Notes under the pieces: generated by a model | What the model was told of the DNA's origin: nothing | Databases searched by the model: none | The model's input: the letters and a program-made list of their open reading frames with translations, nothing else | Source: Escherichia coli | Lineage (GTDB): Bacteria > Pseudomonadota > Gammaproteobacteria > Enterobacterales > Enterobacteriaceae | Length of the DNA: 64,000 bases | Reading direction: 5' to 3' (one strand) | Assembly (NCBI RefSeq): GCF_003790525.1 | Contig: NZ_CP033635.1 | Shown: piece by piece, positions 1 to 64,000 of the stretch | Numbering within the stretch: position 1 is the first letter of the stretch | How the letters are laid out: the number at the start of each line of letters is the position of its first letter | Program-made: the position numbers and the translations under genes

Positions 1-9752: not shown

Positions 9753-9770
9753 CTAAACCAACGATAAACC
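9753..9770 (-). promoter_or_regulatory. PhoP box upstream of mgtLA
   Basis: Minus-strand sequence GGTTTA-tcgtt-GGTTTA (revcomp of ctaaaccaacgataaacc), a direct repeat matching (T/G)GTTTA-N5-(T/G)GTTTA; a -10-like tattatatc follows at 9733-9741. Confidence 0.8.
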
Positions 9771-9844
9771 AGACTTTACCCATTGCTGAATGCACGGGTA
9801 AAGTTAGGCTCAAATAATTAAACAACACGTTACGGGACAACAGG

Positions 9845-10792
9845 ATGCAAAATCGGCTGACCATCAAAGACATCGCGCGCTTAAGCGGCGTGGGGAAATC
9901 TACGGTTTCCCGGGTGCTGAATAACGAAAGCGGCGTGAGCCAGCGCACGCGCGAGCGTGTTGAAGCAGTGATGAATCAGCATGGATTTTCCCCTTCCCGC
10001 TCTGCGCGCGCTATGCGTGGGCAAAGCGATAAAGTGGTCGCCATCATTGTTACCCGTCTGGATTCGTTGTCAGAAAATCTCGCCGTTCAAACCATGCTGC
10101 CAGCGTTCTATGAACAAGGTTACGACCCAATCATGATGGAAAGTCAGTTTTCCCCGCAATTAGTTGCCGAACATTTGGGGGTCCTGAAACGGCGTAATAT
10201 CGACGGCGTAGTGCTGTTCGGTTTTACCGGCATAACAGAAGAAATGTTAGCCCACTGGCAGTCATCGCTGGTTCTGCTGGCGCGTGACGCAAAAGGCTTT
10301 GCTTCAGTCTGTTATGACGACGAAGGGGCAATCAAGATCCTGATGCAACGGCTGTATGACCAGGGGCATCGTAATATCAGTTATCTCGGCGTGCCGCATA
10401 GTGACGTGACGACCGGTAAGCGACGTCACGAAGCCTACCTGGCGTTCTGCAAAGCGCATAAATTGCATCCCGTTGCCGCTCTGCCAGGGCTTGCTATGAA
10501 GCAAGGCTATGAGAACGTAGCAAAAGTGATTACGCCTGAAACTACCGCGTTACTGTGCGCAACCGACACGCTGGCACTTGGCGCAAGTAAATACCTGCAA
10601 GAGCAACGCATCGACACCTTGCAACTGGCGAGCGTCGGTAATACACCGTTAATGAAATTCCTCCATCCGGAGATCGTAACCGTAGATCCCGGTTACGCCG
10701 AAGCTGGACGCCAGGCGGCCTGCCAGTTGATCGCGCAGGTCACCGGGCGCAGCGAACCGCAACAAATCATCATCCCCGCCACCCTGTCCTGA
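9845..10792 (+). CDS. treR: Trehalose operon repressor TreR (LacI family), 315 aa
   Basis: ORF MQNRLTIKDIARLSGVGKSTVSRVLNN... with N-terminal HTH; upstream of treBC. Confidence 0.95.
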   Translation: MQNRLTIKDIARLSGVGKSTVSRVLNNESGVSQRTRERVEAVMNQHGFSPSRSARAMRGQSDKVVAIIVTRLDSLSENLAVQTMLPAFYEQGYDPIMMESQFSPQLVAEHLGVLKRRNIDGVVLFGFTGITEEMLAHWQSSLVLLARDAKGFASVCYDDEGAIKILMQRLYDQGHRNISYLGVPHSDVTTGKRRHEAYLAFCKAHKLHPVAALPGLAMKQGYENVAKVITPETTALLCATDTLALGASKYLQEQRIDTLQLASVGNTPLMKFLHPEIVTVDPGYAEAGRQAACQLIAQVTGRSEPQQIIIPATLS

Positions 10793-10831
10793 TCGTTTCC
10801 TGAACGATAAATTGTGATCTTCGCTGCGTTT

Positions 10832-10845
10832 CGGGAACGTTCCCG
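10832..10845. promoter_or_regulatory. Candidate TreR operator (perfect 14-bp palindrome) in the treB promoter region
   Basis: cgggaacgttcccg is a perfect palindrome, located between treR and treB. Confidence 0.6.
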
Positions 10846-10910
10846 TTTTTAAATTTTTCCGCGCAATATATTCTGCAGCCAACCAAAAATGTCATCTGCC
10901 ATGGGGCTTT

Positions 10911-12332
10911 ATGATGAGCAAAATAAACCAAACGGATATCGATCGGTTGATTGAACTGGTCGGCGGGCGCGGCAATATTGCGACGGTGAGCCACTGTATT
11001 ACTCGTCTGCGCTTTGTCCTCAACCAACCGGCCAATGCCAGACCGAAAGAAATTGAGCAACTCCCCATGGTGAAAGGCTGTTTCACCAATGCCGGGCAAT
11101 TTCAGGTGGTGATTGGCACCAACGTGGGTGATTACTATCAAGCACTGATTGCGTCAACCGGACAGGCGCAGGTTGATAAAGAGCAGGTAAAAAAAGCCGC
11201 CCGGCAGAATATGAAATGGCATGAGCAGTTGATCTCTCATTTCGCGGAGATCTTCTTCCCGTTGCTGCCCGCGTTGATTAGTGGTGGTTTGATCCTCGGT
11301 TTTCGCAATGTGATCGGCGATTTGCCCATGAGCAACGGTCAAACGCTGGCGCAAATGTACCCTTCCCTGCAAACGATCTACGATTTTCTATGGTTGATCG
11401 GTGAAGCGATCTTCTTCTACTTGCCGGTCGGGATTTGCTGGTCAGCGGTGAAAAAAATGGGCGGTACACCGATCCTCGGTATCGTGCTTGGCGTGACACT
11501 GGTTTCTCCACAGCTGATGAACGCTTATCTGCTCGGGCAGCAGCTGCCGGAAGTGTGGGACTTTGGCATGTTCAGCATCGCTAAAGTGGGCTATCAGGCG
11601 CAGGTGATCCCGGCACTGTTAGCCGGGTTGGCGCTGGGCGTTATTGAAACTCGCCTTAAACGCATCGTACCGGATTACCTCTATCTGGTGGTGGTGCCCG
11701 TCTGTTCGCTGATCCTCGCGGTGTTCCTCGCCCATGCGCTGATTGGTCCGTTTGGTCGCATGATTGGCGATGGCGTTGCCTTTGCGGTACGTCACCTGAT
11801 GACCGGCAGCTTTGCTCCGATTGGCGCGGCATTGTTTGGCTTCCTGTACGCCCCGCTGGTGATCACCGGCGTACACCAGACCACGCTTGCTATTGATTTG
11901 CAGATGATTCAAAGCATGGGTGGCACGCCAGTGTGGCCGCTGATTGCGCTGTCGAATATCGCTCAGGGCTCCGCTGTGATAGGTATTATCATTTCCAGCC
12001 GCAAGCACAATGAACGCGAGATCTCCGTGCCTGCGGCGATCTCCGCCTGGCTTGGGGTCACTGAGCCTGCAATGTACGGCATCAACCTGAAATATCGCTT
12101 CCCGATGCTGTGCGCGATGATTGGTTCTGGTCTGGCAGGATTGCTATGCGGCCTGAACGGCGTTATGGCGAATGGCATCGGCGTAGGCGGCCTGCCGGGA
12201 ATTCTCTCGATTCAACCGAGCTACTGGCAGGTGTTTGCGCTGGCAATGGCTATCGCCATCATCATCCCGATTGTACTCACCTCGTTTATCTATCAGCGGA
12301 AATACCGCCTGGGCACGCTGGACATTGTTTAA
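10911..12332 (+). CDS. treB: PTS trehalose-specific EIIBC component
   Basis: 473-aa ORF with N-terminal EIIB motif (VSHCITRLRF) followed by a polytopic EIIC region. Confidence 0.95.
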   Translation: MMSKINQTDIDRLIELVGGRGNIATVSHCITRLRFVLNQPANARPKEIEQLPMVKGCFTNAGQFQVVIGTNVGDYYQALIASTGQAQVDKEQVKKAARQNMKWHEQLISHFAEIFFPLLPALISGGLILGFRNVIGDLPMSNGQTLAQMYPSLQTIYDFLWLIGEAIFFYLPVGICWSAVKKMGGTPILGIVLGVTLVSPQLMNAYLLGQQLPEVWDFGMFSIAKVGYQAQVIPALLAGLALGVIETRLKRIVPDYLYLVVVPVCSLILAVFLAHALIGPFGRMIGDGVAFAVRHLMTGSFAPIGAALFGFLYAPLVITGVHQTTLAIDLQMIQSMGGTPVWPLIALSNIAQGSAVIGIIISSRKHNEREISVPAAISAWLGVTEPAMYGINLKYRFPMLCAMIGSGLAGLLCGLNGVMANGIGVGGLPGILSIQPSYWQVFALAMAIAIIIPIVLTSFIYQRKYRLGTLDIV

Positions 12333-12381
12333 TTTTCTTCGGGGCGCAATTGCGCCCCCTCGCATTTGCAGGAATAACGTA

Positions 12382-14037
12382 ATGACTCATCTTCCCCACT
12401 GGTGGCAAAACGGCGTTATCTACCAGATTTATCCAAAGAGTTTTCAGGACACCACGGGTAGCGGCACCGGCGATTTACGTGGCGTTATCCAGCGCCTGGA
12501 CTATCTGCATAAACTGGGCGTTGATGCCATCTGGCTAACCCCCTTTTATGTCTCTCCCCAGGTCGATAACGGTTACGACGTAGCAAATTATACGGCGATT
12601 GATCCCACCTATGGCACGCTGGACGATTTTGACGAACTGGTGACACAGGCAAAATCGCGTGGGATTCGTATCATTCTCGATATGGTGTTTAACCATACCT
12701 CTACCCAACATGCCTGGTTTCGCGAGGCGCTGAACAAAGAAAGCCCTTACCGCCAGTTTTATATCTGGCGCGATGGAGAACCAGAAACGCCACCGAACAA
12801 CTGGCGTTCAAAATTCGGTGGTAGTGCGTGGCGCTGGCATGCGGAAAGCGAACAGTACTATTTGCATCTCTTTGCACCAGAACAGGCGGATCTCAACTGG
12901 GAGAATCCAGCGGTACGCGCAGAGCTGAAAAAAGTCTGTGAGTTCTGGGCCAATCGTGGGGTCGACGGGTTGCGCCTGGATGTGGTGAATCTGATCTCCA
13001 AAGATCCGCGTTACCCTGAAGACCTGGATGGCGACGGGCGTCGCTTCTACACCGACGGGCCACGAGCACACGAGTTTTTGCACGAGATGAACCGCGATGT
13101 GTTTACGCCACACGGGTTAATGACCGTAGGTGAAATGTCCTCCACCAGCCTTGAGCATTGCCAGCGATACGCGGCACTGACAGGCAGTGAATTGTCGATG
13201 ACCTTTAATTTTCATCACCTGAAGGTCGATTATCCCGGTGGTGAGAAATGGACGCTGGCTAAACCTGACTTTGTGGCGTTGAAAACATTGTTCCGCCACT
13301 GGCAACAAGGAATGCACAACGTGGCATGGAATGCCTTGTTCTGGTGTAACCACGATCAGCCGCGCATTGTTTCTCGCTTTGGTGATGAAGGTGAATACCG
13401 CGTGCCTGCGGCAAAAATGCTGGCGATGGTGCTGCATGGCATGCAGGGAACGCCGTATATCTACCAGGGCGAAGAGATTGGCATGACCAACCCACATTTC
13501 ACGCGCATTACTGACTATCGCGACGTGGAGAGCCTCAATATGTTTGCCGAGCTGCGCAACGATGGTCGTGATGCCGACGAGTTATTGGCAATCCTCGCCA
13601 GTAAATCCCGTGACAACAGTCGCACACCCATGCAATGGACCAACGGCGATAATGCCGGGTTTACGGCTGGCGAACCGTGGATTGGCCTGGGCGATAACTA
13701 TCAGGAAATCAACGTAGAAGCAGCGCTGGCCGATGAGTCCTCGGTGTTTTACACCTACCAAAAGTTAATCGCACTGCGTAAGCAAGAAGCCGTCCTGACA
13801 TGGGGCGATTACCAGGATCTGCTGCCAAACAGCCCTGTATTGTGGTGCTATCGCCGTGAGTGGAAGGGGCAAACCTTGCTGGTCATTGCCAACCTTAGCC
13901 GTGAGACCCAACCCTGGCAGCCAGGGAAAATGCTCGGCAACTGGCAGCTTGTGATGCATAACTACGAAGAAGCCTCACCACAACCCTGTGCCATGACTTT
14001 ACGGCCTTTTGAGGCTGTCTGGTGGTTACAGAAGTAA
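12382..14037 (+). CDS. treC: Trehalose-6-phosphate hydrolase (GH13), 551 aa
   Basis: ORF 12235..14037; ATG at 12382 gives MTHLPHWWQNGVIYQIYPKSF, a typical GH13 N-terminus; the longer ORF-track start would overlap the treB 3' end. Confidence 0.93.
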   Translation: MTHLPHWWQNGVIYQIYPKSFQDTTGSGTGDLRGVIQRLDYLHKLGVDAIWLTPFYVSPQVDNGYDVANYTAIDPTYGTLDDFDELVTQAKSRGIRIILDMVFNHTSTQHAWFREALNKESPYRQFYIWRDGEPETPPNNWRSKFGGSAWRWHAESEQYYLHLFAPEQADLNWENPAVRAELKKVCEFWANRGVDGLRLDVVNLISKDPRYPEDLDGDGRRFYTDGPRAHEFLHEMNRDVFTPHGLMTVGEMSSTSLEHCQRYAALTGSELSMTFNFHHLKVDYPGGEKWTLAKPDFVALKTLFRHWQQGMHNVAWNALFWCNHDQPRIVSRFGDEGEYRVPAAKMLAMVLHGMQGTPYIYQGEEIGMTNPHFTRITDYRDVESLNMFAELRNDGRDADELLAILASKSRDNSRTPMQWTNGDNAGFTAGEPWIGLGDNYQEINVEAALADESSVFYTYQKLIALRKQEAVLTWGDYQDLLPNSPVLWCYRREWKGQTLLVIANLSRETQPWQPGKMLGNWQLVMHNYEEASPQPCAMTLRPFEAVWWLQK

Positions 14038-14048
14038 ATCTTCGCTAA

Positions 14049-14079
14049 GCCCCGGTAATGCCTGTCATTCCGGGGTTTT
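14049..14079 (+). terminator. Intrinsic terminator after treC
   Basis: gccccgg ... ccggggc stem followed by TTTT (14076-14079). Confidence 0.6.
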
Positions 14080-14222
14080 GCCTGTCAGCATGTTGTTTTT
14101 GTTGATTTTATAATCAAAAAATTCATTAAAAAATTTACATATCGCTGTAGCGCCCGTCATCCGTACGCTCTGCTTTTTACTTTGAGCTACATCAAAAAAA
14201 GTTCAAACATCCTTGATGCAAA

Positions 14223-14270
14223 GCACTATATATAGACTTTAAAATGCGTCCCAACCCAATATGTTGTATT
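14223..14270. promoter_or_regulatory. Two NrdR-box-like sites upstream of nrdDG
   Basis: gcactatatatagac (14223-14237) and cccaatatgttgtatt (14255-14270), centres about 3 helical turns apart, in an AT-rich promoter region. Confidence 0.6.
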
Positions 14271-14430
14271 AATCGACTATAATTGCTACTACAGCTCCCC
14301 ACGAAAAAGGTGCGGCGTTGTGGATAAGCGGATGGCGATTGCGGAAAGCACCGGAAAACGAAACGAAAAAACCGGAAAACGCCTTTCCCAATTTCTGTGG
14401 ATAACCTGTTCTTAAAAATATGGAGCGATC

Positions 14431-16569
14431 ATGACACCGCATGTGATGAAACGAGACGGCTGCAAAGTGCCGTTTAAATCAGAGCGCATCAAAGAAGCGA
14501 TTCTGCGTGCAGCTAAAGCAGCGGAAGTCGATGATGCCGATTATTGCGCCACTGTTGCTGCGGTTGTCAGCGAGCAGATGCAGGGCCGCAACCAGGTGGA
14601 TATCAATGAGATCCAGACCGCAGTTGAAAACCAGCTGATGTCGGGGCCATACAAACAACTGGCTCGTGCTTACATCGAGTACCGTCACGATCGCGACATT
14701 GAACGTGAAAAACGCGGTCGCCTGAACCAGGAGATCCGTGGTCTGGTCGAGCAGACCAACTCCTCGTTACTCAACGAAAACGCCAACAAAGACAGCAAGG
14801 TGATTCCAACCCAGCGCGACCTGCTGGCCGGGATCGTGGCTAAACACTATGCACGCCAGCACTTGCTGCCGCGTGACGTGGTGCAGGCACATGAGCGTGG
14901 CGATATTCACTATCACGATCTCGATTACTCGCCGTTCTTCCCGATGTTCAACTGCATGTTGATCGACCTGAAAGGCATGCTGACCCAGGGCTTTAAGATG
15001 GGGAACGCCGAGATTGAACCGCCGAAGTCGATCTCTACGGCAACCGCGGTAACTGCGCAGATTATTGCTCAGGTCGCCAGCCATATTTATGGCGGCACCA
15101 CCATTAACCGTATCGATGAAGTGCTGGCACCGTTTGTCACCGCCAGCTACAACAAACATCGCAAGACCGCGGAAGAGTGGAACATCCCGGACGCCGAAGG
15201 CTACGCTAACTCTCGTACCATCAAAGAGTGCTACGATGCCTTCCAGTCGCTGGAGTACGAAGTAAACACCCTGCATACCGCCAACGGTCAAACGCCGTTT
15301 GTAACCTTTGGTTTTGGTCTGGGCACCAGCTGGGAATCGCGCCTGATTCAGGAATCGATCCTGCGTAACCGTATCGCAGGCCTCGGTAAAAACCGTAAAA
15401 CGGCGGTGTTCCCGAAACTGGTGTTTGCGATTCGCGATGGCCTGAACCATAAAAAAGGCGATCCGAACTACGACATCAAACAGCTGGCGCTGGAGTGCGC
15501 AAGCAAGCGCATGTATCCGGATATCCTGAACTACGATCAGGTAGTGAAAGTCACCGGTTCGTTTAAAACCCCGATGGGCTGCCGCAGCTTCCTCGGCGTG
15601 TGGGAAAATGAAAACGGCGAGCAGATCCACGATGGTCGTAACAACCTCGGCGTGATCAGCCTGAACCTGCCGCGTATTGCTCTGGAGGCAAAAGGCGATG
15701 AAGCCACCTTCTGGAAGCTGCTGGATGAACGTCTGGTGCTGGCACGTAAGGCGCTGATGACCCGTATCGCTCGTCTCGAAGGCGTGAAAGCGCGCGTAGC
15801 CCCGATCCTCTATATGGAAGGTGCTTGTGGCGTGCGTCTGAATGCTGACGATGATGTTTCTGAAATCTTCAAAAACGGTCGTGCGTCTATTTCGCTGGGT
15901 TACATCGGCATCCACGAAACCATTAACGCGCTGTTTGGCGGCGAGCATGTGTATGACAACGAGCAGCTGCGCGCGAAAGGTATCGCCATTGTTGAACGTC
16001 TGCGTCAGGCGGTGGATCAGTGGAAAGAAGAAACGGGTTACGGTTTTAGCCTTTACAGCACGCCAAGTGAAAACCTGTGCGACCGCTTCTGCCGTCTCGA
16101 TACCGCTGAGTTTGGCGTGGTGCCGGGCGTGACTGATAAAGGTTACTACACCAACAGTTTCCACCTCGATGTGGAGAAGAAGGTGAACCCGTACGACAAG
16201 ATCGACTTTGAAGCGCCTTACCCGCCGCTGGCGAACGGTGGTTTCATTTGCTACGGCGAATATCCAAACATTCAGCACAACCTGAAGGCGCTGGAAGATG
16301 TCTGGGATTACAGCTATCAGCATGTACCGTATTACGGCACCAATACGCCGATTGATGAGTGTTACGAGTGTGGTTTTACCGGTGAGTTTGAGTGCACCAG
16401 TAAAGGCTTCACCTGCCCGAAATGTGGTAACCATGACGCCTCCCGTGTGTCGGTGACTCGCCGCGTGTGCGGATATTTAGGTAGCCCGGATGCGCGTCCG
16501 TTTAACGCTGGTAAGCAGGAAGAAGTTAAGCGCCGCGTTAAACATTTGGGGAATGGGCAGATAGGTTAA
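14431..16569 (+). CDS. nrdD: Anaerobic ribonucleoside-triphosphate reductase (class III), 712 aa
   Basis: N-terminal ATP-cone (VMKRDGCKVPFKSERIKEAI) and C-terminal glycyl-radical/Zn region (CxxC ... CPKCG). Confidence 0.96.
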   Translation: MTPHVMKRDGCKVPFKSERIKEAILRAAKAAEVDDADYCATVAAVVSEQMQGRNQVDINEIQTAVENQLMSGPYKQLARAYIEYRHDRDIEREKRGRLNQEIRGLVEQTNSSLLNENANKDSKVIPTQRDLLAGIVAKHYARQHLLPRDVVQAHERGDIHYHDLDYSPFFPMFNCMLIDLKGMLTQGFKMGNAEIEPPKSISTATAVTAQIIAQVASHIYGGTTINRIDEVLAPFVTASYNKHRKTAEEWNIPDAEGYANSRTIKECYDAFQSLEYEVNTLHTANGQTPFVTFGFGLGTSWESRLIQESILRNRIAGLGKNRKTAVFPKLVFAIRDGLNHKKGDPNYDIKQLALECASKRMYPDILNYDQVVKVTGSFKTPMGCRSFLGVWENENGEQIHDGRNNLGVISLNLPRIALEAKGDEATFWKLLDERLVLARKALMTRIARLEGVKARVAPILYMEGACGVRLNADDDVSEIFKNGRASISLGYIGIHETINALFGGEHVYDNEQLRAKGIAIVERLRQAVDQWKEETGYGFSLYSTPSENLCDRFCRLDTAEFGVVPGVTDKGYYTNSFHLDVEKKVNPYDKIDFEAPYPPLANGGFICYGEYPNIQHNLKALEDVWDYSYQHVPYYGTNTPIDECYECGFTGEFECTSKGFTCPKCGNHDASRVSVTRRVCGYLGSPDARPFNAGKQEEVKRRVKHLGNGQIG

Positions 16570-16588
16570 TCCTTCCCCCTCACCCTAA

Positions 16589-16610
16589 CCCTCTCCCTCA
16601 AGGGAGAGGG
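16589..16610. repeat. Perfect inverted repeat (10-bp arms) in the nrdD-nrdG intergenic region
   Basis: ccctctccct-ca-agggagaggg; no downstream U tract. Confidence 0.6.
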
Positions 16611-16753
16611 GACCGTTCCGTGCCCCTTCCTGATTCCCGACATAATGAATTGCCTCTGGCCAGTTTTTGTCGTCGCAAGGAGGCAAATGCGTAGCATCGG
16701 GGGACTTCGCCCGTACGCACCAGAGCATTCATGGCGTCAATTGAGAAGCGAAA

Positions 16754-17218
16754 ATGAACTTTCATCAGTACTATCCTGTCGACATCGTCAACGGTCCCGG
16801 CACTCGCTGCACCCTGTTTGTCTCCGGGTGTGTTCATGAATGCCCCGGTTGCTATAACAAAAGCACATGGCGGGTAAATTCCGGTCAGCCATTTACCAAA
16901 GCAATGGAAGACCAGATCATTAACGATCTGAATGACACTCGTATCAAACGCCAGGGGATTTCCCTCTCCGGCGGCGATCCGCTGCATCCGCAAAACGTGC
17001 CGGATATTCTGAAACTGGTACAACGCATCCGCGCCGAGTGTCCGGGTAAAGACATCTGGGTGTGGACAGGCTATAAACTCGACGAACTCAACGCTGCGCA
17101 AATGCAGGTTGTTGATTTGATTAACGTGCTGGTCGACGGCAAATTTATGCAGGATCTAAAAGACCCTTCCCTGATCTGGCGCGGCAGCAGCAATCAGGTG
17201 GTGCATCATTTACGTTAG
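16754..17218 (+). CDS. nrdG: Anaerobic ribonucleotide reductase activating protein (radical SAM), 154 aa
   Basis: ORF MNFHQYYPVDIVNGPGTRCTLFVSGCVHECPGCYN... carries the radical-SAM cysteine motif. Confidence 0.95.
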   Translation: MNFHQYYPVDIVNGPGTRCTLFVSGCVHECPGCYNKSTWRVNSGQPFTKAMEDQIINDLNDTRIKRQGISLSGGDPLHPQNVPDILKLVQRIRAECPGKDIWVWTGYKLDELNAAQMQVVDLINVLVDGKFMQDLKDPSLIWRGSSNQVVHHLR

Positions 17219-17509
17219 TCACTCATCCAGCCGTTTTGTCGCGTCTTCATAAACGGCTGAGTTTTCTCTCTTACCAATAGCTATCACCAACACGAGTAAC
17301 TCTTTATCATTGACGGAATAGACCAGGCGATATCCCAGTGTGCGCAGCTTAATTTTGTAGCAGTCCGGTAAATCCCGCAGTTTAGCCGATGGATTGCGCG
17401 GCCTTTTCAGCACATCCTCAAGCTTTTTTTTAAATTGTTCCCGGACTGTCACGCCCAGTTTTTGCCACTCTTTCAGCGCCCGCGGATCAAACGCCAGCTC
17501 ATAGTTCAT
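17219..17509 (-). CDS. RelE/ParE-family type II toxin (about 96 aa)
   Basis: Inside ORF 17219..17587 the ATG at 17507-17509 gives MNYELAFDPRALKEWQKLGVTVREQFKKKLEDVLKRPRNPSAKLRDLPDCYKIKLRTLGYRLVYSVNDKELLVLVIAIGKRENSAVYEDATKRLDE, which I recognise as closely RelE-like; it overlaps the upstream antitoxin by 11 nt. Confidence 0.85.
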   Translation of the reverse strand: MNYELAFDPRALKEWQKLGVTVREQFKKKLEDVLKRPRNPSAKLRDLPDCYKIKLRTLGYRLVYSVNDKELLVLVIAIGKRENSAVYEDATKRLDE

Positions 17510-17741
17510 CCAGTCGGACCTTAATGGCCTCTTGTGGGTTGGCCAGTCGTTCCCTGACAGTGCGTAACAAGGCTTCTTCACTATCACTGACAGTGAGCGT
17601 TTTTACCGGCATTCGTCCATTTTCCGCAACGTACTGAAACAGCAGCCGCACTGCTTCAGTAGGCGTAATATTTAATTTTTCCAGCACCGCATAAGCCTCA
17701 TTTTTCAGTTTGTCATCCAGGCGGACGTTAAGTGTGGCCAT
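17499..17741 (-). CDS. RelB/DinJ-family antitoxin (80 aa)
   Basis: ORF MATLNVRLDDKLKNEAYAVLEKLNITPTEAVRLLFQYVAENGRMPVKTLTVSDSEEALLRTVRERLANPQEAIKVRLDEL resembles RelB; RBS GGAGGC precedes the ATG at 17739-17741. Confidence 0.85.
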   Translation of the reverse strand: MATLNVRLDDKLKNEAYAVLEKLNITPTEAVRLLFQYVAENGRMPVKTLTVSDSEEALLRTVRERLANPQEAIKVRLDEL

Positions 17742-17765
17742 TATGCCTCCGGTAATTATGAAAAG

Positions 17766-17800
17766 TGTAATGCATTATAGCATTACATATGCATTACATT
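17766..17800. promoter_or_regulatory. Candidate autoregulatory operator/promoter of the relBE-like module
   Basis: gtgtaatgcattatagcattacatatgcattacatt contains three GCATTA(C/T) repeats with palindromic character immediately upstream of the antitoxin start. Confidence 0.55.
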
Positions 17801-17884
17801 CATTTCTGGAAAACGCCTCGCAAAAATGAGGACGACACGCAGGAATATGCCGTGGTGAAGATAGATATTGCGGTGATTTTACGA

Positions 17885-17925
17885 AGGGAGAAGAAAGCGT
17901 TGGGCGGTAACGTTTCACCGCCCAA
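17885..17925 (-). terminator. Putative terminator downstream of cybC
   Basis: Hairpin ttgggcggt ... accgcccaa followed on the minus strand by a moderately U-rich stretch. Confidence 0.4.
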
Positions 17926-17932
17926 TAAGGAA

Positions 17933-18322
<390 letters not shown>

Positions 18323-18374
18323 TCACTTCCTTTTTTATTATGGAGATTTGGCGCGGCAGGTCGCGCCAGTTTTT

Positions 18375-19727
18375 TTACTGCCCGGCGATTTTCATCTCCG
18401 GCAACAGCACTGAACCACACTGTATGTTACTGCGTGTTTCAATATCATTACCAACAGCAACGATATTACGCCACATATCTTTTAAATTACCTGCGATGGT
18501 GATTTCGCTCACCGGATACTGAATTTCGCCATTCTCTACCCAGAAGCCCGCTGCACCACGGGAATAATCACCGGTAATGGCACTCACGCCCTGGCCCATC
18601 AGCTCCGTCACCACCAGCCCGGTGCCCATCTCTTTGAGCATTTGTTCGAAGCTTAGCCCTTGTCCGGCAATCCGCCAGTTGTGAATACCGCCCGCATGTC
18701 CGGTGCTTTTCAGCCCCAGTTTTCGCGCCGAATAGCTGGTCAGCAGCCACTGAGTCAGGATGCCATCTTTGACGATATCGCGGCGCTCGGTGCGCACACC
18801 TTCGCTGTCGAATGGTGTAGATGCCAGCCCTTTCAGCAGATGCGGATGTTCTTCAATAGTCAGCCAGTCCGGCAGAATTTGTTTACCCAGCGAATCCAGC
18901 AAGAAGGTCGATTTACGGTAGACCGCACCACCCGCTATCGCCCCCACCAAATGACCAAACAACCCTGTTGCCACTTCATTGGCAAAAATGACCGGCGCTT
19001 TCATGGTGGAGAGTTTACGCGGTGACAGACGCGATAAAGTGCGGCGAGCACAGTCGGCCCCAACCCACTCTGGCGTTTGTAGATCGCTCATCGCACGCCC
19101 AATGGTGTAGGCATAATCGCGCTCCATATCGCCATTTTCTTCGGCGATTACACAACTGGAGAGCGAATGACGCGTTGAGCAGTAACCCTGCAACATGCCG
19201 TGGCTGTTGCCAAAAACTTTGACACCGTAGTGGCTGTTAAAGCTACCGCCTTCGGTATTGGTGATGCGTTTGTCCGCCTGCAATGCCGCCTGTTCCGCGC
19301 GGGCCGCCAGTTCAATGGCTTCATCCGGGGAAACTTCCGCAGGGTGGAACAAGTCGAGATCCGGTGCGTCAAAGGCCAGCAGCTCTTTGTCTGCCACGCC
19401 GGCACAGGGATCTGGCGAGGTATAACGGGCAATATCCAGCGCCGCCTGTACGGTGCGGGCAATGGCCTGCGGGCTTAAATCGGTAGACGATGCGCTCCCT
19501 TTGCGGTTCTGGTGATAAACAGTGATCCCCAGCGCGCCATCGCTATTGAATTCAACATTCTCCACTTCACCATAACGCGTGCTTACGCTAATGCCGGTGG
19601 TCTTGCTGACGGCAACTTCTGCACCGTCCGATTTGCCTGAGGCCAACTCCAGCGCAGTCGAAACTGCTTCTTCCAGAATCTTGCGCTGCGCTTCAACTTG
19701 AGAGATTACTTTCATTGCAAGTGCCAT
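18375..19727 (-). CDS. pmbA: Metalloprotease PmbA (TldE), 450 aa
   Basis: [33 protein letters not shown]...; synteny with yjgA and cybC. Confidence 0.95.
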
Positions 19728-19820
19728 AATGTAGAGAGTTTCTCTGAAGTCTAACAGAGAACCGTTTTTCAGTGCGCATCTTAACTGGTAACATTAGCCT
19801 CTTTTTTTAAGGAGCCTGAG

Positions 19821-20372
19821 ATGACTAAGCAGCCCGAAGACTGGCTCGACGACGTTCCCGGTGATGACATCGAAGACGAAGACGATGAAATTATCTGGGT
19901 CAGTAAAAGTGAAATTAAACGTGACGCCGAGGAGCTAAAACGCCTGGGCGCAGAAATTGTTGATCTGGGGAAAAACGCGCTGGATAAGATCCCGTTAGAT
20001 GCGGATCTGCGTGCGGCTATTGAGTTAGCCCAGCGTATTAAGATGGAAGGTCGCCGCCGCCAGTTGCAGCTCATCGGCAAGATGCTGCGCCAGCGCGACG
20101 TAGAGCCTATTCGTCAGGCGCTGGATAAGCTGAAAAACCGCCACAACCAGCAGGTGGTGCTGTTCCATAAACTGGAAAACCTGCGCGATCGTCTGATCGA
20201 CCAGGGTGATGATGCCATCGCTGAAGTATTGAATCTGTGGCCCGATGCCGATCGTCAGCAACTGCGTACTCTGATCCGTAACGCGAAGAAAGAGAAAGAA
20301 GGGAATAAGCCGCCGAAATCCGCGCGCCAGATTTTCCAGTATCTGCGTGAGTTAGCGGAAAACGAAGGGTAA
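19821..20372 (+). CDS. yjgA: Ribosome-associated protein YjgA (DarP), 183 aa
   Basis: [46 protein letters not shown]..., divergent from pmbA. Confidence 0.92.
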
Positions 20373-20408
20373 TTTTCGTTGTTGATGTGAGTATGGTTTG
20401 CCGGATGC

Positions 20409-20438
20409 GGCGTGAACGCCTTATCCGGCAATACTATA
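20409..20438. repeat. REP element between yjgA and mpl
   Basis: gccggatgcggcgtgaacgccttatccggc. Confidence 0.85.
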
Positions 20439-20454
20439 TCAGGCTGAGGCCGAA

Positions 20455-21828
20455 TTACTGCGCGGCTTCCGCTTTCTTCGCCAGCCCATCCAGCAGTTTC
20501 TGATGGATCCCACCAAAACCGCCGTTGCTCATCACCAAAATATGGTCGCCAGGCTGAGCGGTTTTCACCACCATATCTGCCAGCGTATCCACATCGCCGC
20601 TCCAGTGTGCAGGCTGAACGCAGGCTTCTGCCACTTCTGCCACCTGCCACGGAATATGCGCCGGTTGCAGCAGGAAGACTTCATCGGCACGACCTAATGA
20701 AGGTGCCAGATCGTCTTTGCAGATCCCCATTTTCATGGTATTCGAACGCGGCTCCAGCACGGCAATAATGCGCGCCGTACCGCCAACTTTGCCACGCAGC
20801 GCCGCCAGCGTTGCCAGAATCGCCGTCGGGTGATGGGCAAAATCGTCATATACCGTGACGCCATTCGCTTCACCACGCAACTCCAGGCGGCGACGAGCGT
20901 TAATAAACGAACCCAGCGCGTTAGCAGCATCTGCTGGCGCTACGCCAACATGACGGGCCGCCGCAATCGCCATCAGGCCGTTGTGCATATTATGTTCGCC
21001 CACCAGCGACCATTTCACTTCGCCCACTTTTTCGCCATCCAGCAAGACTTCCCATTCGGAAGCGTCAGTGGTCAGCTTTTTCGCCTGCCAGTGCCCCTGC
21101 TCGCCCACCAGCTCCTGCTCGCTCCAGCAGCCCATCGCCATGGTCTGTTTCAGGTTGATGTCGTTTTCCGGCCAGATAATACGGCCCTGCCCCGGAACGA
21201 TACGCACCAGATGGTGGAACTGTTTCTGGATCGCTTTCAGGTCGTCAAAGATATCGGCGTGATCGAACTCAAGGTTGTTGAGGATCAGCGTACGCGGGCA
21301 GTAATGGACAAATTTAGAGCGTTTGTCGAAGAAGGCGCAGTCGTACTCATCCGCTTCGATAACAAAGAAATCGCTTTCGCCCAGACACGCCGAGACCTCA
21401 AAGTTCCCCGGCACACCGCCGATCACAAATCCTGGTTTGTAACCACACTGTTCCAGAATCCAGGTCGCCATTCCCGCCGTGGTGGTTTTGCCGTGTGTAC
21501 CGGCAACGGCCAGCACCCAGCGGTCACGCAGCACAAAATCGTGCAGCCACTGCGGACCTGACATATAAGGGATGTTTTTTTCCAGTACCGCTTCCACACA
21601 CGGATTTCCACGGGTCATGGCGTTGCCAATAATCACCAGATCCGGCTGCGGGTCGAGCTGGCTGGCATCGTAACCCTGAATCAGTTCAATGCCTTGCTTC
21701 TCAAGTAAGGTGCTCATCGGCGGATACACATTGGCGTCCGAACCCGTTACTTCATGGCCTAACTGGCGCGCCAGCATCGCCAGACCGCCCATAAACGTGC
21801 CACAAATTCCTAAAATATGAATGCGCAT
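20455..21828 (-). CDS. mpl: UDP-N-acetylmuramate:L-alanyl-gamma-D-glutamyl-meso-diaminopimelate ligase (murein peptide ligase), 457 aa
   Basis: [34 protein letters not shown]... (Mur ligase family). Confidence 0.95.
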
Positions 21829-22003
21829 ACGTCACTATCCTTTTTTAATCTGCCGCTCATTTTACGCATATGTCGGGCAAGTGAGAAACGCATTTCAGGA
21901 TAATCCGCAATTTGCTGGCGCGATTCACCTGAGCGCAACATTGAGATTATTTGTTAAGATTGTTGCGGTCGCTTTACTCCATAAACATTGCAGGGAAAGT
22001 TTT

Positions 22004-23002
22004 ATGAAAACGTTAGGTGAATTTATTGTCGAAAAGCAGCACGAGTTTTCTCATGCTACCGGTGAGCTCACTGCTTTGCTGTCGGCAATAAAACTGGGCG
22101 CCAAGATTATCCATCGCGATATCAACAAAGCAGGACTGGTTGATATCCTGGGTGCCAGCGGTGCTGAGAATGTGCAGGGCGAGGTTCAGCAGAAACTCGA
22201 CTTGTTCGCTAATGAAAAACTGAAAGCCGCACTGAAAGCACGCGATATCGTTGCGGGCATTGCCTCTGAAGAAGAAGATGAGATTGTCGTCTTTGAAGGC
22301 TGTGAACACGCAAAATACGTGGTGCTGATGGACCCCCTGGATGGCTCGTCCAACATCGATGTTAACGTCTCTGTCGGTACCATTTTCTCCATCTACCGCC
22401 GCGTTACACCTGTTGGCACGCCGGTAACGGAAGAAGATTTCCTCCAGCCTGGTAACAAACAGGTTGCGGCAGGTTACGTGGTATACGGCTCCTCTACCAT
22501 GCTGGTTTACACCACCGGATGCGGTGTTCACGCCTTTACTTACGATCCTTCGCTGGGCGTTTTCTGCCTGTGCCAGGAACGGATGCGCTTCCCGGAGAAA
22601 GGCAAAACCTACTCCATCAACGAAGGAAACTACATTAAGTTTCCGAACGGGGTGAAGAAGTACATTAAATTCTGCCAGGAAGAAGATAAGTCTACCAATC
22701 GCCCGTATACCTCACGTTATATCGGTTCACTGGTCGCGGATTTCCACCGTAACCTGCTGAAAGGCGGTATTTATCTCTACCCAAGCACCGCCAGCCACCC
22801 GGACGGTAAACTGCGTTTACTGTATGAGTGCAACCCGATGGCATTCCTGGCGGAACAAGCAGGCGGTAAAGCGAGCGATGGCAAAGAGCGTATTCTGGAT
22901 ATCATCCCGGAAACCCTGCACCAGCGCCGTTCGTTCTTTGTCGGCAACGACCATATGGTTGAAGATGTCGAACGCTTTATCCGTGAGTTCCCGGACGCGT
23001 AA
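22004..23002 (+). CDS. fbp: Fructose-1,6-bisphosphatase class 1, 332 aa
   Basis: ORF 21821..23002; ATG at 22004 gives [45 protein letters not shown]. Confidence 0.95.
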
Positions 23003-23010
23003 TCTCCTGC

Positions 23011-23037
23011 GCCTCTCCACACGGAGAGGCGTTTTTA
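23011..23037. terminator. Bidirectional intrinsic terminator between fbp and yjfF
   Basis: gcctctcc-acac-ggagaggc followed by gttttta; it overlaps the yjfF stop codon. Confidence 0.75.
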
Positions 23038-24030
23038 TCGCTGCGCAATGTTGACTCTTGTCACAGGCGAACTCTGACGATTCTCCCACAGCACCGTTAA
23101 TCCACGCTGTAATGCTATAAAAATAAACAACAAAATACCGATGGCGATTTTCGTCCACCAGGAACTCAGCGTGCCATCAAAGTTTATGTAAGTCTGAATC
23201 AGTCCCTGAATCGCCACGCCAAAAAGCGTCCCTAATACCGTTCCAACGCCACCGCTCAAAAGCGTACCGCCAATTACCACTGAGGCGATAGCATCCAGTT
23301 CCACACCTACGCCCGCCAGCGCATATCCGGCCTGGGTATAAATCGAGAAGACAATCCCCGCCAGCGTTGCCAGTCCGGTGGAGAGCATATAAATGCGAAT
23401 AGTGGTGCTGCGAGTGGAAATCCCCATCAGGTTCGCCGACGTTGCGTTGCCGCCAATGGCGTATACCTGATTACCAAAACGGGTACGATGCGCGAGGAAA
23501 ATACCGATAACCACCACCGCCAGCATCAGCAGCCCCATCGCACTTAAGCGACCGCCGCCAGGGATTTTCCATGCAAGGCTTGAGAGCGTGTCATAAACAG
23601 GATGATTTATCGGGATCGACTCTTCCGAAACGAGATAGCTGACGCCACGCAAAAAGAACATTCCCGCCAGAGTAATAATAAACGCCGGGATCTTCAGGGC
23701 GTCGATCAAAAGCCCCATAAATGCGCCGAAAGCACAGCCCATCACCAGCACTAGCGGAAACGCCAGCAACGGCGAGAGGCCGAAATCGCCAATCACTTTT
23801 GCCAGAAACACGCCGGTAAAGGCGATCACCGAACCGACGGAGAGATCGATCCCACCGGAGAGGATCACAAAGGTCATACCAACGGCGATTATCCCAAGAA
23901 AGGCATTATCAGTCAGGATATTGCAGATCACTCTTGTGGAAGCAAAACCGGGAAACTGGGTCAGACAGTAGATATAACCCAACACAAAGACGCCGATGGT
24001 GATCATCAGTGGCAAATTACGTTTTATCAC
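23035..24030 (-). CDS. yjfF: Galactofuranose ABC transporter permease YjfF, 331 aa
   Basis: Polytopic membrane ORF; last gene of the ytfQRT-yjfF operon. Confidence 0.93.
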   Translation of the reverse strand: MIKRNLPLMITIGVFVLGYIYCLTQFPGFASTRVICNILTDNAFLGIIAVGMTFVILSGGIDLSVGSVIAFTGVFLAKVIGDFGLSPLLAFPLVLVMGCAFGAFMGLLIDALKIPAFIITLAGMFFLRGVSYLVSEESIPINHPVYDTLSSLAWKIPGGGRLSAMGLLMLAVVVIGIFLAHRTRFGNQVYAIGGNATSANLMGISTRSTTIRIYMLSTGLATLAGIVFSIYTQAGYALAGVGVELDAIASVVIGGTLLSGGVGTVLGTLFGVAIQGLIQTYINFDGTLSSWWTKIAIGILLFIFIALQRGLTVLWENRQSSPVTRVNIAQR

Positions 24031-25063
24031 GGTTACGTACCCCTTTAATCAGACTGATAAAGCGTTGCGACTGAACAATCAGCACACAAAGCACCACCAC
24101 CGCTTTTACGACCTGGTTCATCTCCGGCGGAAAGCCAGAAAGCAAAATTCCGGTGTTCATTCCCTGAATAATCAGCGCCCCCACCACCGAAAGCAGCAGG
24201 TTAAAGCGCCCGCCCATCAGCGATCCGCCGCCAATCACCACCGCGAGAATGGCGTCCAGCTCCAGCCATAACCCGGCGTTATTGGCATCGGCACCGCGAA
24301 TATCCGCCGCCACGATAATGCCCGCAATCGCCGCACATAGCCCGCTCAACACGTAGGTGAGCATGACGATGATTCGCGTGTTAACTCCGGCATTTTTTGC
24401 CGCCCGAATGTTGATACCAACGGCTTCGATAAACATTCCCAGCGCCGTTTTGCGGGTCAACAGCCAGAAGAGGAGAAGCGTCAGCACCGCAATAATGACG
24501 GGCGTTGGCAGGAACAACAGCGATCCGCTGCCGAACCATGAGAGATCCGGCGAGTTAAACGTGACGATCTGCCCGGCGGTGATCAACTGCGCCACGCCGC
24601 GCCCGGCAACCATCAGGATCAGGGTGGCGACAAACGGCTGAATTTTAAGGATTGCCACCAGAATGCCGTTCCACAATCCCGCCAGGATGCCGGTGCCCAG
24701 GGCGCTTAACAAAACAATCGGCAGGCTAAATCCCGCGACCGTCATCGCAGCGGTAGTCGCTCCGGCGATAGCCATCACTGCCCCTACGGAGAGATCGATA
24801 CCACCGGTGGCGATCACCAGCGTCATGCCAATCGCCAACAGCGCAACGGGTGCCGCACGGTTAAGAATGTCGATGGGGCTACCGAACAAACGCCCGTCCT
24901 GAAGCACCACTTGCCAGAAATGCGGGGCTACCAGGCTGTCGACCAGCAGCACCAGCAATAGTGCCGCCAGCTGCGGCATTCCCGTTGGCCAGCGAAAGCG
25001 CCTTTTCGACGGCGTAGTGTCCGGGAGAGATTGAGGCATCACACTGTTCTCCTTACGCCGCAA
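24017..25063 (-). CDS. ytfT: Galactofuranose ABC transporter permease YtfT (start uncertain by a few codons)
   Basis: ORF 24017..25063 (348 codons); the true start may be internal (MPQSLPD...); overlaps the ytfR stop. Confidence 0.9.
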   Translation of the reverse strand: MRRKENSVMPQSLPDTTPSKRRFRWPTGMPQLAALLLVLLVDSLVAPHFWQVVLQDGRLFGSPIDILNRAAPVALLAIGMTLVIATGGIDLSVGAVMAIAGATTAAMTVAGFSLPIVLLSALGTGILAGLWNGILVAILKIQPFVATLILMVAGRGVAQLITAGQIVTFNSPDLSWFGSGSLLFLPTPVIIAVLTLLLFWLLTRKTALGMFIEAVGINIRAAKNAGVNTRIIVMLTYVLSGLCAAIAGIIVAADIRGADANNAGLWLELDAILAVVIGGGSLMGGRFNLLLSVVGALIIQGMNTGILLSGFPPEMNQVVKAVVVLCVLIVQSQRFISLIKGVRNRDKT

Positions 25064-26555
25064 TGGCGTTCATGATCGCCGGAACGGAAAGCGCTGCCAG
25101 CGGGATCTCCGCCACCTGTTTGCGATCGCGCATGATAATCACCCGATCGGCATAGCCCACCAGCTCTTCCAGTTCAGAGGAGATCACCAGCAGCGCCAGA
25201 CCGTCAGCGCATAGCGTTTCAATCAGGCGGATGATCTCGGCGTGCGCACCAACGTCAATTCCACGCGTTGGCTCGTCGAGGATCAGAAATTGCGGACGAG
25301 TCAGCAGCCAGCGAGAGAGCAGCACTTTTTGCTGATTGCCGCCGGAGAGAAATTCAATCGGTTGTTCAGTGGAAGGGGTGCGAATGCCAAGCTGGCGGAT
25401 AAAGCGTTCGGCAATCTCTTGCTGTTCTTTGCGGGAGATCGGTCGCAGCCAGCCGCGCTGGGCTTGTAGCGCGAGAATGATATTTTCCCGCACCGAGGCG
25501 GCGGCGATGATGCCATCGGTTTTCCTGTCTTCCGGGCAAAAGCCAATGCCAAGTACCGAAGCCTGATGTGGCGATCGCAGGGTTTGCGGTTTGCCTTTGA
25601 TCAACGCCGTGCCGCTGTCAGCAGGTTTAATACCGAAGATCACTTCGGCGGTTTCGGTACGTCCTGATCCCAGCAAGCCTGCCAGACCGACGATCTCGCC
25701 GGGGCGCACTTCGAGATCAAACGGTGCGATCATTCCTTTTTTGCCGTAATTTTTGAACGCGGCGACGGGTTTGTCGCTCAACAATGTTCGTCCGGCACGC
25801 TGTAGCGCGTGGGTGTCCAGCTCGCGCCCCAGCATCATTTTTACCAGTTCGATCTGTGGTAGCTCGCGGGTTTCCCGACAGCCTACGAAACTGCCGTTGC
25901 GTAAGACGGTGATCCGATCGCTGACCTGATAGACCTGATCGAGAAAGTGAGTAACGAAGATCAGGCTGACGCCGCGATCGCGCAACTGACGCATCAGGCC
26001 AAACAGTAACTCTACTTCCTGAGTGTCGAGGCTGGCGGTGGGTTCATCGAGGATCAGCACTTTGGCGGAGAGATCGATGGCCCGGCAAATGGCGACGATT
26101 TGCTGCATCGCGACTGAAAAGCGGTTGAGCGGTTCGCGCACGTCGAGGGAGAAACCGTAAGATGCCATCAGTTCGGTGGCGCGCTTTTCCATCTCTTTAC
26201 GGCGTAGAAGGCCGAAACGTTTGGGTTCGCGACCTATGAATAGATTATCAGCGACCGACATATTGGGTAGCAGGTTGACTTCCTGATAGACGGTGCCGAT
26301 GCCGAGTTGTTGTGCGTGGGCGGTGTTTTTCGGTGAGATAGTCTGGCCTTCCAGCCAGATGGTGCCACGATCGGCGTGGTAGACACCGGTTAAGGCTTTG
26401 ATTAGCGTTGATTTTCCCGCCCCGTTTTCACCGAGCAGCGCCATAATTTCGCCGCGACGCAGGCTGAAATCAACGTTGTCTAACGCTTTGACGCCGGGGA
26501 AAAATTTACTTAATCCTTCGGTGCGGAGGATTTCCTGGTGTTGGTTAGTATTCAT
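25053..26555 (-). CDS. ytfR: Galactofuranose ABC transporter ATP-binding protein YtfR (duplicated ABC domains), 500 aa
   Basis: ORF 25053..26606; ATG at 26553-26555 with GGGGGA RBS gives MNTNQHQEILRTEGLSKFF; two Walker A motifs (GENGAGKST and GLLGSGRTE). Confidence 0.93.
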   Translation of the reverse strand: MNTNQHQEILRTEGLSKFFPGVKALDNVDFSLRRGEIMALLGENGAGKSTLIKALTGVYHADRGTIWLEGQTISPKNTAHAQQLGIGTVYQEVNLLPNMSVADNLFIGREPKRFGLLRRKEMEKRATELMASYGFSLDVREPLNRFSVAMQQIVAICRAIDLSAKVLILDEPTASLDTQEVELLFGLMRQLRDRGVSLIFVTHFLDQVYQVSDRITVLRNGSFVGCRETRELPQIELVKMMLGRELDTHALQRAGRTLLSDKPVAAFKNYGKKGMIAPFDLEVRPGEIVGLAGLLGSGRTETAEVIFGIKPADSGTALIKGKPQTLRSPHQASVLGIGFCPEDRKTDGIIAAASVRENIILALQAQRGWLRPISRKEQQEIAERFIRQLGIRTPSTEQPIEFLSGGNQQKVLLSRWLLTRPQFLILDEPTRGIDVGAHAEIIRLIETLCADGLALLVISSELEELVGYADRVIIMRDRKQVAEIPLAALSVPAIMNAIAA

Positions 26556-26599
26556 AGTTTCCCCCGTTGTAAAGCGTGCGCCAGATAAGACACAACAGC

Positions 26600-26656
26600 G
26601 TCGCATCAGGCATCTCGCACAACCGCCGGATGCGGCGTGAATGCCTTATCCGGCGG
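26600..26656. repeat. REP element between ytfQ and ytfR
   Basis: gccggatgcggcgtgaatgccttatccggc within the ytfQ-ytfR intergenic region. Confidence 0.85.
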
Positions 26657-26687
26657 CCCACAAATCGGCATTAGGCATTGATGCCCC

Positions 26688-27644
26688 TCAATACCCCATA
26701 TTTTTCTTCTTCTCTAACTCTTCTTTTGCGGTATCAGGCAGGTAAAGGGTGGACTTGGTCAGCGTCAGCTTTTCAGGCATGGTGCCGTCTTTTTTGTATT
26801 TCTCCAGCGCGTCAAAAGCAGGGCCTGCCATATTCGGCGTTAGTTCAACGCTGGCGTTCGCTTCGCCATCAATCATCGCTTTGTAGATGTCCGGCACGCC
26901 GTCGATAGAGCCTGTCAGGATATCTTTGCCCGGTTTCAGGCCCGCTTCTTTAATTGCCTGAATTGCACCAATTACCATGTCATCGTTATGGGCGTAAACC
27001 ATGCAGATGTTTTTGCCGTTGTTTTCCGCTTTGATAAAGCTCTCCATCACTTCTTTGCCTTTGCTGCGGGTGAAGTCACCTGACTGCGAGCGGATAATTT
27101 TGATATTTGGCGCATTCTTAATGGCTTCGGCAAAGCCTTTCTTACGGTCAATGGCGACGCTGGCTCCAACGGTGCCCTGCAACTCCACCACGTTGCATGG
27201 TTTGCCATTCACTTCTTTTACCAGCCAGTCACCAATCAACTTGCCTTCGAGGATGTTGTCGGCGGTGACAGTGGTCATATAGAGAGATTTGTCTTTCACA
27301 TCGATGGAACGGTCAAGCAAGAAGACCGGGATTTCGGCATCTTTCGCCTCTTTTAATACCGGCTCCCAACCGGTCGCTACCACTGGAGCGATAAAGATCG
27401 CATCCACCCCTTGCGCGACGAAGGAACGTACCGCTTTAATCTGGTTTTCCTGCTTTTGCTGACCATCGGCAATTTTCAACGTAATTCCGCGCTTTTCGGC
27501 TTCACTTTTCGCCACATTGGTTTCTGCGGCGCGCCAGCCGGATTCCGATCCGACCTGCGAAAATCCAACGGTTAATGGAGCGGCCAACGCCATAGACGAC
27601 ATGGCTGCCGAGACTGCAGAGACTACAAGTAAGCGTTTCCACAT
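26688..27644 (-). CDS. ytfQ: Galactofuranose-binding periplasmic protein YtfQ, 318 aa
   Basis: ORF MWKRLLVVSAVSAAMSSMALAAPLTVGFSQVGSESGWRAAE... (signal peptide plus sugar-binding fold). Confidence 0.95.
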   Translation of the reverse strand: MWKRLLVVSAVSAAMSSMALAAPLTVGFSQVGSESGWRAAETNVAKSEAEKRGITLKIADGQQKQENQIKAVRSFVAQGVDAIFIAPVVATGWEPVLKEAKDAEIPVFLLDRSIDVKDKSLYMTTVTADNILEGKLIGDWLVKEVNGKPCNVVELQGTVGASVAIDRKKGFAEAIKNAPNIKIIRSQSGDFTRSKGKEVMESFIKAENNGKNICMVYAHNDDMVIGAIQAIKEAGLKPGKDILTGSIDGVPDIYKAMIDGEANASVELTPNMAGPAFDALEKYKKDGTMPEKLTLTKSTLYLPDTAKEELEKKKNMGY

Positions 27645-27953
27645 AGGGTTGTCCTCGTCGGGGTAATTATTATTGGTGAAAAGATGTTCGCGAAAAAACT
27701 ATAGACAATTCGTTATGTAACGGATTGCGTTACATCACACTTCAAAAAAGTAAATAAAACGTTAATCACAAGTTTGTAATCGCTTTCATCTCACTATGAA
27801 AAATGCGGCTACGGTTATGGATTTTCCTGCTCTTTAAACCATCTTAAAACTGGCTAAAAAGGAAAATGAAGAAGAAAACAAGCGAAGACATTCGGCGCGA
27901 GTTGGCTATAATACTCGGCACTTGTTTGCCACATATTTTTAAAGGAAACAGAC

Positions 27954-28484
27954 ATGAGCTTACTCAACGTTCCTGCGGGTAAAGATCTGCCGGAAGACAT
28001 CTACGTTGTTATTGAGATCCCGGCTAACGCAGATCCGATCAAATACGAAATCGACAAAGAGAGCGGCGCACTGTTCGTTGACCGCTTCATGTCCACCGCG
28101 ATGTTCTATCCGTGCAACTACGGTTACATCAACCACACCCTGTCTCTGGACGGTGACCCGGTTGACGTACTGGTCCCGACTCCGTACCCGCTGCAGCCGG
28201 GTTCTGTGATCCGTTGCCGTCCTGTTGGCGTTCTGAAAATGACCGACGAAGCCGGTGAAGATGCGAAACTGGTTGCGGTTCCGCACAGCAAGCTGAGCAA
28301 AGAATACGATCACATTAAAGACGTTAACGATCTGCCTGAACTGCTGAAAGCACAGATCGCTCACTTCTTCGAGCACTACAAAGACCTCGAAAAAGGCAAG
28401 TGGGTGAAAGTTGAAGGCTGGGAAAACGCAGAAGCCGCTAAAGCTGAAATCGTTGCCTCCTTCGAGCGCGCAAAGAATAAATAA
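27954..28484 (+). CDS. ppa: Inorganic pyrophosphatase, 176 aa
   Basis: [48 protein letters not shown]... Confidence 0.97.
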
Positions 28485-28562
28485 GTTCTTCTAGCGTAAT
28501 AACCCTGAACGCCGGGCTTCGGTTAGTAGGGGTTTTTTATGCCCGCGATAAATAAACACACC

Positions 28563-28913
28563 TTATTCCACCACCGCCTGCAAACGTAATAACGCCTCTT
28601 CCACCACCTCACCCGCAGCCAGACCAATACGCTTTGCCAGCCGGGCGCGTAGATCCATCATCCGCACCTGATTCACCAGCACCACGCCGTGCACATCGCC
28701 TTCTTCGCAATGTAAAGGAACGCTAAATCCGGCATAACGGGCAAAATTTCCGCCCTGCGTAATGGGGGCCACCAGCGTCATTCCCAGTTGATTAAAGGCT
28801 TGAACGGAGAGCACAAGCGCAGGTCGACCAGCACCTTGCTGTTCATGGCCGCTTGCTGGATCAAAGCCAACCAGCACAATGTCTCCCCGTTCAAATTCAC
28901 TTTTCTTTACCAT
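28563..28913 (-). CDS. chpB: MazF-like endoribonuclease toxin ChpB (ChpBK), 116 aa
   Basis: ORF MVKKSEFERGDIVLVGFDPASGHEQQGAGRPALVLSVQAFNQLGMTLVAPITQGG... Confidence 0.93.
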   Translation of the reverse strand: MVKKSEFERGDIVLVGFDPASGHEQQGAGRPALVLSVQAFNQLGMTLVAPITQGGNFARYAGFSVPLHCEEGDVHGVVLVNQVRMMDLRARLAKRIGLAAGEVVEEALLRLQAVVE

Positions 28914-29158
28914 ATTTCGTCACCCGCAGGGGTGGATTTACCCCAGACATCCTGCTCGCTAAGTTCCGTGGCGTTCATGTCACACTGTGCCAGCAGTTCA
29001 TCAAGCGAGTAGCGCCTGGAGATGGGTGTCAGAATCAGTTGATTGTTGCTCACTTGCGCCTCCACGCTCTGCCCCGGCCGTAAGTTAAGTTCTTTCATCA
29101 CAACATTAGGAATGACCATACCTGAACTGTTCCCCCATCTTTTTATGGTAATACGCAT
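28907..29158 (-). CDS. chpS: Antitoxin ChpS (ChpBI, AbrB/MazE fold), 83 aa
   Basis: ORF 28907..29164; start taken at MRITIKRWGNSSGMVIPNVVMKELNL...; overlaps chpB by 7 nt. Confidence 0.9.
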   Translation of the reverse strand: MRITIKRWGNSSGMVIPNVVMKELNLRPGQSVEAQVSNNQLILTPISRRYSLDELLAQCDMNATELSEQDVWGKSTPAGDEIW

Positions 29159-29171
29159 CTGCACCTCCTTA

Positions 29172-29190
29172 AGTTATACAAAGTATAACT
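29172..29190. promoter_or_regulatory. Candidate chpSB operator palindrome
   Basis: agttatac-aaa-gtataact perfect inverted repeat just upstream of chpS. Confidence 0.55.
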
Positions 29191-29327
29191 CACGGTGCTA
29201 CAGGAAACGTTTTACCCCTGCGCATTTGTGAACGCCAGCAGAGTTTTTTATGCGTTAACAGATATGGAAAGCGGCTCGGAGAGAAAAGCAAAAGGTGAGG
29301 GAATTACAAAACAGAATGCGAGTCGTC

Positions 29328-29358
29328 TCGCAAAAAACAACGCCACCCGAAGGTGGCG
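29328..29358 (-). terminator. Intrinsic terminator downstream of ytfP (end of the tamA-tamB-ytfP unit)
   Basis: Minus-strand cgccaccttcgggtggcg hairpin followed by ttgttttttg. Confidence 0.75.
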
Positions 29359-29369
29359 TATGCGTATGG

Positions 29370-29711
29370 TTACTTATCCCTGTCTAACCAGTCGCCGCTT
29401 TCAATTAGCTTTAATCCATCGACGGGTCGTTGATAAACGTACATCCATGCACTCCCGTACGGCGTCTGAATCAACTGGCGCGCGTATTCACCGCCCCTGG
29501 TGCGCAAGGCATCAAGTTCGGCCAGCGTGGCGTTGTCAATACGATAAACTTCACCGTGTACTGTTCCGTTCCCCGGAACTGCGCCTGGATAGTGGCCCAG
29601 GCTATACAACTGGTAGTTATCGATACTGAAATCGCCCAGTAACTGGGCATTGGTCATCCAGTGACTGTTGCCTTGTTTGTGGCGTAAACTGCCGTAGACA
29701 AATATTCGCAT
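29370..29711 (-). CDS. ytfP: Gamma-glutamylcyclotransferase-family protein YtfP, 113 aa
   Basis: ORF MRIFVYGSLRHKQGNSHWM... carries the GGCT-like YGSL motif. Confidence 0.92.
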   Translation of the reverse strand: MRIFVYGSLRHKQGNSHWMTNAQLLGDFSIDNYQLYSLGHYPGAVPGNGTVHGEVYRIDNATLAELDALRTRGGEYARQLIQTPYGSAWMYVYQRPVDGLKLIESGDWLDRDK

Positions 29712-29713
29712 TG

Positions 29714-35265
<5,552 letters not shown>

Positions 35266-35428
35266 TTAAACGGCTTAACAAAAATCCAGTAATATGGATT
35301 AAAAAGCAGACTAAACCCCAAATATTTCTTATGTTTTACTTTAGACCTATTCACAGCGGTTATTGTGTGCAAATACGCCTCTTGTTACAACCTTAACCCC
35401 AATGACCGATTTTCGGGAGAGCGACACC

Positions 35429-36067
35429 ATGAGTTTATTTGATAAAAAGCATCTGGTTTCCCCCGCCGATGCCCTGCCTGGACGTAACACCCCGATGCCC
35501 GTAGCCACGCTGCATGCGGTCAACGGTCACTCAATGACCAATGTACCTGACGGAATGGAGATTGCCATTTTTGCGATGGGTTGTTTCTGGGGTGTGGAGC
35601 GTCTGTTCTGGCAGTTACCCGGCGTTTACAGCACCGCCGCAGGCTATACCGGCGGCTATACGCCAAATCCGACTTATCGGGAAGTGTGCTCCGGCGATAC
35701 TGGCCATGCCGAAGCGGTGCGCATTGTTTACGATCCATCCGTCATCAGCTATGAGCAGTTGCTACAAGTATTTTGGGAGAATCACGATCCCGCCCAGGGA
35801 ATGCGTCAGGGCAATGACCACGGTACGCAGTATCGTTCAGCGATTTATCCTCTGACCCCAGAACAGGATGCCGCCGCTCGCGCCAGTCTGGAACGTTTTC
35901 AGGCGGCGATGCTTGCCGCCGATGACGATCGTCGCATCACCACGGAAATCGCTAACGCCACACCGTTTTATTATGCCGAAGATGACCACCAGCAATATCT
36001 GCATAAAAACCCGTATGGTTACTGTGGAATTTGCGGAATTGGCGTCTGTCTGCCGCCGGAAGCATAG
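35429..36067 (+). CDS. msrA: Peptide methionine sulfoxide reductase MsrA, 212 aa
   Basis: ORF 35363..36067; ATG at 35429 gives [18 protein letters not shown]...; catalytic GCFWG motif. Confidence 0.95.
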
Positions 36068-36112
36068 CGTTACGGGTACAAATGTAGATTGTTGATAAAG
36101 TGCTATTTGTCT

Positions 36113-36207
36113 ATGCCGGATGCGGCGTAAACGCCTTACCAGGCCTACAAAATCGTCCAAAATCAATAAATTGTGGGGACTGCGTAGGCCTGTTCGGCAT
36201 AGCGCAT
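36113..36207. repeat. REP elements (BIME) between msrA and ytfL
   Basis: gccggatgcggcgtaaacgccttaccaggcctac ... gtaggcctgttcggcatagcg. Confidence 0.8.
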
Positions 36208-36389
36208 CAGCCAGTTTTTCATTTTTCAGCTGTCTGAATTTTAACCCTCTGGCGGCTTTACAGTACCTTACGCTATACTAGCCACTGAAAATGCCGGTTC
36301 ACTTTCTTCGAATCGGCTTTCAATGTGTATTTCACACAAATTAATCAACTTCCCCTTCCGAGGATCTGGCCTGAAAGGTCGGATAAGAT

Positions 36390-37733
36390 ATGTTAAACAG
36401 TATTTTAGTCATACTCTGTTTGATCGCTGTAAGTGCGTTCTTCTCGATGTCCGAGATCTCGCTTGCCGCCTCACGCAAAATCAAACTTAAACTGCTGGCT
36501 GATGAAGGCAATATAAATGCCCAACGCGTTCTGAATATGCAGGAAAATCCCGGCATGTTCTTTACCGTGGTCCAAATCGGTCTGAACGCAGTGGCGATTC
36601 TCGGCGGTATCGTCGGTGATGCGGCATTTTCTCCAGCTTTTCACAGCCTGTTCTCCCGCTATATGTCGGCAGAACTCTCTGAGCAACTGAGCTTTATTCT
36701 CTCTTTCTCGTTAGTGACTGGCATGTTTATCCTGTTTGCGGATTTAACCCCGAAACGCATCGGTATGATTGCGCCAGAAGCTGTGGCTTTGCGTATCATC
36801 AACCCGATGCGCTTCTGCCTGTACGTTTGCACCCCGCTGGTGTGGTTCTTCAACGGACTGGCGAACATAATCTTCCGTATTTTCAAACTGCCAATGGTAC
36901 GTAAAGATGACATCACTTCTGATGACATCTACGCGGTAGTGGAAGCCGGTGCGCTGGCAGGCGTGTTACGTAAACAGGAACACGAGCTGATTGAAAACGT
37001 CTTTGAGCTGGAATCCCGTACCGTTCCGTCTTCAATGACACCGCGTGAAAACGTGATTTGGTTTGATCTCCACGAAGATGAGCAAAGTCTGAAGAATAAG
37101 GTGGCGGAACATCCGCACTCTAAGTTTCTCGTCTGTAATGAAGATATTGACCACATCATCGGATATGTCGATTCTAAAGACCTGCTGAACCGCGTGCTGG
37201 CTAACCAAAGCCTGGCACTGAACAGCGGCGTACAAATTCGCAACACGCTGATTGTGCCGGATACGTTAACCCTTTCAGAAGCGTTGGAAAGTTTTAAAAC
37301 CGCAGGTGAAGACTTCGCGGTGATCATGAACGAGTACGCGCTGGTAGTGGGGATCATCACCCTCAACGACGTGATGACCACGCTGATGGGCGATCTGGTC
37401 GGTCAGGGGCTGGAAGAGCAGATTGTCGCCCGTGATGAGAACTCATGGCTGATTGACGGCGGCACCCCGATTGACGACGTCATGCGCGTGCTGGATATTG
37501 ACGAGTTCCCGCAGTCGGGCAACTACGAAACCATCGGCGGCTTTATGATGTTTATGCTGCGTAAGATCCCGAAACGCACCGATTCGGTGAAATTCGCCGG
37601 CTACAAATTTGAAGTGGTGGATATCGATAACTACCGTATCGACCAACTGCTGGTGACCCGGATCGACAGCAAGGCCACCGCCCTTTCGCCAAAACTGCCT
37701 GACGCTAAAGATAAAGAAGAAAGCGTCGCGTAA
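36390..37733 (+). CDS. ytfL: UPF0053 inner-membrane protein YtfL (CNNM/CorC-type, DUF21 + CBS + CorC domains), 447 aa
   Basis: ORF MLNSILVILCLIAVSAFFSMSEISLAASRKIKLKLLADEGN... Confidence 0.93.
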   Translation: MLNSILVILCLIAVSAFFSMSEISLAASRKIKLKLLADEGNINAQRVLNMQENPGMFFTVVQIGLNAVAILGGIVGDAAFSPAFHSLFSRYMSAELSEQLSFILSFSLVTGMFILFADLTPKRIGMIAPEAVALRIINPMRFCLYVCTPLVWFFNGLANIIFRIFKLPMVRKDDITSDDIYAVVEAGALAGVLRKQEHELIENVFELESRTVPSSMTPRENVIWFDLHEDEQSLKNKVAEHPHSKFLVCNEDIDHIIGYVDSKDLLNRVLANQSLALNSGVQIRNTLIVPDTLTLSEALESFKTAGEDFAVIMNEYALVVGIITLNDVMTTLMGDLVGQGLEEQIVARDENSWLIDGGTPIDDVMRVLDIDEFPQSGNYETIGGFMMFMLRKIPKRTDSVKFAGYKFEVVDIDNYRIDQLLVTRIDSKATALSPKLPDAKDKEESVA

Positions 37734-37750
37734 CCCCCAGAAACATCAAC

Positions 37751-37769
37751 GGCTCCTGAATCAGGAGCC
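37751..37769. terminator. Bidirectional terminator hairpin between ytfL and ytfK
   Basis: ggctcctga-a-tcaggagcc perfect palindrome between convergent genes. Confidence 0.7.
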
Positions 37770-37794
37770 GTCTTATTACTGCATAGCACTTTGG

Positions 37795-38001
37795 TTAAGC
37801 CATCTCTGTTTGCAGACGCATAACCTGACGGTTAACTTCGGACATCACTGACAAATGCAGCTTATCCTTCACTTTTGGGATAAGAATCTTACCCTTATCA
37901 AATTCAAAAGCGCCAACGTCCTTGATGTATAACCGTCCACGGAACAGGATCTTTACGTACTTCGCCACCTGAAGTGGGTTGTACCGTTGGAAAATTTTCA
38001 T
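37795..38001 (-). CDS. ytfK: Small protein YtfK (DUF1107), 68 aa
   Basis: ORF 37795..38067; ATG at 37999-38001 gives [68 protein letters not shown]. Confidence 0.88.
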
Positions 38002-38325
38002 TGTTATCTCCTGCTGAGTATTACGCCTGTGCGGTGCCACAATCGGCCCAACGATTATGAGGCGCAAATTTTAATGCCTAGTGACTATAGACTATCCGGG
38101 CAATGTTTCCACCGCGTATAACTTTTTTTACCTAAAGGTTACAATTATTCAGAATTATCTTTTTACCGAAGCGCGGTCTTCAGTATAAGCATTCATTTTT
38201 CATATGATTTGTGCGCTTGACCGCAAACTGGCATCACACTTGCGGGAAATTCGATAAATAGCACATATGATTAAAACTCAGACCCAAGTGGTCGGATCAC
38301 CTGCATATCATAAGAAGGAAACACC

Positions 38326-38883
38326 ATGACCCTACGCAAGATTCTGGCACTCACCTGCCTGCTGTTGCCGATGATGGCTTCCGCACATCAGTTCGAAACC
38401 GGTCAGCGAGTGCCGCCGATTGGCATCACCGATCGTGGCGAGTTGGTGCTTGATAAAGATCAGTTTAGCTACAAAACCTGGAACAGCGCGCAGTTAGTGG
38501 GAAAAGTGCGAGTACTGCAACATATTGCTGGTCGCACCTCTGCAAAAGAGAAAAACGCGACGCTGATTGAAGCGATTAAATCAGCAAAGTTACCGCACGA
38601 TCGTTACCAGACCACCACCATTGTTAACACCGACGACGCAATTCCGGGTTCCGGCATGTTTGTGCGCAGCAGTCTGGAGAGTAATAAAAAGCTTTATCCC
38701 TGGTCGCAGTTTATTGTTGATAGCAATGGCGTCGCACGCGGTGCCTGGCAGCTGGATGAAAAAAGTTCCGCTGTAGTGGTGCTGGATAAAGACGGTCGCG
38801 TGCAATGGGCCAAAGACGGGGCGCTTACTCAGGAAGAGGTGCAGCAAGTGATGGACCTGCTGCATAAATTAATTAATAAATAG
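38326..38883 (+). CDS. ytfJ: Periplasmic protein YtfJ, 185 aa
   Basis: [37 protein letters not shown]... (signal peptide). Confidence 0.9.
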
Positions 38884-39613
38884 ACACTCTGAACCCCGGA
38901 TTCAGGAACGACTCGCGCGGAGTGTAATCCAGCGGTTTACCCTGCCAGTCGTGAACGTGCGCTCCGGCAGCCGCAGCCACAGCATGACCAGCGGCGGTAT
39001 CCCAAATATTCGTTGGCCCGAAACGCGGGTACAGCTGCGCCTGTCCTTCCGCCACCAGGCAGAATTTCAGCGAAGAGCCGATGGACGTGGTCTGATGTTC
39101 GCCAAGCTGTTGCAGATACTCTTTCAGCTCCGCATCTGCATGGGAACGGCTGATCACCACCAGCGGCGGGCGCGCATCGCGGACCTGAATCTGCTTGCGC
39201 ACACCGCACTCTTCTTTCCAGGCTTTGCCTTCTGCCGCGCTGTACATTACGTTCATTACCGGCGCATACACCACACCTAAAATCGGTTTGCCGTGGTCGA
39301 TGAGCGCAATGTTAACGGTGAATTCGCCATTACGTTTAATAAACTCTTTAGTACCATCCAGCGGGTCTACCAGCCAGTAACGCTGCCAGTGCTGACGGAC
39401 TTCCCAACCGGGAGGATCTTCTTCAGAAAGGACCGGAATATCCGGTGTCAGCGTACGTAAACCGTCCATGATAACGGTGTGTGCGGCAATATCCGCTGCC
39501 GTTACCGGAGAATTGTCCGCTTTGCTGACGACGTCCATCGGTTTCGTCCCGTCGTAGACCTGCATAATGGCATCGCCTGCATTCCGTGCAAGCTGGCATA
39601 CTTGATCTAACAT
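38873..39613 (-). CDS. cysQ: 3'(2'),5'-bisphosphate nucleotidase CysQ, 246 aa
   Basis: [25 protein letters not shown]...; inositol-monophosphatase-family motifs (DPLDGT, WDTAAG). Confidence 0.95.
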
Positions 39614-39802
39614 TTCTCCACCTCGTCTCTGTGAGCGGTGTTAACTTATTGTTTTACTTATACCCTATCGTTAATGAATGCGCCAACTGTGATAGTGTCA
39701 TCATTTTCAAAGCGTAAAATTGTGGCATTCTTCACTGTTCTATAAGTAATACGTTTATTCTCCCTTTTCTTTCGTATTCCCGATGATAAAAGGATGTCCC
39801 TG

Positions 39803-41746
39803 ATGATTAAGTTTAGCGCAACGCTCCTGGCCACGCTGATTGCCGCCAGTGTGAATGCAGCGACGGTCGATCTGCGTATCATGGAAACCACTGATCTGCA
39901 TAGCAACATGATGGATTTCGATTATTACAAAGACACCGCCACGGAAAAATTCGGACTGGTACGTACGGCAAGCCTGATTAATGATGCCCGCAATGAAGTG
40001 AAAAACAGCGTACTGGTCGATAACGGCGATTTGATTCAGGGGAGTCCGCTGGCAGATTACATGTCGGCGAAAGGATTAAAAGCAGGTGATATTCACCCGG
40101 TCTATAAGGCATTAAATACGCTGGACTATACCGTCGGCACGCTTGGCAACCATGAGTTTAACTACGGTCTGGATTACCTGAAAAATGCGCTGGCGGGAGC
40201 GAAATTCCCTTATGTAAATGCCAACGTCATTGACGCCAGAACCAAACAGCCAATGTTTACACCGTATTTAATTAAAGACACCGAAGTGGTCGATAAAGAC
40301 GGAAAAAAACAGACGCTGAAGATTGGCTATATTGGCGTCGTACCGCCGCAAATCATGGGCTGGGATAAAGCTAATTTATCCGGGAAAGTGACGGTGAATG
40401 ATATTACCGAAACCGTGCGCAAATACGTGCCTGAAATGCGCGAGAAAGGTGCCGATGTCGTTGTCGTTCTGGCGCATTCCGGGCTGTCTGCCGATCCGTA
40501 TAAAGTGATGGCGGAAAACTCAGTTTATTACCTCAGTGAAATTCCGGGCGTTAACGCCATTATGTTTGGCCATGCTCACGCCGTTTTCCCGGGTAAAGAT
40601 TTTGCTGATATCGAAGGAGCTGATATCGCGAAAGGCACGCTGAATGGTGTTCCGGCGGTAATGCCAGGCATGTGGGGCGATCATCTTGGTGTGGTCGACT
40701 TACAACTCAGTAATGACAGCGGTAAATGGCAGGTAACACAGGCGAAAGCGGAAGCACGACCGATTTACGACATCGCTAATAAAAAATCCCTCGCGGCGGA
40801 AGACAGCAAGCTGGTAGAAACACTCAAAGCCGATCACGATGCCACACGCCAGTTCGTCAGCAAGCCAATCGGTAAATCTGCCGACAATATGTATAGCTAT
40901 CTGGCACTGGTGCAGGACGATCCGACCGTGCAGGTGGTGAACAACGCGCAAAAAGCGTATGTCGAGCATTACATTCAGGGCGATCCGGATCTGGCAAAAC
41001 TGCCAGTGCTTTCAGCTGCCGCACCGTTTAAAGTTGGTGGTCGCAAAAATGACCCGGCAAGCTATGTGGAGGTGGAAAAAGGTCAGCTGACTTTCCGTAA
41101 TGCCGCCGATCTTTATCTCTACCCCAATACGCTGATTGTGGTGAAAGCCAGCGGTAAAGAGGTGAAAGAGTGGCTGGAATGCTCTGCCGGACAGTTTAAC
41201 CAGATTGATCCTAACAGCACGAAACCACAGTCACTCATTAACTGGGATGGTTTCCGCACTTATAACTTTGATGTGATTGATGGTGTGAATTATCAGATTG
41301 ATGTTACCCAGCCCGCCCGTTATGACGGCGAGTGCCAGATGATTAATGCCAATGCGGAAAGGATTAAGAACCTGACCTTTAACGGCAAGCCGATTGATCC
41401 GAACGCCATGTTCCTCGTTGCCACCAATAACTATCGCGCTTACGGCGGCAAATTTGCCGGTACGGGCGACAGCCATATCGCTTTTGCTTCACCGGATGAG
41501 AACCGCTCGGTGCTGGCAGCGTGGATTGCTGATGAGTCGAAACGTGCGGGGGAAATTCACCCGGCGGCAGATAACAACTGGCGTTTAGCACCGATAGCCG
41601 GCGATAAGAAACTGGATATCCGTTTCGAAACCTCTCCGTCAGATAAAGCCGCAGCGTTTATTAAAGAAAAAGGGCAGTATCCGATGAATAAAGTCGCGAC
41701 CGATGATATCGGGTTTGCAATTTATCAGGTGGATCTGAGTAAGTAA
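39803..41746 (+). CDS. cpdB: 2',3'-cyclic-nucleotide 2'-phosphodiesterase / 3'-nucleotidase CpdB, 647 aa
   Basis: ORF 39794..41746; start at [35 protein letters not shown]...; calcineurin-like plus 5'-nucleotidase C-terminal domains. Confidence 0.95.
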
Positions 41747-41778
41747 TACACTTCTTTTTCGGCCTGCAAATCATCAAC

Positions 41779-41872
41779 CGCATCCGGCATTTATTGGCGG
41801 ATGCGATGCTGACGCATCTTATCCGCCCTACAAGCCATGAACCTTAGTCCGGATAAGCGCAGCGCATCCGGC
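41779..41872. repeat. REP/BIME between cpdB and ytfH
   Basis: catccggcatttattggcggatgcg ... tccggataagcgcagcgcatccggca. Confidence 0.8.
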
Positions 41873-41874
41873 AG

Positions 41875-42255
41875 TTATGCCGCACGTTCATCCCGCACCG
41901 CTAACACCTCGGGCAAATTCAACTCAATCCAGTCCGCCAGTGCAGCAACCTTTTCGCTCACCTGCTCGCCCAGCGGCGTGAGGCTATATTCCACATGCGG
42001 CGGCACCACCGGATACGCGATACGGTTAAGAAAACCATCCTGTTCTAATGCCTGTAACGACTGCGCAAGCATCTTTTCACTCACCCCGCCCATTTTGCGC
42101 CGCAGGTCGCTAAAGCGATGAGTACCTTCGCGTAGCGCCACCAGAATCAACACCCCCCAACGGCTGGTGACGTGTTTCAACACCTCGCGCGACGGGCACT
42201 GTTCGGCGAAGAGGTTACCCTCTTTCAGTTGTTGCGACAGGCTAACCTGACTCAT
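41875..42255 (-). CDS. ytfH: HxlR-family transcriptional regulator YtfH, 126 aa
   Basis: ORF 41875..42345; ATG at 42253-42255 gives MSQVSLSQQLKEGNLFAEQCPSREVLKHVTSRWGVLILVAL... Confidence 0.9.
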   Translation of the reverse strand: MSQVSLSQQLKEGNLFAEQCPSREVLKHVTSRWGVLILVALREGTHRFSDLRRKMGGVSEKMLAQSLQALEQDGFLNRIAYPVVPPHVEYSLTPLGEQVSEKVAALADWIELNLPEVLAVRDERAA

Positions 42256-42278
42256 TTCATACTTACCTTTTTGTACGT

Positions 42279-42295
42279 ACTTACTAAAAGTAAGT
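42279..42295. promoter_or_regulatory. Candidate YtfH operator in the ytfH-qorB divergent region
   Basis: acttact-aaa-agtaagt perfect 7-3-7 inverted repeat, adjacent to a gtacgtac palindrome. Confidence 0.5.
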
Positions 42296-42343
42296 TTAGG
42301 TGGTAGCGTATTTAAACACAAGACAAACCGATGGAGGCTTCCC

Positions 42344-43204
42344 ATGATCGCAATTACCGGCGCAACCGGCCAACTTGGTCACTATGTTATTGAATCCTTG
42401 ATGAAAACGGTTCCTGCCAGCCAAATAGTGGCTATCGTTCGTAATCCGGCAAAAGCCCAGGCACTGACAGCACAAGGCATTACCGTGCGTCAGGCTGATT
42501 ACGGCGATGAAGCCGCACTGACATCTGCGCTTCAGGGAGTGGAAAAACTACTGCTGATCTCTTCCAGCGAAGTGGGTCAACGTGCCCCGCAGCATCGTAA
42601 TGTTATTAATGCCGCAAAGGCGGCTGGTGTGAAATTTATCGCTTATACCAGTCTGCTTCACGCGGATAAATCTCCGCTCGGCCTCGCCGATGAGCACATT
42701 GAGACGGAGAAAATGTTGGCTGATTCTGGCATCGTTTACACCCTGCTGCGCAACGGCTGGTACAGCGAAAACTACCTCGCCAGCGCCCCGGCAGCACTGA
42801 AACACGGCGTATTTATCGGTGCGGCGGGCGATGGCAAAATCGCCTCAGCAACGCGGGCAGATTATGCGGCAGCTGCGGCACGCGTGATTAGCGAAGCAGG
42901 TCACGAAGGCAAGGTTTATGAACTGGCAGGTGATAGCGCCTGGACACTGACACAGTTAGCGGCGGAACTCACCAAACAGAGCGGCAAACAGGTTACCTAT
43001 CAAAATCTGAGTGAAGCTGATTTCGCCGCGGCACTGAAAAGCGTCGGACTGCCTGACGGACTGGCGGATATGCTGGCGGATTCTGACGTTGGCGCATCGA
43101 AAGGTGGTCTGTTTGATAACAGCAAAACGCTTAGCAAATTGATTGGCCGCCCAACGACAACGTTAGCCGAAAGCGTAAGCCATCTTTTTAATGTTAATAA
43201 CTAG
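42344..43204 (+). CDS. qorB: NAD(P)H:quinone oxidoreductase QorB (YtfG), NmrA-like, 286 aa
   Basis: ORF MIAITGATGQLGHYVIESLMKTVPASQIVAIVRNPAKAQALTAQGITVRQADY... Confidence 0.93.
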   Translation: MIAITGATGQLGHYVIESLMKTVPASQIVAIVRNPAKAQALTAQGITVRQADYGDEAALTSALQGVEKLLLISSSEVGQRAPQHRNVINAAKAAGVKFIAYTSLLHADKSPLGLADEHIETEKMLADSGIVYTLLRNGWYSENYLASAPAALKHGVFIGAAGDGKIASATRADYAAAAARVISEAGHEGKVYELAGDSAWTLTQLAAELTKQSGKQVTYQNLSEADFAAALKSVGLPDGLADMLADSDVGASKGGLFDNSKTLSKLIGRPTTTLAESVSHLFNVNN

Positions 43205-43311
43205 TTAATTAAAGTGGCATCCTCCCGCATCCTCTCTGATAATGACGGGATGCCGGGAGCAATCATGTCTGCTTCCTGAACTTTCTTCTGACAGATCAAT
43301 GGATGCCAGTA

Positions 43312-44277
43312 ATGATTAGCGGCGTGCTGTACGCCCTATTAGCAGGGTTGATGTGGGGGCTTATTTTTGTCGGGCCGTTGATCGTGCCGGAATACCCGGC
43401 GATGTTGCAGTCGATGGGGCGTTATCTGGCGTTAGGGTTAATTGCGCTACCCATTGCCTGGCTGGGACGCGTGCGTCTGCGTCAGTTGGCGCGTCGCGAC
43501 TGGCTTACCGCCTTGATGCTCACTATGATGGGCAACCTCATCTATTACTTCTGCCTTGCCAGTGCCATTCAACGTACTGGCGCGCCTGTTTCCACGATGA
43601 TTATCGGCACCCTGCCGGTGGTGATTCCCGTTTTTGCCAATCTGCTTTATAGCCAGCGCGACGGCAAACTCGCGTGGGGAAAACTCGCCCCGGCACTGAT
43701 TTGTATTGGCATCGGCCTGGCGTGTGTGAATATTGCTGAGTTAAACCACGGACTCCCCGATTTTGACTGGGCACGTTATACCTCAGGCATCGTGCTAGCG
43801 TTAGTTTCCGTGGTCTGCTGGGCATGGTATGCCCTGCGCAACGCCCGCTGGCTGCGGGAAAATCCCGACAAACATCCAATGATGTGGGCGACGGCGCAGG
43901 CGCTGGTCACGCTGCCGGTTTCTCTCATCGGCTATCTCGTCGCCTGTTACTGGCTGAATATGCAAACGCCGGACTTCTCCTTACCCTTTGGCCCCCGTCC
44001 GCTGGTGTTTATTAGTCTGATGGTTGCGATAGCCGTGCTTTGCTCATGGGTTGGCGCACTCTGCTGGAACGTCGCCAGCCAGCGATTACCGACAGTGATT
44101 CTCGGGCCGCTGATTGTTTTCGAAACGCTGGCAGGTTTGCTGTACACCTTTTTACTCCGCCAGCAAATGCCGCCGCTAATGACGCTGAGCGGTATCGCGC
44201 TGTTAGTGATTGGCGTGGTCATCGCGGTCAGAGCAAAACCAGAAAAACCTTTAACTGAATCTGTCTCAGAAAGTTGA
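43312..44277 (+). CDS. ytfF: EamA/DMT-family inner-membrane transporter YtfF (about 321 aa)
   Basis: ORF 43303..44277; polytopic membrane protein; start taken at MISGVLYALLAG. Confidence 0.88.
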   Translation: MISGVLYALLAGLMWGLIFVGPLIVPEYPAMLQSMGRYLALGLIALPIAWLGRVRLRQLARRDWLTALMLTMMGNLIYYFCLASAIQRTGAPVSTMIIGTLPVVIPVFANLLYSQRDGKLAWGKLAPALICIGIGLACVNIAELNHGLPDFDWARYTSGIVLALVSVVCWAWYALRNARWLRENPDKHPMMWATAQALVTLPVSLIGYLVACYWLNMQTPDFSLPFGPRPLVFISLMVAIAVLCSWVGALCWNVASQRLPTVILGPLIVFETLAGLLYTFLLRQQMPPLMTLSGIALLVIGVVIAVRAKPEKPLTESVSES

Positions 44278-44335
44278 CACGCTGGCAGTGAGTTAAATAA
44301 GCCTCTGCTACGTAAGGGTTATAGCTTTTGCCTTA

Positions 44336-44358
44336 AAGATGCATTTAAAATGCATCTT
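44336..44358. promoter_or_regulatory. NsrR-type operator upstream of ytfE
   Basis: aagatgcattt-a-aaatgcatctt perfect palindrome 27 bp upstream of the ytfE start. Confidence 0.85.
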
Positions 44359-44384
44359 ATCTTATTAAGAATGAGGTATCAGCT

Positions 44385-45047
44385 ATGGCTTATCGCGACC
44401 AACCTTTAGGTGAACTGGCGCTCTCTATTCCTCGCGCTTCGGCTCTGTTTCGTAAATATGATATGGATTACTGCTGTGGCGGTAAGCAGACGCTGGCGCG
44501 CGCGGCGGCACGTAAAGAACTGGATGTTGACGTCATTGAAGCCGAACTGGCAAAGCTTGCTGAACAACCGATTGAGAAAGACTGGCGTAGCGCCCCGCTG
44601 GCGGAAATCATCGACCACATTATTGTGCGCTATCACGATCGCCATCGCGAGCAGCTGCCGGAGCTGATCCTGCAAGCGACTAAAGTCGAGCGCGTTCACG
44701 CCGACAAACCAAGTGTGCCAAAAGGGCTGACAAAATACCTGACTATGCTGCATGAAGAGCTTTCCAGCCATATGATGAAAGAAGAGCAAATTCTCTTCCC
44801 GATGATCAAACAAGGCATGGGCAGCCAGGCAATGGGGCCAATCAGCGTAATGGAAAGCGAGCACGATGAAGCGGGCGAACTGCTGGAAGTGATCAAACAC
44901 ACCACCAATAACGTCACACCGCCGCCGGAAGCCTGCACCACCTGGAAAGCGATGTATAACGGCATTAATGAACTGATTGATGACCTGATGGAGCACATCA
45001 GTCTGGAAAACAATGTACTATTCCCGCGCGCGCTGGCGGGTGAGTGA
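44385..45047 (+). CDS. ytfE: Iron-sulfur cluster repair di-iron protein YtfE (RIC), 220 aa
   Basis: [50 protein letters not shown]... Confidence 0.95.
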
Positions 45048-45055
45048 TTTGTTCG

Positions 45056-45090
45056 ATCAACGATCCTGACATGGGCAGGATCGTTGATTA
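45056..45090. terminator. Bidirectional terminator hairpin between ytfE and the downstream convergent gene
   Basis: atcaacgatcctg-acatggg-caggatcgttgat (13-bp perfect stem). Confidence 0.7.
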
Positions 45091-45091
45091 T

Positions 45092-46585
45092 TCAGTCATT
45101 CAGTGGAAGTAATTCATTGTTGTAACTGGTGTACTTACCTTCAACGGTAAGCAAACTGCCGTTTTTATCAAGATGCGCCGCATCGAGTTGTCGAGTCTCA
45201 TTACGCCGCTTCGCATCACGTACCAGCCCATCGCCTACGTAATAAATATAGTGGTCATCATGAGCAAAGGTATCTGATAATTGACCATTGGCGTATTTAA
45301 ACCACGTCCATTGGCCTTTCAGTTCAAAATGCTCAACCGTGTCTTCATCAATAAAATACGTATAGCGATCGTCATGTGCTAAATAATTTAATGGTGTGCC
45401 ATCGGGGCTTTTATACCACTGCCATTGCCCATTAATATCAAAAATAGTCACATCATCGCGCGCGATGAAATAAATTTTGTTCCCTACAACATTAGCACCT
45501 TTCTGTAATTCTTGTTGTGGGTCTGGTAAATGTATGACCGACAGCGTTTTTTCGACCGCAGATATATATTTCACCAGATAGAGCGAATCTTTATATTGCG
45601 CCACATTCTCCGTCAGCGGGCGAAAATATTCCGGATCAACATCAGGAATTGTCGCAACCCGGCAGTCATTAGCACGCCTGGAAGCATCACGCGTCATCCA
45701 GGTTACTTTATCCCGCTGTAGGTCAAATATACTTCGGCAGTTTTTACCGAACGCATAACGTTTCTCCCCGTCTTTATCGCGATAAATTAGCAGTGAACCG
45801 GCTATCCAGCGCACAATATGAAAGGTATCCGGATCGGCGTTGATGGCATCTCCATTCACAAAGACCTGCGATTTAGTCCGCCAGATTGTATCCCAGGGTC
45901 CCGGATTACTTTTGCTTTCGCAGCTATTAGGTGAATAAATAATGGGACGACGTGTCCAGGGTTTAATGTCAAGAATAGAATACCCTTGCGCACTACCTAA
46001 CCAGCGCCCCTGAAAGTAAAGATTGCGACGATCTTTCAGCACATCCGCGGAATCAAGTGAATTCATCCTTCCCCCCACCTGTTGCAGCGAATCCATATCG
46101 ACCTGCTTTTCGCCGTGATTATCATCCGTGCGTTCGCCATCAAAATAGAGGCTGTCTTTATCGGCAGCAAAACGCCCCCATGCGCGGAATGTTGCGGCAT
46201 CGACTTTCGGTGTTCCCGGCGGGTTCTGAACTATTTTCCCTGCCCATAAAATATGGCGGCCATCAGTCAACCAGTCGAAACGCCAACCACCGTTGGTTCT
46301 GATATAAGCGCCACCATCCACCCGCACAAAATCATTATTGATATCATCAGGAGAATCATATTCATCATCAGTGCCGTCAGATACACGGCGCAGTTGTTTG
46401 AACCTCACCTGCGGTAAATGAATATCCGGAAAATAGAGTCCGTAACCATCGCTATCTTCAACAATATATTTTGTTCCTTGCCCCCACGGTTGGTAATAAA
46501 AAGAGGCAGATGGTACGCCGGAGCAGGCTATTGAATTGAGTGAAAATAAAGCCAGTGCGAGACAAACGGGTTTAATTGGTAACAT
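45092..46585 (-). CDS. Secreted repeat protein, paralogue A (497 aa), DKNYY-like repeats; function unknown
   Basis: ORF with N-terminal hydrophobic signal-like segment MLPIKPVCLALALFSLNSIAC; repeated motifs (GKIVQNPPGTPKVDAATF, DKDSLYFDGERTDD, VNGDAINADPDTFHIVRW, KIYFIARDD, YTYFIDED, YIYYVGDG); clearly paralogous to the adjacent ORF. Confidence 0.75.
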   Translation of the reverse strand: MLPIKPVCLALALFSLNSIACSGVPSASFYYQPWGQGTKYIVEDSDGYGLYFPDIHLPQVRFKQLRRVSDGTDDEYDSPDDINNDFVRVDGGAYIRTNGGWRFDWLTDGRHILWAGKIVQNPPGTPKVDAATFRAWGRFAADKDSLYFDGERTDDNHGEKQVDMDSLQQVGGRMNSLDSADVLKDRRNLYFQGRWLGSAQGYSILDIKPWTRRPIIYSPNSCESKSNPGPWDTIWRTKSQVFVNGDAINADPDTFHIVRWIAGSLLIYRDKDGEKRYAFGKNCRSIFDLQRDKVTWMTRDASRRANDCRVATIPDVDPEYFRPLTENVAQYKDSLYLVKYISAVEKTLSVIHLPDPQQELQKGANVVGNKIYFIARDDVTIFDINGQWQWYKSPDGTPLNYLAHDDRYTYFIDEDTVEHFELKGQWTWFKYANGQLSDTFAHDDHYIYYVGDGLVRDAKRRNETRQLDAAHLDKNGSLLTVEGKYTSYNNELLPLND

Positions 46586-46617
46586 AGCGTCATCCTGATG
46601 CTGTTAGCGTGAATAGG

Positions 46618-47775
46618 TTATTTAAATAAGGGTTTAAGCCCGCTCGGGGGTTGCTTCACCGATAACCAACCTCCCTTGCCTAAGTTATAACGCAGCCATT
46701 CACCTTGTTGGGCGTGTTCTTTCCCAATTCCAGTCGCTTGTTGAGTGTAAAGCTGCCCGTCTGTTGATATAAACGTGTTAGTTAATCCCCAACTACCCCC
46801 TGCTTCAAGTGAGTCGGAGAGATCCTCTGGCTTGAGATTAACCAACTCACCTTCGCCCAGGGCGTTAATTGTGACTTTATATATTTGGTTCTTATATAAA
46901 CCGGTATTCCGAACAAACAGATAAAAATATTCCGGATCAACTCCCGCCAGCGTTTCATAAATACACTCACTGCCCGCTGGAGTGGCTTCATATTTGAGCC
47001 AGGACACGTTATTCAGACCAATATTAAAAGGTGCACAGCGATAGCTGGTATCCTCCAGCTCATAGTCACGCTCGCCGCTTTTATCGCGATAAACTAAGCG
47101 TTCGCCAGGCATCCAACGTTTAATCTGAAAAGTTTTGCGATCGGCGGGCAGTGGCTTGCCATTAACAATCACCTGCGAATTTGTCTGCACAACAAATTGC
47201 AGGGAGGAATCATGCCGCAGGATTTGAAATCCGTCAGCGCTTCCCAACCAGTGCCCCTTATGCCAAAGACTATTTTTATCACGCAGTAAATTCCAGATGT
47301 CCGTCTCTTCAAGCGTTGACATATCCACCTGCTTATCACCGCTATTATCATCGGTACGCTGACCATCAAAATAGATACTGCGTTTATCAGCAGCGAAAGC
47401 GCCGAATGCCTGAAAACTGGCAGCGTCGACTATAGGTTTACCGGGGGGATTTTTCAGGACTTTGCCAGACCAAAGAACAGAGCGTCCATCGGTGAGCCAG
47501 GCATGTTCGCAATCCCCCTCATCATCGCAATCGAACTTATCGGGATTAAAATCGGACAGTAACCGGGAATCTTGTTTATTGGCTAAATTGGCAATACGCC
47601 AAAGGCGGGAAAAATTAATATCTGGTAATTCGGAGAGGATCTCATCTTTTTCCCCCTTCTGTTCGACAACATAAACCGTGCCTTTCTCCTGCTGGCGGTA
47701 ATAAAAATCCGCGCCCCAGGAAGGTGAAATAGAGGGAGGTAATGCGGCGATTAATAACCAACTGCGCTTAACCAT
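46618..47775 (-). CDS. Secreted repeat protein, paralogue B (about 386 aa), DKNYY-like repeats; function unknown
   Basis: ORF 46618..48003; probable start ATG 47773-47775 gives MVKRSWLLIAALPPSISPSWGADFYY (signal-like); shares a long conserved block with paralogue A (WLTDGR..LW.GK...NPPG.P.VDAA.F.A.G.FAADK.S.YFDG.RTDDN.G.KQVDM). Confidence 0.7.
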   Translation of the reverse strand: MVKRSWLLIAALPPSISPSWGADFYYRQQEKGTVYVVEQKGEKDEILSELPDINFSRLWRIANLANKQDSRLLSDFNPDKFDCDDEGDCEHAWLTDGRSVLWSGKVLKNPPGKPIVDAASFQAFGAFAADKRSIYFDGQRTDDNSGDKQVDMSTLEETDIWNLLRDKNSLWHKGHWLGSADGFQILRHDSSLQFVVQTNSQVIVNGKPLPADRKTFQIKRWMPGERLVYRDKSGERDYELEDTSYRCAPFNIGLNNVSWLKYEATPAGSECIYETLAGVDPEYFYLFVRNTGLYKNQIYKVTINALGEGELVNLKPEDLSDSLEAGGSWGLTNTFISTDGQLYTQQATGIGKEHAQQGEWLRYNLGKGGWLSVKQPPSGLKPLFK

Positions 47776-47863
47776 AATGAACTCTGCAACGAGTGGCAAA
47801 GATCCACGGTAAGCTCGCGCCTGAGGGCTGTCTATGATGGTAGATTTTTTTAGGAATATATAA

Positions 47864-47890
47864 AGACAAAGGCACCCGCAGGTGCCTTTC
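47864..47890 (-). terminator. Intrinsic terminator downstream of cycA
   Basis: aaaggcacc-cgca-ggtgccttt hairpin followed on the minus strand by a U-rich stretch. Confidence 0.65.
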
Positions 47891-47908
47891 AGAGTTATAA
47901 ACGCGGCA

Positions 47909-49312
47909 TTACTTCGCCATGCGTTTTTTACCAATAAACAGCCAGCCCAGCCCCAGCGCGATAAACCACAGCGGGGTAACCAGCAGCGCCTGGCGGGTGT
48001 CATCTTCCAGTGTCAACAACACCAGAACAAACACAAAGAACGCCATACATACCCAGCACATCAGCTTGCCGAGTGGCATCTTGTAGATCGACTTCTCATG
48101 CAGATGAGGACGCTGTTTGCGATACACCAGGTACGAGCAAAGGATAATCGTCCAGACAAACATAAACAGAATCGCGGAAACGGTTGTAATCATCGTGAAC
48201 GCGCCAATCACGCTGGGATTCACATACAACATCACCACGCCGCCGAGCAGACAGATACAAGAGAAGGTCAGCCCTTTCGCGGGTACTGCGCGCTTAGAGA
48301 GTTTAGCGAACGCTTTCGGTGCCACACCTTCCTGGGCCAGACCAAACAGCATACGGCTGGTAGAGAAGACACCGCTGTTAGCGGAAGACGCCGCAGAGGT
48401 CAGCACCACAAAGTTGATCACGCTGGCAGCCGCAGGCAAACCTACCAACACAAACAGTTCAACGAACGGGCTTTTCTCCGGGACTACCGAACTCCACGGC
48501 GTCACGGACATAATCACAATCAGCGAGAAGACGTAGAACATAATGATACGGATCGGAATGGAGTTAATCGCGCGTGGCAGTGATTTCTCTGGATCTTTGG
48601 TTTCCGCAGCGGTGGTACCTACCAGCTCAATCCCTACGAAAGCGAAAACCGCTATCTGGAATCCAGCAAAGAAGCCACTTAAGCCTTTCGGGAACCAGCC
48701 GCCGTCATTCCACAAATGTGCAAATGATGCTTCCACACCGGTCGGTGACTGAAAGTGCATCGCCACCATGACCAGGCCGACAACAATCAGCGACACGATG
48801 GCGACGATTTTGATCATCGCAAACCAGAACTCCATCTCACCGAACATTTTTACCGTGGCGAGGTTTAGAACCAGTAACAGAATGATCACGGATAACGAAG
48901 CAACCCAGTCAGAAAGCCCAGGGAACCAGAATTGCGCATAGGCGGTAATGGCAACCACGTCTGCCATACCGGTTACAACCCAGCAGAACCAGTAAGTCCA
49001 GCCGGTGAAATATCCTGCCCACGGCCCGAGTAAATCGGAAGCGAAGTCACTAAAAGATTTGTATTCCAGATTCGAAAGCAGCAATTCCCCCATTGCCCGC
49101 ATCACGAAAAAGAGCATAAAACCGATGATCATATAAACGAAAATGATCGACGGCCCGGCAAGGCTAATCGTTTTGCCGGACCCCATAAACAACCCTGTAC
49201 CAATGGCACCGCCAATGGCAATAAGCTGAATATGTCGGTTTGTGAGATTGCGCCGTAGCGACTGTTCAGCCGGAGCCTGATCATCGGCAACGACTTTTAC
49301 CTGATCTACCAT
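47909..49312 (-). CDS. cycA: D-serine/D-alanine/glycine:H+ symporter CycA (APC family), 467 aa
   Basis: ORF MVDQVKVVADDQAPAEQSLRRNLTNRHIQLIAIGGAIGTGLFMGSGKTI... Confidence 0.95.
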   Translation of the reverse strand: MVDQVKVVADDQAPAEQSLRRNLTNRHIQLIAIGGAIGTGLFMGSGKTISLAGPSIIFVYMIIGFMLFFVMRAMGELLLSNLEYKSFSDFASDLLGPWAGYFTGWTYWFCWVVTGMADVVAITAYAQFWFPGLSDWVASLSVIILLLVLNLATVKMFGEMEFWFAMIKIVAIVSLIVVGLVMVAMHFQSPTGVEASFAHLWNDGGWFPKGLSGFFAGFQIAVFAFVGIELVGTTAAETKDPEKSLPRAINSIPIRIIMFYVFSLIVIMSVTPWSSVVPEKSPFVELFVLVGLPAAASVINFVVLTSAASSANSGVFSTSRMLFGLAQEGVAPKAFAKLSKRAVPAKGLTFSCICLLGGVVMLYVNPSVIGAFTMITTVSAILFMFVWTIILCSYLVYRKQRPHLHEKSIYKMPLGKLMCWVCMAFFVFVLVLLTLEDDTRQALLVTPLWFIALGLGWLFIGKKRMAK

Positions 49313-49620
49313 GTTTTTTTCTTCCTGTACCTGTCTGTGTTGTTCAGGCTCTACGGCCTTTAGTCAGTCTATGATACGACGAATCTGTATCGGGACTCAT
49401 CGATATTAGGTAACAATACGCGGGATGAATACTAAGATTTAGATCTAATGTTAATTTTATGTTTAAAGTGAGTGTCATATCACGGTGATAACGCGAAACA
49501 GCTCACAAAAATACACGCTTACGGGGTCTTTGCAACATAAAATAGCGCCGTTTGGCAAACTGAAGGGTTTATTGCTGAATGCCTGCTCCCCTCTGGTTCG
49601 AGGGGAACAGAATGCGCTGC

Positions 49621-50241
49621 TTAGAGGATTTCCAGCAGTTCGACTTCAAACACCAGGGTGCTGAACGGAGGGATGGACGCGCCTGCGCCACGCTCGCCAT
49701 ATGCCAGTTCCTGCGGGATAGTCAGTTCCCATTTAGAACCTACCGGCATCAGAGTCAGTGCTTCAATCCAGCCAGGGATCACGCCGTTAACCGGGAATTC
49801 AGCTGGCTCGCCGCGAGCAACGGAGCTGTCAAACACGGTGCCGTCGATCAGTTTACCGGTGTAATGAACACGAACGCGGTCGGTACGTGCCGGAATTGCG
49901 CCTTCACCCTGGTTGATCACGCGGAATTGCAGGCCAGATTCGGTGCTATTTACACCTTCTTTTTTGGCGTTTTCTTCCAGGTATTTCACACCTTCAGCAG
50001 CCATCGCCTGGAAACGCTGACGACGAACGGCATCGGCGCGTTCGTGGATTTCACGCAGCGCGCGGTGCACCACATCAACCGGAACAGCCGGATGTTTGCC
50101 TTCCAGCGCATCAGCAATGCCTGCAACCAGTGCTTCTGGCAGCAGCCCTTCCAGGCCAGATTCACTCAGTTGTTGCCCTACCTGCAAACCAATGCCGTAG
50201 CTTGCTTGCGCTTCGATGGTGTCAAAAGTTGGGGTGGTCAT
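49621..50241 (-). CDS. fklB: FKBP-type peptidyl-prolyl cis-trans isomerase FklB, 206 aa
   Basis: ORF 49621..50400; ATG at 50239-50241 gives [25 protein letters not shown]... Confidence 0.93.
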
Positions 50242-50458
50242 CGTATTTCCTTTCTTAGGGTATAAAGTAGCGGGCAGCATATCAGCCACACTTCTTTGGG
50301 TAAAACTTTGTCGCGGGAATGATGACAAATCCCGGGGAAAAAGAAACAATAGCAATATCCCGTATGAATATAATAAAGGCGGGTTTACCACGGACATCAT
50401 AGCGTTAGCTTATTCATAGGCTATGATTGAGGAACAAGACGCGGAGCAGGAGGAAACC

Positions 50459-51088
50459 ATGCCCGGGCGCTTTGAACTAAAACCAACCCTGGAGAAAGTC
50501 TGGCACGCGCCGGACAATTTTCGCTTCATGGACCCGCTGCCGCCGATGCATCGCCGGGGAGTCATTATTGCGGCAATAGTGCTGATTATCGGTATTCTTC
50601 TGCCTGGAGATGAAACACGCCAGATGCCTGTTGTCACCCGCGAAGCGCAGTTAGATATGCAATCACCCCCCCCAGGTGAAGCACAGCTACAGGCACATTT
50701 AGTGACGCCGCAAAACGATCCGGATCAGGTCGCCCCGGTCGCGCCGGAACCTATTCAGGAAGGTCAACCTGAAGAGCCACCTGTTGCAGAGACACAATCT
50801 TTCCAACCGGAAAGTGGTATCGATCAACAGTGGCGGACATATCGCGTAGAACCAGGCAAGACCCTTGCCCAGCTGTTCCGCGACCATAATTTGCCGCCTA
50901 CAGACGTGTACGCTATGGCCCAGGTCGAGGGCGCGGATAAACCACTCAGTAACCTGCAAAATGGTCAGATTGTTAAAATCCGTCAAAATGCGAATGGGGT
51001 GGTTACCGGCTTAACCATTGATACGGGAAATAATCAGCAAGTCCTGTTCACCCGCCAACCTGATGGTAATTTCATCCGCGCACGCTGA
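50459..51088 (+). CDS. ytfB: Cell-division protein YtfB (OapA/LysM-like domain), about 209 aa
   Basis: ORF 50423..51088; ATG at 50459 preceded by GGAGCAGGAGG gives MPGRFELKPTLEKVWHAPDNFRFMDPLPPMHRR... Confidence 0.9.
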   Translation: MPGRFELKPTLEKVWHAPDNFRFMDPLPPMHRRGVIIAAIVLIIGILLPGDETRQMPVVTREAQLDMQSPPPGEAQLQAHLVTPQNDPDQVAPVAPEPIQEGQPEEPPVAETQSFQPESGIDQQWRTYRVEPGKTLAQLFRDHNLPPTDVYAMAQVEGADKPLSNLQNGQIVKIRQNANGVVTGLTIDTGNNQQVLFTRQPDGNFIRAR

Positions 51089-51727
51089 TTACCCACGGGC
51101 AGGGTTCACCAAAAGCCAGCTCAGGATGGTCTCTTTGATCACCCTGCGTCTGGCTTCCAAAGCCTCAGGTGAAACCATGCTAATGTGATAAACCATCCCC
51201 AGTGTGTACTGGTTTATTAAATAATATGCACCCAGTGCGGCGATATTAATGTTGATTTGTAAGGGATCAATATATTTCTTAAAGGTTTTCTGCCGCTGCC
51301 CTTCTTCTAATAATGAAGCCATTGACTGCAAATGTGCATGGTTAATTTCAGCGAGGCGTTTTGATTTTTTATAATGCACACCCTTACTTTGGTTTTCACT
51401 ATGGACAATTTTTAAAAACCACGGGTTATTGATGTAATAATCCCAAGTAAAATCAATTATTTTCTCGATCGCAATAACCGGCGAAAGCCCTGAAATGTCA
51501 AGCTCTCTCTCTTTTTCGCGAATATCGTTCCAGGTATATTCCAGTACTTCAATAAACAAATTTTCTTTATTACCAAAGTGGTGATAAACCGTCTGTTTAC
51601 TGCACCCTGCTGCCTTAACAATATTATCTACTCTGGCCCCTTCGTAACCATATTCGGCAAATTCATTAACCGCGCATAGCAGCAATTTTTCCTTCAGGTT
51701 TTGTGCGTGACTGGTATCAAGATACAT
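51089..51727 (-). CDS. TetR/AcrR-family transcriptional regulator (212 aa), divergent from the downstream catabolic/TRAP operon
   Basis: ORF 51089..51814; start ATG 51725-51727 with GAGGAAG RBS gives [51 protein letters not shown] (TetR HTH). Confidence 0.85.
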
Positions 51728-51848
51728 TCCACTTCCCCACTTCCTCTTCGTGATGGCTATCATAACCGGATTTGATCTCAGCGACAGCAAAAAGGATAAA
51801 AGTCGTAATTTCATTGAGTTATCAAATTACCTGTGATCACTCTCGCAT

Positions 51849-51870
51849 ATCAACCAACTAGATGGTTGAT
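51849..51870. promoter_or_regulatory. Candidate TetR operator (22-bp near-perfect palindrome)
   Basis: atcaacca-actaga-tggttgat with one central mismatch, in the divergent intergenic region between the TetR gene and the SDR gene. Confidence 0.55.
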
Positions 51871-51936
51871 CTTTTTACCTTCCAGTCGCAAGCTAATCAT
51901 CACTCAAGGAAACAATATTCAAAAGAGGGTCATTGT

Positions 51937-52728
51937 ATGAAATCCACTCGTCCTGTTGCTGTCATCACTGGTGCTGCACGTGGTATTGGAAAGGGTTGTG
52001 CGCTGGAACTTGCTCGTAGCGGGTTTAACCTGCTGATTAACGATCGCCCTGATGCCGACAGCGTAGAAAAACTGCATATCACACAACAAGAATGTATGGC
52101 AGAAGGCGTGGAGGTCATTTGCTTCCCTGCCGATGTTGGCGATCTCTCCCTGCATGAAGAGATGCTCGACGCGGCGCAAAACCAGTGGGGGCGTCTGGAC
52201 TGTCTGCTCAACAACGCAGGGATTTCAGTGAAAAAGCGCGGTGACCTCCTCGATCTCGAGCCAGACAGTTTCGACCAAAACATTGCCATCAATACCCGCG
52301 CGCCGTTCTTCCTCGCTCAGGCATTCAGTAAACGTCTGCTCGCACAGCCGAAACCGGAAGCGGAGCTGCCGCACCGCTCGATTATTTTTGTCAGTTCAAT
52401 CAACGCCATCATGCTGGCGATGAATCGCGGCGAATACACCATTGCCAAAACCGCCGTTTCTGCCGCTGCTCGTCTGTTTGCTGCTCGCCTTTGTAATGAA
52501 CAAATTGGCGTTTATGAAGTGCGTCCTGGTCTCATCAAAACCGATATGACTATTCCGGCAACGGCCTATTACGACGAACTGATTGCCAAAGGTCTGGTGC
52601 CGTGGGGACGTTGGGGTTATCCGGCTGATATTGCTTCCACTGTCCGCGCGATGGCGGAAGGTAAACTGATTTACACCTGTGGTCAGGCGGTCGCCATCGA
52701 CGGCGGCTTAAGTATGCCGCGCTTCTGA
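51937..52728 (+). CDS. Short-chain dehydrogenase/reductase (SDR), about 263 aa
   Basis: ORF 51862..52728; ATG at 51937 after AGAGGG gives MKSTRPVAVITGAARGIGKGCALELARSG (TGxxxGxG); NNAG motif; catalytic Y-x3-K (YTIAK). Confidence 0.88.
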   Translation: MKSTRPVAVITGAARGIGKGCALELARSGFNLLINDRPDADSVEKLHITQQECMAEGVEVICFPADVGDLSLHEEMLDAAQNQWGRLDCLLNNAGISVKKRGDLLDLEPDSFDQNIAINTRAPFFLAQAFSKRLLAQPKPEAELPHRSIIFVSSINAIMLAMNRGEYTIAKTAVSAAARLFAARLCNEQIGVYEVRPGLIKTDMTIPATAYYDELIAKGLVPWGRWGYPADIASTVRAMAEGKLIYTCGQAVAIDGGLSMPRF

Positions 52729-52737
52729 GGCTGAATC

Positions 52738-53580
52738 ATGAGAGATCTGTTACAACGCCCGGATTTATTCAGTATCAATACCGCGACACTGGGCTATAAA
52801 ACGCCGCTGCCCGCCATTATTGATGCCTGCGCCGCACGCGGTATTGGCGCCATTGCCCCCTGGCGCAGGGAGTTGCAGGGTGAAGATCTCCAGCAAATCG
52901 CCCGCCAGCTTGCTGCCAGTAACATAAACGTTTCCGGTTTGTGCCGTAGCACCTACTACACCGCACCGACGCTGGCGGAGCGCAAACTGGCGATTGACGA
53001 TAACCGCCGGGCGCTGGACGACGCCGCTGTACTGAACGCCGCCTGTTATATGCAGGTGGTTGGCGGTCTGCCAATGGGAACAAAAGATCTGTACGAAGCG
53101 CGGGAACAGGTGAAACAAGGGATTCGCCAGTTGCTGCCACATTCGAAAGATGTCGGTGTGCCAATTGCACTGGAGCCACTGCACCCGATGACTGCTGCCG
53201 ATCGTTCTTGTCTGTGCACGTTACGTCAGGCGCTGGACTGGTGTGATGAACTCGATCCCGATGGCGAATTTGGCCTCGGCGTGGCGGTAGATGTCTACCA
53301 TGTCTGGTGGGATCCGGATCTCGTCAGTCAGATCCTGCGTGCCGGAAAACGCATCCTCGCGTTTCATGTTTCCGACTGGTTAGTGCCGACCACCGATCTG
53401 GTCAATGACCGTGGAATGCCGGGAGATGGTGTCATCAATATTCCGTCAATTCGTCGGCTGGTTGAAAACGCCGGATTTAATGGCGCTATTGAACTGGAAA
53501 TATTCTCACCGTATTGGTGGCAGCAAGATATTGACAGCACACTGGATATTAGCGTCGATCGCATCGCGCATTATTGCTAA
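52738..53580 (+). CDS. Xylose-isomerase-like TIM-barrel protein (sugar-phosphate isomerase/epimerase or dehydratase-type), 280 aa
   Basis: ORF MRDLLQRPDLFSINTATLGYKTPLPAIIDACAARGIGAIAPW... with features typical of the AP-endonuclease-2/xylose-isomerase TIM-barrel family; assignment from fold-family resemblance only. Confidence 0.65.
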   Translation: MRDLLQRPDLFSINTATLGYKTPLPAIIDACAARGIGAIAPWRRELQGEDLQQIARQLAASNINVSGLCRSTYYTAPTLAERKLAIDDNRRALDDAAVLNAACYMQVVGGLPMGTKDLYEAREQVKQGIRQLLPHSKDVGVPIALEPLHPMTAADRSCLCTLRQALDWCDELDPDGEFGLGVAVDVYHVWWDPDLVSQILRAGKRILAFHVSDWLVPTTDLVNDRGMPGDGVINIPSIRRLVENAGFNGAIELEIFSPYWWQQDIDSTLDISVDRIAHYC

Positions 53581-53589
53581 GGAATAATC

Positions 53590-54366
53590 ATGAGTGACCA
53601 ACCCGTTCTGTTCAGCAGAGCGGCGGCTTCTTGCCGCCTGACATTGAACCGTGAAGATAAATGTCATGCTATTAATGAAGAAATGATCGAATCTCTCGAC
53701 CATTATTTAAATGAAATTGAAAACGACACCACATTACGATTAGTCGAATTAACGGCAACCGGCGATAAATTCTTTTGTGCAGGCGGCGATATTAAATCGT
53801 GGTCAGCCTATTCGCCATTAGATATGGGCAGAAAATGGATTAAACGCGGCAATGACGTTTTTAATCGCCTGCGCAATTTACCTCAATTAACGGTTGCGAA
53901 TCTCAACGGTCATACCATCGGCGGTGGTATTGAACTTGCCTTGTGCTGCGATATTCGTATTGCTCGCCCCAGCGCGAAATTCTCTAATCCGGAAGTAATG
54001 CTCGGCATGGTGCCTGGCTGGATGGGCATTGAACGCGTGCTTAATCAGGTCGGTCCGGTGGTCGGTCGCCAGATGCTGATGCTGGGTAAACGCCTGACGG
54101 CGCAGGAAGCTCAGGCGGCGAATTTAATTGATGAAGTGGTAGAAAAAGAACAGGTGGAAAGCTGGATGGCGAATCAGTTAGCGCAGCTGGAAAAATGTGG
54201 TCCGGTGGCGCTTGCACATATTAAGCAACTGATTCTGGCACTGGAAAATAAACATGCCGATTACCCGCACCAGCTACTGGCCGGATTAATGTCCGCCACT
54301 CAGGATTGCCAGCAGGCGACGCGCGCCTTTGCCGAAAAAAGTAGCGTGAGCTTCCATAATCAATAA
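53590..54366 (+). CDS. Enoyl-CoA hydratase/isomerase (crotonase superfamily), 258 aa
   Basis: ORF contains crotonase oxyanion-hole motifs (FCAGGDIK ... GHTIGGGIELALCCDIRIA). Confidence 0.85.
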   Translation: MSDQPVLFSRAAASCRLTLNREDKCHAINEEMIESLDHYLNEIENDTTLRLVELTATGDKFFCAGGDIKSWSAYSPLDMGRKWIKRGNDVFNRLRNLPQLTVANLNGHTIGGGIELALCCDIRIARPSAKFSNPEVMLGMVPGWMGIERVLNQVGPVVGRQMLMLGKRLTAQEAQAANLIDEVVEKEQVESWMANQLAQLEKCGPVALAHIKQLILALENKHADYPHQLLAGLMSATQDCQQATRAFAEKSSVSFHNQ

Positions 54367-54375
54367 GGAAATTGT

Positions 54376-55917
54376 ATGCGTAAGATAACAACCGCCGAGG
54401 CACTGGCGGCGCAAATTCAGGACGGTGCGACTATTGCTATTAGCGGTAACGGCGGCGGTATGGTGGAAGCCGACCATATTCTGGCTGCTATTGAAGCGCG
54501 TTTCCTGCAAACCGGACACCCGCGCGATCTGACATTAATCCACTCGCTGGGTATTGGCGATCGCGACAGCAAAGGCACTAACCGTTTTGCTCACGCCGAA
54601 ATGCTCAAACGCATTATTGCCGGACATTTTACCTGGTCGCCCAAGATGCAGGAACTGGTGAAAAGCAATGCTATTGAAGCCTACTGTTTCCCTGGTGGCG
54701 TGATTCAGGCGTTGCTACGGGAGATCGGTGCCGGACGTCCGGGGCTTTTTACCCACGTTGGGCTGGGATCGTTTGTTGATCCACGCAATGGCGGCGGTAA
54801 GTCGAATGAATGCACTACCACCGACCTGGTAGAACTGATTGAAATCGATGGTGAAACCAAACTTCGTTATCGCCCTTTCAAAGTGGATTACGCGATTTTG
54901 CGTGGCACTTATGCCGATCCTCGAGGCAACGTCAGCCTTGAAGAAGAAGCGATTGATATGGATAGCTATTCCATGGCGCTGGCAGCACACAACAGCGGCG
55001 GCAAAGTGTTCGTACAGGTACGCGATGTGCTGGAAGCTGGCGCGATTGAACCACGTCGGGTCAAATTACCGGGGATTCTGGTTGATGGCATCGTTGAGCA
55101 CCGCGAACAACCGCAAACCTATCTTGGTGGTTACGACCTGACCATTAGCGGTCAACATCGCCGTCTAAGTTCTAACGACGCTATTGAACTGGTTAGTCAT
55201 CCGGTGCGTCGCCTGATTGCCCGTCGGGCAGCACGGGAACTGGTGGCAGGCGCTTCAACCAACTTTGGCTTTGGTATTCCGGGCGGTATTCCAGGCGTAG
55301 CGCTGCGCGAAGGCGTGCCTTATCAAAGTTTGTGGCTGAGTGTAGAACAGGGTGTACATAACGGCATGATGCTGGATGATGCTCTGTTCGGCTGCGCCCG
55401 TAACGCCGATGCCATTATTCCATCACTCGATCAATTCGAATTCTACAGTGGCGGAGGGATCGATATCACCTTCCTCGGCATGGGAGAGATGGATCAGTAC
55501 GGTAACGTCAACGTCTCCCATCTCAATGGCAATCTGATTGGCCCCGGCGGATTTCTCGAAATTGCGCAAAACGCCCGTAAAGTGGTGTTCTGCGGCACGT
55601 TCGACGCCAAAGGTAGCAAGATTGATGTAACGCCAGATGGCTTGCATATCGCCCAGTCAGGTCAAATCCCTAAACTGGTTACCCAGGTGGAAAAAATCAC
55701 TTTTAGCGCCGCCTACGCACAGCAAAGTGGTCAGGAAGTGTTGTATATCACTGAACGTGCAGTATTCCAGTTAACGGCAGAAGGCGTTGAATTAATTGAA
55801 ATCGCACCAGGTGTGGAGATTGAGCGCGACATTCTGCCGTATATGGCCTTCCGTCCAATTATCAATCAGCCACGCCTGATGGAAAGTAGCCTGTTTACGC
55901 CGATGGAGGATGCATGA
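54376..55917 (+). CDS. Family I CoA-transferase with fused alpha/beta subunits, YdiF-like (513 aa)
   Basis: Alignable by eye to E. coli YdiF along its length (GLGSFVDPRNGGGK, KLPGILVDGIV, YITERAVFQLTAEGVELIEIAPGVEIERDILPYM). Confidence 0.85.
   Translation: MRKITTAEALAAQIQDGATIAISGNGGGMVEADHILAAIEARFLQTGHPRDLTLIHSLGIGDRDSKGTNRFAHAEMLKRIIAGHFTWSPKMQELVKSNAIEAYCFPGGVIQALLREIGAGRPGLFTHVGLGSFVDPRNGGGKSNECTTTDLVELIEIDGETKLRYRPFKVDYAILRGTYADPRGNVSLEEEAIDMDSYSMALAAHNSGGKVFVQVRDVLEAGAIEPRRVKLPGILVDGIVEHREQPQTYLGGYDLTISGQHRRLSSNDAIELVSHPVRRLIARRAARELVAGASTNFGFGIPGGIPGVALREGVPYQSLWLSVEQGVHNGMMLDDALFGCARNADAIIPSLDQFEFYSGGGIDITFLGMGEMDQYGNVNVSHLNGNLIGPGGFLEIAQNARKVVFCGTFDAKGSKIDVTPDGLHIAQSGQIPKLVTQVEKITFSAAYAQQSGQEVLYITERAVFQLTAEGVELIEIAPGVEIERDILPYMAFRPIINQPRLMESSLFTPMEDA

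Positions 55918-64000: not shown

Follow-up and report, generated by a model that had tools for sequence, protein, structure and literature searches.

The paired A/T-rich palindromes upstream of nrdD constitute, with a probability that we put at about 97%, the NrdR operator of the Escherichia coli nrdDG promoter. Published work has predicted this operator, demonstrated its binding in vitro, and modeled its structure, and the assignment is correct but already known. Sequence, spacing, position in the promoter, position weight matrix (PWM) score, conservation, and the presence of nrdR in the genome, which together make up every NrdR operator criterion that can be tested computationally, all agree with it. 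The locus serves as a positive control, in which a reader working from sequence alone recognized a real, experimentally validated repressor site.

Locus and gene context

The window is the whole stretch of DNA that was analyzed (64,000 nucleotides). Of 5,426 complete E. coli genomes, 5,425 match an 801-bp segment of the window (13900-14700). The corresponding DNA of strain SMS-3-5 is 100% identical to this segment, and its annotation gives treB-treC followed by nrdD-nrdG as the gene order at the locus. The paired boxes occupy the treC-nrdD intergenic region, with the nrdD start codon 162 to 208 bp downstream of them. The genes of the operon are as follows.

14431-16569, plus strand: nrdD, the regulated gene, anaerobic (class III) ribonucleoside-triphosphate reductase (annotated in RefSeq on identical DNA; Pfam NRDD at 8e-193, Gly_radical, and ATP-cone)
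16754-17218, plus strand: nrdG, the second gene of the operon, activating radical-SAM enzyme (RefSeq annotation of identical DNA; Pfam Fer4_12 and Radical_SAM)

The gene for the repressor itself, nrdR (WP_000543535.1), lies outside the window and is annotated at 459158-459607 of NC_010498.1, the genome in which the 801 bp searched match the window with 100% identity. Directly 3′ of nrdG, the annotation of the matching genome places a RelE-family toxin and RelB/DinJ antitoxin pair (17219-17509 and 17499-17741, both on the minus strand). Just past the treC stop codon is a G+C-rich inverted repeat, CCCCGG...CCGGGG, followed by TTTT (14050-14079, plus strand). Judged by its sequence, this repeat is likely a treC terminator that would insulate the nrdD promoter; a simple terminator scan did not call it, as its loop exceeds the length set by the scan rule. 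Elsewhere in the window, five features matched Rfam at gathering level, namely, a Magnesium-II riboswitch aptamer (9560-9675, minus strand), ES239 sRNA (39680-39802, minus strand), an RpsF leader (62409-62493, minus strand), STnc450 sRNA (36271-36328, plus strand), and naRNA4 (26579-26655, minus strand), all of which are ordinary E. coli features.

Sequence, register, and spacing of the boxes

Sites were scored with a symmetrized PWM built from 11 published NrdR boxes associated with ribonucleotide reductase (RNR) genes and drawn from E. coli nrdAB and nrdHIEF and from Pseudomonas aeruginosa nrdAB, nrdDG, nrdJ, and topA; the two boxes tested here were left out of it. The operator consists of the following parts.

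14223-14238, no strand assigned: NrdR box 1, GCACTATATATAGACT (published coordinates -208 to -193 from the nrdD ATG; FIMO p = 3.0e-5; PWM rank 4 of 63,985)
14239-14253, plus strand: 15-bp linker, TTAAAATGCGTCCCA, holding the -10 hexamer TAAAAT (14240-14245) and ending on the putative transcription start, A14253
14254-14269, no strand assigned: NrdR box 2, ACCCAATATGTTGTAT (published coordinates -177 to -162 from the nrdD ATG; FIMO p = 3.2e-7; PWM rank 1)

Both 16-mers and their positions relative to the ATG are given in Table S2 of bioRxiv 10.1101/2025.03.28.645925, so that the mapped NrdR sites coincide with the boxes in the window and do not lie elsewhere. The first-pass annotation had described two A/T-rich palindromic boxes, and each of the strings that it quoted does occur once in the window (14223-14237 and 14255-14270). 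The observation stands except for the box limits, which, compared with the published 16-mers, left off the last base of box 1 and shifted box 2 by +1. In the correct register, box 2 is self-complementary at 10 of 16 positions and scores +16.9 bits, versus 4 of 16 positions and -23 bits in the shifted register. The core of box 1, CTATATATAG, is a perfect 10-bp palindrome.

The conserved positions of an NrdR box are C4, A6, A8, T9, T11, and G13, with a required C-to-G gap of 8 bp (bioRxiv 10.64898/2026.05.11.724285). All six are present in box 1 and all six in box 2, and eight bases separate C14226 from G14235 and C14257 from G14266. Work from the group that published the binding study discussed below (FEBS J 2025) further indicates that NrdR binding requires two boxes. 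The linker of an NrdR operator is expected to span 15 to 16 bp, placing the box centers 31 to 32 bp, or whole helical turns, apart; here a 15-bp linker sets the centers 31 bp (~2.95 turns) apart, in accord with the earlier estimate of about three helical turns.

The E. coli nrdHIEF and nrdAB operators (box 1 and box 2 of the latter) resemble that of nrdDG in having two 16-bp boxes with C4, A6, T11, and G13 and a 15-bp linker, and the three operators show similar KD values (113 to 160 nM). In E. coli K-12, the whole 57-bp nrdDG operator is identical to that in the window, and its boxes lie at the same distances from the ATG (-208 to -193 and -177 to -162). The E. coli nrdDG boxes were reportedly predicted by Rodionov and Gelfand in 2005 and are said to have been studied by Torrents et al. 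in 2007. The orthologous nrdDG promoter of Salmonella Typhimurium, which is not identical in sequence, has the same architecture, in which box 1 likewise overlaps an FNR site, and mutations in its boxes alter expression of an nrdDG-lacZ reporter; insolubility of the protein prevented direct binding measurements in that species (PMC2892513). As in E. coli, the class III RNR genes of P. aeruginosa (nrdDG) are preceded by a box pair with a 31-bp spacing. However, the P. aeruginosa boxes are much closer to the start codon (-57 to -11, versus -208 to -162 in E. coli), and the 178-nt nrdD 5′ untranslated region (UTR) with DnaA boxes that is found in E. coli sets the two species further apart.

Promoter anatomy and FNR sites

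Two FNR sites precede and partly overlap the operator.

14182-14195, no strand assigned: FNR site 2, TTGAGCTACATCAA (center at -64.5, PMC10425943; 9 of 10 positions fit the consensus; conserved, with an offset of -41 relative to box 1)
14213-14226, no strand assigned: FNR site 1, TTGATGCAAAGCAC (center at -33.5, PMC10425943; conserved at this offset in Enterobacteriaceae)

The site centers, -33.5 and -64.5, are those given in PMC10425943, which cites Roca et al. 2008; the same source reports that FNR site 2 is essential for anaerobic activation and treats the FNR geometry as a mystery. The published FNR probe, from K-12, and the window disagree at a single position, located between FNR site 2 and FNR site 1 (AAAGCTCAAAC in K-12 and AAAGTTCAAAC here), while the operator itself shows no difference.

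Since the published FNR centers lie at -33.5 and -64.5, we infer that transcription starts at A14253, with TAAAAT (14240-14245) as the -10 hexamer. Relative to this start, box 1 would occupy -30 to -15 and box 2 +2 to +17, such that the boxes bracket both the -10 hexamer and the start site. Among 74 distinct 15-bp linkers from Enterobacterales, positions 2, 3, and 7 are T, A, and T in 69, 69, and 62, respectively. This TAnnnT pattern, kept even where the linkers of the family are otherwise unrelated, lends support to the putative -10 element, and in the Enterobacteriaceae alignment described below, conservation of the hexamer reaches 97%. A simple sigma-70 scan of 13950-14500 returned no promoter on the plus strand. 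We do not count this result against the promoter, since such a scan is expected to miss a promoter that depends on an activator and has a poor -35 element.

The last 4 bp of FNR site 1 (14223-14226) are also positions 1 to 4 of box 1, an overlap that has been remarked upon for Salmonella (PMC2892513). These four bases read TCAC in most Enterobacteriaceae (half-site ATCAC, 9 of 10 consensus positions) versus GCAC in E. coli and E. albertii (AGCAC, 8 of 10), a change that is predicted to weaken FNR site 1 in the E. coli/E. albertii lineage.

A second -10-like sequence, TATAAT (14278-14283, plus strand), lies 9 bp downstream of box 2 within a small conserved island (14264-14283), and its T1, A2, A5, and T6 are conserved across Enterobacteriaceae (TAnnAT). 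It is doubtful that this sequence serves as the -10 element for another nrdD promoter, one with its start near 14290; no -35 element matching it is present, and we found no support in the literature for a second promoter. If one did exist, the FNR sites would fall at about -71 and about -102, distances that are canonical for class I activators, and the odd FNR geometry (PMC10425943) would be explained in part. Box 2 would then lie over the -35 region of the second promoter, and one NrdR operator would repress two promoters.

We also considered a third NrdR box near 14286, 31 to 32 bp downstream of box 2, because CTACTACAG resembles box 2 of nrdAB. This candidate scored -3.7 bits, was not conserved, and was rejected.

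NrdR binding and a proposed mechanism

The 57 bp at 14218-14274 (plus strand) exactly match the nrdDG probe used in a published study of NrdR binding (PMC12176259, Rozman Grinberg et al., FEBS J 2025). On that probe, microscale thermophoresis (MST) gave purified E. coli NrdR a KD of 160 ± 37 nM in the ATP-dATP state and 152 ± 42 nM in the ADP-dATP state, while no binding was detected with ATP alone (PMC12176259). When carrying dATP together with ATP or ADP, NrdR is a tetramer in which each pair of Zn-ribbons takes one box and bends the DNA sharply, whereas ATP alone in the ATP-cone drives the protein into higher oligomers that are unable to bind DNA (PMC12176259). The attribution of the palindromes to NrdR repression of nrdDG in the first-pass annotation is thus supported by the exact published coordinates, by the agreement of PWM and phylogenetic footprint, and by NrdR binding to an identical 57-bp probe.

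The geometry of the promoter suggests how repression might work. With boxes 31 bp apart on the same helix face, bracketing the putative -10 hexamer TAAAAT and start site, bound NrdR would cover -30 to +17 and probably exclude RNA polymerase. Since box 1 and FNR site 1 have 4 bp in common, NrdR on box 1 probably also competes with an auxiliary FNR activator dimer at site 1, an idea that has been put forward for Salmonella (PMC2892513). The operon for the anaerobic reductase would then be switched on through FNR when oxygen is absent and damped when dATP is abundant compared to ATP. Within about 230 bp upstream of nrdD, four inputs appear to be brought together: oxygen through FNR and the dATP/ATP ratio through NrdR, alongside the core promoter itself and DnaA at the 5′ UTR.

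Conservation across Enterobacterales and within E. coli

Species-representative genomes were scanned with a degenerate coding pattern of the NrdD N terminus (KRDGC[K/Q]VPF), a search that is blind to the upstream DNA. Every one of the 120 loci found was NrdD; most belonged to Enterobacterales, joined by Ferrimonas, Photobacterium, and some metagenome-assembled genomes (MAGs). The footprint set (n = 111) comprised the window and the 110 loci having at least 450 bp of upstream sequence, and the best box pair was sought over spacings of 20 to 45 bp. The spacing of the best pair was 31 bp in 90 regions, 32 bp in 18, 33 bp in 2, and 24 bp in 1. Spacings of 31 to 33 bp were thus found in 110 of 111 real regions, compared to 11% of shuffled versions, and the real pair outscored every shuffle in 108 of the 111. 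The same distances were obtained when the two best nonoverlapping single boxes were chosen without a spacing rule.

Among 94 distinct operators, C4, A6, A8, T9, and G13 were invariant in both boxes, and T11 was present in 93 of 94 copies of box 1 and in all 94 of box 2, counts that are partly circular in that the PWM selected the sites. Because of this circularity, we made an alignment blind to the motif from 66 distinct Enterobacteriaceae upstream regions, which have a median identity to the window of 64%. The islands of conservation in this alignment are exactly FNR site 2, FNR site 1, box 1, TAAAAT, and box 2, while the remaining nrdD 5′ UTR has a mean conservation of 53%.

Within E. coli, 4,565 of 5,422 genomes carry an identical 57-mer operator, whereas no more than 919 reach 99% identity over the 801-bp region. 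Of 5,426 genomes, 5,419 match a 30-mer over box 1 (14216-14245) at 99% identity or more across at least 80% of the 30-mer. We sampled six genomes in which the 57-mer was not identical. Five carried changes solely outside the boxes (at 14249, 14253, or 14270; many positions were affected in one strain), and the sixth carried G14263A in box 2, a change toward the consensus at the noncritical position 10. The pattern in this small sample is consistent with constraint on the key box positions.

Conservation of this kind could also arise if NrdR bound in vitro but contributed little to nrdDG, with promoter and FNR elements mainly accounting for what is conserved in vivo. Indeed, the boxes overlap the FNR site 1 half-site (which positions 1 to 4 of box 1 double as), the -35/-10 spacer, and the initial transcribed region, and the -10 hexamer explains the conservation of the linker. 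The invariant positions, however, are specific to NrdR in both boxes, and box 2 lies downstream of the transcription start, where no promoter element is expected. Expression data bear on the question from both sides. In E. coli K-12, deletion of the nrdR ATP-cone derepressed nrdD only weakly under aerobic conditions (logFC of 1.26), and the physiological weight of the operator compared to FNR control may therefore be modest or condition dependent. Yet an FNR-dependent promoter is largely off in air, which makes this an insensitive test, and the Salmonella box mutants did change expression (PMC2892513). In K-12, a phased box pair and differential expression are combined only in the three RNR operons. 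We regard a minor role for NrdR at nrdDG as distinctly unlikely.

It is still less probable that the A/T-rich tract is primarily a silencing site for the nucleoid protein H-NS, with NrdR secondary. The nrdDG promoter-binding factors listed in PMC12176259 include H-NS, and the region is A/T rich, as this explanation would have it, but H-NS needs neither a C-N8-G palindrome nor a phased 31-bp pair, and its binding is compatible with that of NrdR.

Statistical strength of the box pair

The first-pass annotation had proposed matching the boxes to an NrdR PWM, with poor scores counting against it. Scores were far from poor: over 63,985 positions in the window, box 2 at 14254 ranked first (16.9 bits) and box 1 at 14223 ranked fourth (12.4 bits). 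At a spacing of 31 bp, the pair sums to 29.3 bits, while the next unrelated pair in the 64-kb window reaches 7 to 10 bits. In 200 dinucleotide-preserving shuffles, the maximum pair score was 23.2 bits, and none reached 29.3. By chance, 64 kb should hold 0.9 sites with the score of box 1 and 0.04 sites with that of box 2. Box 2 and the phased pair are significant, whereas box 1 by itself is not. A reading in which no repressor is dedicated to the palindromes, and they are chance A/T-rich sequence or promoter DNA of a generic kind (TATA runs resembling a -10), is hardly credible, for although the region is A/T rich, the core of box 1 resembles -10-like sequence, and its single-site score is expected about once per window, no shuffle attains the score of the phased pair, the non-A/T bases C4 and G13 are invariant, the spacing of 31 to 33 bp persists in 110 of 111 promoters despite unrelated linkers, and the measured binding of NrdR to this exact DNA (PMC12176259) has already refuted it.

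Three other NrdR-box-like PWM matches were found in the window, at 46459-46474 (14.1 bits; lacking G13), 38515-38530 (12.7 bits), and 57711-57726 (12.4 bits), each of them alone, with no phased partner. As NrdR sites, they were set aside as probable chance matches, the phased partner being absent. Genome-wide scans in the literature likewise found that lone FIMO matches are mostly false positives and are uncorrelated with NrdR-dependent expression.

DnaA boxes and other elements of the nrdD 5′ UTR

The 5′ UTR downstream of the operator carries two perfect DnaA boxes.

14319-14327 and 14396-14404, minus strand: perfect DnaA boxes, TTATCCACA, in the same orientation and 77 bp apart, with a weak partner box at 14407-14415

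Both UTR boxes are nearly invariant across the 66 Enterobacteriaceae, while the UTR around them is ~53% conserved. A DnaA chromatin immunoprecipitation sequencing (ChIP-seq) study reported a 62-fold peak upstream of nrdD with a double box, TTAAGAACAggTTATCCACA, which corresponds to 14396-14415 in the window (PMC11317965). The DnaA boxes of the nrdD 5′ UTR are thus already published.

A search of Rfam at gathering thresholds gave no match in the nrdD 5′ UTR. The sequence ACCGGAAAACG, which occurs twice in an A-rich tract of the UTR (14349-14381, plus strand), was poorly conserved across Enterobacteriaceae, had no Rfam match, and was dropped. Across the whole window, three perfect DnaA boxes were found compared to 0.43 expected, the third copy of TTATCCACA being located at 58622-58630 on the plus strand.

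Follow-up and report, generated by a model that had tools for sequence, protein, structure and literature searches.

The leader of the Escherichia coli nrdDG operon contains an exact 11-bp direct repeat, which raises the question of whether the repeat is a regulatory site in its own right or part of something larger. A preliminary description of the 64,000-nt stretch of DNA analyzed here (the window) had called the repeat a candidate protein-binding or leader-structure element distinct from the NrdR-box-like sites further upstream. The repeat lies in the treC–nrdD intergenic region (window 14038–14430), with treC and nrdD on either side according to the RefSeq annotation. The FNR-binding 54-mer of PMC10425943 corresponds to window 14178–14231 with one T/C difference, and the NrdR-binding 57-mer (57 bp) of PMC12176259 corresponds to window 14219–14275. 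Because the centers of the FNR sites are quoted as −64.5 and −33.5 (PMC10425943), the transcription start site (TSS) was placed at A14253, resulting in the following map.

14182–14195, plus strand: FNR site 2, TTGAGCTACATCAA, matching a published oligonucleotide
14213–14226, plus strand: FNR site 1, TTGATGCAAAGCAC, matching a published oligonucleotide
14223–14238, plus strand: NrdR box 1, inside the match to the published NrdR oligonucleotide
14240–14245, plus strand: nrdDG −10 element, TAAAAT, from the sequence and the inferred TSS
14253–14430, plus strand: nrdDG 5′ leader, 178 nt, from the inferred TSS
14254–14269, plus strand: NrdR box 2, separated from NrdR box 1 by a 15-bp linker
14319–14327, minus strand: DnaA box 1, TTATCCACA, perfect consensus match (9 of 9), leader positions +67 to +75
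14328–14395, plus strand: 68-bp spacer between the DnaA boxes, variable in sequence, with length and predicted fold-back kept
14350–14360, plus strand: repeat copy 1, ACCGGAAAACG, exact match
14371–14381, plus strand: repeat copy 2, ACCGGAAAACG, exact match
14396–14404, minus strand: DnaA box 2, TTATCCACA, perfect consensus match (9 of 9)
14407–14415, minus strand: weak DnaA box, TTAAGAACA, 2 bp from DnaA box 2
14422–14425, plus strand: nrdD Shine–Dalgarno (SD) sequence, GGAG, from the sequence
14431–16569, plus strand: nrdD coding sequence (anaerobic ribonucleoside-triphosphate reductase), ATG at 14431

Between 14140 and the nrdD start, K-12 differs from the window only by one T/C at 14202, upstream of the TSS, and a 403-bp query from the treC–nrdD region finds matches in 5425 of 5426 complete E. 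coli genomes.

The repeat itself is exactly as it had been described: the two copies are 21 bp apart from start to start, with GAAACG between them at 14360–14365, and they lie 81–71 and 60–50 bp upstream of the nrdD ATG. They fall in the 5′ leader, at +98 to +108 and +119 to +129 from the inferred TSS, and are indeed separate from the two NrdR boxes. Similarity between the copies reaches 17 nt at 88% identity (14344–14360 versus 14365–14381), but Tandem Repeats Finder reports no array over the repeat at a score of at least 30, the 21-bp units being only ~71% alike. A single close 11-mer repeat somewhere in 64 kb is not remarkable, because a non-overlapping 11-mer recurs within 50 bp at least once in 45% of dinucleotide-shuffled windows of this size. 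Five such places exist in the real window, exceeding the shuffle expectation of 0.9. For the 393-bp intergenic region, and likewise for the 68-bp spacer on its own, the chance of such a repeat is ~0.5%. The other four close direct repeats of at least 11 bp are found at 556–593, 755/800, 7019/7064, and 63850/63883, the first of them being a 14-bp repeat with a 24-bp period, TTTAGATTGATCGC, at 556 and 580. Six copies of the nrdD 11-mer with one mismatch occur elsewhere in the window, all inside long open reading frames, as would follow from CCG-GAA-AAC being common E. coli codons.

The dominant feature of the region, absent from the preliminary description, is a pair of perfect DnaA boxes that bracket the repeat. 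Both match the consensus TTATCCACA, which was taken from PMC11317965, on the minus strand, so that the plus strand reads TGTGGATAA at both boxes. Read on the minus strand, window 14394–14415 is the published double DnaA box tTTAAGAACAggTTATCCACAg, which joins box 2, its strong half, to the weak box. The whole E. coli genome has only 32 perfect DnaA boxes (PMC11317965), two of which are thus in the nrdD leader, and a DnaA ChIP-seq peak with 62-fold enrichment has been found at nrdD (PMC11317965, Wade laboratory). The peak has its summit at 4462739, which corresponds to window ~14362, halfway between the boxes, at a resolution too coarse to part the repeat from the boxes ~40 bp to either side. 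K-12 coordinates were anchored on the published Term-seq 3′ end of treC (K-12 4463010, window 14091), which coincides with the end of the treC terminator hairpin GCTAAGCCCCGG / CCGGGGTTTTGC at window 14044–14091, a hairpin that is not listed by the promoter/terminator scan. Published proteomics show that the NrdD and NrdG proteins go up when DnaA-ATP or DnaA is low. It is established in the literature that DnaA bound inside a transcription unit blocks elongating RNA polymerase, and DnaA control of transcription has been described as poorly understood (both PMC11317965). The nrdD region joins a known class. As at nrdAB, purH, polA, and mioC, the DnaA regulon sites with double DnaA boxes (PMC11317965), the flanks of the repeat consist of DnaA boxes, here two perfect TTATCCACA, one of which has a weak partner 2 bp away. 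Here too DnaA occupies the region in vivo, and the target operon encodes a ribonucleotide reductase, as nrdAB does. Unlike them, the repeat itself is no DnaA box, and the two nrdD boxes are found 77 bp from each other on the 3′ side of the TSS, enclosing a dyad-symmetric spacer of constrained length, an arrangement that does not appear in PMC11317965.

For a comparison across species, we fetched 80 Enterobacterales nrdD loci, of which 45 from Enterobacteriaceae were used for box spacing. Both DnaA boxes are essentially invariant across these 45. From start to start, 25 species have the boxes 77 bp apart, 18 have them 78 bp apart, and 2 have them 79 bp apart, whereas box 2 lies anywhere between 29 and 40 bp from the ATG. 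What lies between the boxes, by contrast, is the least conserved stretch of the leader: E. coli and Salmonella/Citrobacter share 63% identity in the spacer versus ~85% in nrdD. E. coli and E. albertii alone have two copies of the 11-mer (at least 9 of 11 matches); it is missing from all 39 other Enterobacteriaceae species, even though these retain the NrdR boxes as well as the DnaA boxes at their usual spacing. The spacers of E. coli and E. albertii are 92.6% identical, 2 of the 22 repeat positions and 5 of the 68 spacer positions having changed. Judged by sequence, the repeat positions thus change as fast as their surroundings. Because of this, and because copies are lacking outside these two species, the repeat is not a phylogenetic footprint, and the idea of a distinct protein-binding element is not supported.

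Variation within Escherichia tells less. An absence of the repeat from other E. coli leaders, which would have refuted the preliminary description, is not seen, in that 5422 of the 5425 genomes are at least 95% identical across the region, but they are too close to be informative, and the remaining three carry a divergent spacer that lacks the repeat. A search for spacer variation with a 128-nt query (14306–14433) showed 4903 of the 5425 genomes to be at least 99% identical. The three exceptions include N50 (L002), and a further Escherichia lineage (L004), with an nrdD gene 92.7% identical to that of the window, likewise has a divergent spacer and no repeat. This divergent allele (L002 600–690; L004 1388–1500) is 69% identical to the spacer of the window and closer to the Salmonella/Citrobacter type; it could stem from recombination or be a retained ancestral allele. 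The sampled E. coli SNPs, at 14315, 14365, and 14382, spare both repeat copies. The SNPs at 14365 and 14382 and the E. albertii changes at 14350 and 14381 fall at unpaired or terminal positions of the predicted fold described below.

What the spacer does keep, besides its length, is a predicted capacity to fold back on itself. We tested for this from base-pair probabilities, without an alignment, by counting for each of 37 dereplicated species how many pairs are expected to join the 5′ half of the spacer to its 3′ half. The mean is 16.3, compared to 9.5 ± 0.7 in dinucleotide shuffles, and 35 of the 37 species lie above their own shuffle median, although kinship among the species makes these statistics overstate the significance. 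Two control regions gave no fold-back signal in the same cross-pairing test. A skew in composition, with G enriched in the 5′ half and C in the 3′ half, accounts for some of this. Nevertheless, shuffling each half on its own yields only 12.7 ± 0.8, and chimeras whose 5′ and 3′ halves come from different species yield only 13.4 ± 0.5, with a maximum of 14.5. Since the signal survives both treatments, the predicted pairing indicates that the two spacer halves co-evolve to stay complementary. The reverse-complement strand gives an almost equal signal (15.6 versus 9.4), with the sense strand only slightly favored (23 of 37 species, p = 0.08), and an RNA hairpin and a DNA dyad are therefore indistinguishable. 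Other measures are weak, marginal, or null. The per-species z-scores of the spacer minimum free energy are weak (mean −0.78 forward, −0.32 reverse complement), and the E. coli spacer alone folds no better than shuffles (z = −0.36 as RNA, 0.04 as DNA). RNAalifold found no consensus pairs in a 41-species MAFFT alignment, where the variable spacer is not alignable by sequence. A hand-placed helix GGGAAG:CTTCCC is marginal, with 69% of cells paired versus 64–65% when the partner is slid by one column. A hairpin just upstream of box 1 is weak on both strands and null in the cross-pairing test.

In the predicted E. coli fold (boxes included), 14328–14354 pairs with 14372–14398, so that the outermost pairs enter box 2, and an A-rich loop of 17 nt is left at 14355–14371. 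The repeat is built into the tip of this structure. The CCGG of copy 1 (14351–14354) is predicted to pair with the CCGG of copy 2 (14372–14375) with a probability of ~0.95, this palindromic CCGG:CCGG forming the 4-bp inner stem of the hairpin. The AAAACG of copy 1 would open the apical loop, the AAAAC of copy 2 would form an internal bulge, and G14381 would pair with C14349. In close relatives, other sequences make up the inner stem at this point: the divergent Escherichia allele has CCCCG/CGGGG, C. youngae TGGC/GCCA, and Citrobacter R56 CUUUGG/CCAAGG. As far as the predicted structure goes, the direct repeat is thus best read as the palindromic stem of a hairpin plus a duplicated A-rich flank. 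The suggestion of a leader-structure element is borne out to the extent that the spacer of the repeat folds back in silico with the CCGG cores as its inner stem, but the conserved properties are those of the whole spacer and not of the repeat sequence. A role as intrinsic terminator or attenuator in E. coli was considered and rejected: the hairpin is followed by CAAUUUCUG with no U-run, and there is no plus-strand terminator-like site in 13900–14600.

We consider it likely that the repeat is a lineage-specific sequence within a spacer whose length and fold-back, but not sequence, are under selection, and that the functional unit is the whole DnaA module. The repeat is probably no regulatory site of its own, because it is confined to E. 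coli and E. albertii and sits in a fast-evolving spacer between conserved DnaA boxes. Salmonella has TTGGAAAAGA at the place of copy 1, and the divergent Escherichia allele has AACCGGGGCGC at that of copy 2. Since the spacer length is unchanged and relatives are partly similar at both positions, the most economical origin is a length-neutral one, and the two copies most likely became identical when local slippage or a length-neutral templated mutation acted on sequence that was already similar. The repeat would since then have been drifting at the neutral rate. A function newly evolved in Escherichia would be compatible with the lack of conservation. We weighed several specific roles against this reading.

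At the DNA level, the copies could be auxiliary low-affinity DnaA sites, or a phased A-tract bend, that aid contact or oligomerization of DnaA between boxes 1 and 2, as at oriC, datA, and DARS. The DnaA ChIP summit does map between the two boxes, and on the minus strand, where both boxes are also read, the repeat (TTTTCCGGT) has TT.TCC in common with the DnaA consensus. Yet TTTTCCGGT matches the DnaA box TTATNCACA (TT(A/T)TNCACA) at only 5 of 9 positions and lacks the critical CACA, and the copies, at offsets of 31 and 52 from box 1, are out of the 11-bp register of the boxes. Nor is there a DnaA-like signal at register positions across species, save for a weak box at +44/+45 in ~25% of them, E. 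coli not included. The A-tracts (A4, A6, and A4) start at 14355, 14365, and 14376, 10 and 11 bp apart, and a wedge model, validated on phased and unphased A-tracts, predicts a bend of ~53 degrees, above the 95th percentile of random 90-mers. Shuffles of the sequence itself, however, average 37 degrees (z = 0.8), and the mean z across species is 0.23, so that curvature is not conserved. On balance, we find an auxiliary role of this kind unlikely. A stricter version, an oriC-like array of DnaA sites in 11-bp register, was rejected, as neither the copies nor the other species fit the register. Alternatively, the repeat could be an Escherichia-specific operator in the leader for a regulator that recognizes direct repeats with a 21-bp period, such as the LytTR-type BtsR or YpdB. 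The period is that of the published BtsR site (ACCGCTTA-N13-ACCACTCA, yjiY oligonucleotide) and of the YpdB site, and both copies start with ACCG. Each copy nevertheless matches the BtsR motif ACC[G/A]CT[C/T]A (13-bp spacer) at only 5 of 8 positions, with the CTYA part absent, and +98 to +129 downstream of the TSS is an atypical position for activators of the BtsR/YpdB type. Salmonella, Citrobacter, and Enterobacter all have BtsSR but lack the repeat, and no published binding of BtsR or YpdB at the nrdD leader was found, which together make such an operator very improbable.

Placed in a transcribed leader and predicted to be largely single-stranded, the repeat could also act in RNA, its A-rich loop or bulge (AAAACGAAACGAAAAAA, AAAAC) or its GGA motifs being bound by Hfq (ARN motif), CsrA, ribosomal protein S1, or an sRNA, with an effect on how well nrdD is translated or how stable its mRNA is. 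The leader has seven GGA motifs, one of them in the SD, and A-rich apical sequence is also present in the Salmonella, Citrobacter, and divergent Escherichia spacers. In Klebsiella and Raoultella, on the other hand, the loop is GC-rich, so that A-richness is not conserved, and the leader has no Rfam match (a scan of 13500–15000 at E-values up to 10 returned only noise). Our literature search found no paper linking nrdD with RIL-seq or CsrA. The GGA of the repeat is preceded by CC rather than by the preferred A-N of CsrA sites, and nrdD does not appear in the supplementary tables consulted from an E. coli CsrA CLIP-seq study, in which the cultures were aerobic and nrdD little expressed. A CsrA site at the repeat is accordingly unsupported rather than excluded, because the CLIP data are aerobic, and we regard an RNA-level role of the repeat as a whole as a minor candidate of low probability. 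Finally, the repeat could be the coding part of a 28-codon upstream open reading frame (TTG at 14318 to TAA at 14404), as its 21 bp amount to 7 codons and the frame reads Pro-Glu-Asn … Pro-Glu-Asn. No stop interrupts this frame between its TTG, which overlaps box 1, and the TAA in box 2, and AGGTG lies six nucleotides upstream. However, only 6 codons of it are left in E. albertii and 12–17 in most species, its start codon is CTG in 14 of 48 species, the peptide is not conserved beyond the residues encoded by the DnaA boxes, and RefSeq has no gene annotated there. We therefore attach almost no weight to a coding role.

Returning to the DnaA module as the functional unit, published ChIP-seq has DnaA binding the boxes inside the transcribed region, where bound DnaA would most likely act as a roadblock that lowers nrdDG expression. 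The spacer would hold the boxes 77–79 bp apart and fold back, in RNA or in DNA. There are precedents for such an arrangement. In the DnaA roadblock or attenuation elements of asnC, guaB, and dnaA (cited in PMC11317965) and of the his leader (PMC10989985), DnaA boxes in a transcribed leader flank stem-loops as they do at nrdD, and the expected outcome is the same, namely less downstream transcription when DnaA is bound. The his leader has been proposed to be a 'DnaA-dependent riboswitch' (PMC10989985), but its boxes have two mismatches each and flank a ribosome-controlled attenuator with a U-run, whereas the nrdD boxes are perfect and the E. coli hairpin has no U-run. Like nrdD, oriC, datA, and DARS have several consensus boxes at defined spacing, and the DNA between them matters for building the complex. 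However, those clusters rely on IHF or Fis sites, or on arrayed 9-mers of low affinity with 2 bp between them, and neither kind is detectable in the nrdD spacer; an IHF core motif is found in 0 of 48 spacers. Within the same promoter region, the NrdR box pair resembles the DnaA pair in consisting of repeated elements with strictly conserved spacing (15 bp for NrdR), but the NrdR boxes are 16-bp, palindrome-like, and AT-rich, and the 11-mer, ~100 bp downstream, is unlike them.

More speculatively, the nrdDG leader may represent an Enterobacterales-wide module, consisting of a DnaA box, a fixed-length fold-back, and another DnaA box, that works as a DnaA-dependent attenuator in which a DnaA roadblock cooperates with a hairpin in the nascent RNA or the DNA. 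In this tentative scheme, the Enterobacteriaceae form has the −10, box 1, and box 2 at fixed intervals of 80 and 77–79 bp, and the form in Yersiniaceae and Pectobacteriaceae has a double box, a terminator-like hairpin, and an inverted box. If this were so, anaerobic dNTP supply would be coupled to the state of replication initiation, and the E. coli repeat would merely be the local sequence of the hairpin.

Taken alone, the repeat matters little, being a species-level quirk that should not be annotated as an operator. Its surroundings matter more: nrdDG, recently shown to be bound by DnaA, has two perfect boxes in its transcribed leader, their distances to each other and to the promoter being constant throughout a bacterial family, with spacer halves that are predicted to co-evolve. 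The boxes themselves are already known, having been shown by ChIP in 2024 and, reportedly, predicted by Torrents in 2007. The combination of a fixed box architecture with a co-evolving dyad spacer, however, appears not to have been described in the searchable literature, and it opens concrete ways to study DnaA control of anaerobic ribonucleotide reductase.

Several further observations were made in the comparison. In 44 of the 45 Enterobacteriaceae, 80 ± 1 bp separate the −10 (TAAAAT) from DnaA box 1, although the sequence between varies; this distance is as tightly held as the 77–79 bp from box to box. The leaders of loci L053–L080 (Hafnia, Edwardsiella, Yersinia, Serratia, Pectobacterium, Dickeya, Brenneria, and Budvicia) have a double DnaA box, TTATCCACA-N3-TCATCCACA, directly 3′ of NrdR box 2. 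Next comes a GC-rich hairpin that shows compensatory changes and often has a run of 4–5 U (as seen in Pectobacterium, Serratia, and Dickeya), and, past the hairpin, an inverted TGTGGATAA 55–57 bp from the first box (49 bp in Budvicia, L080). The whole sits ~30–140 bp upstream of nrdD, and by sequence these leaders look like a putative attenuator flanked by DnaA boxes. There are no DnaA boxes upstream of nrdD in L032 and L044 (or in L051, L052, L060, L077, L078, and L081); L032 and L044 simply have a short leader between NrdR box 2 and the SD. Such loci are natural loss variants that could be used as comparators. The weak DnaA-like 9-mer found 44–45 bp after box 1 in ~25% of species (for example, GATGAATAA, 6 of 8 specified positions) is carried by Salmonella, Citrobacter, Kosakonia, and others. 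It occupies alignment columns ~59–67, roughly in 11-bp register with both boxes, and E. coli has AACGAAAAA in its place.

The remaining observations concern the flanks of the leader. A Rho-termination region has been mapped in aerobic LB from ~14703 (K-12 4462398), ~270 nt into nrdD (eLife 2021, supplementary file 2), which suggests premature termination when nrdD translation is poor. Upstream, ~75 bp before FNR site 2, 14098–14121 holds a near-perfect palindrome, TTGATTTTATAATCAA, which is FNR/CRP-like, yet with half-sites 6 bp apart instead of 4. Lastly, a −10-like CTATAAT is present in E. coli at 14277–14284, ~9 bp 3′ of NrdR box 2. The element is kept in nearly all Enterobacteriaceae, as CTACAAT, CTATTAT, or CTACTAT in the others, and it could be a second promoter or part of the NrdR/RNA polymerase site.

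Follow-up and report, generated by a model that had tools for sequence, protein, structure and literature searches.

A hairpin between nrdD and nrdG of Escherichia coli SMS-3-5 belongs to a BoxC (PIT, TM_ECO type A) repeat and lies in a spacer that is polymorphic within the species

BoxC has been described as a dispersed, multi-copy intergenic repeat of Enterobacteriaceae. In the account given by Holder et al. (2015, PMC4666352), the motif was named BoxC by Bergler (1992) and PIT element by Hoyne et al. (2000) and Hoyne & Maher (2002), and Holder et al. themselves refer to the same motif as TM_ECO. By their definition a TM_ECO element is composed of a C-rich 9-nt stem, a loop of 3–6 nt, a G-rich 9-nt stem, a 3-nt loop and another G-rich stem of 9 nt. 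No more than one mismatch is tolerated, and the element is assigned to type A if the second loop reads TTA. The G-rich strand of type A oligonucleotides forms a purine-motif intrastrand triplex in vitro with a Tm of ~82 C, for which both CD and NMR evidence was presented, and polymerase stops at the element in vitro, but in vivo DMS footprinting gave no triplex protection (Holder et al. 2015, PMC4666352). In a correlation that the same authors reported from 56 E. coli genomes, variability was higher at TM_ECO loci than at control loci. As far as the work of Hoyne & Maher (2002) is summarized in PMC4666352, PIT elements were inactive both as terminators and as promoters and left RNA polymerase unaffected, and published surveys did not link the position of BoxC to gene expression. 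When the literature was searched for later work on BoxC or TM_ECO, nothing came up besides Holder et al. (2015), a survey of families of stem-loops from 2008 and papers in which boxC denotes something unrelated.

Here we describe a copy of this repeat located between nrdD (14431–16569, + strand), encoding the anaerobic ribonucleoside-triphosphate reductase, and nrdG (16754–17218, + strand), encoding its activating enzyme. All coordinates refer to the window, that is, the whole stretch of 64,000 nt that was analysed, which is E. coli SMS-3-5; the two open reading frames match the annotated nrdD and nrdG genes of that strain at 100%. The + strand at 16576–16610 reads CCCTCACCC-TAA-CCCTCTCCC-TCAA-GGGAGAGGG and thus contains three 9-nt blocks, and the G-rich minus strand of the element reads CCCTCTCCC-TTGA-GGGAGAGGG-TTA-GGGTGAGGGG. 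When laid out according to the TM_ECO definition, the minus strand resolves into CCCTCTCCC-TTGA-GGGAGAGGG-TTA-GGGTGAGGG with zero stem mismatches, and the TAA at 16586–16588 on the + strand is the TTA of type A on the G-rich strand. Block 1 (CCCTCACCC, 16577–16585, + strand), recognized from the repeats and from the published layout (PMC4666352), would supply the third strand of a potential triplex, and blocks 2 and 3 (16589–16610, + strand) make up an inverted repeat found both by repeat search and by RNA folding. The reverse complement of the element has 34 of 35 bases the same as TM_ECO no. 2 of K-12, a type A member with the sequence CCCTCTCCCTTGAGGGAGAGGGTTAGGGTGAGGGT (PMC4666352). Moreover, entry 158 of Supplementary Table S8 (NC_010498 4815701–4815735, CCCTCTCCCTTGAGGGAGAGGGTTAGGGTGAGGGG, E. 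coli SMS-3-5; Holder et al. 2015, PMC4666352) maps onto the minus strand of 16576–16610 exactly. Since both the sequence and the mapped coordinates of entry 158 agree with ours, this very copy had already been catalogued, and the element and its family, described in 1992, 2000 and 2015, are known. Table S8 lists seven TM_ECO elements for SMS-3-5, one BoxC element being present within the window. Sequence conservation extends into the flank of the unit, where GACCGTTCCGTGC at 16611–16623 (+ strand) is represented by GACCGATCGAGCAC in other copies, and the BLAST matches to these copies reach query positions 49–58, which correspond to 16618–16627.

The first-pass annotation of this DNA, a model's reading of the letters, had noticed the hairpin and its non-terminator character, both of which stand, without recognizing the third block or the repeat family. 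Our repeat search recovered the same perfect inverted repeat at 16589–16610, with 10-nt arms at 16589–16598 (CCCTCTCCCT) and 16601–16610 (AGGGAGAGGG) that are 100% complementary and separated by 2 nt. Its placement past the nrdD stop codon was right, and the distance of 20 bp needs a small correction: nrdD ends at 16569 with a TAA codon at 16567–16569, and the hairpin therefore begins 19 nt 3′ of the stop. The C-rich context remarked upstream is real and is block 1 of the same element, at 16577–16585 a near copy of the left arm of the hairpin. Direct reading of the sequence 3′ of the hairpin (GACCGTTCCGTGCCCC) also bore out the reported lack of a T-run. With arms of 10 nt or more and loops of 6 nt or less required, four distinct perfect inverted repeats are present in the window; first-order random sequences, used as a chance baseline, gave a mean of 0.43 matching arm/loop combinations. 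The remaining three, also with short loops, are located at 37749–37771, 44336–44358 and 60925–60949. A CRISPR repeat was considered as well, CRISPR-DR57 being the sole Rfam match in 14000–18000 at E <= 1 (minus strand, 19.7 bits, gathering threshold 39, E = 0.77), and was rejected: the window contains only one copy, and the resemblance is a chance likeness of a G+C-rich palindrome.

Copies of BoxC are found widely outside this locus. When the spacer was compared by BLAST with 5426 complete E. coli genomes, 4827 had matches, the median being 6 places in each genome. Among the matches listed outside the nrdD–nrdG spacer, all 27 of 27 were confined to query 4–58, the BoxC part, and had no annotated feature beneath them. 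Such copies lie in the hrpB–mrcB spacer of K-12, in the nrdA–nrdB spacer of strain C6 and in a flgH–flgG spacer on a plasmid. The copy between nrdD and nrdG is likewise intergenic, as expected of a dispersed, multi-copy family. In C6 (1501–1552 of the fetched locus) and in other E. coli strains it is a type A BoxC that occupies the spacer of the aerobic nrdAB operon, so that both ribonucleotide reductase operons can hold the repeat internally. On plasmid pMTY18781-3, BoxC units were seen in the flgH–flgG spacer (1500–1680 of the fetched locus). The E. coli BLAST matches include 22 plasmid places; Holder et al. (2015) did not find the motif on plasmids, phages or transposons (PMC4666352).

The nrdD–nrdG spacer is polymorphic within E. 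coli. The SMS-3-5-type spacer, which is 184 nt long and consists of BoxC and a probable ERIC remnant, is present in 408 of the 5426 complete genomes. About 92% of the genomes lack the SMS-3-5 form of the spacer, and those sampled, K-12 included, carry REP/BIME elements, which in K-12 and one typical strain fill a spacer of 157 nt. Alignment to K-12 stops at 16571 and restarts at 16748, delimiting a sharply bounded swap of the segment 16572–16747. A REP consensus (of the GCCGGATG...CTTATCCGGCCTAC type) was found by pattern search in the K-12 allele and not in the window spacer. The flanks diverge from K-12 by 0–4% per 250 nt, which is ordinary between two E. coli lineages, so there is no sign of import together with the spacer, and the idea that it was carried in on a diverged imported segment was rejected. 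Among E. coli genomes with the SMS-3-5-type allele, three were sampled, with spacer identities of 100%, 96.7% and 94.6%, and their three BoxC blocks are unchanged; in the more distant E. coli E69 the blocks are kept, with changes in the two loops only.

The 3′ part of the spacer, 16648–16753 (+ strand), was recognized by alignment to ERIC-bearing spacers of other genera, with which it shares 74–88% identity, as a probable ERIC/IRU-derived remnant adjoining the nrdG start codon. Its right end (CATGGCGTCAATTGAGAAGCGAAA), common to the window and other genera, lies directly 5′ of the nrdG ATG, and the remnant thereby includes the ribosome-binding region of nrdG. The sites of the ERIC1R and ERIC2 primers, which mark the ERIC core, were not found in the remnant with 8 mismatches allowed. 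The same right end was seen beside the nrdG ATG in many genera, among them Citrobacter, Klebsiella, Phytobacter and Cedecea, and also in E. whittamii. On the other side of nrdG, a type II toxin–antitoxin pair is encoded on the minus strand at 17219–17741, between nrdG and an intact cybC (17933–18319); its 122-aa ORF has a Pfam ParE_toxin match and is annotated as a RelE-family toxin, and its 80-aa ORF is the RelB antitoxin. K-12 has no counterpart of 17215–17923 and has cybC as a pseudogene only.

Across Enterobacteriaceae, the nrdG loci of 80 species representatives were fetched and 79 analysed. The first element after the nrdD stop codon is BoxC in 32 species, a REP-type palindrome in 27, ERIC only in 13 and an unclassified element in one, and in the remaining six species the stop codon of nrdD overlaps the start codon of nrdG, leaving no spacer between the genes. 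The six spacer-less species show that the genes can do without a spacer element. In all 32 species with BoxC first, the sense strand of the first copy is the C-rich one, and a second, inverted unit often accompanies this copy. A type A unit comes first in Enterobacter and Phytobacter, and a type B unit in Pseudocitrobacter and Kluyvera intermedia, which points to repeated insertion or inversion. The constant orientation in 32 of the 79 species could reflect selection rather than tolerance, and shared ancestry would also be able to explain it. Conservation of the hairpin in relatives, proposed as a check of the first annotation, was found in this sample of 79 species insofar as a permissive site is occupied time and again by members of a repeat family, and not beyond that.

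Some spacers in this set have been expanded. That of Intestinirhabdus alba, upstream of position 1201 of the fetched locus, measures 902 nt and is made up of about five tandem units, each comprising ERIC and the last ~60 nt of nrdD. The spacers of Pseudenterobacter timonensis and Silvania spp. contain the BoxC hairpin in tandem with a constant linker of ~40 nt, at a period of ~61 nt, between a full A unit and a B unit in inverted orientation; these arrays are superficially CRISPR-like, yet their ‘spacers’ are near identical to each other.

The hairpin thus represents blocks 2 and 3 of a type A BoxC copy, and this copy is very probably no dedicated nrd regulator but a resident of a repeat-tolerant spacer. 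The spacer would tolerate repeats in general, being filled across the family by BoxC, REP/BIME and/or ERIC or lacking altogether, and the window copy of this dispersed repeat would be a passenger.

A different possibility, which we regard as rather doubtful, is that the element acts at the DNA level, a triplex of its G-rich strand stalling replication on the lagging-strand template and promoting rearrangement, hence the variation of the spacer. The + strand of the window has a negative GC skew, from which the G-rich minus strand would be the lagging-strand template; it is also the template for transcription. Such an action would be in line with the in vitro triplex (~82 C) and polymerase stops at the element, with the excess variability of TM_ECO loci over controls in 56 E. 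coli genomes (PMC4666352), with the sharp boundaries of the spacer polymorphism and with the toxin–antitoxin insertion just downstream. Indeed, both the swap of the nrdD–nrdG spacer and the RelE/RelB insertion 3′ of nrdG fit the published correlation, causation by the element not being implied in either case. Yet triplex protection was absent in vivo (PMC4666352), and Hoyne & Maher (2002), to the extent that their work is related in PMC4666352, saw no in vivo effect. The link to variability is correlative, insertion and loss of mobile repeats could suffice to produce it, and REP and ERIC, which form no triplex, fill the same spacer equally well.

At the RNA level, ViennaRNA, which models Watson–Crick hairpins, predicts that 16589–16610 folds at -19.2 kcal/mol, with a stem of 9 bp and a loop of 4 nt; taken in isolation, the hairpin has a z-score of -3.5. 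The first REP hairpin of the K-12 allele comes to -20.5 kcal/mol and starts 23 nt past the stop codon. The whole spacer as RNA has a z-score of only -1.6, so that the long pairing of its ERIC-like part with the nrdG start region is not significant. Being within the nrdDG operon, the BoxC element would be co-transcribed, and the mRNA would contain the C-rich version, with its 9-bp G+C-rich hairpin at -19 kcal/mol. The likeliest effect, if any, would be that of a barrier to 3′-to-5′ exonucleases which shields the nrdD part of the message. REP elements are reported to stabilize upstream mRNA in other operons (Newbury et al. 1987) by protecting it against 3′ exonucleases. Given the similarity of the BoxC hairpin to the K-12 REP hairpin in energy and position, a modest and passive stabilizing side effect of BoxC on nrdD mRNA is plausible by analogy.

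One could go further and assume a selected regulatory cassette, in which a stem-loop, BoxC here or REP in K-12-type strains, guards nrdD from 3′ exonucleases and so ensures a high ratio of NrdD to NrdG. The stability element considered in the first-pass annotation is of this kind. A cell needs less of an activating enzyme than of the enzyme on which it acts, and this, together with the said effect of REP in other operons, lends the idea some appeal. The spacer opens with a G+C-rich palindromic repeat in 59 of the 79 species as raw occupancy (BoxC 32, REP 27), which in the spacer sequences inspected generally lies within a few tens of nt past the nrdD stop codon; BoxC and the K-12 REP are near-equal both in hairpin energy (-19.2 vs -20.5 kcal/mol) and in distance from the stop (19 vs 23 nt); the orientation of the first BoxC copy is constant; and the blocks are unchanged in three E. 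coli at 94.6–100% spacer identity, E69 differing in the two loops only. Nevertheless, six species do without any spacer, 13 have ERIC only, conservation of the stems is to be expected of any member of a repeat family, compensatory changes were not seen among the copies, and the published surveys found no relation between BoxC position and expression. We thus consider such a cassette unlikely. A dedicated role of the hairpin in tuning the nrdD:nrdG ratio is unproven, and it is disfavoured by the ~92% of E. coli genomes without this spacer type, by the REP elements found instead in those sampled and by the six spacer-less species.

The suggestion of the first-pass annotation that the hairpin may be a partial attenuator fared worse. 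In this reading, a stable G+C-rich hairpin between two co-transcribed genes would act as a partial intrinsic terminator and reduce read-through into nrdG. The stem is there, but the tail that follows it (GACCGTTCCG) lacks a U/T tract, and a terminator scan of 16300–17500 gave nothing at the hairpin, the sole terminator-like site lying inside nrdG. The features of a terminator are hence absent from the element. No sigma-70-like promoter from which nrdG could be expressed separately was detected by a scan of the same interval, so that read-through is needed. In addition, PIT elements were without terminator activity in published assays, according to the summary in PMC4666352, and partial attenuation conflicts with this result for members of the family. 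The same assays, the missing U tract and the negative scan agree with the statement, made at the outset, that the hairpin is not a simple intrinsic terminator. Attenuation at this site is consequently very improbable. Rho-dependent polarity arising from the G-free tract of 29 nt at 16571–16599 is speculative, as a rut site would normally be longer and a third of the tract is base-paired within the hairpin.

RNA can adopt intrastrand triplexes of the pyrimidine motif, to which protonation of cytosine lends stability, and nrdDG is expressed during fermentative anaerobic growth. As the nrdDG mRNA carries the C-rich version of the blocks (block 1 CCCUCACCC, block 2 CCCUCUCCC, block 3 GGGAGAGGG), one might imagine that BoxC RNA forms an acid-stabilized triplex under these growth conditions and presents a stronger barrier to exonucleases or ribosomes at low cytoplasmic pH. 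If so, the triplex would shift the nrdD:nrdG ratio with pH. This scenario has little chance of being true; the third strand would contain one mismatch, an A opposite an A–U pair, and six species have no spacer. Finally, that the palindrome is a chance product of a C-rich spacer, with low sequence complexity as the sole point in its favour, can be dismissed, since the pattern CCCTCTCCCNNNNGGGAGAGGG has one match in the window against 0.02 expected, 0 chance matches are expected for the 21-nt left part of the element, and near-identical copies occur in thousands of genomes.

Annotation of the hairpin as an attenuator specific to nrd is not warranted. As a discovery the copy matters little, and the useful outcome is the negative one concerning nrd-specific attenuation. 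At the same time, the nrdD–nrdG spacer constitutes a natural series of alleles (BoxC, REP/BIME, ERIC or none) within E. coli and across Enterobacteriaceae, which could be used to test the effects of repeats, BoxC included, on the expression ratio of flanking genes.

How, then, does the element compare with known systems? The boxC of lambda nut and rrn antitermination is an unrelated RNA motif which has only the name in common with it. An intrinsic terminator shares with the window BoxC a G+C-rich stem-loop 3′ of a stop codon, but it has a U tract, which the window BoxC lacks, and members of the BoxC family are without terminator activity. ERIC/IRU is, like BoxC, an enterobacterial intergenic repeat, and it is found in the same spacer; however, ERIC is a long imperfect palindrome of ~127 bp, the hairpin under study lies outside it, and the probable remnant in the window lacks the ERIC core. 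More closely comparable are the REP/BIME (PU) elements, which like the window BoxC are short, G+C-rich extragenic palindromes, often inside operons, and which in K-12-type E. coli take the place of BoxC at the homologous position, their hairpin energy being similar. Nonetheless, REP is unrelated to BoxC in sequence and has neither a third block nor triplex potential, and effects on mRNA stability are documented for REP and not for BoxC. Within the BoxC family itself the window copy is a solo type A unit, whereas five loci of K-12, as well as this same spacer in many other genera, have an inverted A+B pair. In its three 9-nt blocks, its TTA second loop and its intergenic site, the window element is the same as BoxC/PIT/TM_ECO type A.

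Follow-up and report, generated by a model that had tools for sequence, protein, structure and literature searches.

A chromosomal RelBE-family toxin-antitoxin pair beside nrdG in Escherichia coli, predicted to be an old vertically inherited neighbour of nrdDG that is being lost in Escherichia

The RelB antitoxin and RelE toxin of Escherichia coli K-12 are known from several structures (4FXE, 4V7J/4V7K and 2K29). In MG1655 they are encoded by the relBE-hokD operon (b1564/b1563), which lies inside the cryptic Qin prophage. Inventories of toxin-antitoxin (TA) systems in Salmonella list a further relBE homologue, STM4449-STM4450; inhibition of E. coli growth by STM4450 was reported in a paper that has been retracted and lends weak support (PMC3868539), and a mini-ORF in STM4449 was placed 57 nt before the toxin start (PMC8708949). 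A survey of TA systems in 950 E. coli genomes gives patterns and statistics at the level of domains only, and our literature search found no paper specific to the relBE locus that lies between nrdG and cybC in some E. coli strains.

This locus is contained in the 64,000-nt stretch of E. coli DNA that was analysed (the window), and all positions below count from its first letter. The 1.57-kb nrdG-to-cybC stretch is 100% identical to the chromosome of E. coli SMS-3-5 (NC_010498.1), for which RefSeq gives nrdG, then two opposite-strand genes, then cybC and pmbA. Together, the results make it highly probable that the pair at 17219-17741 is a chromosomal type II toxin-antitoxin operon of the RelBE family, inherited vertically as an old neighbour of nrdDG and now being lost in Escherichia.

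RefSeq names the two opposite-strand genes 'type II toxin-antitoxin system RelE family toxin' (WP_001105432.1, 291 nt) and 'RelB/DinJ family antitoxin' (WP_000212715.1, 243 nt), and the coordinates of both match the ORFs analysed here (Table 1). The relB stop codon occupies 17501-17499 and the relE ATG 17509-17507; the resulting overlap is consistent with translational coupling of the two genes, and its geometry is common to all syntenic orthologues. The layout is that of a type II TA operon, with the antitoxin gene first, a single upstream promoter region and no internal terminator. The list of open reading frames starts the toxin at a GTG at 17587 (122 aa), which is too long. Because the alignment to K-12 RelE pairs residues 1-94 with 1-94, the RefSeq coding sequence has 291 nt and all orthologues begin MxYEL, the true relE start is the internal ATG at 17509.

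Table 1. Features of the nrdG-cybC interval, in window coordinates
Feature	Position	Strand	Basis
relE-type toxin gene	17219..17509	-	96 aa; PDB, Pfam, TIGR02385 and RefSeq
relB-relE overlap, 11 nt	17499..17509	-	read from the sequence
relB-type antitoxin gene	17499..17741	-	80 aa, ATG start; Pfam, NCBIfam and PDB matches, RefSeq
Shine-Dalgarno GGAGG of relB	17746..17750	-	read from the sequence; kept in all orthologous loci
Predicted operator, three TGTAATGC half-sites	17766..17799	-	repeat search, simulations, cross-genus conservation, likeness to K-12 relO
-10 box TATAAT, preceded by TGc (extended -10)	17774..17779	-	fills the 6-nt gap of the inverted pair
Spacer, cybC terminator to operator	17800..17899	-	homology with other genera up to ~17829
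cybC terminator hairpin	17900..17925	-	terminator scan; right edge of the segment that differs from the empty allele (alignment)

An earlier note on this DNA, written from the letters alone, had placed a RelB-like ORF of 80 aa before a RelE-like ORF of about 96 aa with an 11-nt overlap, and had held that the toxin gene starts at an internal ATG upstream of which the ORF list overcalls it. All of these placements stand, the toxin being exactly 96 aa. The note's broader reading of a relBE-like type II module is likewise borne out, since family matches, catalytic residues and RefSeq names agree. The note further drew attention to an intact cybC beside the cassette. The gene is present and intact, but this has nothing to do with the cassette: E. 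coli normally carries an intact cybC, and an O25:H1 strain with an empty site encodes exactly the same CybC protein (WP_001232253.1). The RelBE pair itself is already known and correctly annotated under these names, and it is functionally ordinary.

Two other identities were considered for the cassette. An anti-phage defence system was dropped, as neither protein matched any PADLOC model, and a hidden RNA gene in or near the cassette was dropped, as no Rfam match was obtained at E <= 0.1 across 16000-19000.

The spacers on either side of the interval also vary among strains. The cybC-pmbA spacer (window 18320-18374) has 55 nt in SMS-3-5 versus 183 nt in the O25:H1 strain and in the O145 strain RM9872; it appears to have a similar length (~178-184 nt) in a K-12 derivative and in E. 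coli E69, for which the annotated cybC start is a different one or had to be inferred. This indel of ~128 nt is independent of the TA cassette and is perhaps a repeat element. The nrdD-nrdG spacer (window 16570-16753) has 184 nt here and 157 nt in a K-12-like strain, and contains a G+C-rich palindrome, CCCTCTCCCTCAAGGGAGAGGGG, at ~16590-16612 that looks like a dispersed intergenic repeat.

The antitoxin matched two NCBIfam models over its full length, the RelB equivalog NF008412 (130.1 bits, cut-off 96) and the subfamily model TIGR02384 (73.8 bits, cut-off 45.65), and residues 1-76 matched Pfam RelB (PF04221, E = 6.5e-16). Among PDB chains it matched K-12 RelB (4fxe_A, E = 1e-20), and its residues 1-48 aligned to 2k29, the RelB N-terminal domain (E = 3e-13). 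These matches identify the protein as a RelB with a predicted N-terminal ribbon-helix-helix DNA-binding domain and a predicted C-terminal toxin-binding part.

The toxin is 62.5% identical to K-12 RelE over a global alignment. In a phmmer search of the PDB its best match was 4v7k RelE (E = 2e-34), followed by 4fxe, 2kc8 and 4v7j, and all strong matches were E. coli RelE chains. Residues R45, K52, K54, R61, R81 and Y87 of RelE, which we take from the RelE-ribosome structures to be those that position and cleave A-site mRNA, are identical in the toxin (6/6 in the pairwise alignment to K-12 RelE). Furthermore, K52, K54, R61, R81 and Y87 are kept in all syntenic orthologues. Loss of the conserved Arg/Tyr near the C-terminus was the observation that the earlier note had named as contrary to its reading; both (R81 and Y87) are retained. 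The score for NCBIfam TIGR02385 (RelE_StbE) was 28.0 bits, which exceeds the cut-off of 27.9 marginally, by 0.1 bit. Taken together, the toxin is a predicted ribosome-dependent mRNA endonuclease of the RelE/StbE type.

The names of the best Pfam matches, PF05016 'ParE_toxin' (E = 3e-14) and PF15781 'ParE-like_toxin' (E = 2e-07), would instead suggest a ParE-type gyrase poison and not an mRNA interferase. However, PF05016, despite its name, spans the entire RelE/ParE superfamily. No ParE structure matched at E <= 1e-3, the RelE catalytic residues are complete, and the partner is of the RelB type and not ParD, the RelB/ParD model NF050811 scoring 30 bits against a cut-off of 60. A toxin closer to ParE with a ParD partner was rejected on these grounds, the only structures matched being those of RelE, and we regard a gyrase-directed activity as extremely unlikely. 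Kinship with YoeB/YefM, families that the earlier note had proposed to align beside RelE/RelB, was also rejected: no YoeB/YefM chain appeared among the PDB matches and no YoeB or Phd/YefM family among the Pfam/NCBIfam hits, while the RelE/RelB families matched instead.

Upstream of relB, GCATTA occurs on the + strand at 17772, 17780 and 17791. Three copies within 30 nt were found in 0 of 300 first-order Markov simulations of the window. The triple GCATTA repeat that had been put forward as an operator is confirmed as three non-random copies, although it is better described as three 8-bp half-sites, TGTAATGC/GCATTACA. One pair (17766-17773 and 17780-17787) forms a perfect 8-bp inverted repeat with a 6-nt spacer, and direct half-site copies at 17780-17788 and 17791-17799 are spaced 11 nt apart. 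A consensus promoter scan gave no full sigma-70 match and a weak -35 element, and the relBE promoter appears to rely on an extended -10 (TGcTATAAT) with this weak -35. The operator block is nearly invariant in the orthologous loci of Citrobacter, Enterobacter and Kosakonia. Half-sites that bracket the -10 box and that are repeated, non-random and conserved are the features of a type II TA operator, and we predict that the block serves as one.

Between the operator and the cybC terminator, blastn against Citrobacter gave 90% identity over 70 nt, ending at ~17829; beyond this point only short colinear words were found (E ~0.1). The part of the spacer beyond ~17829 may be a remnant left when the gene cluster found between cybC and relB in Salmonella was deleted.

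In MG1655, nrdG is separated from a cybC pseudogene by 44 nt with no TA genes. This agrees with the statement in the earlier note that K-12 has no TA module at this site and carries its own relBE in a prophage; the empty MG1655 site also answers the note's reservation that the cassette could turn out to be the canonical K-12 arrangement. Our survey covered 5426 complete E. coli genomes (20,395 E. coli records) and counted matches above ~85% DNA identity. At least part of the cassette was found in 454/5426 genomes, as 456 matches, all of them chromosomal. The full pair is present in 389 genomes (7.2%), a relB-only allele that consists of the promoter and relB in ~64, all ending at the same query position, and a toxin-side fragment only in one. 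The pair has been lost from about 92% of E. coli strains, including K-12.

The one fragment, from strain SCPM-O-B-7615 (raw milk; NZ_CP144926.1, 4178640-4178987), comprises 349 nt of the toxin side at 94.6% identity and resembles an allele of the E. albertii type with the 5' end of relB deleted.

MG1655 and most other strains have an empty site. When filled and empty alleles are aligned, the segment that differs runs from the nrdG stop codon to ~17925. In place of the cassette the empty allele has an unrelated 30-nt hairpin and is not a clean excision scar, and its 42-nt spacer with this hairpin matches nothing in any compared locus. The empty allele may have arisen by deletion or through allele replacement by recombination.

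These observations could be taken to mean that a mobile TA module was recently acquired in the nrdG-cybC spacer of a minority of strains and that the K-12 state is ancestral. The full pair occurs in only 7% of complete genomes, a clean block bounded by the nrdG stop codon and the cybC terminator distinguishes filled from empty alleles, TA modules are commonly mobile, and RelE genes ~63-66% identical are abundant on enterobacterial plasmids. The wider distribution of the cassette argues otherwise. In a scan of one genome per species, the closest relatives lay beside nrdG in several taxa: E. coli E69 and E. albertii (93-94% identical), and, with RelE 59-72% and RelB 80-91% identical, Citrobacter amalonaticus, four Enterobacter, three Kosakonia and one unclassified Proteobacteria MAG. 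A RelE of Salmonella enterica, recorded from 4829 blocks of the collection and from at least 1000 contigs, has the same nrdG-linked layout. In each nrdG-linked relative the order is relB, relE, then convergent nrdG and nrdD, and the gap between the relE and nrdG stop codons is 0-12 nt in all genera examined. At least five genera share this placement and orientation of the cassette beside nrdG. Additionally, relB, relE and nrdG are similarly deeply diverged between genera, with dS saturated (at least ~1) in all three and dN well below dS for both TA genes.

The local evidence is also against recent arrival. E. albertii carries a dead relic at the same site with the same cybC-side junction, and no plasmid copy above ~85% DNA identity was found in the 20,395 E. 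coli records. The cassette has no flanking repeats, integrase or transposase. A mobile-element insertion was dropped for want of flanking repeats and of plasmid copies in E. coli. Synteny thus largely refutes a recent acquisition, to which we give very little credence. Instead, shared synteny, saturated dS and low dN together indicate that the pair has long been transmitted vertically beside nrdDG and maintained there by selection. Judged from these sequence comparisons, the cassette has stood next to nrdG since before the Escherichia-Salmonella split, and the TA-free arrangement of K-12 is derived.

The cybC side of the locus differs among genera. In the Salmonella loci compared (L090-L093), a cluster lies between cybC and relB that encodes a Gly-rich SFCGS protein, a DUF4312 protein, a SelA-like protein, a KDGP aldolase and, at its end, a PRD/EIIA regulator; in some strains (L092, L093) an internal deletion in the cluster brings DUF4312 near relB. 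The 2.5 kb upstream of relB in Citrobacter amalonaticus and Kosakonia pseudosacchari contain no cybC, but their ORFs include the 3' end of a homologous regulator. The direct relB-cybC junction is already present in E. albertii, and the intervening cluster was therefore lost before the split of the two Escherichia species.

Within Escherichia, several further alleles were identified. In the relB-only allele the junction falls in TCATCCAG(C/T)CG, which is present at both the 3' end (17223-17233) and the 5' end (17506-17516) of relE. This allele looks like the product of a 283-bp deletion by 8-bp microhomology that removed the toxin and left relB to use the toxin stop codon. The relB-only alleles, including those of O145 strains, keep the promoter and a 79-aa RelB intact; in the O145 strain RM9872 (locus L004, 1588-1827) this antitoxin ends ...RLDE and its gene directly abuts nrdG. 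In E. coli E69 (locus L007, 2501-2790), RelB is 100% identical and relE carries a 2-bp deletion just after R81, with loss of Y87. In E. albertii NBRC 107761 (locus L016, 2440-2790), the promoter and the first ~two-thirds of relB are gone, and relE has lost 1 bp in a run of eight A (A8). The A8 run, at 17422-17429 in the window, encodes K27-K29 and is a likely slippage hot spot for inactivation of the toxin. Read side by side, the Escherichia alleles (intact, toxin frameshifted, toxin deleted, both genes dead, and absent) represent every stage of a toxin-first loss. We conclude from these alleles that the operon is being lost in Escherichia, toxin first, and that SMS-3-5 keeps the intact ancestral state.

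The two proteins evolve at different rates. Within the nrdG-linked clade, RelB is 80-94% and RelE 59-82% identical, with a median dN(relE)/dN(relB) of ~2 (loci L008-L029 and L090), and RelB diverges only ~1.6 times faster than the housekeeping protein NrdG. The order is reversed in the comparison with K-12 RelBE, where RelB is 48% and RelE 63% identical. A toxin that evolves about twice as fast as its antitoxin could reflect weakened selection on toxicity. Carried further, the same rates would fit a pair that is turning non-toxic, in which selection favours RelB, either for regulation on its own or as an anti-addiction antitoxin that counters plasmid RelE toxins, and RelE is attenuated or dispensable. 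Also in favour of this reading are the ~64 E. coli genomes that keep an intact 79-aa RelB and its promoter after precise loss of relE, the unchanged RelB beside the frameshifted relE of E69, and the frequent occurrence of RelE homologues 63-66% identical on enterobacterial plasmids. However, the relE of SMS-3-5 and all of the inter-genus orthologues examined are full length, keep every catalytic residue and show dN far below dS. Moreover, no TA pair can decay viably unless the toxin goes before the antitoxin, and the relB-only alleles are therefore no proof by themselves of selection for RelB. We consider a shift of selection to RelB unlikely, and retain the reading of a conventional TA pair maintained beside nrdDG and decaying toxin first in Escherichia.

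The junction with nrdG has one further property. The relE stop codon directly abuts that of nrdG (17216-17218), with window 17216-17221 reading TAG followed by TCA. No terminator-like site was found on the nrdG strand in 17107-17981, and hence none lies between nrdG and the cassette; a weak site with a 5-bp stem is located at 17981, antisense within cybC, and the first strong terminator at 18348, beyond cybC. With no terminator after nrdG, nrdDG transcripts may run antisense through relE, relB and cybC. If this arrangement were functional, strong anaerobic nrdDG transcription antisense through relE, relB and the promoter would make TA expression depend on oxygen, through antisense RNA or transcriptional interference. 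Together with the unusually conserved RelB, this would mark the pair as a regulatory module that has been domesticated and coupled to nrdDG, and not as a selfish addiction cassette. We mention this as a speculative scheme of low probability. The conservation of the antitoxin and the missing terminator are mild oddities that are compatible with an ordinary TA pair.

Functionally the locus carries little weight, being a RelBE pair of the textbook kind to which annotation pipelines already give the right names. What is new here is the context, in which the cassette is ancestral rather than acquired and is disappearing in Escherichia. Its modest value is evolutionary: it is a clear example of a chromosomal TA pair that has kept one core-genome position across genera for very long, and all stages of its loss are found in Escherichia. 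The alleles form a natural series for asking whether chromosomal TA pairs are kept by selection or only by addiction, and whether orphan antitoxins have a role of their own. One would naturally take the K-12 arrangement as the reference state, and the findings correct this assumption.

By analogy with the K-12 RelBE paradigm, RelB dimers would bind the half-sites through the ribbon-helix-helix domain and repress the operon, with RelE acting as co-repressor at low toxin-to-antitoxin ratios. The C-terminus of RelB would wrap RelE and keep it off the ribosome. Degradation of labile RelB, by Lon in K-12, would free RelE to enter the ribosomal A site, where it would cleave mRNA with K52, K54, R61, R81 and Y87 and so stop translation. 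We infer toxicity, neutralisation, mRNA cleavage, operator binding and Lon dependence of the present pair by homology.

K-12 relBE was not detected by DNA similarity in a sensitive blastn search, and the comparison was made at the protein level with the MG1655 region taken by coordinates. The gene order is the same in both systems, and the K-12 proteins have 79 and 95 aa versus 80 and 96 aa here. RelE is 62.5% and RelB 47.5% identical, with all RelE catalytic residues kept, and K-12 RelB, like the RelB described here, has a ribbon-helix-helix N-terminus. The K-12 operator relO (TTGTAATgacatTTGTAATTACAA) contains the TGTAAT core of the SMS-3-5 repeats and overlaps its promoter, and its sequence TTGTAAT...TTGTAATTACAA resembles the repeats of the present operator. 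The half-site here has 8 bp (TGTAATGC) with a direct spacing of 11 nt, whereas the direct spacing in K-12 is 12 nt. The K-12 genes overlap by 1 nt (ATGA) in contrast to 11 nt here. Furthermore, K-12 relBE is followed by hokD in a cryptic prophage, whereas the pair described here lies between core genes and has no third gene.

The nrdG-linked relBE of Salmonella enterica is closer. It occupies the same position, with relE convergent on nrdG, and its RelB and RelE are 89% and 73% identical, with an 80-aa RelB and an 11-nt overlap as here. A gene cluster stands between cybC and relB in Salmonella, whereas in Escherichia the cluster is gone and relB directly follows cybC. From tag order and geometry we infer that STM4449/STM4450 is this locus in Salmonella LT2. 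The published distance of 57 nt from the STM4449 mini-ORF to the toxin start fits an 80-aa RelB with an 11-nt overlap. The published mini-ORF motif ATGCATTGA is absent from the Salmonella strains compared, which read GACGCATTGCTA; an attempt to tie STM4449 to these loci through the motif was therefore abandoned, and it is the 57-nt geometry alone that agrees.

Modules of the relBE/stbDE type on plasmids of Enterobacterales (IncF and small mobilisable plasmids) encode RelE proteins 63-66% identical to the present toxin, with RelB/DinJ antitoxins. Plasmid relB and relE genes are annotated in Edwardsiella, Klebsiella, Salmonella and Enterobacter, some with antitoxins of the Phd/YefM type instead. 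These modules are plasmid-borne, whereas the cassette described here was never found on an E. coli plasmid and is, by its synteny, inherited with nrdDG.

What the first reader, a model, noticed from the sequence alone, without database searches (positions are those of the whole stretch)
28563..29190. chpSB toxin-antitoxin pair with an upstream palindrome (second type II TA module in the window)
ChpS/ChpB (MazE/MazF-like) overlap by 7 nt and are preceded by an agttatac-aaa-gtataact palindrome. Together with the relBE-like pair the window carries two TA systems, one core and one apparently accessory.
Basis: partly seen in the sequence, partly recalled or inferred. Interest (0 to 1): 0.2.

Follow-up and report, generated by a model that had tools for sequence, protein, structure and literature searches.

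The report
Known chpSB toxin-antitoxin operon and operator
This is the well-known E. coli chpS-chpB toxin-antitoxin operon with its conserved palindromic control site, so the finding is correct but ordinary; the one correction is that only 57% of complete E. coli genomes carry it, so it is not a core gene pair.

Summary
chpB (28563-28913, minus strand) and chpS (28907-29158, minus strand) overlap by 7 nt. A perfect AGTTATAC-N3-GTATAACT palindrome (29172-29190) lies just upstream of the chpS Shine-Dalgarno sequence.

Both proteins pass NCBI's ChpB and ChpS equivalog models. They sit between ytfP and ppa, as in K-12, and differ from K-12 by 2 and 4 residues.

An 8-bp palindrome is not rare by itself: the window has 24, against about 10 expected. 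Its 17-bp core, however, is almost invariant in eight diverged lineages from at least five named genera, while the rest of the spacer drifts. It also shares the GTTATA/TATAAC half-sites and position of the parD/pemIK operator that the Kis antitoxin footprints. It is therefore very probably the ChpS/ChpB autorepression operator, overlapping an invariant -10-like TATACT. Binding and the transcription start were not tested.

chpSB is in 3097 of 5426 complete genomes, and 2322 others carry a decayed chpB remnant. The relBE-like pair is in 389.

Side observations: a CRP-S-type TGCGA-N6-TCGCA site upstream, lineage-specific extension of the palindrome over the SD and AUG, and one strain in which a five-base change made that extension perfect. 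Already known; low interest.

The parts
28563..28913 (-). chpB, a MazF/PemK-family endoribonuclease toxin of 116 aa
   Evidence: It is an intact ORF. Pfam PemK_toxin matches at 3.7e-25. The NCBIfam ChpB equivalog scores 226.8 bits against a cutoff of 129. The nearest solved structure is Kid 1M1F, E 6e-21. R30 and T52 align with MazF R29 and T52. It differs from K-12 by 2 substitutions.
28907..29158 (-). chpS, a MazE/AbrB-type antitoxin of 83 aa
   Evidence: Pfam MazE_antitoxin matches residues 5-49 at 1.5e-11. The NCBIfam ChpS equivalog scores 192.8 bits against a cutoff of 101. The nearest solved structures are MazE 1MVF and 1UB4, about 7e-7, and the KRWGNS DNA-binding loop is conserved. It differs from K-12 by 4 substitutions.
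28907..28913 (-). 7-nt overlap ATGGTAA, where the chpB start codon overlaps the chpS stop codon
   Evidence: This is read directly from the sequence. The same gene coordinates, and so the same overlap, are called in six other lineages; in two metagenomic contigs chpB is called from a later start.
29164..29169 (-). Shine-Dalgarno sequence AGGAGG of chpS, ending 5 nt before the ATG
   Evidence: Read from the sequence. GGAGG has a majority fraction of 0.97 across 8 lineages.
29172..29190 (.). Palindrome AGTTATAC-TTT-GTATAACT as read on the coding strand. The conserved 17-bp core GTTATAC-N3-GTATAAC is 29173-29189. This is the inferred ChpS/ChpB operator.
   Evidence: The repeat is perfect. The core has a majority fraction of 0.97 against 0.62 for the unnamed rest of the spacer across 8 lineages. 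Its half-sites and position match the Kis-footprinted parD region I, GTTATATTTAAATATAAC. The 76 bp around it are identical in 2818 of 3097 chpSB-positive genomes.
29182..29187 (-). TATACT, a -10-like hexamer inside the distal arm. It predicts a transcription start near 29175, which is MG1655 position 4448430.
   Evidence: It is invariant in all 11 aligned sequences, including the first spacer T. Its position matches the parD -10, which overlaps the left half of region I. No good -35 was found, and no TSS data could be retrieved.
29159..29203 (-). Extended quasi-palindrome with 21-nt arms, 76% complementary, covering the SD and reaching the ATG
   Evidence: Found by the repeat search. As RNA it folds at -22.6 kcal/mol, z -4.4. 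The left flank is more complementary to the SD/AUG flank than shuffled left flanks in most lineages, Fisher p about 3e-5. It is perfect in strain O111:H2 08-3342.
29209..29215 (-). GTAAAAC, a conserved island one mismatch from the GTATAAC half-site and about 31 bp from the palindrome centre
   Evidence: (majority fraction 0.88). Any role as an auxiliary ChpS site is conjecture.
29148..29154 (-). GTATTAC in chpS codons 2-4. Most other genera have a perfect GTATAAC here, using the Ile codon ATA.
   Evidence: It lies about 30 bp from the palindrome centre. It is in coding sequence, so its conservation is ambiguous.
29317..29332 (.). TGCGA-N6-TCGCA, a CRP-S-type core, 159-174 nt upstream of the chpS ATG. 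The promoter/terminator scan also flags it as a weak hairpin after the ytfP terminator.
   Evidence: It occurs once in the window against 0.07 expected. TGCGn-N6-nCGCr is retained in most genera although the stem-forming bases are not. TGCGA is the CRP-S core. chpSB is reported as induced by sxy overexpression.
29340..29359 (-). Intrinsic terminator of ytfP, ACGCCACC-loop-GGTGGCGT followed by a T run. It marks the upstream limit of the chpSB control region.
   Evidence: Its majority fraction is 0.93 across lineages.

Best explanation
The region is the chromosomal chpS-chpB (chpBI-chpBK) type II toxin-antitoxin operon of E. coli. ChpB is a MazF/Kid-like endoribonuclease. ChpS is its labile antitoxin, with an N-terminal AbrB/MazE-type DNA-binding domain and a C-terminal toxin-binding tail. 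The two genes are read from one transcript and are probably translationally coupled through the 7-nt overlap. The 17-bp palindrome GTTATAC-N3-GTATAAC between the promoter region and the SD is the operator. A ChpS dimer, helped by ChpB as co-repressor, binds it and blocks a promoter whose -10 (TATACT) lies in the distal arm. When ChpS is degraded, the operon is de-repressed. What is shown here: gene identity, anatomy, conservation of the palindrome, and its homology to the footprinted Kis operator. What is inferred: ChpS binding, the promoter position, and co-repression by ChpB.
For: Both proteins match the equivalog models above their cutoffs, and the Pfam domains agree. A strain 100% identical over the spacer is annotated chpB/chpS in RefSeq. 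The locus is the same as K-12 b4224/b4225, and the proteins are 79/83 and 114/116 identical to K-12. ChpB R30 and T52 align with MazF R29 and T52, and ChpS keeps the MazE KRWGNS loop. The palindrome core is nearly invariant (0.97) in 8 diverged lineages from Escherichia, Enterobacter, Lelliottia, Leclercia, Trabulsiella and metagenomes, while the unnamed remainder of the spacer is at 0.62. The parD/pemIK region I palindrome GTTATATTTAAATATAAC is footprinted by Kis and Kid-Kis and overlaps the -10 (PMC1865072). It shares the GTTATA/TATAAC half-sites and sits at -35 from its start codon, against -32 for the chpS palindrome. ChpB's nearest solved relative is Kid. The chpBI-chpBK operon is reported to be autoregulated (Santos-Sierra 1998, as cited in PMC1802561). 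More distant homologues in Massilia, Rheinheimera and Alteromonas carry different repeats at the same place, as expected if operator and antitoxin co-evolve.
Against: No binding or transcription data for this site could be retrieved. No consensus sigma-70 promoter is detected upstream of chpS: the -35 is poor, and the TSS is unknown (searches gave nothing). The half-site spacing is 1 bp shorter than in parD. There is no conserved second palindrome like parD region II. Invariance of the core could partly reflect the embedded -10 hexamer rather than protein contacts on both arms. An 8-bp palindrome alone is not statistically unusual in this window.
Confidence: 0.88

Rival explanations
1. The palindrome works mainly in the RNA. 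In transcripts that start upstream of it, for example from a promoter served by the CRP-S-type site or by read-through from ytfP, the extended hairpin (29159-29203) masks the chpS SD and AUG. It would then tune antitoxin translation, and DNA binding by ChpS would be secondary.
For: The 61-nt leader folds at -22.6 kcal/mol (z -4.4), with the SD and AUG partly paired. In 8 diverged lineages the left flank differs in sequence yet stays complementary to the SD/AUG flank more than shuffled flanks do; per-lineage p runs from 0.005 to 0.435, Fisher about 3e-5. A CRP-S-type core lies upstream, and chpSB is reported to be Sxy-inducible. hicAB offers a precedent for two promoters with different translational outcomes.
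Against: RNAalifold supports only the invariant core stem, with no compensatory pairs and no alignable outer helix. The probability that the SD is paired is not above the shuffled controls in several lineages, including this one. The core is invariant rather than covarying, which fits protein or RNA polymerase recognition. In the homologous parD the transcript starts inside the palindrome. Flank complementarity can arise from template-switch mutation without selection, as seen in strain 08-3342. No long transcript has been shown.
Confidence: 0.15
2. The palindrome has no regulatory role of its own. It is an AT-rich promoter segment (a -10 hexamer and its surroundings) that happens to be symmetric.
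For: Perfect 8-bp inverted repeats are common in the window, 24 in all. TATACT in one arm and TATAAC in the other are both -10-like.
Against: Both arms are conserved base for base across genera, although only one arm is needed for a -10. The same symmetric half-sites occur at the same place in parD, where they are footprinted by the antitoxin. The flanks immediately next to the core are free to vary.
Confidence: 0.05
3. The module in this strain is a decaying or inactive copy, like the remnants found in other strains.
For: 43% of complete E. coli genomes carry only a decayed chpB remnant at this site, so loss is tolerated.
Against: Both ORFs are intact, with the SD, the overlap and the conserved catalytic Arg and Thr in place. 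There are only 2 and 4 conservative differences from K-12. The same alleles exist as RefSeq proteins in many genomes.
Confidence: 0.04

Closest known systems
chpSB (chpBI-chpBK, b4224-b4225) of E. coli K-12
   Same: It occupies the same locus between ytfP and ppa, in the same order and with the same 7-nt overlap. The 5' region from -74 to the start codon is identical. ChpS is 79/83 and ChpB 114/116 identical. Both proteins hit the equivalog models.
   Different: There are only allelic differences: ChpS S12A, V19I, R27Q and T64A, and ChpB R89H and G101D, written window to K-12. Three base differences lie further up the spacer.
parD (kis-kid) of plasmid R1, the same as pemIK of R100
   Same: Kid is the nearest solved relative of ChpB, and the antitoxin is of the AbrB/MazE type. 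The operator palindrome has GTTATA/TATAAC half-sites placed 32-35 nt before the start codon, with a -10 in its distal half.
   Different: ChpS is only about 37% identical to PemI. The half-sites are 5 bp apart rather than 6. There is no conserved second region-II pseudo-palindrome. Kid residues R73 and D75 are L and N in ChpB. parD is on plasmids and chpSB is chromosomal. No extended -10 TG is present.
mazEF (chpA) of E. coli
   Same: It belongs to the same toxin and antitoxin superfamilies. ChpS aligns with MazE along its whole length.
   Different: The mazEF operator is an 'alternating palindrome' overlapping two promoters (described in PMC3879964), not a single 17-bp palindrome. The locus is different, and both proteins score far below the cutoffs of the MazE and MazF equivalog models.
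hicAB of E. coli, which has a Sxy/CRP-S promoter P1 plus an antitoxin-repressed promoter P2
   Same: chpSB shows a possible parallel: a CRP-S-type core upstream, an antitoxin operator next to the gene, and reported induction by sxy overexpression.
   Different: The proteins are unrelated and the gene order is opposite. For chpSB neither promoter has been mapped here, so the parallel is a lead and not a finding.

Membership tests
ChpS/ChpB (E. coli chpSB) | The toxin matches the ChpB equivalog model above its curated cutoff | tested here: met
   NF007320 scores 226.8 bits against a cutoff of 129, over the full length 1-116.
ChpS/ChpB (E. coli chpSB) | The antitoxin matches the ChpS equivalog model above its curated cutoff | tested here: met
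   NF008463 scores 192.8 bits against a cutoff of 101, over the full length 1-83.
ChpS/ChpB (E. coli chpSB) | Same chromosomal position and order as K-12 (tamB-ytfP-chpS-chpB, convergent with ppa) | tested here: met
   The protein identities to K-12 are 79/83 and 114/116.
ChpS/ChpB (E. coli chpSB) | ChpB arrests growth by ribosome-independent mRNA cleavage, and ChpS neutralises it | not testable with these tools
   This is known for K-12 from the literature (Masuda 1993; Zhang 2005, cited). It is inferred here from near-identity.
MazEF / PemIK (Kis-Kid) type II TA superfamily | PemK/MazF toxin domain | tested here: met
   PF02452 matches at 3.7e-25. Kid 1M1F matches at E 6e-21 and MazF 1UB4 at 1e-9.
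MazEF / PemIK (Kis-Kid) type II TA superfamily | AbrB/MazE-type N-terminal DNA-binding domain in the antitoxin | tested here: met
   PF04014 matches residues 5-49 at 1.5e-11. The alignment to MazE shows a conserved KRWGNS loop.
MazEF / PemIK (Kis-Kid) type II TA superfamily | Antitoxin gene first, and toxin gene overlapping or abutting it | tested here: met
   The overlap is 7 nt.
MazEF / PemIK (Kis-Kid) type II TA superfamily | MazF catalytic Arg and Thr (R29 and T52 in E. coli MazF; the residue roles come from my own knowledge of the literature) | tested here: met
Kid (parD) subtype | Kid residues R73 and D75, which were proposed to be catalytic (from my own knowledge of the literature) | tested here: not met
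   They align with L and N in ChpB, while H17 is kept as H23.
MazEF / PemIK (Kis-Kid) type II TA superfamily | Autorepression through antitoxin binding to a palindromic operator that overlaps the promoter | tested here: inconclusive
   The palindrome is present, conserved, and homologous to the Kis-footprinted site. Autoregulation of chpB is reported. Binding and the TSS were not testable, and the -35 is weak.
parD-type two-site operator | A second pseudo-palindrome (region II) about 50 bp upstream | tested here: not met
   No second palindrome was found. There is only a conserved single half-site-like GTAAAAC at -57.
CRP-S (Sxy-dependent CRP) site | A TGCGA-type core half-site in a 16-bp CRP-like site | tested here: met
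   TGCGAGACGACTCGCA, read on the coding (minus) strand, lies at 29317-29332, one hit against 0.07 expected. The motif definition comes from PMC1635313 and PMC6728893.
CRP-S (Sxy-dependent CRP) site | Asymmetric half-sites, Sxy dependence, and a class-I-like distance to a transcription start | not testable with these tools
   The site here is symmetric. A symmetric site in the Psxy context was active without Sxy. chpSB is reported to be induced by sxy, but no TSS is known.
E. coli core genome | Present in essentially all genomes of the species | tested here: not met
   It is present in 3097 of 5426 complete genomes, and 2322 carry the remnant allele.

The most novel reading that the evidence does not exclude
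The invariant operator may be the centre of a longer hairpin that is re-invented in each lineage and pairs the upstream flank with the chpS SD and AUG. With the conserved CRP-S-type site 160 nt upstream, this would give two classes of chpSB transcript. Long transcripts, induced by Sxy/CRP or arising by read-through, would have antitoxin translation masked. Short transcripts from the promoter embedded in the operator would be freely translated. Promoter choice would then set antitoxin translation, and with it the toxin:antitoxin ratio, as proposed for hicAB.
Probability: 0.12. Interest if true: 0.4.

Novelty: already known. Interest (0 to 1): 0.12.

Why it matters
It matters little as a discovery. 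chpSB has been known since 1993, its toxin is biochemically characterised, and its autoregulation has been reported. The checks still add three things. First, they give a sequence-level argument for where the ChpS operator is, namely a 17-bp core conserved across genera and matching the Kis site. No direct footprint for it turned up in the open literature searched. Second, they correct the core/accessory label: chpSB is a clean two-allele presence/remnant polymorphism, 57% against 43% of complete E. coli genomes. This matters to anyone who uses chpSB as a marker or compares K-12 with B strains, which lack it. Third, they yield testable leads on extra control layers: a CRP-S-type site and SD-masking flanks.

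Tried and rejected
TSS evidence. Four attempts to find a mapped chpS transcription start failed. Two papers were not held, one supplement was truncated, and two supplements were absent or had no hits. A text search was also unproductive. The 1993 and 2009 primary papers are not held.

Promoter scans. The consensus scan found no sigma-70 promoter on the chpS strand. It also missed the known parD promoter, so it is uninformative here. My relaxed PWM scan gave only weak candidates.

Sigma-54 reading. I considered reading TGGCGT...ATGC as a sigma-54 promoter and rejected it by eye: the spacing is off by one and it is not conserved (sequences).

Rfam. There were no relevant hits.

The first protein search returned only E. 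coli microvariants. Re-querying with the Enterobacter ChpS gave the useful genera.

RNAalifold found no conserved outer helix, so the SD-masking idea rests only on per-lineage folding.

parD-like region II. The GTTAAC pseudo-palindrome at 29254-29259 is not conserved, even within E. coli alleles.

Introgression of the remnant from another genus was rejected, because it is closest to Escherichia chpB.

The GC-rich filler in strain HH45's spacer looks like an assembly artefact and was not interpreted.

Full report
OBSERVATION. The sequence and ORF list show two overlapping minus-strand genes. One is a 116-aa ORF at 28563-28913. The other is an 83-aa ORF at 28907-29158, counted from its ATG. An AGGAGG Shine-Dalgarno sequence (29164-29169) ends 5 nt before the ATG. 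The alternative in-frame GTG at 29164 lies inside the SD and is not conserved in other genera, so the ATG is the start, as RefSeq also annotates. The palindrome agttatac-aaa-gtataact is at 29172-29190 and is perfect, 8+3+8. It extends imperfectly to 21-nt arms (29159-29179 and 29183-29203, 76% complementary) that run over the SD up to the start codon.

IS IT MORE THAN CHANCE? Not by itself. The window contains 24 perfect inverted repeats with arms of at least 8 and spacers up to 10, against 9.7 +/- 2.6 in first-order Markov simulations. Many of the others look like GC-rich terminator stems. The case for function rests on position, conservation and homology, described below.

IDENTITY. Pfam gives PemK_toxin (3.7e-25) and MazE_antitoxin (1.5e-11). 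NCBI's equivalog models give ChpB at 226.8 bits (cutoff 129) and ChpS at 192.8 bits (cutoff 101). The MazF and MazE equivalogs score far below their cutoffs. The 885-bp ppa-ytfP spacer is 100% identical to E. coli AR_0077, where the genes are annotated chpB and chpS. The neighbourhood (tamA-tamB-ytfP-chpS-chpB, convergent with ppa, then ytfQRT-yjfF) is that of K-12 b4224/b4225. ChpS differs from K-12 at 4 residues and ChpB at 2. No ChpB or ChpS structure is in the PDB. The nearest solved relatives are Kid (6e-21) and MazF for the toxin, and MazE for the antitoxin. ChpB R30 and T52 align with MazF R29 and T52 (the residue roles are from my knowledge of the MazF literature). Kid's R73 and D75 are L and N in ChpB. 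ChpS keeps the KRWGNS loop of MazE.

THE PALINDROME. Three lines of evidence point to an operator.

(1) Homology to a footprinted site. The parD (kis-kid) operator region I of plasmid R1 is the perfect palindrome GTTATATTTAAATATAAC. Kis and Kid-Kis protect it, and its left half overlaps the -10 (PMC1865072). In a pemIK plasmid that palindrome starts 35 nt before the pemI ATG. The chpS palindrome AGTTATAC-TTT-GTATAACT starts 32 nt before the chpS ATG. Both have the half-sites GTTATA and TATAAC, separated by 6 bp in parD and 5 bp in chpSB.

(2) Phylogenetic footprint. ChpS homologues 75-87% identical occur in Enterobacter, Lelliottia, Leclercia, Trabulsiella and several metagenomic contigs. Wherever the upstream genes are visible, they sit directly downstream of tamB-ytfP. 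In an 11-sequence alignment of the ytfP-chpS spacer, TTATACT-n-TGT-A-TAAC is invariant apart from two single-base deviations. Over eight distinct lineages the 17-bp core has a majority fraction of 0.97 and the SD 0.97. The immediately adjacent flanks are at 0.46-0.57 and the unnamed rest of the spacer at 0.62.

(3) Conservation within E. coli. The 76 bp around the palindrome are identical in 2818 of 3097 chpSB-positive genomes, while the whole 885 bp is at least 99% identical in only 538.

More distant homologues in Massilia, Rheinheimera and Alteromonas have different repeats at the same place. This is what one expects if operator and antitoxin co-evolve. The literature states that chpBI-chpBK is autoregulated (Santos-Sierra 1998, cited in PMC1802561). 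I found no paper in the held library that defines the operator.

MECHANISM (inferred). A ChpS dimer binds the palindrome through its AbrB-type domain, and ChpB strengthens binding, as in Kis-Kid. Binding occludes a promoter whose -10 is the invariant TATACT (29182-29187) in the distal arm. That places the start near 29175 (MG1655 4448430) and gives a leader of about 17 nt carrying the SD. The weak point is the promoter. No consensus promoter is detected, the -35 is poor, and I could not retrieve TSS data.

CORE OR ACCESSORY? chpSB covers at least 80% of the query in 3097 of 5426 complete E. coli genomes. BL21(DE3) and 2321 others instead have a 379-bp spacer. That spacer keeps the last 11 nt of chpB and then 127 nt that align to chpB codons 7-48. 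The alignment is 72% identical with E 2e-14, and the remnant reads with stop codons in every frame. After that the spacer resumes at 29208, so chpS and the palindrome are gone. In strain HH45 the same piece is 93% identical to chpB and PGAP annotates it as a partial PemK/MazF pseudogene. The remnant is closest to Escherichia chpB, not to that of another genus. The two alleles together account for 5419 of 5426 genomes. chpSB is therefore ancestral at this locus but has been lost in 43% of sampled genomes, so it is not core. The relBE-like pair (relE 17219-17509, relB 17499-17741, between nrdG and cybC) is in 389 genomes.

OTHER THINGS SEEN IN THE SPACER.

(a) TGCGA-N6-TCGCA at 29317-29332 is a CRP-S-type core, one hit against 0.07 expected. 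The outer TGCG...CGCA bases are retained in most genera while the stem-forming inner bases are not, which favours a protein site over a hairpin. The scan also flags it as terminator-like. sxy overexpression is reported to induce chpSB. However, a symmetric TGCGA/TCGCA site was Sxy-independent in another promoter context.

(b) Further conserved islands are TGYAAT, TTTCC, CTGCTGG..TTCACA and GTAAAAC. They are also kept in chpSB-less strains. GTAAAAC, and GTAT(A/T)AC in chpS codons 2-4, are one or zero mismatches from the half-site and lie about 30 bp either side of the palindrome centre. About 0.6 such hits per spacer are expected by chance, so only their conservation is notable.

(c) The flanks of the palindrome differ between lineages, yet in most lineages they remain complementary across the SD and AUG. 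MFE compared with left-flank shuffles gives p from 0.005 to 0.435 in eight lineages, Fisher 3e-5. However, RNAalifold finds no alignable outer helix and no compensatory pairs.

(d) Strain O111:H2 08-3342 has five clustered substitutions that turn the imperfect arms into a perfect 21+3+21 palindrome, -38 kcal/mol as RNA. This is the signature of a quasipalindrome template-switch mutation. The process could itself generate flank complementarity without selection.

VERDICT. The finding is correct and describes a known system. The palindrome is very probably the ChpS/ChpB operator, by conservation and by homology to the Kis site. The 'core' remark should be dropped. Novelty: already known. Interest is low. 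The only mildly novel reading is promoter-dependent masking of the chpS SD combined with a CRP-S-type input. It is not excluded but is weakly supported.

Noticed in passing
window 28485-29369, compared with L002 (BL21(DE3)) 2501-2879 and L027 (HH45) 1142-1653: The ppa-ytfP spacer has two alleles: intact chpSB in 3097 complete E. coli genomes and a decayed remnant in 2322. The remnant keeps the last 11 nt of chpB plus 127 nt of chpB codons 7-48; chpS and the operator are deleted, and the junction is at window 29208. It is 72% identical to chpB in BL21 and 93% in HH45, where PGAP calls it a PemK/MazF pseudogene. Together the two alleles cover 5419 of 5426 genomes.
   Followed up: yes
L011 (E. 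coli O111:H2 08-3342) 711-771, equivalent to window 29150-29210: Five clustered substitutions (TAGCACCGTG to CACCTCCTTA) make the imperfect 21-nt arms a perfect 21+3+21 palindrome covering the SD. This looks like a quasipalindrome template-switch mutation. Only 1 of the 3097 chpSB-positive genomes falls in that identity band.
   Followed up: partly
window 29317-29332: TGCGAGACGACTCGCA, read on the coding (minus) strand, is a symmetric CRP-S-type core (TGCGA-N6-TCGCA). It lies 159-174 nt upstream of chpS, just after the ytfP terminator. There is one hit against 0.07 expected. The outer bases are conserved across genera, and the site is retained in chpSB-less strains. The literature reports induction of chpSB by sxy overexpression.
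   Followed up: partly
window 29209-29215 and 29148-29154: Half-site-like 7-mers flank the palindrome at about 30 bp on each side. One is the conserved GTAAAAC upstream. The other is GTATTAC in chpS codons 2-4, which is a perfect GTATAAC in most other genera through the Ile codon ATA. They may be auxiliary antitoxin contacts or may be coincidence.
   Followed up: partly
window 29227-29241 and 29303-29308: Conserved spacer islands CTGCTGGCGTTCACA and TGTAAT have no assigned function. The first contains a TCACA CRP-like half-site centred about 60 nt upstream of the predicted start. Both are retained in chpSB-less strains.
   Followed up: no
window 17219-17741 and 17766-17787: The relBE-like pair (relE 17219-17509, relB 17499-17741, 11-nt overlap) lies between nrdG and cybC and is present in only 389 of 5426 genomes. 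RelB passes an equivalog model at 130 bits. RelE only just passes TIGR02385, at 28.0 against 27.9. A perfect inverted repeat TGTAATGC-attata-GCATTACA sits 25 nt upstream of the relB start and is a candidate operator.
   Followed up: partly
window, near the start (about 1.6-2.1 kb by mapping to AR_0077; not verified because of indels): tabA (yjgK), the 'toxin-antitoxin biofilm protein' reported to be induced when five TA loci including chpB are deleted, is annotated in the matching part of strain AR_0077. The window is not collinear with AR_0077 over its whole length: a position-by-position comparison drifts, and there is a 128-bp offset at the relBE pair.
   Followed up: no
L019-L026 and L008 (Lelliottia, Leclercia, Trabulsiella, Enterobacter, metagenomic contigs): chpS-chpB sits directly downstream of tamB-ytfP in these genera wherever the upstream genes are visible; in the Trabulsiella locus no upstream genes were called. 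The gene on the other side varies: ppa, a TonB-dependent receptor, an MCP or an MFS transporter. In two metagenomic contigs chpB is called from a later start, giving 104 aa.
   Followed up: no

Follow-up and report, generated by a model that had tools for sequence, protein, structure and literature searches.

Convergent ytfJ and cysQ of Escherichia coli share an 11-bp tail-to-tail overlap that is probably ancestral and is split by the ytfI islet in K-12

In the window, by which we mean the whole 64,000-nucleotide stretch of Escherichia coli DNA analysed here, ytfJ, encoding a periplasmic YtfJ_HI0045 family protein, converges with cysQ, encoding a 3'(2'),5'-bisphosphate nucleotidase, so that the final 11 nt of ytfJ lie inside cysQ and the final 11 nt of cysQ lie inside ytfJ (Table 1). 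Read on the plus strand, the shared segment is (A)TT-AAT-AAA-TAG and closes YtfJ with I-N-K-stop, while on the minus strand it reads (T)CT-ATT-TAT-TAA and closes CysQ with S-I-Y-stop. YtfJ matches the Pfam family PF09695 (1.5e-77) and the NCBIfam family TIGR01626 (5.5e-92), with residues 1-183 of 185 aligned to profile positions 1-183 of 184, and CysQ matches the inositol monophosphatase family PF00459 (Pfam, 8.6e-52). The overlap is independent of start-codon choice, because stop codons fix both 3' ends, and the RefSeq annotation of E. coli SMS-3-5, which is 100% identical to the window, contains the identical 11-bp overlap. An earlier note on this DNA had described an 11-bp overlap of the 3' ends of cysQ (minus strand) and ytfJ (plus strand), and the ORF list, the raw sequence and RefSeq all confirm it. 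ytfJ/cysQ is a convergent overlapping gene pair in that it shares 3' nucleotides, both frames are genuine and the arrangement is conserved in relatives; because this conservation extends across the Enterobacteriaceae, the overlap is not a chance feature of the strain.

Table 1. Features at the ytfJ/cysQ junction, with positions counted from the first nucleotide of the window.
Feature	Coordinates	Strand	Description	Evidence
ytfJ CDS	38326..38883	+	185 aa, stop TAG 38881-38883	ORF list, PF09695, TIGR01626, RefSeq SMS-3-5
cysQ CDS	38873..39613	-	246 aa, stop TAA read 38875-38873	ORF list, PF00459, RefSeq
Tail-to-tail overlap TTAATAAATAG	38873..38883	both strands	11 bp	raw sequence
Empty site of ytfI islet	38871..38873		ytfJ side ends here, cysQ side starts 38873	K-12 homology
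Weak palindrome CTGAATCCGGGGTTCAG	38889..38905	-	within cysQ 3' end, codons L-N-P-G-F-R	consensus scan

The RefSeq annotation holds 12 convergent pairs in the 64-kb window, of which ytfJ/cysQ is the sole overlapping one, the gaps of the others measuring 0, 0, 32, 44, 61, 78, 82, 111, 128, 128 and 205 bp. At ~17219-17741 a RelB/RelE toxin-antitoxin pair, which looks like an accessory gene set beside a core gene, is convergent with nrdG at a 0-bp gap, and at ~51099 a TetR-family gene adjoining a TRAP-transporter/CoA-transferase gene cluster meets a LysM-like gene, likewise at a 0-bp gap (both positions converted from RefSeq coordinates). Elsewhere in the window, treR (~9842-10792) is annotated in SMS-3-5 as a pseudogene without its N-terminus, and two hypothetical genes of 497 and 385 aa (45092-46585 and 46618-47775, both on the minus strand) lie between cycA and ytfE. 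Neither hypothetical protein has a significant Pfam or PADLOC family, a sub-threshold DKNYY match being all that was returned; in K-12, cycA is presumably directly adjacent to ytfE, and the two-gene stretch looks like another small strain-variable islet.

In K-12 MG1655, 1,212 bp separate the stops of ytfJ and cysQ and contain ytfI (939 bp, 312 aa, on the cysQ strand). The earlier note had suggested, tentatively, a small K-12 gene ytfI near this point for which the window has no room. The gene is indeed present exactly at the junction in K-12, so that the K-12 annotation has an intervening gene and not the identical overlap, but with 312 aa it is not small; its absence from the window is legitimate, the junction being insert-free and without islet remnant. 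In megablast, the alignments of genomes that carry ytfI are interrupted at query position 574, corresponding to window position 38873, the last base of cysQ. Among 5,420 complete E. coli genomes with a match, 3,800 (~70%) are contiguous across the junction like the window, and the K-12 ytfI insert was found in 1,623 E. coli genomes (~30%) at 80-100% identity. The 61-nt junction itself was matched over at least 80% of its length in 3,794 E. coli genomes, in 1,359 of them at 99% identity or more, and among the full-length matches listed identity ranged from 96.7 to 100%, with at most 2 mismatches. By megablast, strains without ytfI include ATCC 25922, an O25b:H4-ST131 isolate, O104:H4, O121 and the BL21-derived Rosetta2(DE3), and carriers include K-12, O157:H7 and O145 as well as, by the source names of protein matches, Shigella flexneri. 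The window thus represents the empty site of a ytfI polymorphism, colinear with outgroups and with a foreign-looking alternative allele at the same point. This insertion polymorphism is already documented, since Higashi et al. (2016, PLoS Genet, PMC4720273, S10 Fig) illustrate with ytfI a K-12-specific segment that H-NS binds and that SE11 and SE15 lack. The locus and the polymorphism are the same as in that figure, to which the window adds another ytfI-free strain; unlike the present analysis, the parts of that paper dealing with this segment address neither the overlap at the unoccupied site nor how widely other genera conserve it, nor the further cargos. The junction itself is an ordinary conserved convergent overlap with nothing new about it.

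For the wider family, we surveyed the ytfJ neighbourhoods of 80 species-representative genomes (best 80 of 268 relatives), all Enterobacteriaceae with a YtfJ identity of at least 76%, and located both stops in each, one locus (L027) being read by eye. Within these best 80 of 268 relatives, ytfJ and cysQ overlap in 74 species-level genomes and in three registers, namely 11 bp in 40 genomes (Escherichia, Salmonella, Citrobacter, Klebsiella, Raoultella, some Kosakonia, Pseudocitrobacter), 7 bp in 27 genomes (Enterobacter, Lelliottia, Leclercia, Pluralibacter, Silvania, some Kosakonia) and 4 bp in seven genomes (Kluyvera, Yokenella, Trabulsiella). A plain spacer between the two genes was found in none of the same 80, the remaining six all carrying inserted DNA. 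In junction alignments the window is colinear with the outgroups and retains no remnant of the islet, from which we infer that the overlap is ancestral among the sampled Enterobacteriaceae genera and that ytfI is an insertion. The layout would have been inherited from the common ancestor of the sampled genera, with the register shifting among 11, 7 and 4 bp and the spacer never having opened. By this comparison the window is not the odd one out, as the insert-free overlap appears as the ancestral state in the Enterobacteriaceae and is the majority state in E. coli.

Within the overlap, the two proteins behave differently. The 74 loci with an overlap share a conserved CysQ C-terminus that closes in [IL][YF] (L027 read by hand), whereas YtfJ keeps LLHKLL and then varies (NK, SK, KK, GQ, AQ, TQ, DQ, N, KD, NN). 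In the 11-bp class, the penultimate YtfJ residue tracks the last CysQ codon, TAT going with N, TAC with S and TTT (Phe) with K. A conserved CysQ tail together with a YtfJ tail that varies with the CysQ codons points to CysQ as the constrained partner and to the last 2-3 residues of YtfJ as a probable passenger following the CysQ codons. Synonymous diversity of cysQ stays flat up to the overlap, the two final bins (0.38 and 0.43) lying close to the gene-wide value of ~0.42, and for ytfJ, analysed over 180 codons, the final bin (0.34) falls within the range of the internal ones (0.31-0.53). Neither the cysQ nor the ytfJ end showed the added constraint on synonymous sites that would be expected of an RNA element, and the coding ends appear to be free of a hidden conserved RNA element. 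At window positions 38866-38883 the insert-free E. coli allele reads AAATTAATTAATAAATAG and other Escherichia species and Citrobacter have AAGTTGCTCAATAAATAG; from the latter to the former, AAG becomes AAA, followed by three substitutions within five nucleotides. Through these substitutions YtfJ LLNK becomes LINK and the TGA stop of cysQ becomes TAA, and the older AAGTTGCTCAA form is retained by the ytfI-linked ytfJ tail of K-12.

The ytfI islet has a GC content of 0.35 overall and of 0.28-0.385 in 200-nt windows, compared with 0.50-0.60 in its flanks. In K-12 it contains a hairpin between the ends of ytfJ and ytfI (z = -2.4 and -3.2 on the two strands) and a second one directly after the cysQ stop (z = -3.15). 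The islet would have inserted at the left edge of the overlap, with ytfJ gaining a new 2-codon tail, and would thereby have supplied each of the displaced gene ends with a strong hairpin resembling a terminator. Flanking direct repeats were not found around the islets of K-12, the cryptic-clade 'E. coli' (L006), E. albertii (L008) or Kluyvera (L059), and the K-12 islet contains no transposase or integrase, its ORFs of at least 50 aa besides ytfI being two short antisense frames. With neither flanking direct repeats nor an integrase or transposase, the ytfI islet was rejected as a mobile element of the IS, transposon or integrative type. The left islet junction of K-12 matches the 11-bp overlap at 8 of 11 positions, which is indistinguishable from chance in AT-rich sequence. 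The cryptic-clade strain carries an orthologous islet at 77.6% identity to K-12. Identity between K-12 and the window in ytfJ falls from 98.9% at the 5' end to 93.3% in the last 90 nt, and in cysQ it is 93.3% in the 90-nt bin before the last 91 nt and 97.8% in those last 91 nt. Because divergence between K-12 and the window climbs toward the junction, the data fit ytfI being an old presence/absence polymorphism that may have been exchanged by homologous recombination through the flanks. E. coli ETEC1738 (L085, 1371-2664) has an IS1 at the ytfI position and a ytfJ annotated without its C-terminus, while no more than the terminal 164 nt of the ytfI islet are left beside cysQ, an imprecise islet loss.

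The protein encoded by the islet is an ORFan restricted to Escherichia/Shigella, for which neither a family nor a confident fold was detected. YtfI has no match in Pfam or NCBIfam, and a weak local PADLOC match to Cas6b (E = 8e-4, 41 residues) was discounted. A word-indexed search of a 5.8-billion-protein collection returned 17 clusters, all named ones from E. coli or Shigella. Among 1.84 billion representatives, a profile search matched 19 short proteins of at most 166 aa, the strong ones of which are fragments of YtfI itself, as well as one 1,441-aa protein matched in 13 stretches, which we assume to be a compositional match; no credible remote homolog was found among these 1.84 billion representatives. 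The AlphaFold2 model has a pLDDT of 52.5, and Foldseek against the PDB gave nothing below E = 0.01, its top matches, PUR-alpha and Whirly, being uninformative (TM 0.1-0.2, rmsd ~20 A). In an ASKA overexpression screen, ytfI is among the HOCl-resistance hits as an uncharacterized gene (PMC8228696).

The ytfI islet is one of several cargos at this point. E. albertii NBRC 107761 (L008, 4792-5949) carries a 385-aa pentapeptide-repeat protein (PF00805, 7.6e-12) in a 1.5-kb insert of GC 0.33, and Citrobacter youngae ATCC 29220 (L045, 4559-6678) carries a 2.1-kb islet encoding a membrane protein, whose C-terminal tail is rich in Cys, Gly and Ser, and a radical SAM/SPASM enzyme, which together look like a peptide-maturation pair. 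Of the islets checked, only this one has a flanking repeat, formed by two direct copies of 42 nt from the ytfJ 3' end (4507-4548 and 6638-6679, 95% identical). In two Kluyvera species (L059, 4556-5455, and L062) a Peptidase_S11 / beta-lactamase-like gene lies at the junction, and K. intermedia (L068, 4556-4626) has a spacer of 71 nt that contains a hairpin, begins similarly to the Kluyvera islet and is probably a deletion scar of it. Because the flanking ytfJ and cysQ overlap, an insertion must rebuild a gene end, and in every insertion the native end of cysQ is intact and ytfJ has a new short tail. With unrelated cargos in independent lineages, the junction can be regarded as a small integration hotspot. 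The concept of horizontal-transfer hotspots between core genes reportedly goes back to Oliveira et al. 2017 (Nat Commun); as in those hotspots, one core-gene junction has received four unrelated cargos here (ytfI, pentapeptide-repeat, radical SAM pair, Peptidase_S11-like), but the ytfJ/cysQ islets are tiny (0.9-2.1 kb, one or two genes) and have no integrase, tRNA or IS ends.

How the two transcripts end at the insert-free junction bears on whether the overlap matters for expression. A consensus scan and folding found no intrinsic (bidirectional) terminator with a stable G+C-rich hairpin and a U-tract after the stop at the window junction. Compared with dinucleotide shuffles, the 76-nt fold across the junction has z = +1.49 on the minus strand (cysQ sense) and +0.40 on the plus strand (ytfJ sense), and the terminator consensus scan gave 4 matches in the region against 2.1 +/- 1.5 in shuffles. 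Bidirectional intrinsic terminators between convergent genes are said to have been described by Ju et al. 2019 (Nat Microbiol); the K-12 islet hairpin CCCCTATC...GATAGGGG between the ends of ytfJ and ytfI is like these elements, whereas the window junction has no such element and no room for one. The absence of an intergenic terminator proposed in the earlier note is therefore borne out by the folding scores and by the position of the sole terminator-like hairpin, which lies before the cysQ stop. With shared gene ends and no room for a terminator-like element, complementarity of the two mRNAs over 11 nt or more follows, so that the antisense overlap of transcripts, raised there together with a conjectural transcriptional interference, is guaranteed by gene geometry. 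Each transcript would extend antisense to the opposite gene for 11 nt or more, probably for tens to hundreds of nt, and the ends would be formed mainly by Rho-dependent termination or by 3' trimming after ribosomes leave at the stop. In the RNA downstream of the cysQ stop, C exceeds G by 14-33% across ~180 nt, an excess that would suit Rho loading; the RNA downstream of the ytfJ stop is weakly C-rich in its first ~250 nt and comparably C-rich only beyond, and on this side a Rho site does not appear evident. Rfam has no known RNA at the ytfJ/cysQ junction. In the divergent intergenic region between cysQ and cpdB there is a strong match to the ES239 sRNA (39680-39802, minus strand; 150.5 bits, gathering score 62, E = 2.8e-30), which is on the cysQ strand, upstream of the cysQ start, and extends over the region of the cpdB start codon.

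Two readings would question the overlap or its age. If it were an annotation artefact, YtfJ or CysQ would truly end earlier; nothing was found in favour of this beyond the poor conservation of the last 2-3 YtfJ residues, and since each 3' end is simply where the reading frame meets its first stop codon, with no prediction involved, the TIGR01626 alignment reaches YtfJ residue 183 of 185 and the CysQ tail is conserved through its final residue, we assign it practically no probability. Alternatively, the window might have lost ytfI by deletion, the 11-bp overlap then being a derived fusion of once-separated gene ends. Such a history would agree with the spacer and ytfI in the reference strain K-12 and with old and diverse ytfI alleles (77.6% identity between K-12 and the cryptic-clade strain, 80-100% within E. 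coli), but the same 11-bp overlap is shared by other Escherichia species and by Salmonella, Citrobacter, Klebsiella and Raoultella, the window lines up with outgroups across the junction without any islet remnant, the ytfI loss that is observed, in ETEC1738, leaves IS1, a truncated ytfJ and 164 nt of the islet, and the islet is foreign in composition and confined to Escherichia/Shigella. We consider a deletion very improbable, and the preferred reading remains an ancestral junction with ytfI as a later insertion.

Two further readings concern function at the junction. The weak palindrome in the cysQ 3' end could be an intrinsic terminator of cysQ embedded in its own coding end, as the consensus scan flagged it (7 pairs, 3 of them G-C, with 5 T in the next 8 nt) and the rare Arg codon AGA of Escherichia completes its stem. 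However, the stem is confined to Escherichia and is missing in other genera that share the same overlap and write CTC AAC CCC GGC TTC CGG, it is unused in the minimum-energy fold of a region whose fold z is +1.49, the number of matches in the region is within shuffle expectation, and release 7-9 nt past the stem would precede the cysQ stop and leave a non-stop mRNA, which together make an embedded terminator improbable. The overlap could also be a selected cis-antisense device in which ytfJ transcription lowers cysQ expression, or the reverse, as in mscL-arfA, for which tail-to-tail antisense regulation has been measured in E. coli (PMC10070815). Retention of the overlap in 74 of the 80 species genomes (best 80 of 268 relatives) through three registers, the convergent-gene precedent itself, the lack of a terminator insulating ytfJ from cysQ, and the sigma-E promoter and sigma-S RNA polymerase binding reported for ytfJ (PMC4447067) all speak for such a device; given these two inputs, ytfJ read-through into cysQ could rise under envelope stress. 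ytfJ/cysQ resembles mscL-arfA in being convergent Enterobacteriaceae genes with complementary 3' regions and one stress-induced partner, but the measured effect belongs to mscL-arfA (PMC10070815), and ytfJ-cysQ is often split by insertions. A literature search on ytfJ/cysQ transcript overlap returned nothing relevant. Against a device stand the inserts of 0.9-2.1 kb tolerated by ~30% of E. coli as well as by E. albertii, C. youngae and Kluyvera species, a tolerance of separation that argues against required coupling, the hairpins resembling terminators that border the islets of K-12, E. albertii and Kluyvera, and the general explanation of such overlap lengths by chance lengthening of 3' ends as far as the following stop (Kingsford et al. 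2007, cited in PMC3887535). Overall, we regard a selected antisense device as unlikely. The same holds, at somewhat lower odds, for its more specific form, in which the family-wide terminator-less overlap would be selected because sigma-E-driven ytfJ transcription running antisense into cysQ tunes PAP phosphatase and sulfur assimilation, and the two terminators of the ytfI islet would uncouple the genes.

The overlap is not required to be a regulatory device and fits a neutral model of extension followed by persistence. Convergent overlap lengths are generally explained by random 3' extension to the next stop, and Fukuda et al. 2003 likewise treat convergent overlapping pairs as formed by 3' extension (cited in PMC3887535). 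Like the neutral convergent pairs considered there, the ytfJ/cysQ overlap is short, lies in stop-rich AT sequence, joins opposite-strand 3' ends and has a passenger-like YtfJ tail; its family-wide maintenance in three registers goes beyond what neutrality calls for but is compatible with it, and persistence through three registers could also reflect selection for the overlap instead of neutrality. Taken together, we hold it highly probable that the window shows the ancestral, insert-free junction, constrained by CysQ and consistent with neutral persistence, that the K-12 ytfI islet is a later insertion, and that, with no terminator present, the transcript ends would arise by Rho-dependent termination or trimming.

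In conclusion, the annotation worry at this locus is settled, as the overlap is genuine, ytfI is legitimately absent and the ancestral allele is known, and the matter is of little consequence. Short islets of one or two genes appear to have entered this junction repeatedly, which makes it a possible natural model for the way insertions rebuild overlapping gene ends. Were the coupling selected after all, K-12 would be an unrepresentative model for ~70% of E. coli at ytfJ/cysQ. Irrespective of this, K-12 has the minority state, and K-12 3'-end or H-NS data at cysQ/ytfJ are not transferable to most E. coli, including BL21-type strains.

Follow-up and report, generated by a model that had tools for sequence, protein, structure and literature searches.

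The question raised by the short DNA segment between ytfH and qorB in Escherichia coli is whether the protein encoded on one side of it controls the gene on the other and, if so, through which sequence. In the window (the whole stretch of DNA analyzed here, 64,000 nucleotides of contig NZ_CP033635.1), the two genes are divergently oriented and separated by a spacer of 88 bp (42256–42343); the ytfH–qorB locus was found in 5,416 of 5,426 complete E. coli genomes, and in strain SMS-3-5, the 1.5 kb surrounding the palindrome described below match the window with 100% identity. A first-pass annotation had described a perfect 7-3-7 palindrome between these genes and regarded it as a candidate operator through which YtfH could control qorB. 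The sequence of this palindrome, its coordinates, and the gene order were all confirmed; positions 42279–42295 read ACTTACTAAAAGTAAGT, a perfect inverted repeat with 7-nt arms and a 3-nt spacer. The features concerned are as follows:

41875–42255, minus strand: ytfH (RefSeq name), encoding an HxlR-family protein of 126 aa (PF01638, E = 2.5e-32)
42344–43204, plus strand: qorB (ytfG; RefSeq name), encoding an NmrA-like NAD(P)H:quinone oxidoreductase of 286 aa; proposed to be the gene regulated by YtfH
42279–42295, no strand: palindrome O2, ACTTACT-AAA-AGTAAGT, with the conserved core ACTTAC-N5-GTWAGY; from its sequence, the proposed primary binding site of a YtfH dimer

Perfect inverted repeats (arms of at least 7 nt, spacers of 0–8 nt) are common in this DNA. 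The window contains 78 of them, compared with ∼40 in Markov-1 simulations, and ∼0.055 are expected per 88-bp spacer. Thus, the symmetry of O2 taken alone is marginally non-random, and its significance comes from conservation. When up to two mismatches were allowed, the exact O2 pattern occurred once in the window (0.07 occurrences expected), and the pattern ACTWAC-N5-GTWAG was absent elsewhere in the window and in 447 kb of related loci. A literature search for the motif string matched no paper, and ACTTAC-N5-GTAAGT is not known to us as the motif of any E. coli regulator. The palindrome count also returned another perfect 7-3-7 palindrome, A/T-rich, at 29173–29189 (GTTATACAAAGTATAAC), and ATGCATTTAAAATGCAT, which is the inner part of a perfect 11-1-11 palindrome at 44336–44358 (AAGATGCATTT-A-AAATGCATCTT), located ∼27 bp before the start codon of ytfE (44385). 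The latter palindrome corresponds to the known NsrR operator of the ytfE promoter. Downstream of ytfH, between its end and that of the convergent cpdB gene (41760–41875), GC-rich imperfect palindromes of the REP type are found (GCATCCGGCA, GCGGATGCG, and CCGGATAAGCGCAGCGCATCCGGCA).

In 77 of 80 species-level Enterobacteriaceae loci (one genome per species, scanned using the YtfH alignment; protein identity between 82 and 99%), qorB is divergent from ytfH at the same distance, that is, with a spacer of ∼88 bp. The alignment of 77 distinct Enterobacteriaceae spacers revealed a conserved block that extends beyond O2. A repeat finder located a further copy of the half-site, TACTTAC, at 42260–42266, which is 18 bp to the left of the copy in O2 and had been missed in the first-pass annotation. 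The following features were thus added:

42256–42296, no strand: 41-bp phylogenetic footprint comprising O1 and O2, spanning ∼−60 to −20 relative to the predicted start of qorB
42260–42279, no strand: O1, an imperfect palindrome, TACTTAC-CTTTTT-GTACGTA (TACTTAC-N6-GTACGTA), with 6 of 7 pairs in E. coli
42273–42280, no strand: GTACGTAC, overlapping O2 by 2 nt, at the junction of GTnnGT of O1 and ACTTAC of O2

The mean major-allele frequency of the 41-bp block was 0.961, whereas it ranged between 0.57 and 0.74 in the rest of the spacer and was 0.72 (qorB) and 0.62 (ytfH) at the third positions of the first codons. Conservation was at least 94% in 15 of the 17 columns of O2 and in 16 of the 19 columns of O1. 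The clearly variable columns of the block are 42264 (T in 69 spacers, A in 8), 42275 (A in 52, G in 25), 42292 (A in 28, T in 48, G in 1), and 42295 (T in 60, C in 17). Positions 42264 and 42292 represent the same half-site position (position 4, ACT-W-AC) in different copies, occupied by T or A, which is as expected for equivalent recognition units. The perfect symmetry of O2 is lineage-specific, which corrects the picture given in the first-pass annotation: A at 42292, which completes the right arm, is present in 28 of the 77 spacers (Escherichia, Pseudocitrobacter, Citrobacter, Salmonella, Superficieibacter, and Intestinirhabdus are among the genera), and most genera have ACTTACT-AAA-AGTTAGT, an imperfect O2 with 6 of 7 pairs. 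Across 80 distinct sequences, the arms of O2 were complementary in register in 85% of cells, compared with 10–35% when the partner was slid by 1–3 bases; for O1, the corresponding values were 76% and at most 31%.

Within E. coli, the 41-mer was identical in 3,885 of 5,406 genomes. The K-12 spacer differs from that of the window at three positions, all of them outside the palindrome, and its 41-bp block is identical. In the three variant E. coli genomes that were read, the block differs at 42275 (A/G), at 42276 (C/T), and, in strain FCI56, at 42257 (T to C); O2 was intact in all three. Three matches to the ytfH–qorB 41-mer were located on plasmids, and at least one E. coli genome carries two copies.

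The first-pass annotation had also drawn attention to an adjacent GTACGTAC palindrome. It is indeed present at 42273–42280 but is not conserved as a palindrome, given the A/G variation at 42275. GTGCGTAC is found in its place in 25 of the 77 species and in 931 E. coli genomes, and GTATGT and GTGTGT variants occurred among the E. coli genomes read. As its two central positions are the polymorphic ones, both between species and within E. coli, GTACGTAC was rejected as a second operator palindrome. The conserved element in this part of the spacer is O1, which, judged from its sequence, is a possible second, weaker site for YtfH. Its left half overlaps the ribosome-binding region of ytfH, and the spacing of its half-sites differs by 1 bp from that of O2. 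The functional operator probably consists of two tandem sites and is ∼40 bp long.

How such an operator would affect qorB depends on where the promoter is. A consensus scan of positions 41700–42500 found no strong sigma-70 promoter; the qorB promoter was therefore assigned from conservation. The signals concerned are as follows:

42301–42309, plus strand: extended −10 element of qorB, TGgTAGCGT (TGnTAnnnT), predicted from conservation
42281–42286, plus strand: predicted −35 position of qorB, TTACTA (3 of 6 matches, 17-bp spacer), within the left arm of O2, deduced from the geometry
42315–42317, plus strand: predicted start region of qorB, a conserved AAC (99–100%) located 6–7 nt after the −10 element; +1 would be A42316
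42333–42337, plus strand: Shine-Dalgarno sequence of qorB, GGAGG, with a conserved AAGGAG block 6–7 nt before the ATG
42266–42269, minus strand: probable Shine-Dalgarno sequence of ytfH, AAGG, within the left half of O1

In the 77 spacers, the conserved element is GGTGnTAGYKT at 42299–42309, in which T42301, G42302, T42304, A42305, and T42309 never change whereas the intervening bases do; TG-n-TA-nnn-T is thus an invariant motif, located downstream of O2 at a distance of 8 nt. If the −10 hexamer occupies 42304–42309 and +1 is near 42316, O2 would be situated at ∼−37 to −21 and O1 at −56 to −37. Provided that this −10 assignment is correct, the location of O2 would be that of a repressor site. 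In a SELEX study using the RNA polymerase sigma-70 holoenzyme, the qorB/ytfH spacer was listed among the constitutive promoter regions. The qorB promoter given in the RpoD SELEX paper (TCGACA-15-TACATT) did not occur in the 6 kb surrounding the K-12 locus, also when one mismatch was allowed, and was not considered further. On the minus strand, no TAnnnT conserved in all genera was found for ytfH; speculative candidates for its −10 element are TACTTT in E. coli (42292 to 42287) and, in most other genera, TAACTT (42293 to 42288). In E. coli, a mini-ORF of two codons (ATG AAA TGA, 42253–42260) overlaps the ytfH start codon. Most other genera contain an extra T (CATTTTCAT), which shifts the upstream ATG into frame and results in an annotated N-terminus of MKMT...; the true start of YtfH may therefore differ between genera.

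To cover greater distances, homologues of YtfH with 50–69% identity were taken from cluster representatives, and the encoding contigs of twelve of them were used. Those with usable contig context were mostly divergent from an NmrA-family gene. Homologues with 55–69% identity keep the layout (A)CTTACC-N5-GTnnGT-ACTTAC-N5-G(T)n(A)G(Y), followed, after 8–9 nt, by TAnnnT; at this fixed distance from O2, the latter reads TATGAT, TAGTAT, TATGCT, TATTCT, TATAGT, or TAGCTT. The spacers between the half-sites vary freely (TTTTT, AAAAA, or TTCAG in one case; TAAAA, TTCTC, or GCATG in the other), including a change from TTTTT to AAAAA in locus L082. That the half-sites are kept while the spacers change, even in strand sense, is more in keeping with a repeat bound by a protein than with a continuous signal. 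Compensatory changes, affecting both arms, were observed in L084 (ACTTTC-TTCTC-GAAAGC, with CTTTC/GAAAG) and in the Lelliottia locus L062 (ACTAACT-AAA-AGTTAGT). In the most distant homologues, the right half of O2 is degenerate (GTTGGC, GTCAGC, GGCATG) and both direct ACTTAC copies remain, which makes a poorer fit to a simple symmetric dimer site. Two homologues, P0137 (L090) and P0147 (L095), are encoded in other gene contexts where the motif is absent; they are probably paralogues and uninformative with respect to O2.

Three loci of the Lelliottia group have no qorB. O2 is still present upstream of ytfH in all three; two of them show decay of O1 and the left part of the block. The persistence of O2 after loss of qorB suggests that the site travels with the regulator. 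Where qorB is deleted (L062, L076, and L077, at ∼2380–2500), ytfH faces a cluster of thiol:disulfide interchange/thioredoxin-like genes. The deletion junction is common to L062 and L076; in L077, a hairpin follows the retained −10 element and leader of qorB, and this suggests that qorB was deleted there independently or in steps.

The degenerate partner half-sites raise the tentative possibility that YtfH does not recognize a simple dimer site but a composite operator of ∼40 bp, in which two pseudo-palindromes, ACTTAC-N6-GTnnGT and ACTTAC-N5-GTWAGY, abut and differ in spacing. Its invariant anchors may then be the direct ACTTAC repeats, which lie 18 bp from each other, with their partner half-sites degenerate. 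If this were true, either two YtfH dimers would bind asymmetrically and cooperatively, each on a different face of the helix, or the two sites would have separate tasks: O2 would serve to autoregulate ytfH and to occlude the qorB promoter, and only qorB would require O1. The latter is hinted at by the decayed O1 of lineages without qorB. To our knowledge, no member of the HxlR family has been described with either arrangement. The simpler reading, with O2 as the core of the operator, is followed below.

By its sequence, YtfH itself is a candidate thiol sensor of the HxlR type. It matches the HxlR-type winged helix-turn-helix model PF01638 with 111 bits (cut-off, 20.8), and structure-database matches include PDB 1YYV, its Salmonella orthologue, and the relatives HxlR, HypR, and YodB. 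Cys20 is the sole cysteine of YtfH and is part of a CPSR motif that is invariant in homologues down to 51% identity; from its position in the sequence, Cys20 would be equivalent to Cys6 of YodB, Cys14 of HypR, and Cys17 of QorR. The recognition-helix region, GGVSEKMLAQ, is conserved in parallel with the site. The locus thus combines a regulator with a conserved N-terminal cysteine, a divergent adjacent oxidoreductase gene, and, as a sequence feature, an inverted repeat in the shared promoter region.

A change in qorB expression upon loss of YtfH, which the first-pass annotation had called for, has in effect been described: in a preprint of December 2025, CRISPRi of ytfH raised qorB expression ∼24-fold (log2FC 4.6; bioRxiv 10.64898/2025.12.20.695731, supplementary note 6). 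There, qorB was the only differentially expressed gene upon ytfH knockdown and changed only in that perturbation. This pooled single-cell CRISPRi study is a single, unreplicated preprint in which the effect of ytfH was seen in only ∼4% of cells (bioRxiv 10.64898/2025.12.20.695731), and dCas9 positioned in the divergent promoter region could relieve promoter competition rather than remove YtfH.

The candidate operator thus gains support from conservation of the block, the layout preserved in distant homologues, the co-varying arms, the predicted overlap with the −35/spacer region of the qorB promoter, and the reported knockdown. It is likely, in our estimation, that O2 is the operator core of YtfH and that YtfH is a one-Cys winged-helix repressor of the HxlR/DUF24 type encoded next door. 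In a YtfH dimer, one recognition helix would contact ACTTAC and the other GTWAGT, half-sites with centers 11 bp apart. When bound to O2, the dimer would block access of RNA polymerase to the extended −10 promoter and thereby keep qorB off. A second dimer would probably occupy O1 and bring the 5′ end of ytfH into the protected region. The block reaches the ribosome-binding region of ytfH and O2 is kept where qorB has been lost, both of which make it likely that YtfH also represses its own gene. If YtfH works like QorR, YodB, and QsrR, it would leave the DNA once quinones or other thiol-reactive compounds have alkylated or oxidized Cys20, and the quinone reductase would be induced. YtfH appears to have a single local target. 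Overexpressed in multicopy, ytfH was also reported to suppress the poor growth of a dnaK dnaJ tig mutant (PMC7461557), an effect that the model of a local repressor does not explain.

Several known systems resemble this proposed pair. The closest is QorR-qor2 of Corynebacterium glutamicum, where a one-Cys HxlR/DUF24 regulator is likewise encoded divergently from a quinone oxidoreductase gene. QorR is described as repressing its target by attaching to the shared intergenic region and as being released by thiol oxidants through its single N-terminal cysteine. C. glutamicum is the host of QorR, whereas that of YtfH is a Gram-negative enterobacterium, and the likeness lies in the protein family, the divergent gene arrangement, and the single cysteine. 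Qor2 was reportedly described by Ehira and co-workers in 2009 as a homologue of E. coli YtfG, that is, QorB. Some annotators label YtfH orthologues of Citrobacter as "QorR."

YodB of Bacillus subtilis and its homologue QsrR of Staphylococcus aureus belong to the same family as YtfH (PDB 5HS7 was matched at E = 2e-9), sense via an N-terminal cysteine, and repress genes for quinone and azo reductases; YodB leaves the DNA upon alkylation by quinones or upon disulfide formation. Its operator is an A/T-rich inverted repeat whose half-sites, of the TACT/AGTA type, are contacted in two successive major grooves. The YodB box reads TACT-N7-AGTA, whereas the symmetric register of O2 (42282–42292) contains TACT-N3-AGTA inside ACTTAC-N5-GTAAGT. 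A TACT-N7-AGTA arrangement is found only off-center (42278–42292), so that O2 is not a YodB box despite the similar base content. YodB furthermore has additional cysteines and several unlinked targets, unlike YtfH with its one cysteine and apparently single local target. HypR (YybR) of B. subtilis, another member of the family (PDB 4A5M/4A5N), binds a 7-2-7 inverted repeat (GTATCAAAATTGATAC) at its own promoter, and its DNase I footprint of ∼43 bp, which far exceeds the repeat in length, parallels the 41-bp block. It is, however, a two-Cys activator with a site at −53 to −95 upstream of the promoter, whereas O2 would overlap the −35/spacer region and the knockdown indicates repression. A looser analogue is RrpA-mdaB of Campylobacter jejuni, in which a redox regulator of the MarR type is encoded divergently to a quinone reductase gene, and the inverted repeats that it protects lie in the intergenic region between the two. 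Those repeats are 6 nt long and 19–24 nt apart, and RrpA is a positive regulator. Membership of YtfH in RrpA or RrpB (NCBIfam NF047367 and NF047364) was rejected, the scores being far below the curated cut-offs (65.5 versus 175 bits and 47.8 versus 185 bits).

Could the conservation of the 41-bp block have a cause other than binding of YtfH? It might be a mosaic made up of the core expression signals of a tightly packed pair of divergent genes (the −35/UP region of qorB, and the promoter, 5′ UTR, and ribosome-binding site of ytfH), its palindromic look being incidental. The left arm of O2 does coincide with the expected −35 position, the Shine-Dalgarno sequence of ytfH lies inside the left half of O1, and such overlaps could explain part of the conservation; moreover, both promoters must overlap within 88 bp, the stretch between O1 and O2 is T-rich and resembles an UP element, and O1 has decayed in two loci that lost qorB. 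Still, −35/UP elements are rarely 96% conserved over 41 bp across genera and show no compensation from arm to arm, whereas in the block, it is the half-sites that are conserved and the A/T-rich stretches between them that change sequence and strand sense (TTTTT to AAAAA). O2 also remains when qorB is gone, and ACTTAC is a poor match to TTGACA (3 of 6). A mosaic of this kind is therefore considered unlikely. That O2 is the operator of another factor, for example, a redox- or electrophile-responsive regulator, and that YtfH acts on qorB indirectly, is very unlikely. The link between YtfH and the site is indeed a sequence-based one, and the CRISPRi effect does not prove direct action; but the motif occurs only beside homologues of ytfH, whose proteins are down to 55% identical, it persists after loss of qorB, and the recognition helix, as noted above, is conserved in parallel with it.

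An RNA hairpin, formed in the 5′ UTR of ytfH or in a long qorB leader and acting on stability, termination, or translation, was rejected on the basis of its folding energy and of the majority variant, and its probability is considered very small indeed. A stem of 7 bp can be drawn on the ytfH-sense strand in E. coli (−5.4 kcal/mol), and the compensatory changes would fit an RNA stem as well. The fold of the E. coli sequence (−5.4 to −6.1 kcal/mol) is, however, not distinct from that of shuffled sequences (z = −0.9 to −1.65), and the majority variant reaches only −1.3 kcal/mol in the ytfH sense (z = +0.44). In addition, no run of T follows the stem, and the site is upstream of the predicted qorB start. 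The remaining alternative, a functionless palindrome that arose by chance, has in its favor that perfect inverted repeats with 7-nt arms are common. It is effectively refuted by the near-invariance of the site in the spacers of 77 species and in 5,406 E. coli genomes and by the layout kept in distant homologues, which leaves it a negligible probability.

O2 as the operator core of YtfH thus remains the preferred reading, and from the sequence evidence, YtfH and O2 very probably constitute an ordinary local repressor–operator pair of the thiol-sensing QorR/YodB kind. The pair changes no general principle. For YtfH, a little-studied regulator of E. coli K-12 that had been linked to qorB by knockdown only, it provides a first defined, albeit predicted, DNA target. 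What is new is a testable predicted operator (core and extended), a predicted qorB promoter, and natural variants of a compensatory-like nature. If confirmed, the compact combination of an electrophile-responsive repressor and its promoter would be usable as a sensor, and YtfH-QorB would be the enterobacterial counterpart of the quinone-detoxification switches QorR-Qor2 and YodB-AzoR of Gram-positive bacteria.

Follow-up and report, generated by a model that had tools for sequence, protein, structure and literature searches.

What is the function of a perfectly symmetrical 23-nt element that lies just in front of ytfE in a chromosome of Escherichia coli? The element is found in the intergenic region between ytfF and ytfE, within the 64,000-nt stretch of DNA analyzed here (hereafter the window). 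The original prediction, made from the letters alone, took it for a binding site of NsrR through which nitrosative stress would control an iron-sulfur repair gene. We conclude that the palindrome is almost certainly an operator at which the ytfE promoter is controlled by NsrR, the NO-sensing [4Fe-4S] repressor of the Rrf2 family. In the present analysis, this conclusion is based on the sequence itself, its statistical exceptionality, and its near-maximal score on an independently derived NsrR matrix; in addition, the site keeps its position in 80 species, and the same genome encodes NsrR. The literature contributes the in vivo occupancy by NsrR of an identical sequence in strain CFT073, the induction of ytfE by NO and nitrate, and its derepression in nsrR mutants.

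The palindrome and its genomic setting

Read directly from the sequence, the 23 nt at positions 44336–44358 of the window are AAGATGCATTTAAAATGCATCTT, that is, aagatgcatttaaaatgcatctt. A repeat finder returned two arms of 11 nt each, 100% complementary and separated by a 1-nt spacer, so that the perfect 11-1-11 palindrome claimed originally is borne out. The symmetry ends at 23 nt because positions 44335 and 44359 are both A. The element lies within the 107-bp ytfF–ytfE intergenic region, and its end is 26 nt upstream of the ytfE ATG at 44385, which confirms the placement immediately upstream of this gene. The coordinates of all features are collected in Table 1.

Table 1. Features of the ytfE regulatory region in window coordinates
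Feature	Position	Strand	Remarks
NsrR operator	44336..44358	.	Perfect 11-1-11 inverted repeat, AAGATGCATTT-A-AAATGCATCTT
Left (promoter-distal) NsrR half-site	44336..44346	+	AAGATGCATTT; identical in 62/80 Enterobacteriaceae species
Right (promoter-proximal) NsrR half-site	44348..44358	-	AAGATGCATTT on the minus strand
Polymorphic base making the palindrome perfect	44352		G, site position 17; K-12 has A
Candidate -10, TAAAAT	44346..44351	+	Putative; 5/6 matches; at the operator center, its conservation confounded with that of the operator
Candidate -10, TATCTT	44358..44363	+	Putative, suggested by conservation; first base shared with the operator
Candidate -10, AAGAAT	44367	+	Putative; its -35 region would fall inside the operator
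Shine-Dalgarno sequence of ytfE, GAGG	44374..44377	+	7 nt before the ATG; block conserved across species
ytfE coding sequence	44385..45047	+	220 aa; ScdA_N and Hemerythrin domains (di-iron); regulated gene

Perfect palindromes of this type are rare. A brute-force count found three in the window, compared with 0.03 expected from composition-preserving block shuffles, and the one in front of ytfE is the only AT-rich member of the three. The 23-mer occurs once in the window, and a degenerate NsrR-type pattern likewise occurs once. The remaining two perfect 11-1-11 palindromes, at 37749–37771 (ACGGCTCCTGAATCAGGAGCCGT) and 60926–60948 (AACGCCGACCAATGGTCGGCGTT), are both GC-rich and terminator-like, and the former carries a terminator-like flag on both strands.

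The identity of the downstream gene is supported by RefSeq, where DNA 100% identical to the window ORF is annotated as "iron-sulfur cluster repair protein YtfE". The role in iron-sulfur repair is nevertheless under debate: Crack et al. 2022 (PMC9052748) make the case for YtfE being an NO-generating nitrite reductase.

The regulator itself is encoded elsewhere, as nsrR is absent from the 64-kb window. The 3.25 kb of the window downstream of ytfE match E. coli SMS-3-5, as well as a few further strains, with 100% identity, and the last 1690 bases of the window show no mismatch to SMS-3-5 at the predicted coordinate. The window corresponds to the reverse complement of NC_010498.1 4768311–4832310, or to an identical strain. 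In SMS-3-5, nsrR is annotated at 4750972–4751397, which is 16.9 kb past the window end. Its product, apart from the GTG start codon, is presumably the same as the K-12 NsrR sequence.

On the other side of ytfE, between this gene and cycA, the minus strand of the window carries a pair of paralogous ORFs (45092–48003) with lengths of 497 and 461 aa. Both are annotated "hypothetical protein", they are 36% identical to each other over 343 aa, and a Pfam search of the two returned no hit. The first starts with a lipoprotein-like signal (…LNSIACSG). Of 5426 complete E. coli genomes, only 270 contain at least 80% of this segment; in K-12 and FDAARGOS_497, the segment is absent and ytfE is directly followed by cycA.

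Agreement with NsrR sites and binding data

To compare the site with the NsrR consensus, we used a symmetrized log-odds matrix derived from the 27 11-1-11 sites of CFT073 listed in Table 4 of Mehta et al. 2015 (PMC5320621). ChIP-seq-positive sites were kept, and the ytfE site and one duplicate were removed, leaving 15 sites. With ytfE excluded in this leave-one-out manner, the window site scores 29.46 bits against a matrix maximum of 30.94 bits. It is essentially the optimum of an NsrR matrix built without it, and the comparison thus agrees with the predicted assignment to NsrR. The K-12 allele of the site scores 28.72 bits on the same matrix. Every other published site scores lower than the window ytfE site, the best of them being hcp at 24.8 bits, and the best score in 200 shuffled windows was 20.54 bits. 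The runner-up 23-mer of the window reaches 10.34 bits. No further NsrR site was found in the 64 kb, where the best other full-site score is 10.3 bits, and NsrR half-sites with two mismatches or fewer are not enriched in the window (18 vs 26 expected).

The comparison extends to the architecture of other NsrR operators. Those of hmp, hcp, ygbA, and yeaR have in common with ytfE the 11-1-11 arrangement and half-sites of the AAGATGYATTT type. They differ in being more degenerate (21–25 bits on the same matrix) and in being combined with FNR or NarL/NarP sites, none of which was found at ytfE. A more distant parallel is provided by the crystal structure of the Streptomyces coelicolor NsrR-hmpA1 complex (Rohac et al. 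2022), in which the pseudo-palindromic operator is also 23 bp long. The S. coelicolor protein is a [4Fe-4S] Rrf2 dimer seated on 23 bp, and loss of the cluster on exposure to NO frees the DNA (Rohac et al. 2022). Its sequence specificity differs, however, since it does not bind E. coli NsrR sites with significant affinity.

Occupancy of this very sequence has been demonstrated in vivo. The identical 23-mer is the top-ranked NsrR site of CFT073 (ln P -25.13) in Table 4 of Mehta et al. 2015 (PMC5320621), and Table 2 of the same paper gives its left half-site as a ytfE half-site motif. The CFT073 site has a ChIP-seq peak (9.65-fold enrichment) whose summit lies 50 nt before the start codon, and nitrate induces ytfE 69.6-fold in that strain (Mehta et al. 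2015, PMC5320621). The CFT073 operator and that of the window have the same 23-mer, the same downstream gene, and the same geometry: the half-site offsets are 33 and 45 nt in CFT073, and the half-site centers are 32 and 44 nt before the ATG in the window. The host strain is the only difference between the two operators; downstream of ytfE, the window has the two-gene insertion of 3 kb described above. By the account given in Mehta et al. 2015 (PMC5320621), ytfE was also bound in the K-12 ChIP-chip study of Partridge 2009. The existing ChIP data, in the case of K-12 as represented in that account, are therefore in line with the prediction.

Regulation of ytfE through this site was anticipated by comparative genomics, which predicted the ytfE NsrR site (Rodionov 2005). 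As cited there, a result of Spiro's indicates that NsrR represses ytfE through the repeat. In a Salmonella nsrR mutant, ytfE is up 544-fold. In EHEC, a recombinase-type reporter driven by the ytfE promoter, carried on a fragment of ~180 bp that runs from the 3' end of ytfF to the first ytfE codons, is NO-inducible, also in the mouse gut. Bodenmiller and Spiro are said to have characterized the K-12 ytfE operator genetically in 2006, and their abstract reportedly has it overlapping the -10; this overlap is not used as evidence here. The ytfE operator is already known: it was predicted in 2005, followed by genetics in 2006, ChIP-chip in 2009, and ChIP-seq in 2015.

Conservation among Enterobacteriaceae

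One genome per species was scanned, which gave 80 Enterobacteriaceae loci encoding close relatives of YtfE. The site is present in all 80 species, with 0–4 mismatches to the window sequence, and its distance to the ATG is 24–27 nt in every one of them, mostly 26. Across 81 sequences, the mean identity to the window base is 0.945 in the site, compared with 0.32 in the intergenic DNA that follows ytfF (44278–44310). The corresponding values are 0.79 for a conserved block (44311–44325), 0.54 for the 10-nt linker before the site (44326–44335), and 0.67 for the stretch between the site and the Shine-Dalgarno sequence (44359–44372). Control of ytfE by NsrR via the palindrome is thus supported by the matrix, by the CFT073 ChIP-seq signal of the identical 23-mer, and by conservation.

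The pattern of variation within the site is also informative. Among 160 half-sites, positions 1, 2, 5, 6, 8, and 9 (6/11) are invariant and changes are limited to positions 3, 4, 7, 10, and 11, with position 7 being either C or T only. The two arms vary independently of each other. Pair 7–17 is a C·A mismatch in 35 of the 80 species, pairs 10–14 and 4–20 are broken in 22 and 23 species, respectively, and compensation on both sides was found in only 3. Because half-site variation is restricted and rarely compensated, recognition by a protein, as a dimer on two half-sites, fits the data, and a hairpin does not.

A second element of the region is the conserved block at 44311–44325 (GTAAGGGTTATAGC), located 11 nt upstream of the operator. 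Its sequence in other genera is CCCC-GAAA-GGGG-TATA(T/G)C, and there are CCTC/GAGG variants, which resemble covariation of a putative 4-bp stem or, possibly, a small palindromic protein site. The left arm of the block has been lost in E. coli. The block contains AGGGTTA, which is one mismatch from the NarL/NarP heptamer AKRRGTA; the heptamer is exact in 43 of the 80 species.

Alleles of the operator within E. coli

The ytfF–ytfE intergenic region has a match in 5415 of 5426 complete E. coli genomes. The window 31-mer containing the perfect palindrome was found in 959 of these ~5415 genomes (~18%) and the K-12 31-mer in 3542 (~65%), the remainder being other variants. The ytfE operator of K-12 is the classic and strongest NsrR target. 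It shares with the window its position, left half-site, and flanking DNA, and differs in having A for G at site position 17 (AAAATACATCTT), which leaves one arm mismatch; the site of K-12 strain JM83 is AAGATGCATTTAAAATACATCTT. Carriers of the perfect allele, with G at 44352, include CFT073, an ST131 isolate, and SMS-3-5. In the other species, the perfect form is present in 12 of 80 and the K-12 form in 19 of 80. Perfect symmetry is a minority allele of E. coli and not a general property of the site.

The polymorphic position 17 coincides with the degenerate Y/R position of the matrix, at which the predicted cost of an A is 0.7 bit. The perfection of the palindrome, true for this strain, is accordingly predicted to carry little functional weight.

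Other variants were encountered in the course of this comparison. Some O157:H7 strains (FRIK2069, SMN197SH3) combine T20C with A17 and thus have two arm mismatches. In E. coli 09A19CPO004B (locus L006, 3179–3230), the operator is intact, but divergence sets in 11 nt past it; a nikR fragment, a truncated rhsB, and a CTX-M-15 gene take the place of ytfE, and the operator has been orphaned by this rearrangement. The species representative of Escherichia albertii, NBRC 107761, encodes a YtfE protein with 100% identity to the one in the window, which is unexpectedly high for a different species. The ytfE promoter flanks of this strain differ from those of the window, and its operator carries the A17 allele.

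Alternative explanations

A palindrome with complementary arms may also act as RNA. It could form a terminator or attenuator that ends ytfF transcripts 59 nt past the ytfF stop, or a structure in the 5'-UTR of ytfE, and we give this explanation only a slight chance. A consensus scan did flag 44336–44358 as terminator-like, counting 10 pairs followed by the tail ATCTTATTAA, and RNA of this strain's G17 allele folds at -10.7 kcal/mol (z = -3.66), forming a hairpin that is absent from K-12-type strains. However, only 3 of the 10 pairs are G–C, and the T-tract that forms the tail is weak. About 65% of E. coli genomes carry the K-12 allele, which folds at -4.0 kcal/mol (z = -0.68), no better than shuffled sequences. 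The uncompensated breaks in arm pairs, seen in 22–35 of 80 species against 3 with double-sided compensation, likewise argue against selection for a stem. Rfam returned no match to the palindrome, and a -10 at TATCTT 44358 or AAGAAT 44367 would place it upstream of the ytfE transcript start. An intrinsic terminator was rejected: the stem is not G+C-rich, the tail is a poor U-tract, compensatory change is lacking, and the majority allele loses the hairpin. Any hairpin function of the palindrome is considered incidental.

Slighter still is the chance that the palindrome is the operator of another regulator, be it another Rrf2 protein such as IscR, or FNR, Fur, or NarL/NarP. Rrf2 proteins have operator sizes in common, about 23–29 bp, and ytfE has been reported to be derepressed in fnr and fur mutants (review PMC9268430). 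According to the same review, however, an FNR or Fur site is not recognized in the ytfE promoter, and the effects of FNR and Fur on ytfE are thought to be indirect. In our scan of 44200–44400, FNR boxes were allowed up to 3 mismatches and Fur boxes up to 6, whereas the NarL heptamer had to be exact; none of the three motifs was found. Moreover, the site scores almost as high as the NsrR matrix allows, and NsrR was found on the identical sequence in vivo (Mehta et al. 2015, PMC5320621). Regulation of ytfE is lost on deletion of nsrR with the operator intact, as reported for Salmonella and K-12. Because of the reported FNR and Fur effects (PMC9268430), NsrR may not be the only input to ytfE.

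That the palindrome is a functionless chance feature of AT-rich intergenic DNA has negligible probability: the AT-richness of the region is the sole point in its favor, and it is refuted by the ChIP data and by conservation, with 0.03 perfect 11-1-11 palindromes expected per window, a site identity of 0.945 against 0.32 in neighboring intergenic DNA (81 sequences), and an ATG distance that is fixed in 80 species.

Promoter arrangement and proposed mechanism of repression

How NsrR bound at this operator would act depends on the position of the ytfE promoter. A consensus sigma-70 scan of 44150–44500 found no promoter, a full-text literature search yielded no ytfE start site, and ytfE was absent from the E. 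coli TSS paper supplements that were searched. Candidate -10 hexamers were listed by hand between 44340 and 44375, with A at position 2, T at position 6, and at least 4/6 matches to TATAAT; the three candidates are given in Table 1. TATCTT is favored as the -10 because the NsrR motif does not explain the conservation of this hexamer: the sequence aligned to it is TATATT in 66 and TATAAT in 6 of the 80 other species (72/80 together). With this -10, transcription is predicted to start near 44370, giving a 15-nt leader that would contain the GAGG Shine-Dalgarno sequence. In E. coli strain 447, the hexamer abutting the operator is TATATT in place of the TATCTT of the window, nearer to the -10 consensus, as in most other enterobacteria. 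Each of the three candidates would put the operator on the core promoter.

We propose that NsrR would bind as a homodimer, with one winged-helix domain on each 11-bp half-site, the half-sites being 1 bp apart. The 23-bp footprint would then cover or abut every plausible -10 hexamer, together with the -35/spacer region. Since such a footprint would lie over the core promoter, bound NsrR would be expected to keep RNA polymerase off the ytfE promoter. NO would nitrosylate or destroy the [4Fe-4S] cluster, upon which NsrR would leave the DNA and ytfE would be transcribed. Repression by promoter occlusion thus appears to be the natural reading with any of the candidate hexamers.

Implications

As a discovery, the site is of low value. 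It is useful as a positive control, because it shows a genuine regulatory site being recognized by a reader who had only the sequence. The promoter of ytfE already serves as an in vivo NO reporter, and the G17/A17 difference could be of minor interest to builders of NsrR-based NO biosensors.

The only detail that looks new is at the population level, namely that the textbook K-12 site is imperfect and the perfect palindrome is a minority allele. It is conceivable, though unlikely, that G17 is not neutral. It might make repression by NsrR tighter or move the threshold at which ytfE responds to NO; alternatively, the hairpin might insulate ytfE from ytfF read-through. If this were true, the effect of G17 would tune the proposed YtfE–NsrR nitrite/NO signaling loop in extra-intestinal pathogens.

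Follow-up and report, generated by a model that had tools for sequence, protein, structure and literature searches.

The ytfA locus and its divergent operon

The window analyzed in this study is a stretch of 64,000 nucleotides from the Escherichia coli contig NZ_CP033635.1 (assembly GCF_003790525.1), and all positions refer to it unless stated otherwise. On its minus strand lies a gene for a TetR-family regulator of 212 aa (51089-51727; protein WP_001361377.1), which was identified by its Pfam hits and its RefSeq annotation (TetR/AcrR family regulator) and carries the name ytfA in the literature (PMC6790063; PMC4287617). YtfA contains a TetR_N domain (PF00440, residues 19-61, 1.7e-14) and a TetR_C_29 ligand domain (PF17938, residues 83-201, 1e-30), the latter being a domain without a characterized member. 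The PDB holds 88 TetR-family matches to YtfA, the best relative being an unannotated structural-genomics entry (3npi), and the NCBIfam model for FadR scores 41 bits, with a cut-off of 200. Sequence similarity of YtfA to TetR-type repressors of CoA-dependent pathways is limited to the helix-turn-helix (HTH). In some databases the Salmonella orthologue is auto-annotated as ‘KstR2’, which is an annotation transfer and not evidence. The gene itself occurs in some E. coli strains and not in others, which is all that is reported of it, and no function has been assigned to it (PMC6790063).

Divergent from ytfA and separated from it by an intergenic region of 209 bp (51728-51936), eight plus-strand genes form the presumed target operon (51937-60860), whose order next to the TetR gene is constant in every orthologous locus as far as these were fetched. 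The first gene encodes a short-chain dehydrogenase/reductase (SDR; 51937-52728), so that the divergent TetR and SDR genes named in the preliminary description are indeed present, the former on the minus and the latter on the plus strand. The SDR gene is followed by genes for a xylose-isomerase-like TIM barrel protein (52738-53580), an enoyl-CoA hydratase (53590-54366), a family I CoA-transferase of the FadX/YdiF type (54376-55917), a FAD_binding_2 flavoprotein of 693 aa related to fumarate reductase and aspartate oxidase (55914-57995), and the three components of a TRAP transporter, specifically the small permease (58016-58492), the large permease (58535-59836) and the solute-binding protein (59889-60860), after which the operon ends before rplI. 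The TetR gene is the only regulator gene in this cassette. In the NCBIfam search of the operon enzymes no equivalog exceeded its cut-off except a generic SDR model, and the NCBIfam and PDB searches together matched the enzymes to no specific function and no characterized pathway. The gene content suggests a pathway akin to beta-oxidation, but lacking a thiolase, for an organic acid taken up by the cell; the function of the operon is described in no paper of the literature searched.

Three further observations concern the surroundings of the cassette and its state in other strains. The plus-strand gene ytfB and the TetR gene converge at 51088/51089 with zero bases between their stop codons, and in other E. 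coli alleles the two genes share 17 nt at their ends, with no space for terminators in between. Two hypothetical genes (~497 and ~385 aa, approximately 45092-47775, minus strand) lie between ytfE and cycA; this pair is missing from K-12, where cycA adjoins ytfE. In the clinical isolate FXCREC035 (locus 255-2780) the TetR gene is disrupted by copies of ISApl1, which makes this strain a natural ytfA knockout.

In K-12 MG1655, only a C-terminal ytfA fragment and a 72-bp remnant of the SDR gene are left (4695-5096 of the fetched locus). The HTH region, the intergenic region (with the candidate operator and the CRP site discussed below) and the whole operon are deleted, with yjfZ in their place. 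Because the K-12 copy is a C-terminal pseudogene remnant, perturbation phenotypes of ‘ytfA’ in K-12 cannot reflect the normal function of the regulator, and the same circumstance is probably the reason why YtfA has never been studied. In the literature searched, ytfA appears only as present or absent, as the K-12 pseudogene, or as the label of a CRP peak.

A near-perfect palindrome in the intergenic region

The AT-rich sequence ATCAACCAACTAGATGGTTGAT at 51849-51870, between the two divergent gene starts, is a 22-bp palindrome in which 10 of the 11 pairs are complementary. Both 8-bp arms are perfect, the sole mispair is A-A at pair 9/14, and the central CTAG is self-complementary. The sequence, the coordinates, the perfect arms and the single central mismatch are thus as the preliminary description had given them. 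We delimit a conserved core of 16 bp within the palindrome (AACCAACTAGATGGTT, 51852-51867), consisting of the half-sites AACCA and TGGTT, the centers of which are 11 bp apart, i.e., about one helical turn. This spacing, together with a length of 22 bp and 10 paired positions out of 11, agrees with the size, about 15-30 bp, and the symmetry typical of operators of TetR-family proteins, for which the palindrome had originally been singled out.

We found three gapless 22-bp palindromes with at least 10 of 11 pairs in the 64-kb window, where first-order Markov simulations predict 0.84; for a region of 210 bp the same simulations predict 0.003. The remaining two (16589-16610 and 47868-47889) are probably intrinsic terminators, since they are GC-rich hairpins located immediately 3' of genes; the one at 47868-47889 follows cycA and is itself followed by a T-rich run.

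Conservation of the palindrome with the cassette

The palindrome was compared across 16 orthologous loci from at least eight genera. A profile search of genome contigs with the TetR alignment returned six true orthologous loci, the rest being unrelated TetR genes of Actinobacteria. The loci of E. whittamii, E. albertii, Klebsiella spallanzanii and Entomohabitans come from this contig search and the others from exact-protein look-ups. Escherichia is represented by three species, further loci belong to Salmonella, Citrobacter, Lelliottia and Leminorella, and five are divergent cassettes on metagenome or unplaced contigs, with TetR proteins that are 58-65% identical and with unrelated outer flanks. 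Two frameshift-ridden assemblies (L091 and L092) were excluded from the footprint alignment.

The divergent TetR-SDR arrangement and the palindrome site are found in 16 of 16 loci, and the AACCA-N6-TGGTT core is invariant in all of them, except that L099, the most distant locus, differs at one outer base. The site takes the form A(T/C)CAACCAAC(T/C)AGATGGTTGAT in cassettes of the E. coli type and CTTAACCAACTATTTGGTTGAT in the divergent cassettes. In the alignment of 13 sequences, 15 of the 22 palindrome columns are invariant vs. 18 of 187 elsewhere in the intergenic region (Fisher p = 3e-9), and the palindrome is the top sliding window of 22 columns, with a mean column identity of 0.92 vs. 0.66. 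The site moves with the TetR-SDR cassette into unrelated genomic contexts, as seen in Leminorella and on the metagenome contigs.

A position weight matrix (PWM) scan of the 13 loci gave exactly one strong hit in each (28-35 bits); a second operator was sought in the same scan, and nothing besides the true site exceeded 11.5 bits. Across the whole window, the core pattern with one mismatch allowed occurs three times vs. 2.0 expected, which is chance level. One such sequence, ATACACCATAGATATGGTTTTA (58447-58468), lies inside the 3' end of the gene for the TRAP small permease, upstream of the start of the large-permease gene. We rejected it as a second operator, as it scores 10.3 bits vs. 28-35 at the true sites and is at chance level.

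The regulator shows a matching pattern of conservation. Among the 14 intact YtfA orthologues whose site has an unaltered core, identity in the DNA-binding domain is 92-100%, the recognition helix being unchanged, whereas identity in the ligand domain is 50-81%. A conserved reader fits with conserved half-sites.

Within E. coli, the cassette locus is present in ~3130 of 5426 complete genomes (58%), including those of Nissle 1917 and ETEC H10407. By BLAST, 2640 of 3133 E. coli genomes match a 261-bp intergenic query with an identity of only 80-90%, while in 3086 of 3143 the identity over the 32 nt around the palindrome center is 95% or higher. In the 5426 genomes this 32-mer, a query that reveals near-identical copies only, matches a median of one place per genome and a maximum of two. 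In aligned representatives of the E. coli allele classes the arms are invariant, and the sole change is a central T to C (CTAG to CCAG). The E. coli cassette alleles differ by up to 20% in DNA, far beyond the normal divergence of the core genome, and the TetR protein of the window (strain SMS-3-5) is 87% identical to the Citrobacter protein vs. 83% to the commonest E. coli allele. Such divergent alleles, a Citrobacter-like TetR and the unrelated contexts in Leminorella and on metagenome contigs suggest that the cassette has been exchanged horizontally and repeatedly.

Conservation of this kind could also mark the site of a protein other than the adjacent TetR regulator, such as a global regulator or a nucleoid protein like IHF. 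Apart from one mismatch, the left arm TATCAACCAACTA agrees with the IHF consensus WATCAANNNNTTR, and a global regulator, CRP, binds next door (see below). The conserved positions are, however, two-fold symmetric (AACCA/TGGTT), unlike the asymmetric IHF motif, and in the divergent cassettes (CTTAACC...) the ATCAA part of the IHF-like match has disappeared but not the symmetric core. We consider such a site for another protein unlikely, also in view of its distribution: at the sensitivity of BLAST, E. coli genomes with the cassette have a single copy of the motif and those lacking it have none, cassettes in other genera and contexts bring the motif along, and the HTH of their sole regulator is conserved to the same degree. 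The spacing of the palindrome does not appear to fit palindromic E. coli operators such as those of RutR (ACCA-N2-TGGT) or FadR, and readings of the RutR, FadR or TrpR type were set aside on symmetry or spacing.

Geometry of the site and a putative operon promoter

The center of the palindrome is at 51859.5. The preliminary description had placed it midway between the divergent starts; it does lie inside the intergenic region but is nearer to the SDR start (77.5 nt) than to the ATG of the TetR gene (132.5 nt). The distance to the SDR ATG is kept at 74.5-81.5 nt in every locus, whereas the TetR ATG lies 127 to 152 nt away, or 348.5 nt in Entomohabitans, where ~210 bp are inserted on the regulator side and the SDR-side distance is still kept. 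The intergenic region measures 204-233 bp over the loci and 423 bp in Entomohabitans. With a fixed distance to the SDR start and a variable one to the regulator gene, the site would belong to the operon promoter.

A strict sigma-70 consensus scan of 51600-52050 returned no promoter, after which the promoter was assigned by positional conservation across the loci. The predicted -35 element TTGATC (51866-51871, plus strand; variants TTGATA and TTGTTC) consists of the last 5 nt of the palindrome plus one more. It is followed, after exactly 17 bp of variable spacer, by the predicted -10 element CAAGCT (51889-51894), which reads CATnnT in other genera, with A2 and T6 invariant. The arrangement of -35, 17-bp spacer and CAnnnT recurs in 13 of 13 loci and is the only positionally conserved promoter-like pair, with G51888, C51889, A51890 and T51894 as the invariant columns at the predicted -10; non-conserved candidates outscore it in individual loci. 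An alternative promoter with the -10 sequence AACTAT inside the palindrome was rejected, being found in the divergent cassettes only (the E. coli type has AACTAG). The implied transcription start site (TSS) is at ~51899-51902, and the palindrome would thus overlap the -35 of the operon promoter, with its center at approximately -41.5. The promoter is a weak match to sigma-70 (6-7 of 12 consensus positions), which is not surprising for an activator-dependent promoter, as these are expected to match poorly.

On the other side of the intergenic region, we predict a -10 element of the ytfA promoter, TATGAT (51759-51764, minus strand). It recurs in 13 loci at a distance of 31-45 nt from the TetR ATG, on the upstream side, and reads TATAAT in Entomohabitans and TGnTATAGT in the divergent cassettes. 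The implied ytfA TSS is near 51752, and the palindrome would lie ~107 bp upstream of it. Autoregulation through the palindrome is therefore not indicated: the predicted -10 of ytfA stays with the regulator gene, ~100 bp away.

A CRP site adjoining the palindrome

The palindrome is directly abutted by a CRP site that matches TGTGA-N6-TCACA with one mismatch (TGTGATCACTCTCGCA, 51832-51847, center 51839.5) and that was absent from the preliminary description. A CRP motif with zero to two mismatches to the consensus lies 19-20 bp upstream of the palindrome center in all 16 loci, and that of Leminorella is a perfect match. Binding in vivo has been reported for ETEC H10407, in which CRP ChIP-seq gave a high-confidence peak labeled ‘ETEC-specific/ytfA’ (ETEC_4557) with the MEME site TGTGATCACTATCGCA (PMC4287617). 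We found that TGTGATCACTATCGCA is the H10407 allele of the window's CRP site and directly abuts the palindrome there; the peak center (4940903) and the motif (4941093-4941108) are ~190-205 bp apart.

If transcription starts where the predicted -10 implies, the CRP site is centered at -60.5 to -61.5. A center near -61.5 is a classic class I position of CRP, other class I centers being -71.5, -82.5 and -92.5. As a separate observation, two GATC (Dam) sites lie 33 bp apart, one in the CRP site (51835-51838) and one at the right end of the palindrome, in the -35 (51868-51871). Dam methylation could influence protein binding at the CRP site or the palindrome.

The position of the palindrome leaves room for a different mode of action by the same protein, in which YtfA binds the site but acts as an activator, or as a co-activator with CRP, from approximately -41.5 in a class II-like manner. 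This is the classic position of class II activators, and with the predicted TSS the center of the site falls there, next to a weak core promoter. A minority of TetR-family proteins do activate, e.g., AtrA, although most characterized members with divergent neighbors are repressors (PMC3511530). The site extends over the predicted -35 as well as the stretch with which the alpha-CTD of the polymerase interacts at class I CRP promoters, and substrate-induced derepression suits a catabolic operon that brings its own transporter; we regard activation by YtfA as quite improbable. The length of the intergenic region calls for mild caution with regard to repression as well. Divergent TetR regulators with intergenic regions shorter than 200 bp repress their neighbors through palindromic sites (Ahn, Cuthbertson and Nodwell, 2012; PMC3511530), whereas above 200 bp three of four regulators did not regulate the divergent neighbor (PMC3511530), and the ytfA locus is just over this limit.

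RNA-level and chance explanations

A palindrome of this size might alternatively act in RNA, as the hairpin of an intrinsic terminator or attenuator on the plus strand followed by a U-run. A consensus scan does flag it as terminator-like (a stem of eight pairs, a loop of 6 nt and then CTTTTTACC), its RNA folds at -9 kcal/mol (z = -3.1), and a T-run follows the palindrome in most loci. This T-run is missing in Lelliottia and Entomohabitans, only three of the eight stem pairs are G-C, and the divergent form of the site folds at -6.6 kcal/mol (z = -1). The variation between loci does not preserve pairing either: positions 1-3 vary while 20-22 do not, and the changes from CTAG to CCAG or CTAT break pairs. 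Furthermore, the site is located in the gap between the two predicted divergent TSSs, where it would be transcribed by neither promoter; there is no 3' end of a plus-strand gene close by in Leminorella or on the metagenome contigs, the real terminator palindromes of the window are GC-rich and directly 3' of genes, and no Rfam family matches. We rejected the terminator as highly improbable, because there is one such site per locus and there are no compensatory changes.

That the palindrome is a functionless chance sequence can practically be dismissed, since, although ~0.84 near-perfect palindromes of 22 bp are expected per 64 kb, only ~0.003 are expected in a 210-bp region, and invariance over 16 loci from at least eight genera within poorly conserved DNA (p = 3e-9) is incompatible with neutrality.

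A proposed model for the control of the operon by YtfA and CRP

We consider it probable that the palindrome is the operator through which YtfA represses a weak, CRP-dependent operon promoter, to be released by the imported acid or its CoA thioester. Every available computational test favors the proposal in the preliminary description that the palindrome is a candidate operator tied to the local TetR protein: the half-sites are near-invariant, the site travels with the cassette, the HTH is conserved, each locus has a single site, and this site overlaps the conserved -35/-10 pair. The present analysis would refine the proposal in three respects, in that the core is 16 bp long, the site lies on the promoter of the operon and is not common to both genes, and a CRP site adjoins it. 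The palindrome with its conservation and fixed geometry and the TetR domains are established here, and in vivo CRP binding in H10407 is taken from the literature; from these we infer the binding of YtfA, the positions of promoter and TSS, repression rather than activation, and the class of the inducer.

In the proposed mechanism, one YtfA homodimer would contact AACCA and TGGTT with one helix-turn-helix motif each. The operon promoter (TTGATC, 17 bp, CAAGCT; TSS ~51901) would depend on CRP bound at approximately -61.5, and bound YtfA would occlude the -35 hexamer together with the stretch that separates CRP from RNA polymerase, thereby blocking initiation as well as CRP-dependent recruitment. 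The inducer, presumably the organic acid imported by the TRAP transporter or the CoA thioester of that acid, would be bound by the variable C-terminal domain, whereupon the repressor would leave the DNA. Expression of the operon would then require both the presence of the substrate and a lack of glucose, with CRP providing catabolite control.

The putative switch has much in common with TetR/tetO and with other divergent pairs (ActR, SCO4099, SimR, DesT, QacR; PMC3511530), in which a regulator with a TetR_N HTH is divergent from its target. The shared features are a palindromic intergenic operator of ~15-22 bp with half-sites about one helical turn apart and, by analogy, an expected relief of repression by a ligand. 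Unlike tetO, which comprises two operators, the ytfA locus has one, which would serve the target promoter only, with no autoregulation of the tetR kind indicated. The intergenic region is also slightly longer than 200 bp, and the target is a catabolic operon containing a TRAP transporter instead of the efflux pump of the TetR/tetO paradigm.

FadR of Bacillus and Thermus, KstR2, PaaR and DesT are TetR-type repressors of CoA-dependent catabolic pathways, the inducers of which are often acyl-CoA intermediates. In these systems, much as at the ytfA locus, the TetR gene lies beside genes for a CoA-transferase or ligase, an enoyl-CoA hydratase and dehydrogenases. The AACCA-N6-TGGTT motif is not known to match their published motifs.

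The predicted promoter would be reminiscent of a class I CRP promoter of the lac type, with CRP ~61.5 bp upstream of the predicted TSS, a weak core and a pathway-specific repressor. It would differ from lac in the position of the operator. At lac, O1 overlaps the TSS; here the candidate operator lies between CRP and the -10, over the predicted -35. The putative repressor also belongs to the TetR instead of the LacI family, and the TSS is a predicted one.

Neither the sequence of the palindrome nor binding by YtfA is found in any paper of the literature searched. The novelty would lie in connecting YtfA and its operon with an operator, a promoter model and a CRP input; the switch as such is conventional.

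Implications

YtfA is among the few TetR-family regulators of E. coli for which no target, operator or ligand has been described. More tentatively, and as a possibility that we hold to be less likely true than not true, the operator and the CRP site may form the switch of an undescribed CoA-dependent pathway for an organic acid imported by the TRAP transporter, with YtfA sensing a novel metabolite or CoA thioester through TetR_C_29 and with the cassette being exchanged among gut Enterobacteriaceae. If so, a reporter built on YtfA and its operator would be a biosensor revealing the substrate and, with it, a new nutrient niche relevant to the gut. Most pathogenic and commensal lineages of E. coli, and Salmonella, carry this nine-gene cassette for catabolism and transport. 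What it does could be uncovered with the cheap experimental handle that the candidate operator, the promoter model and the CRP site offer, in the form of EMSA probes and a substrate-derepressed reporter.
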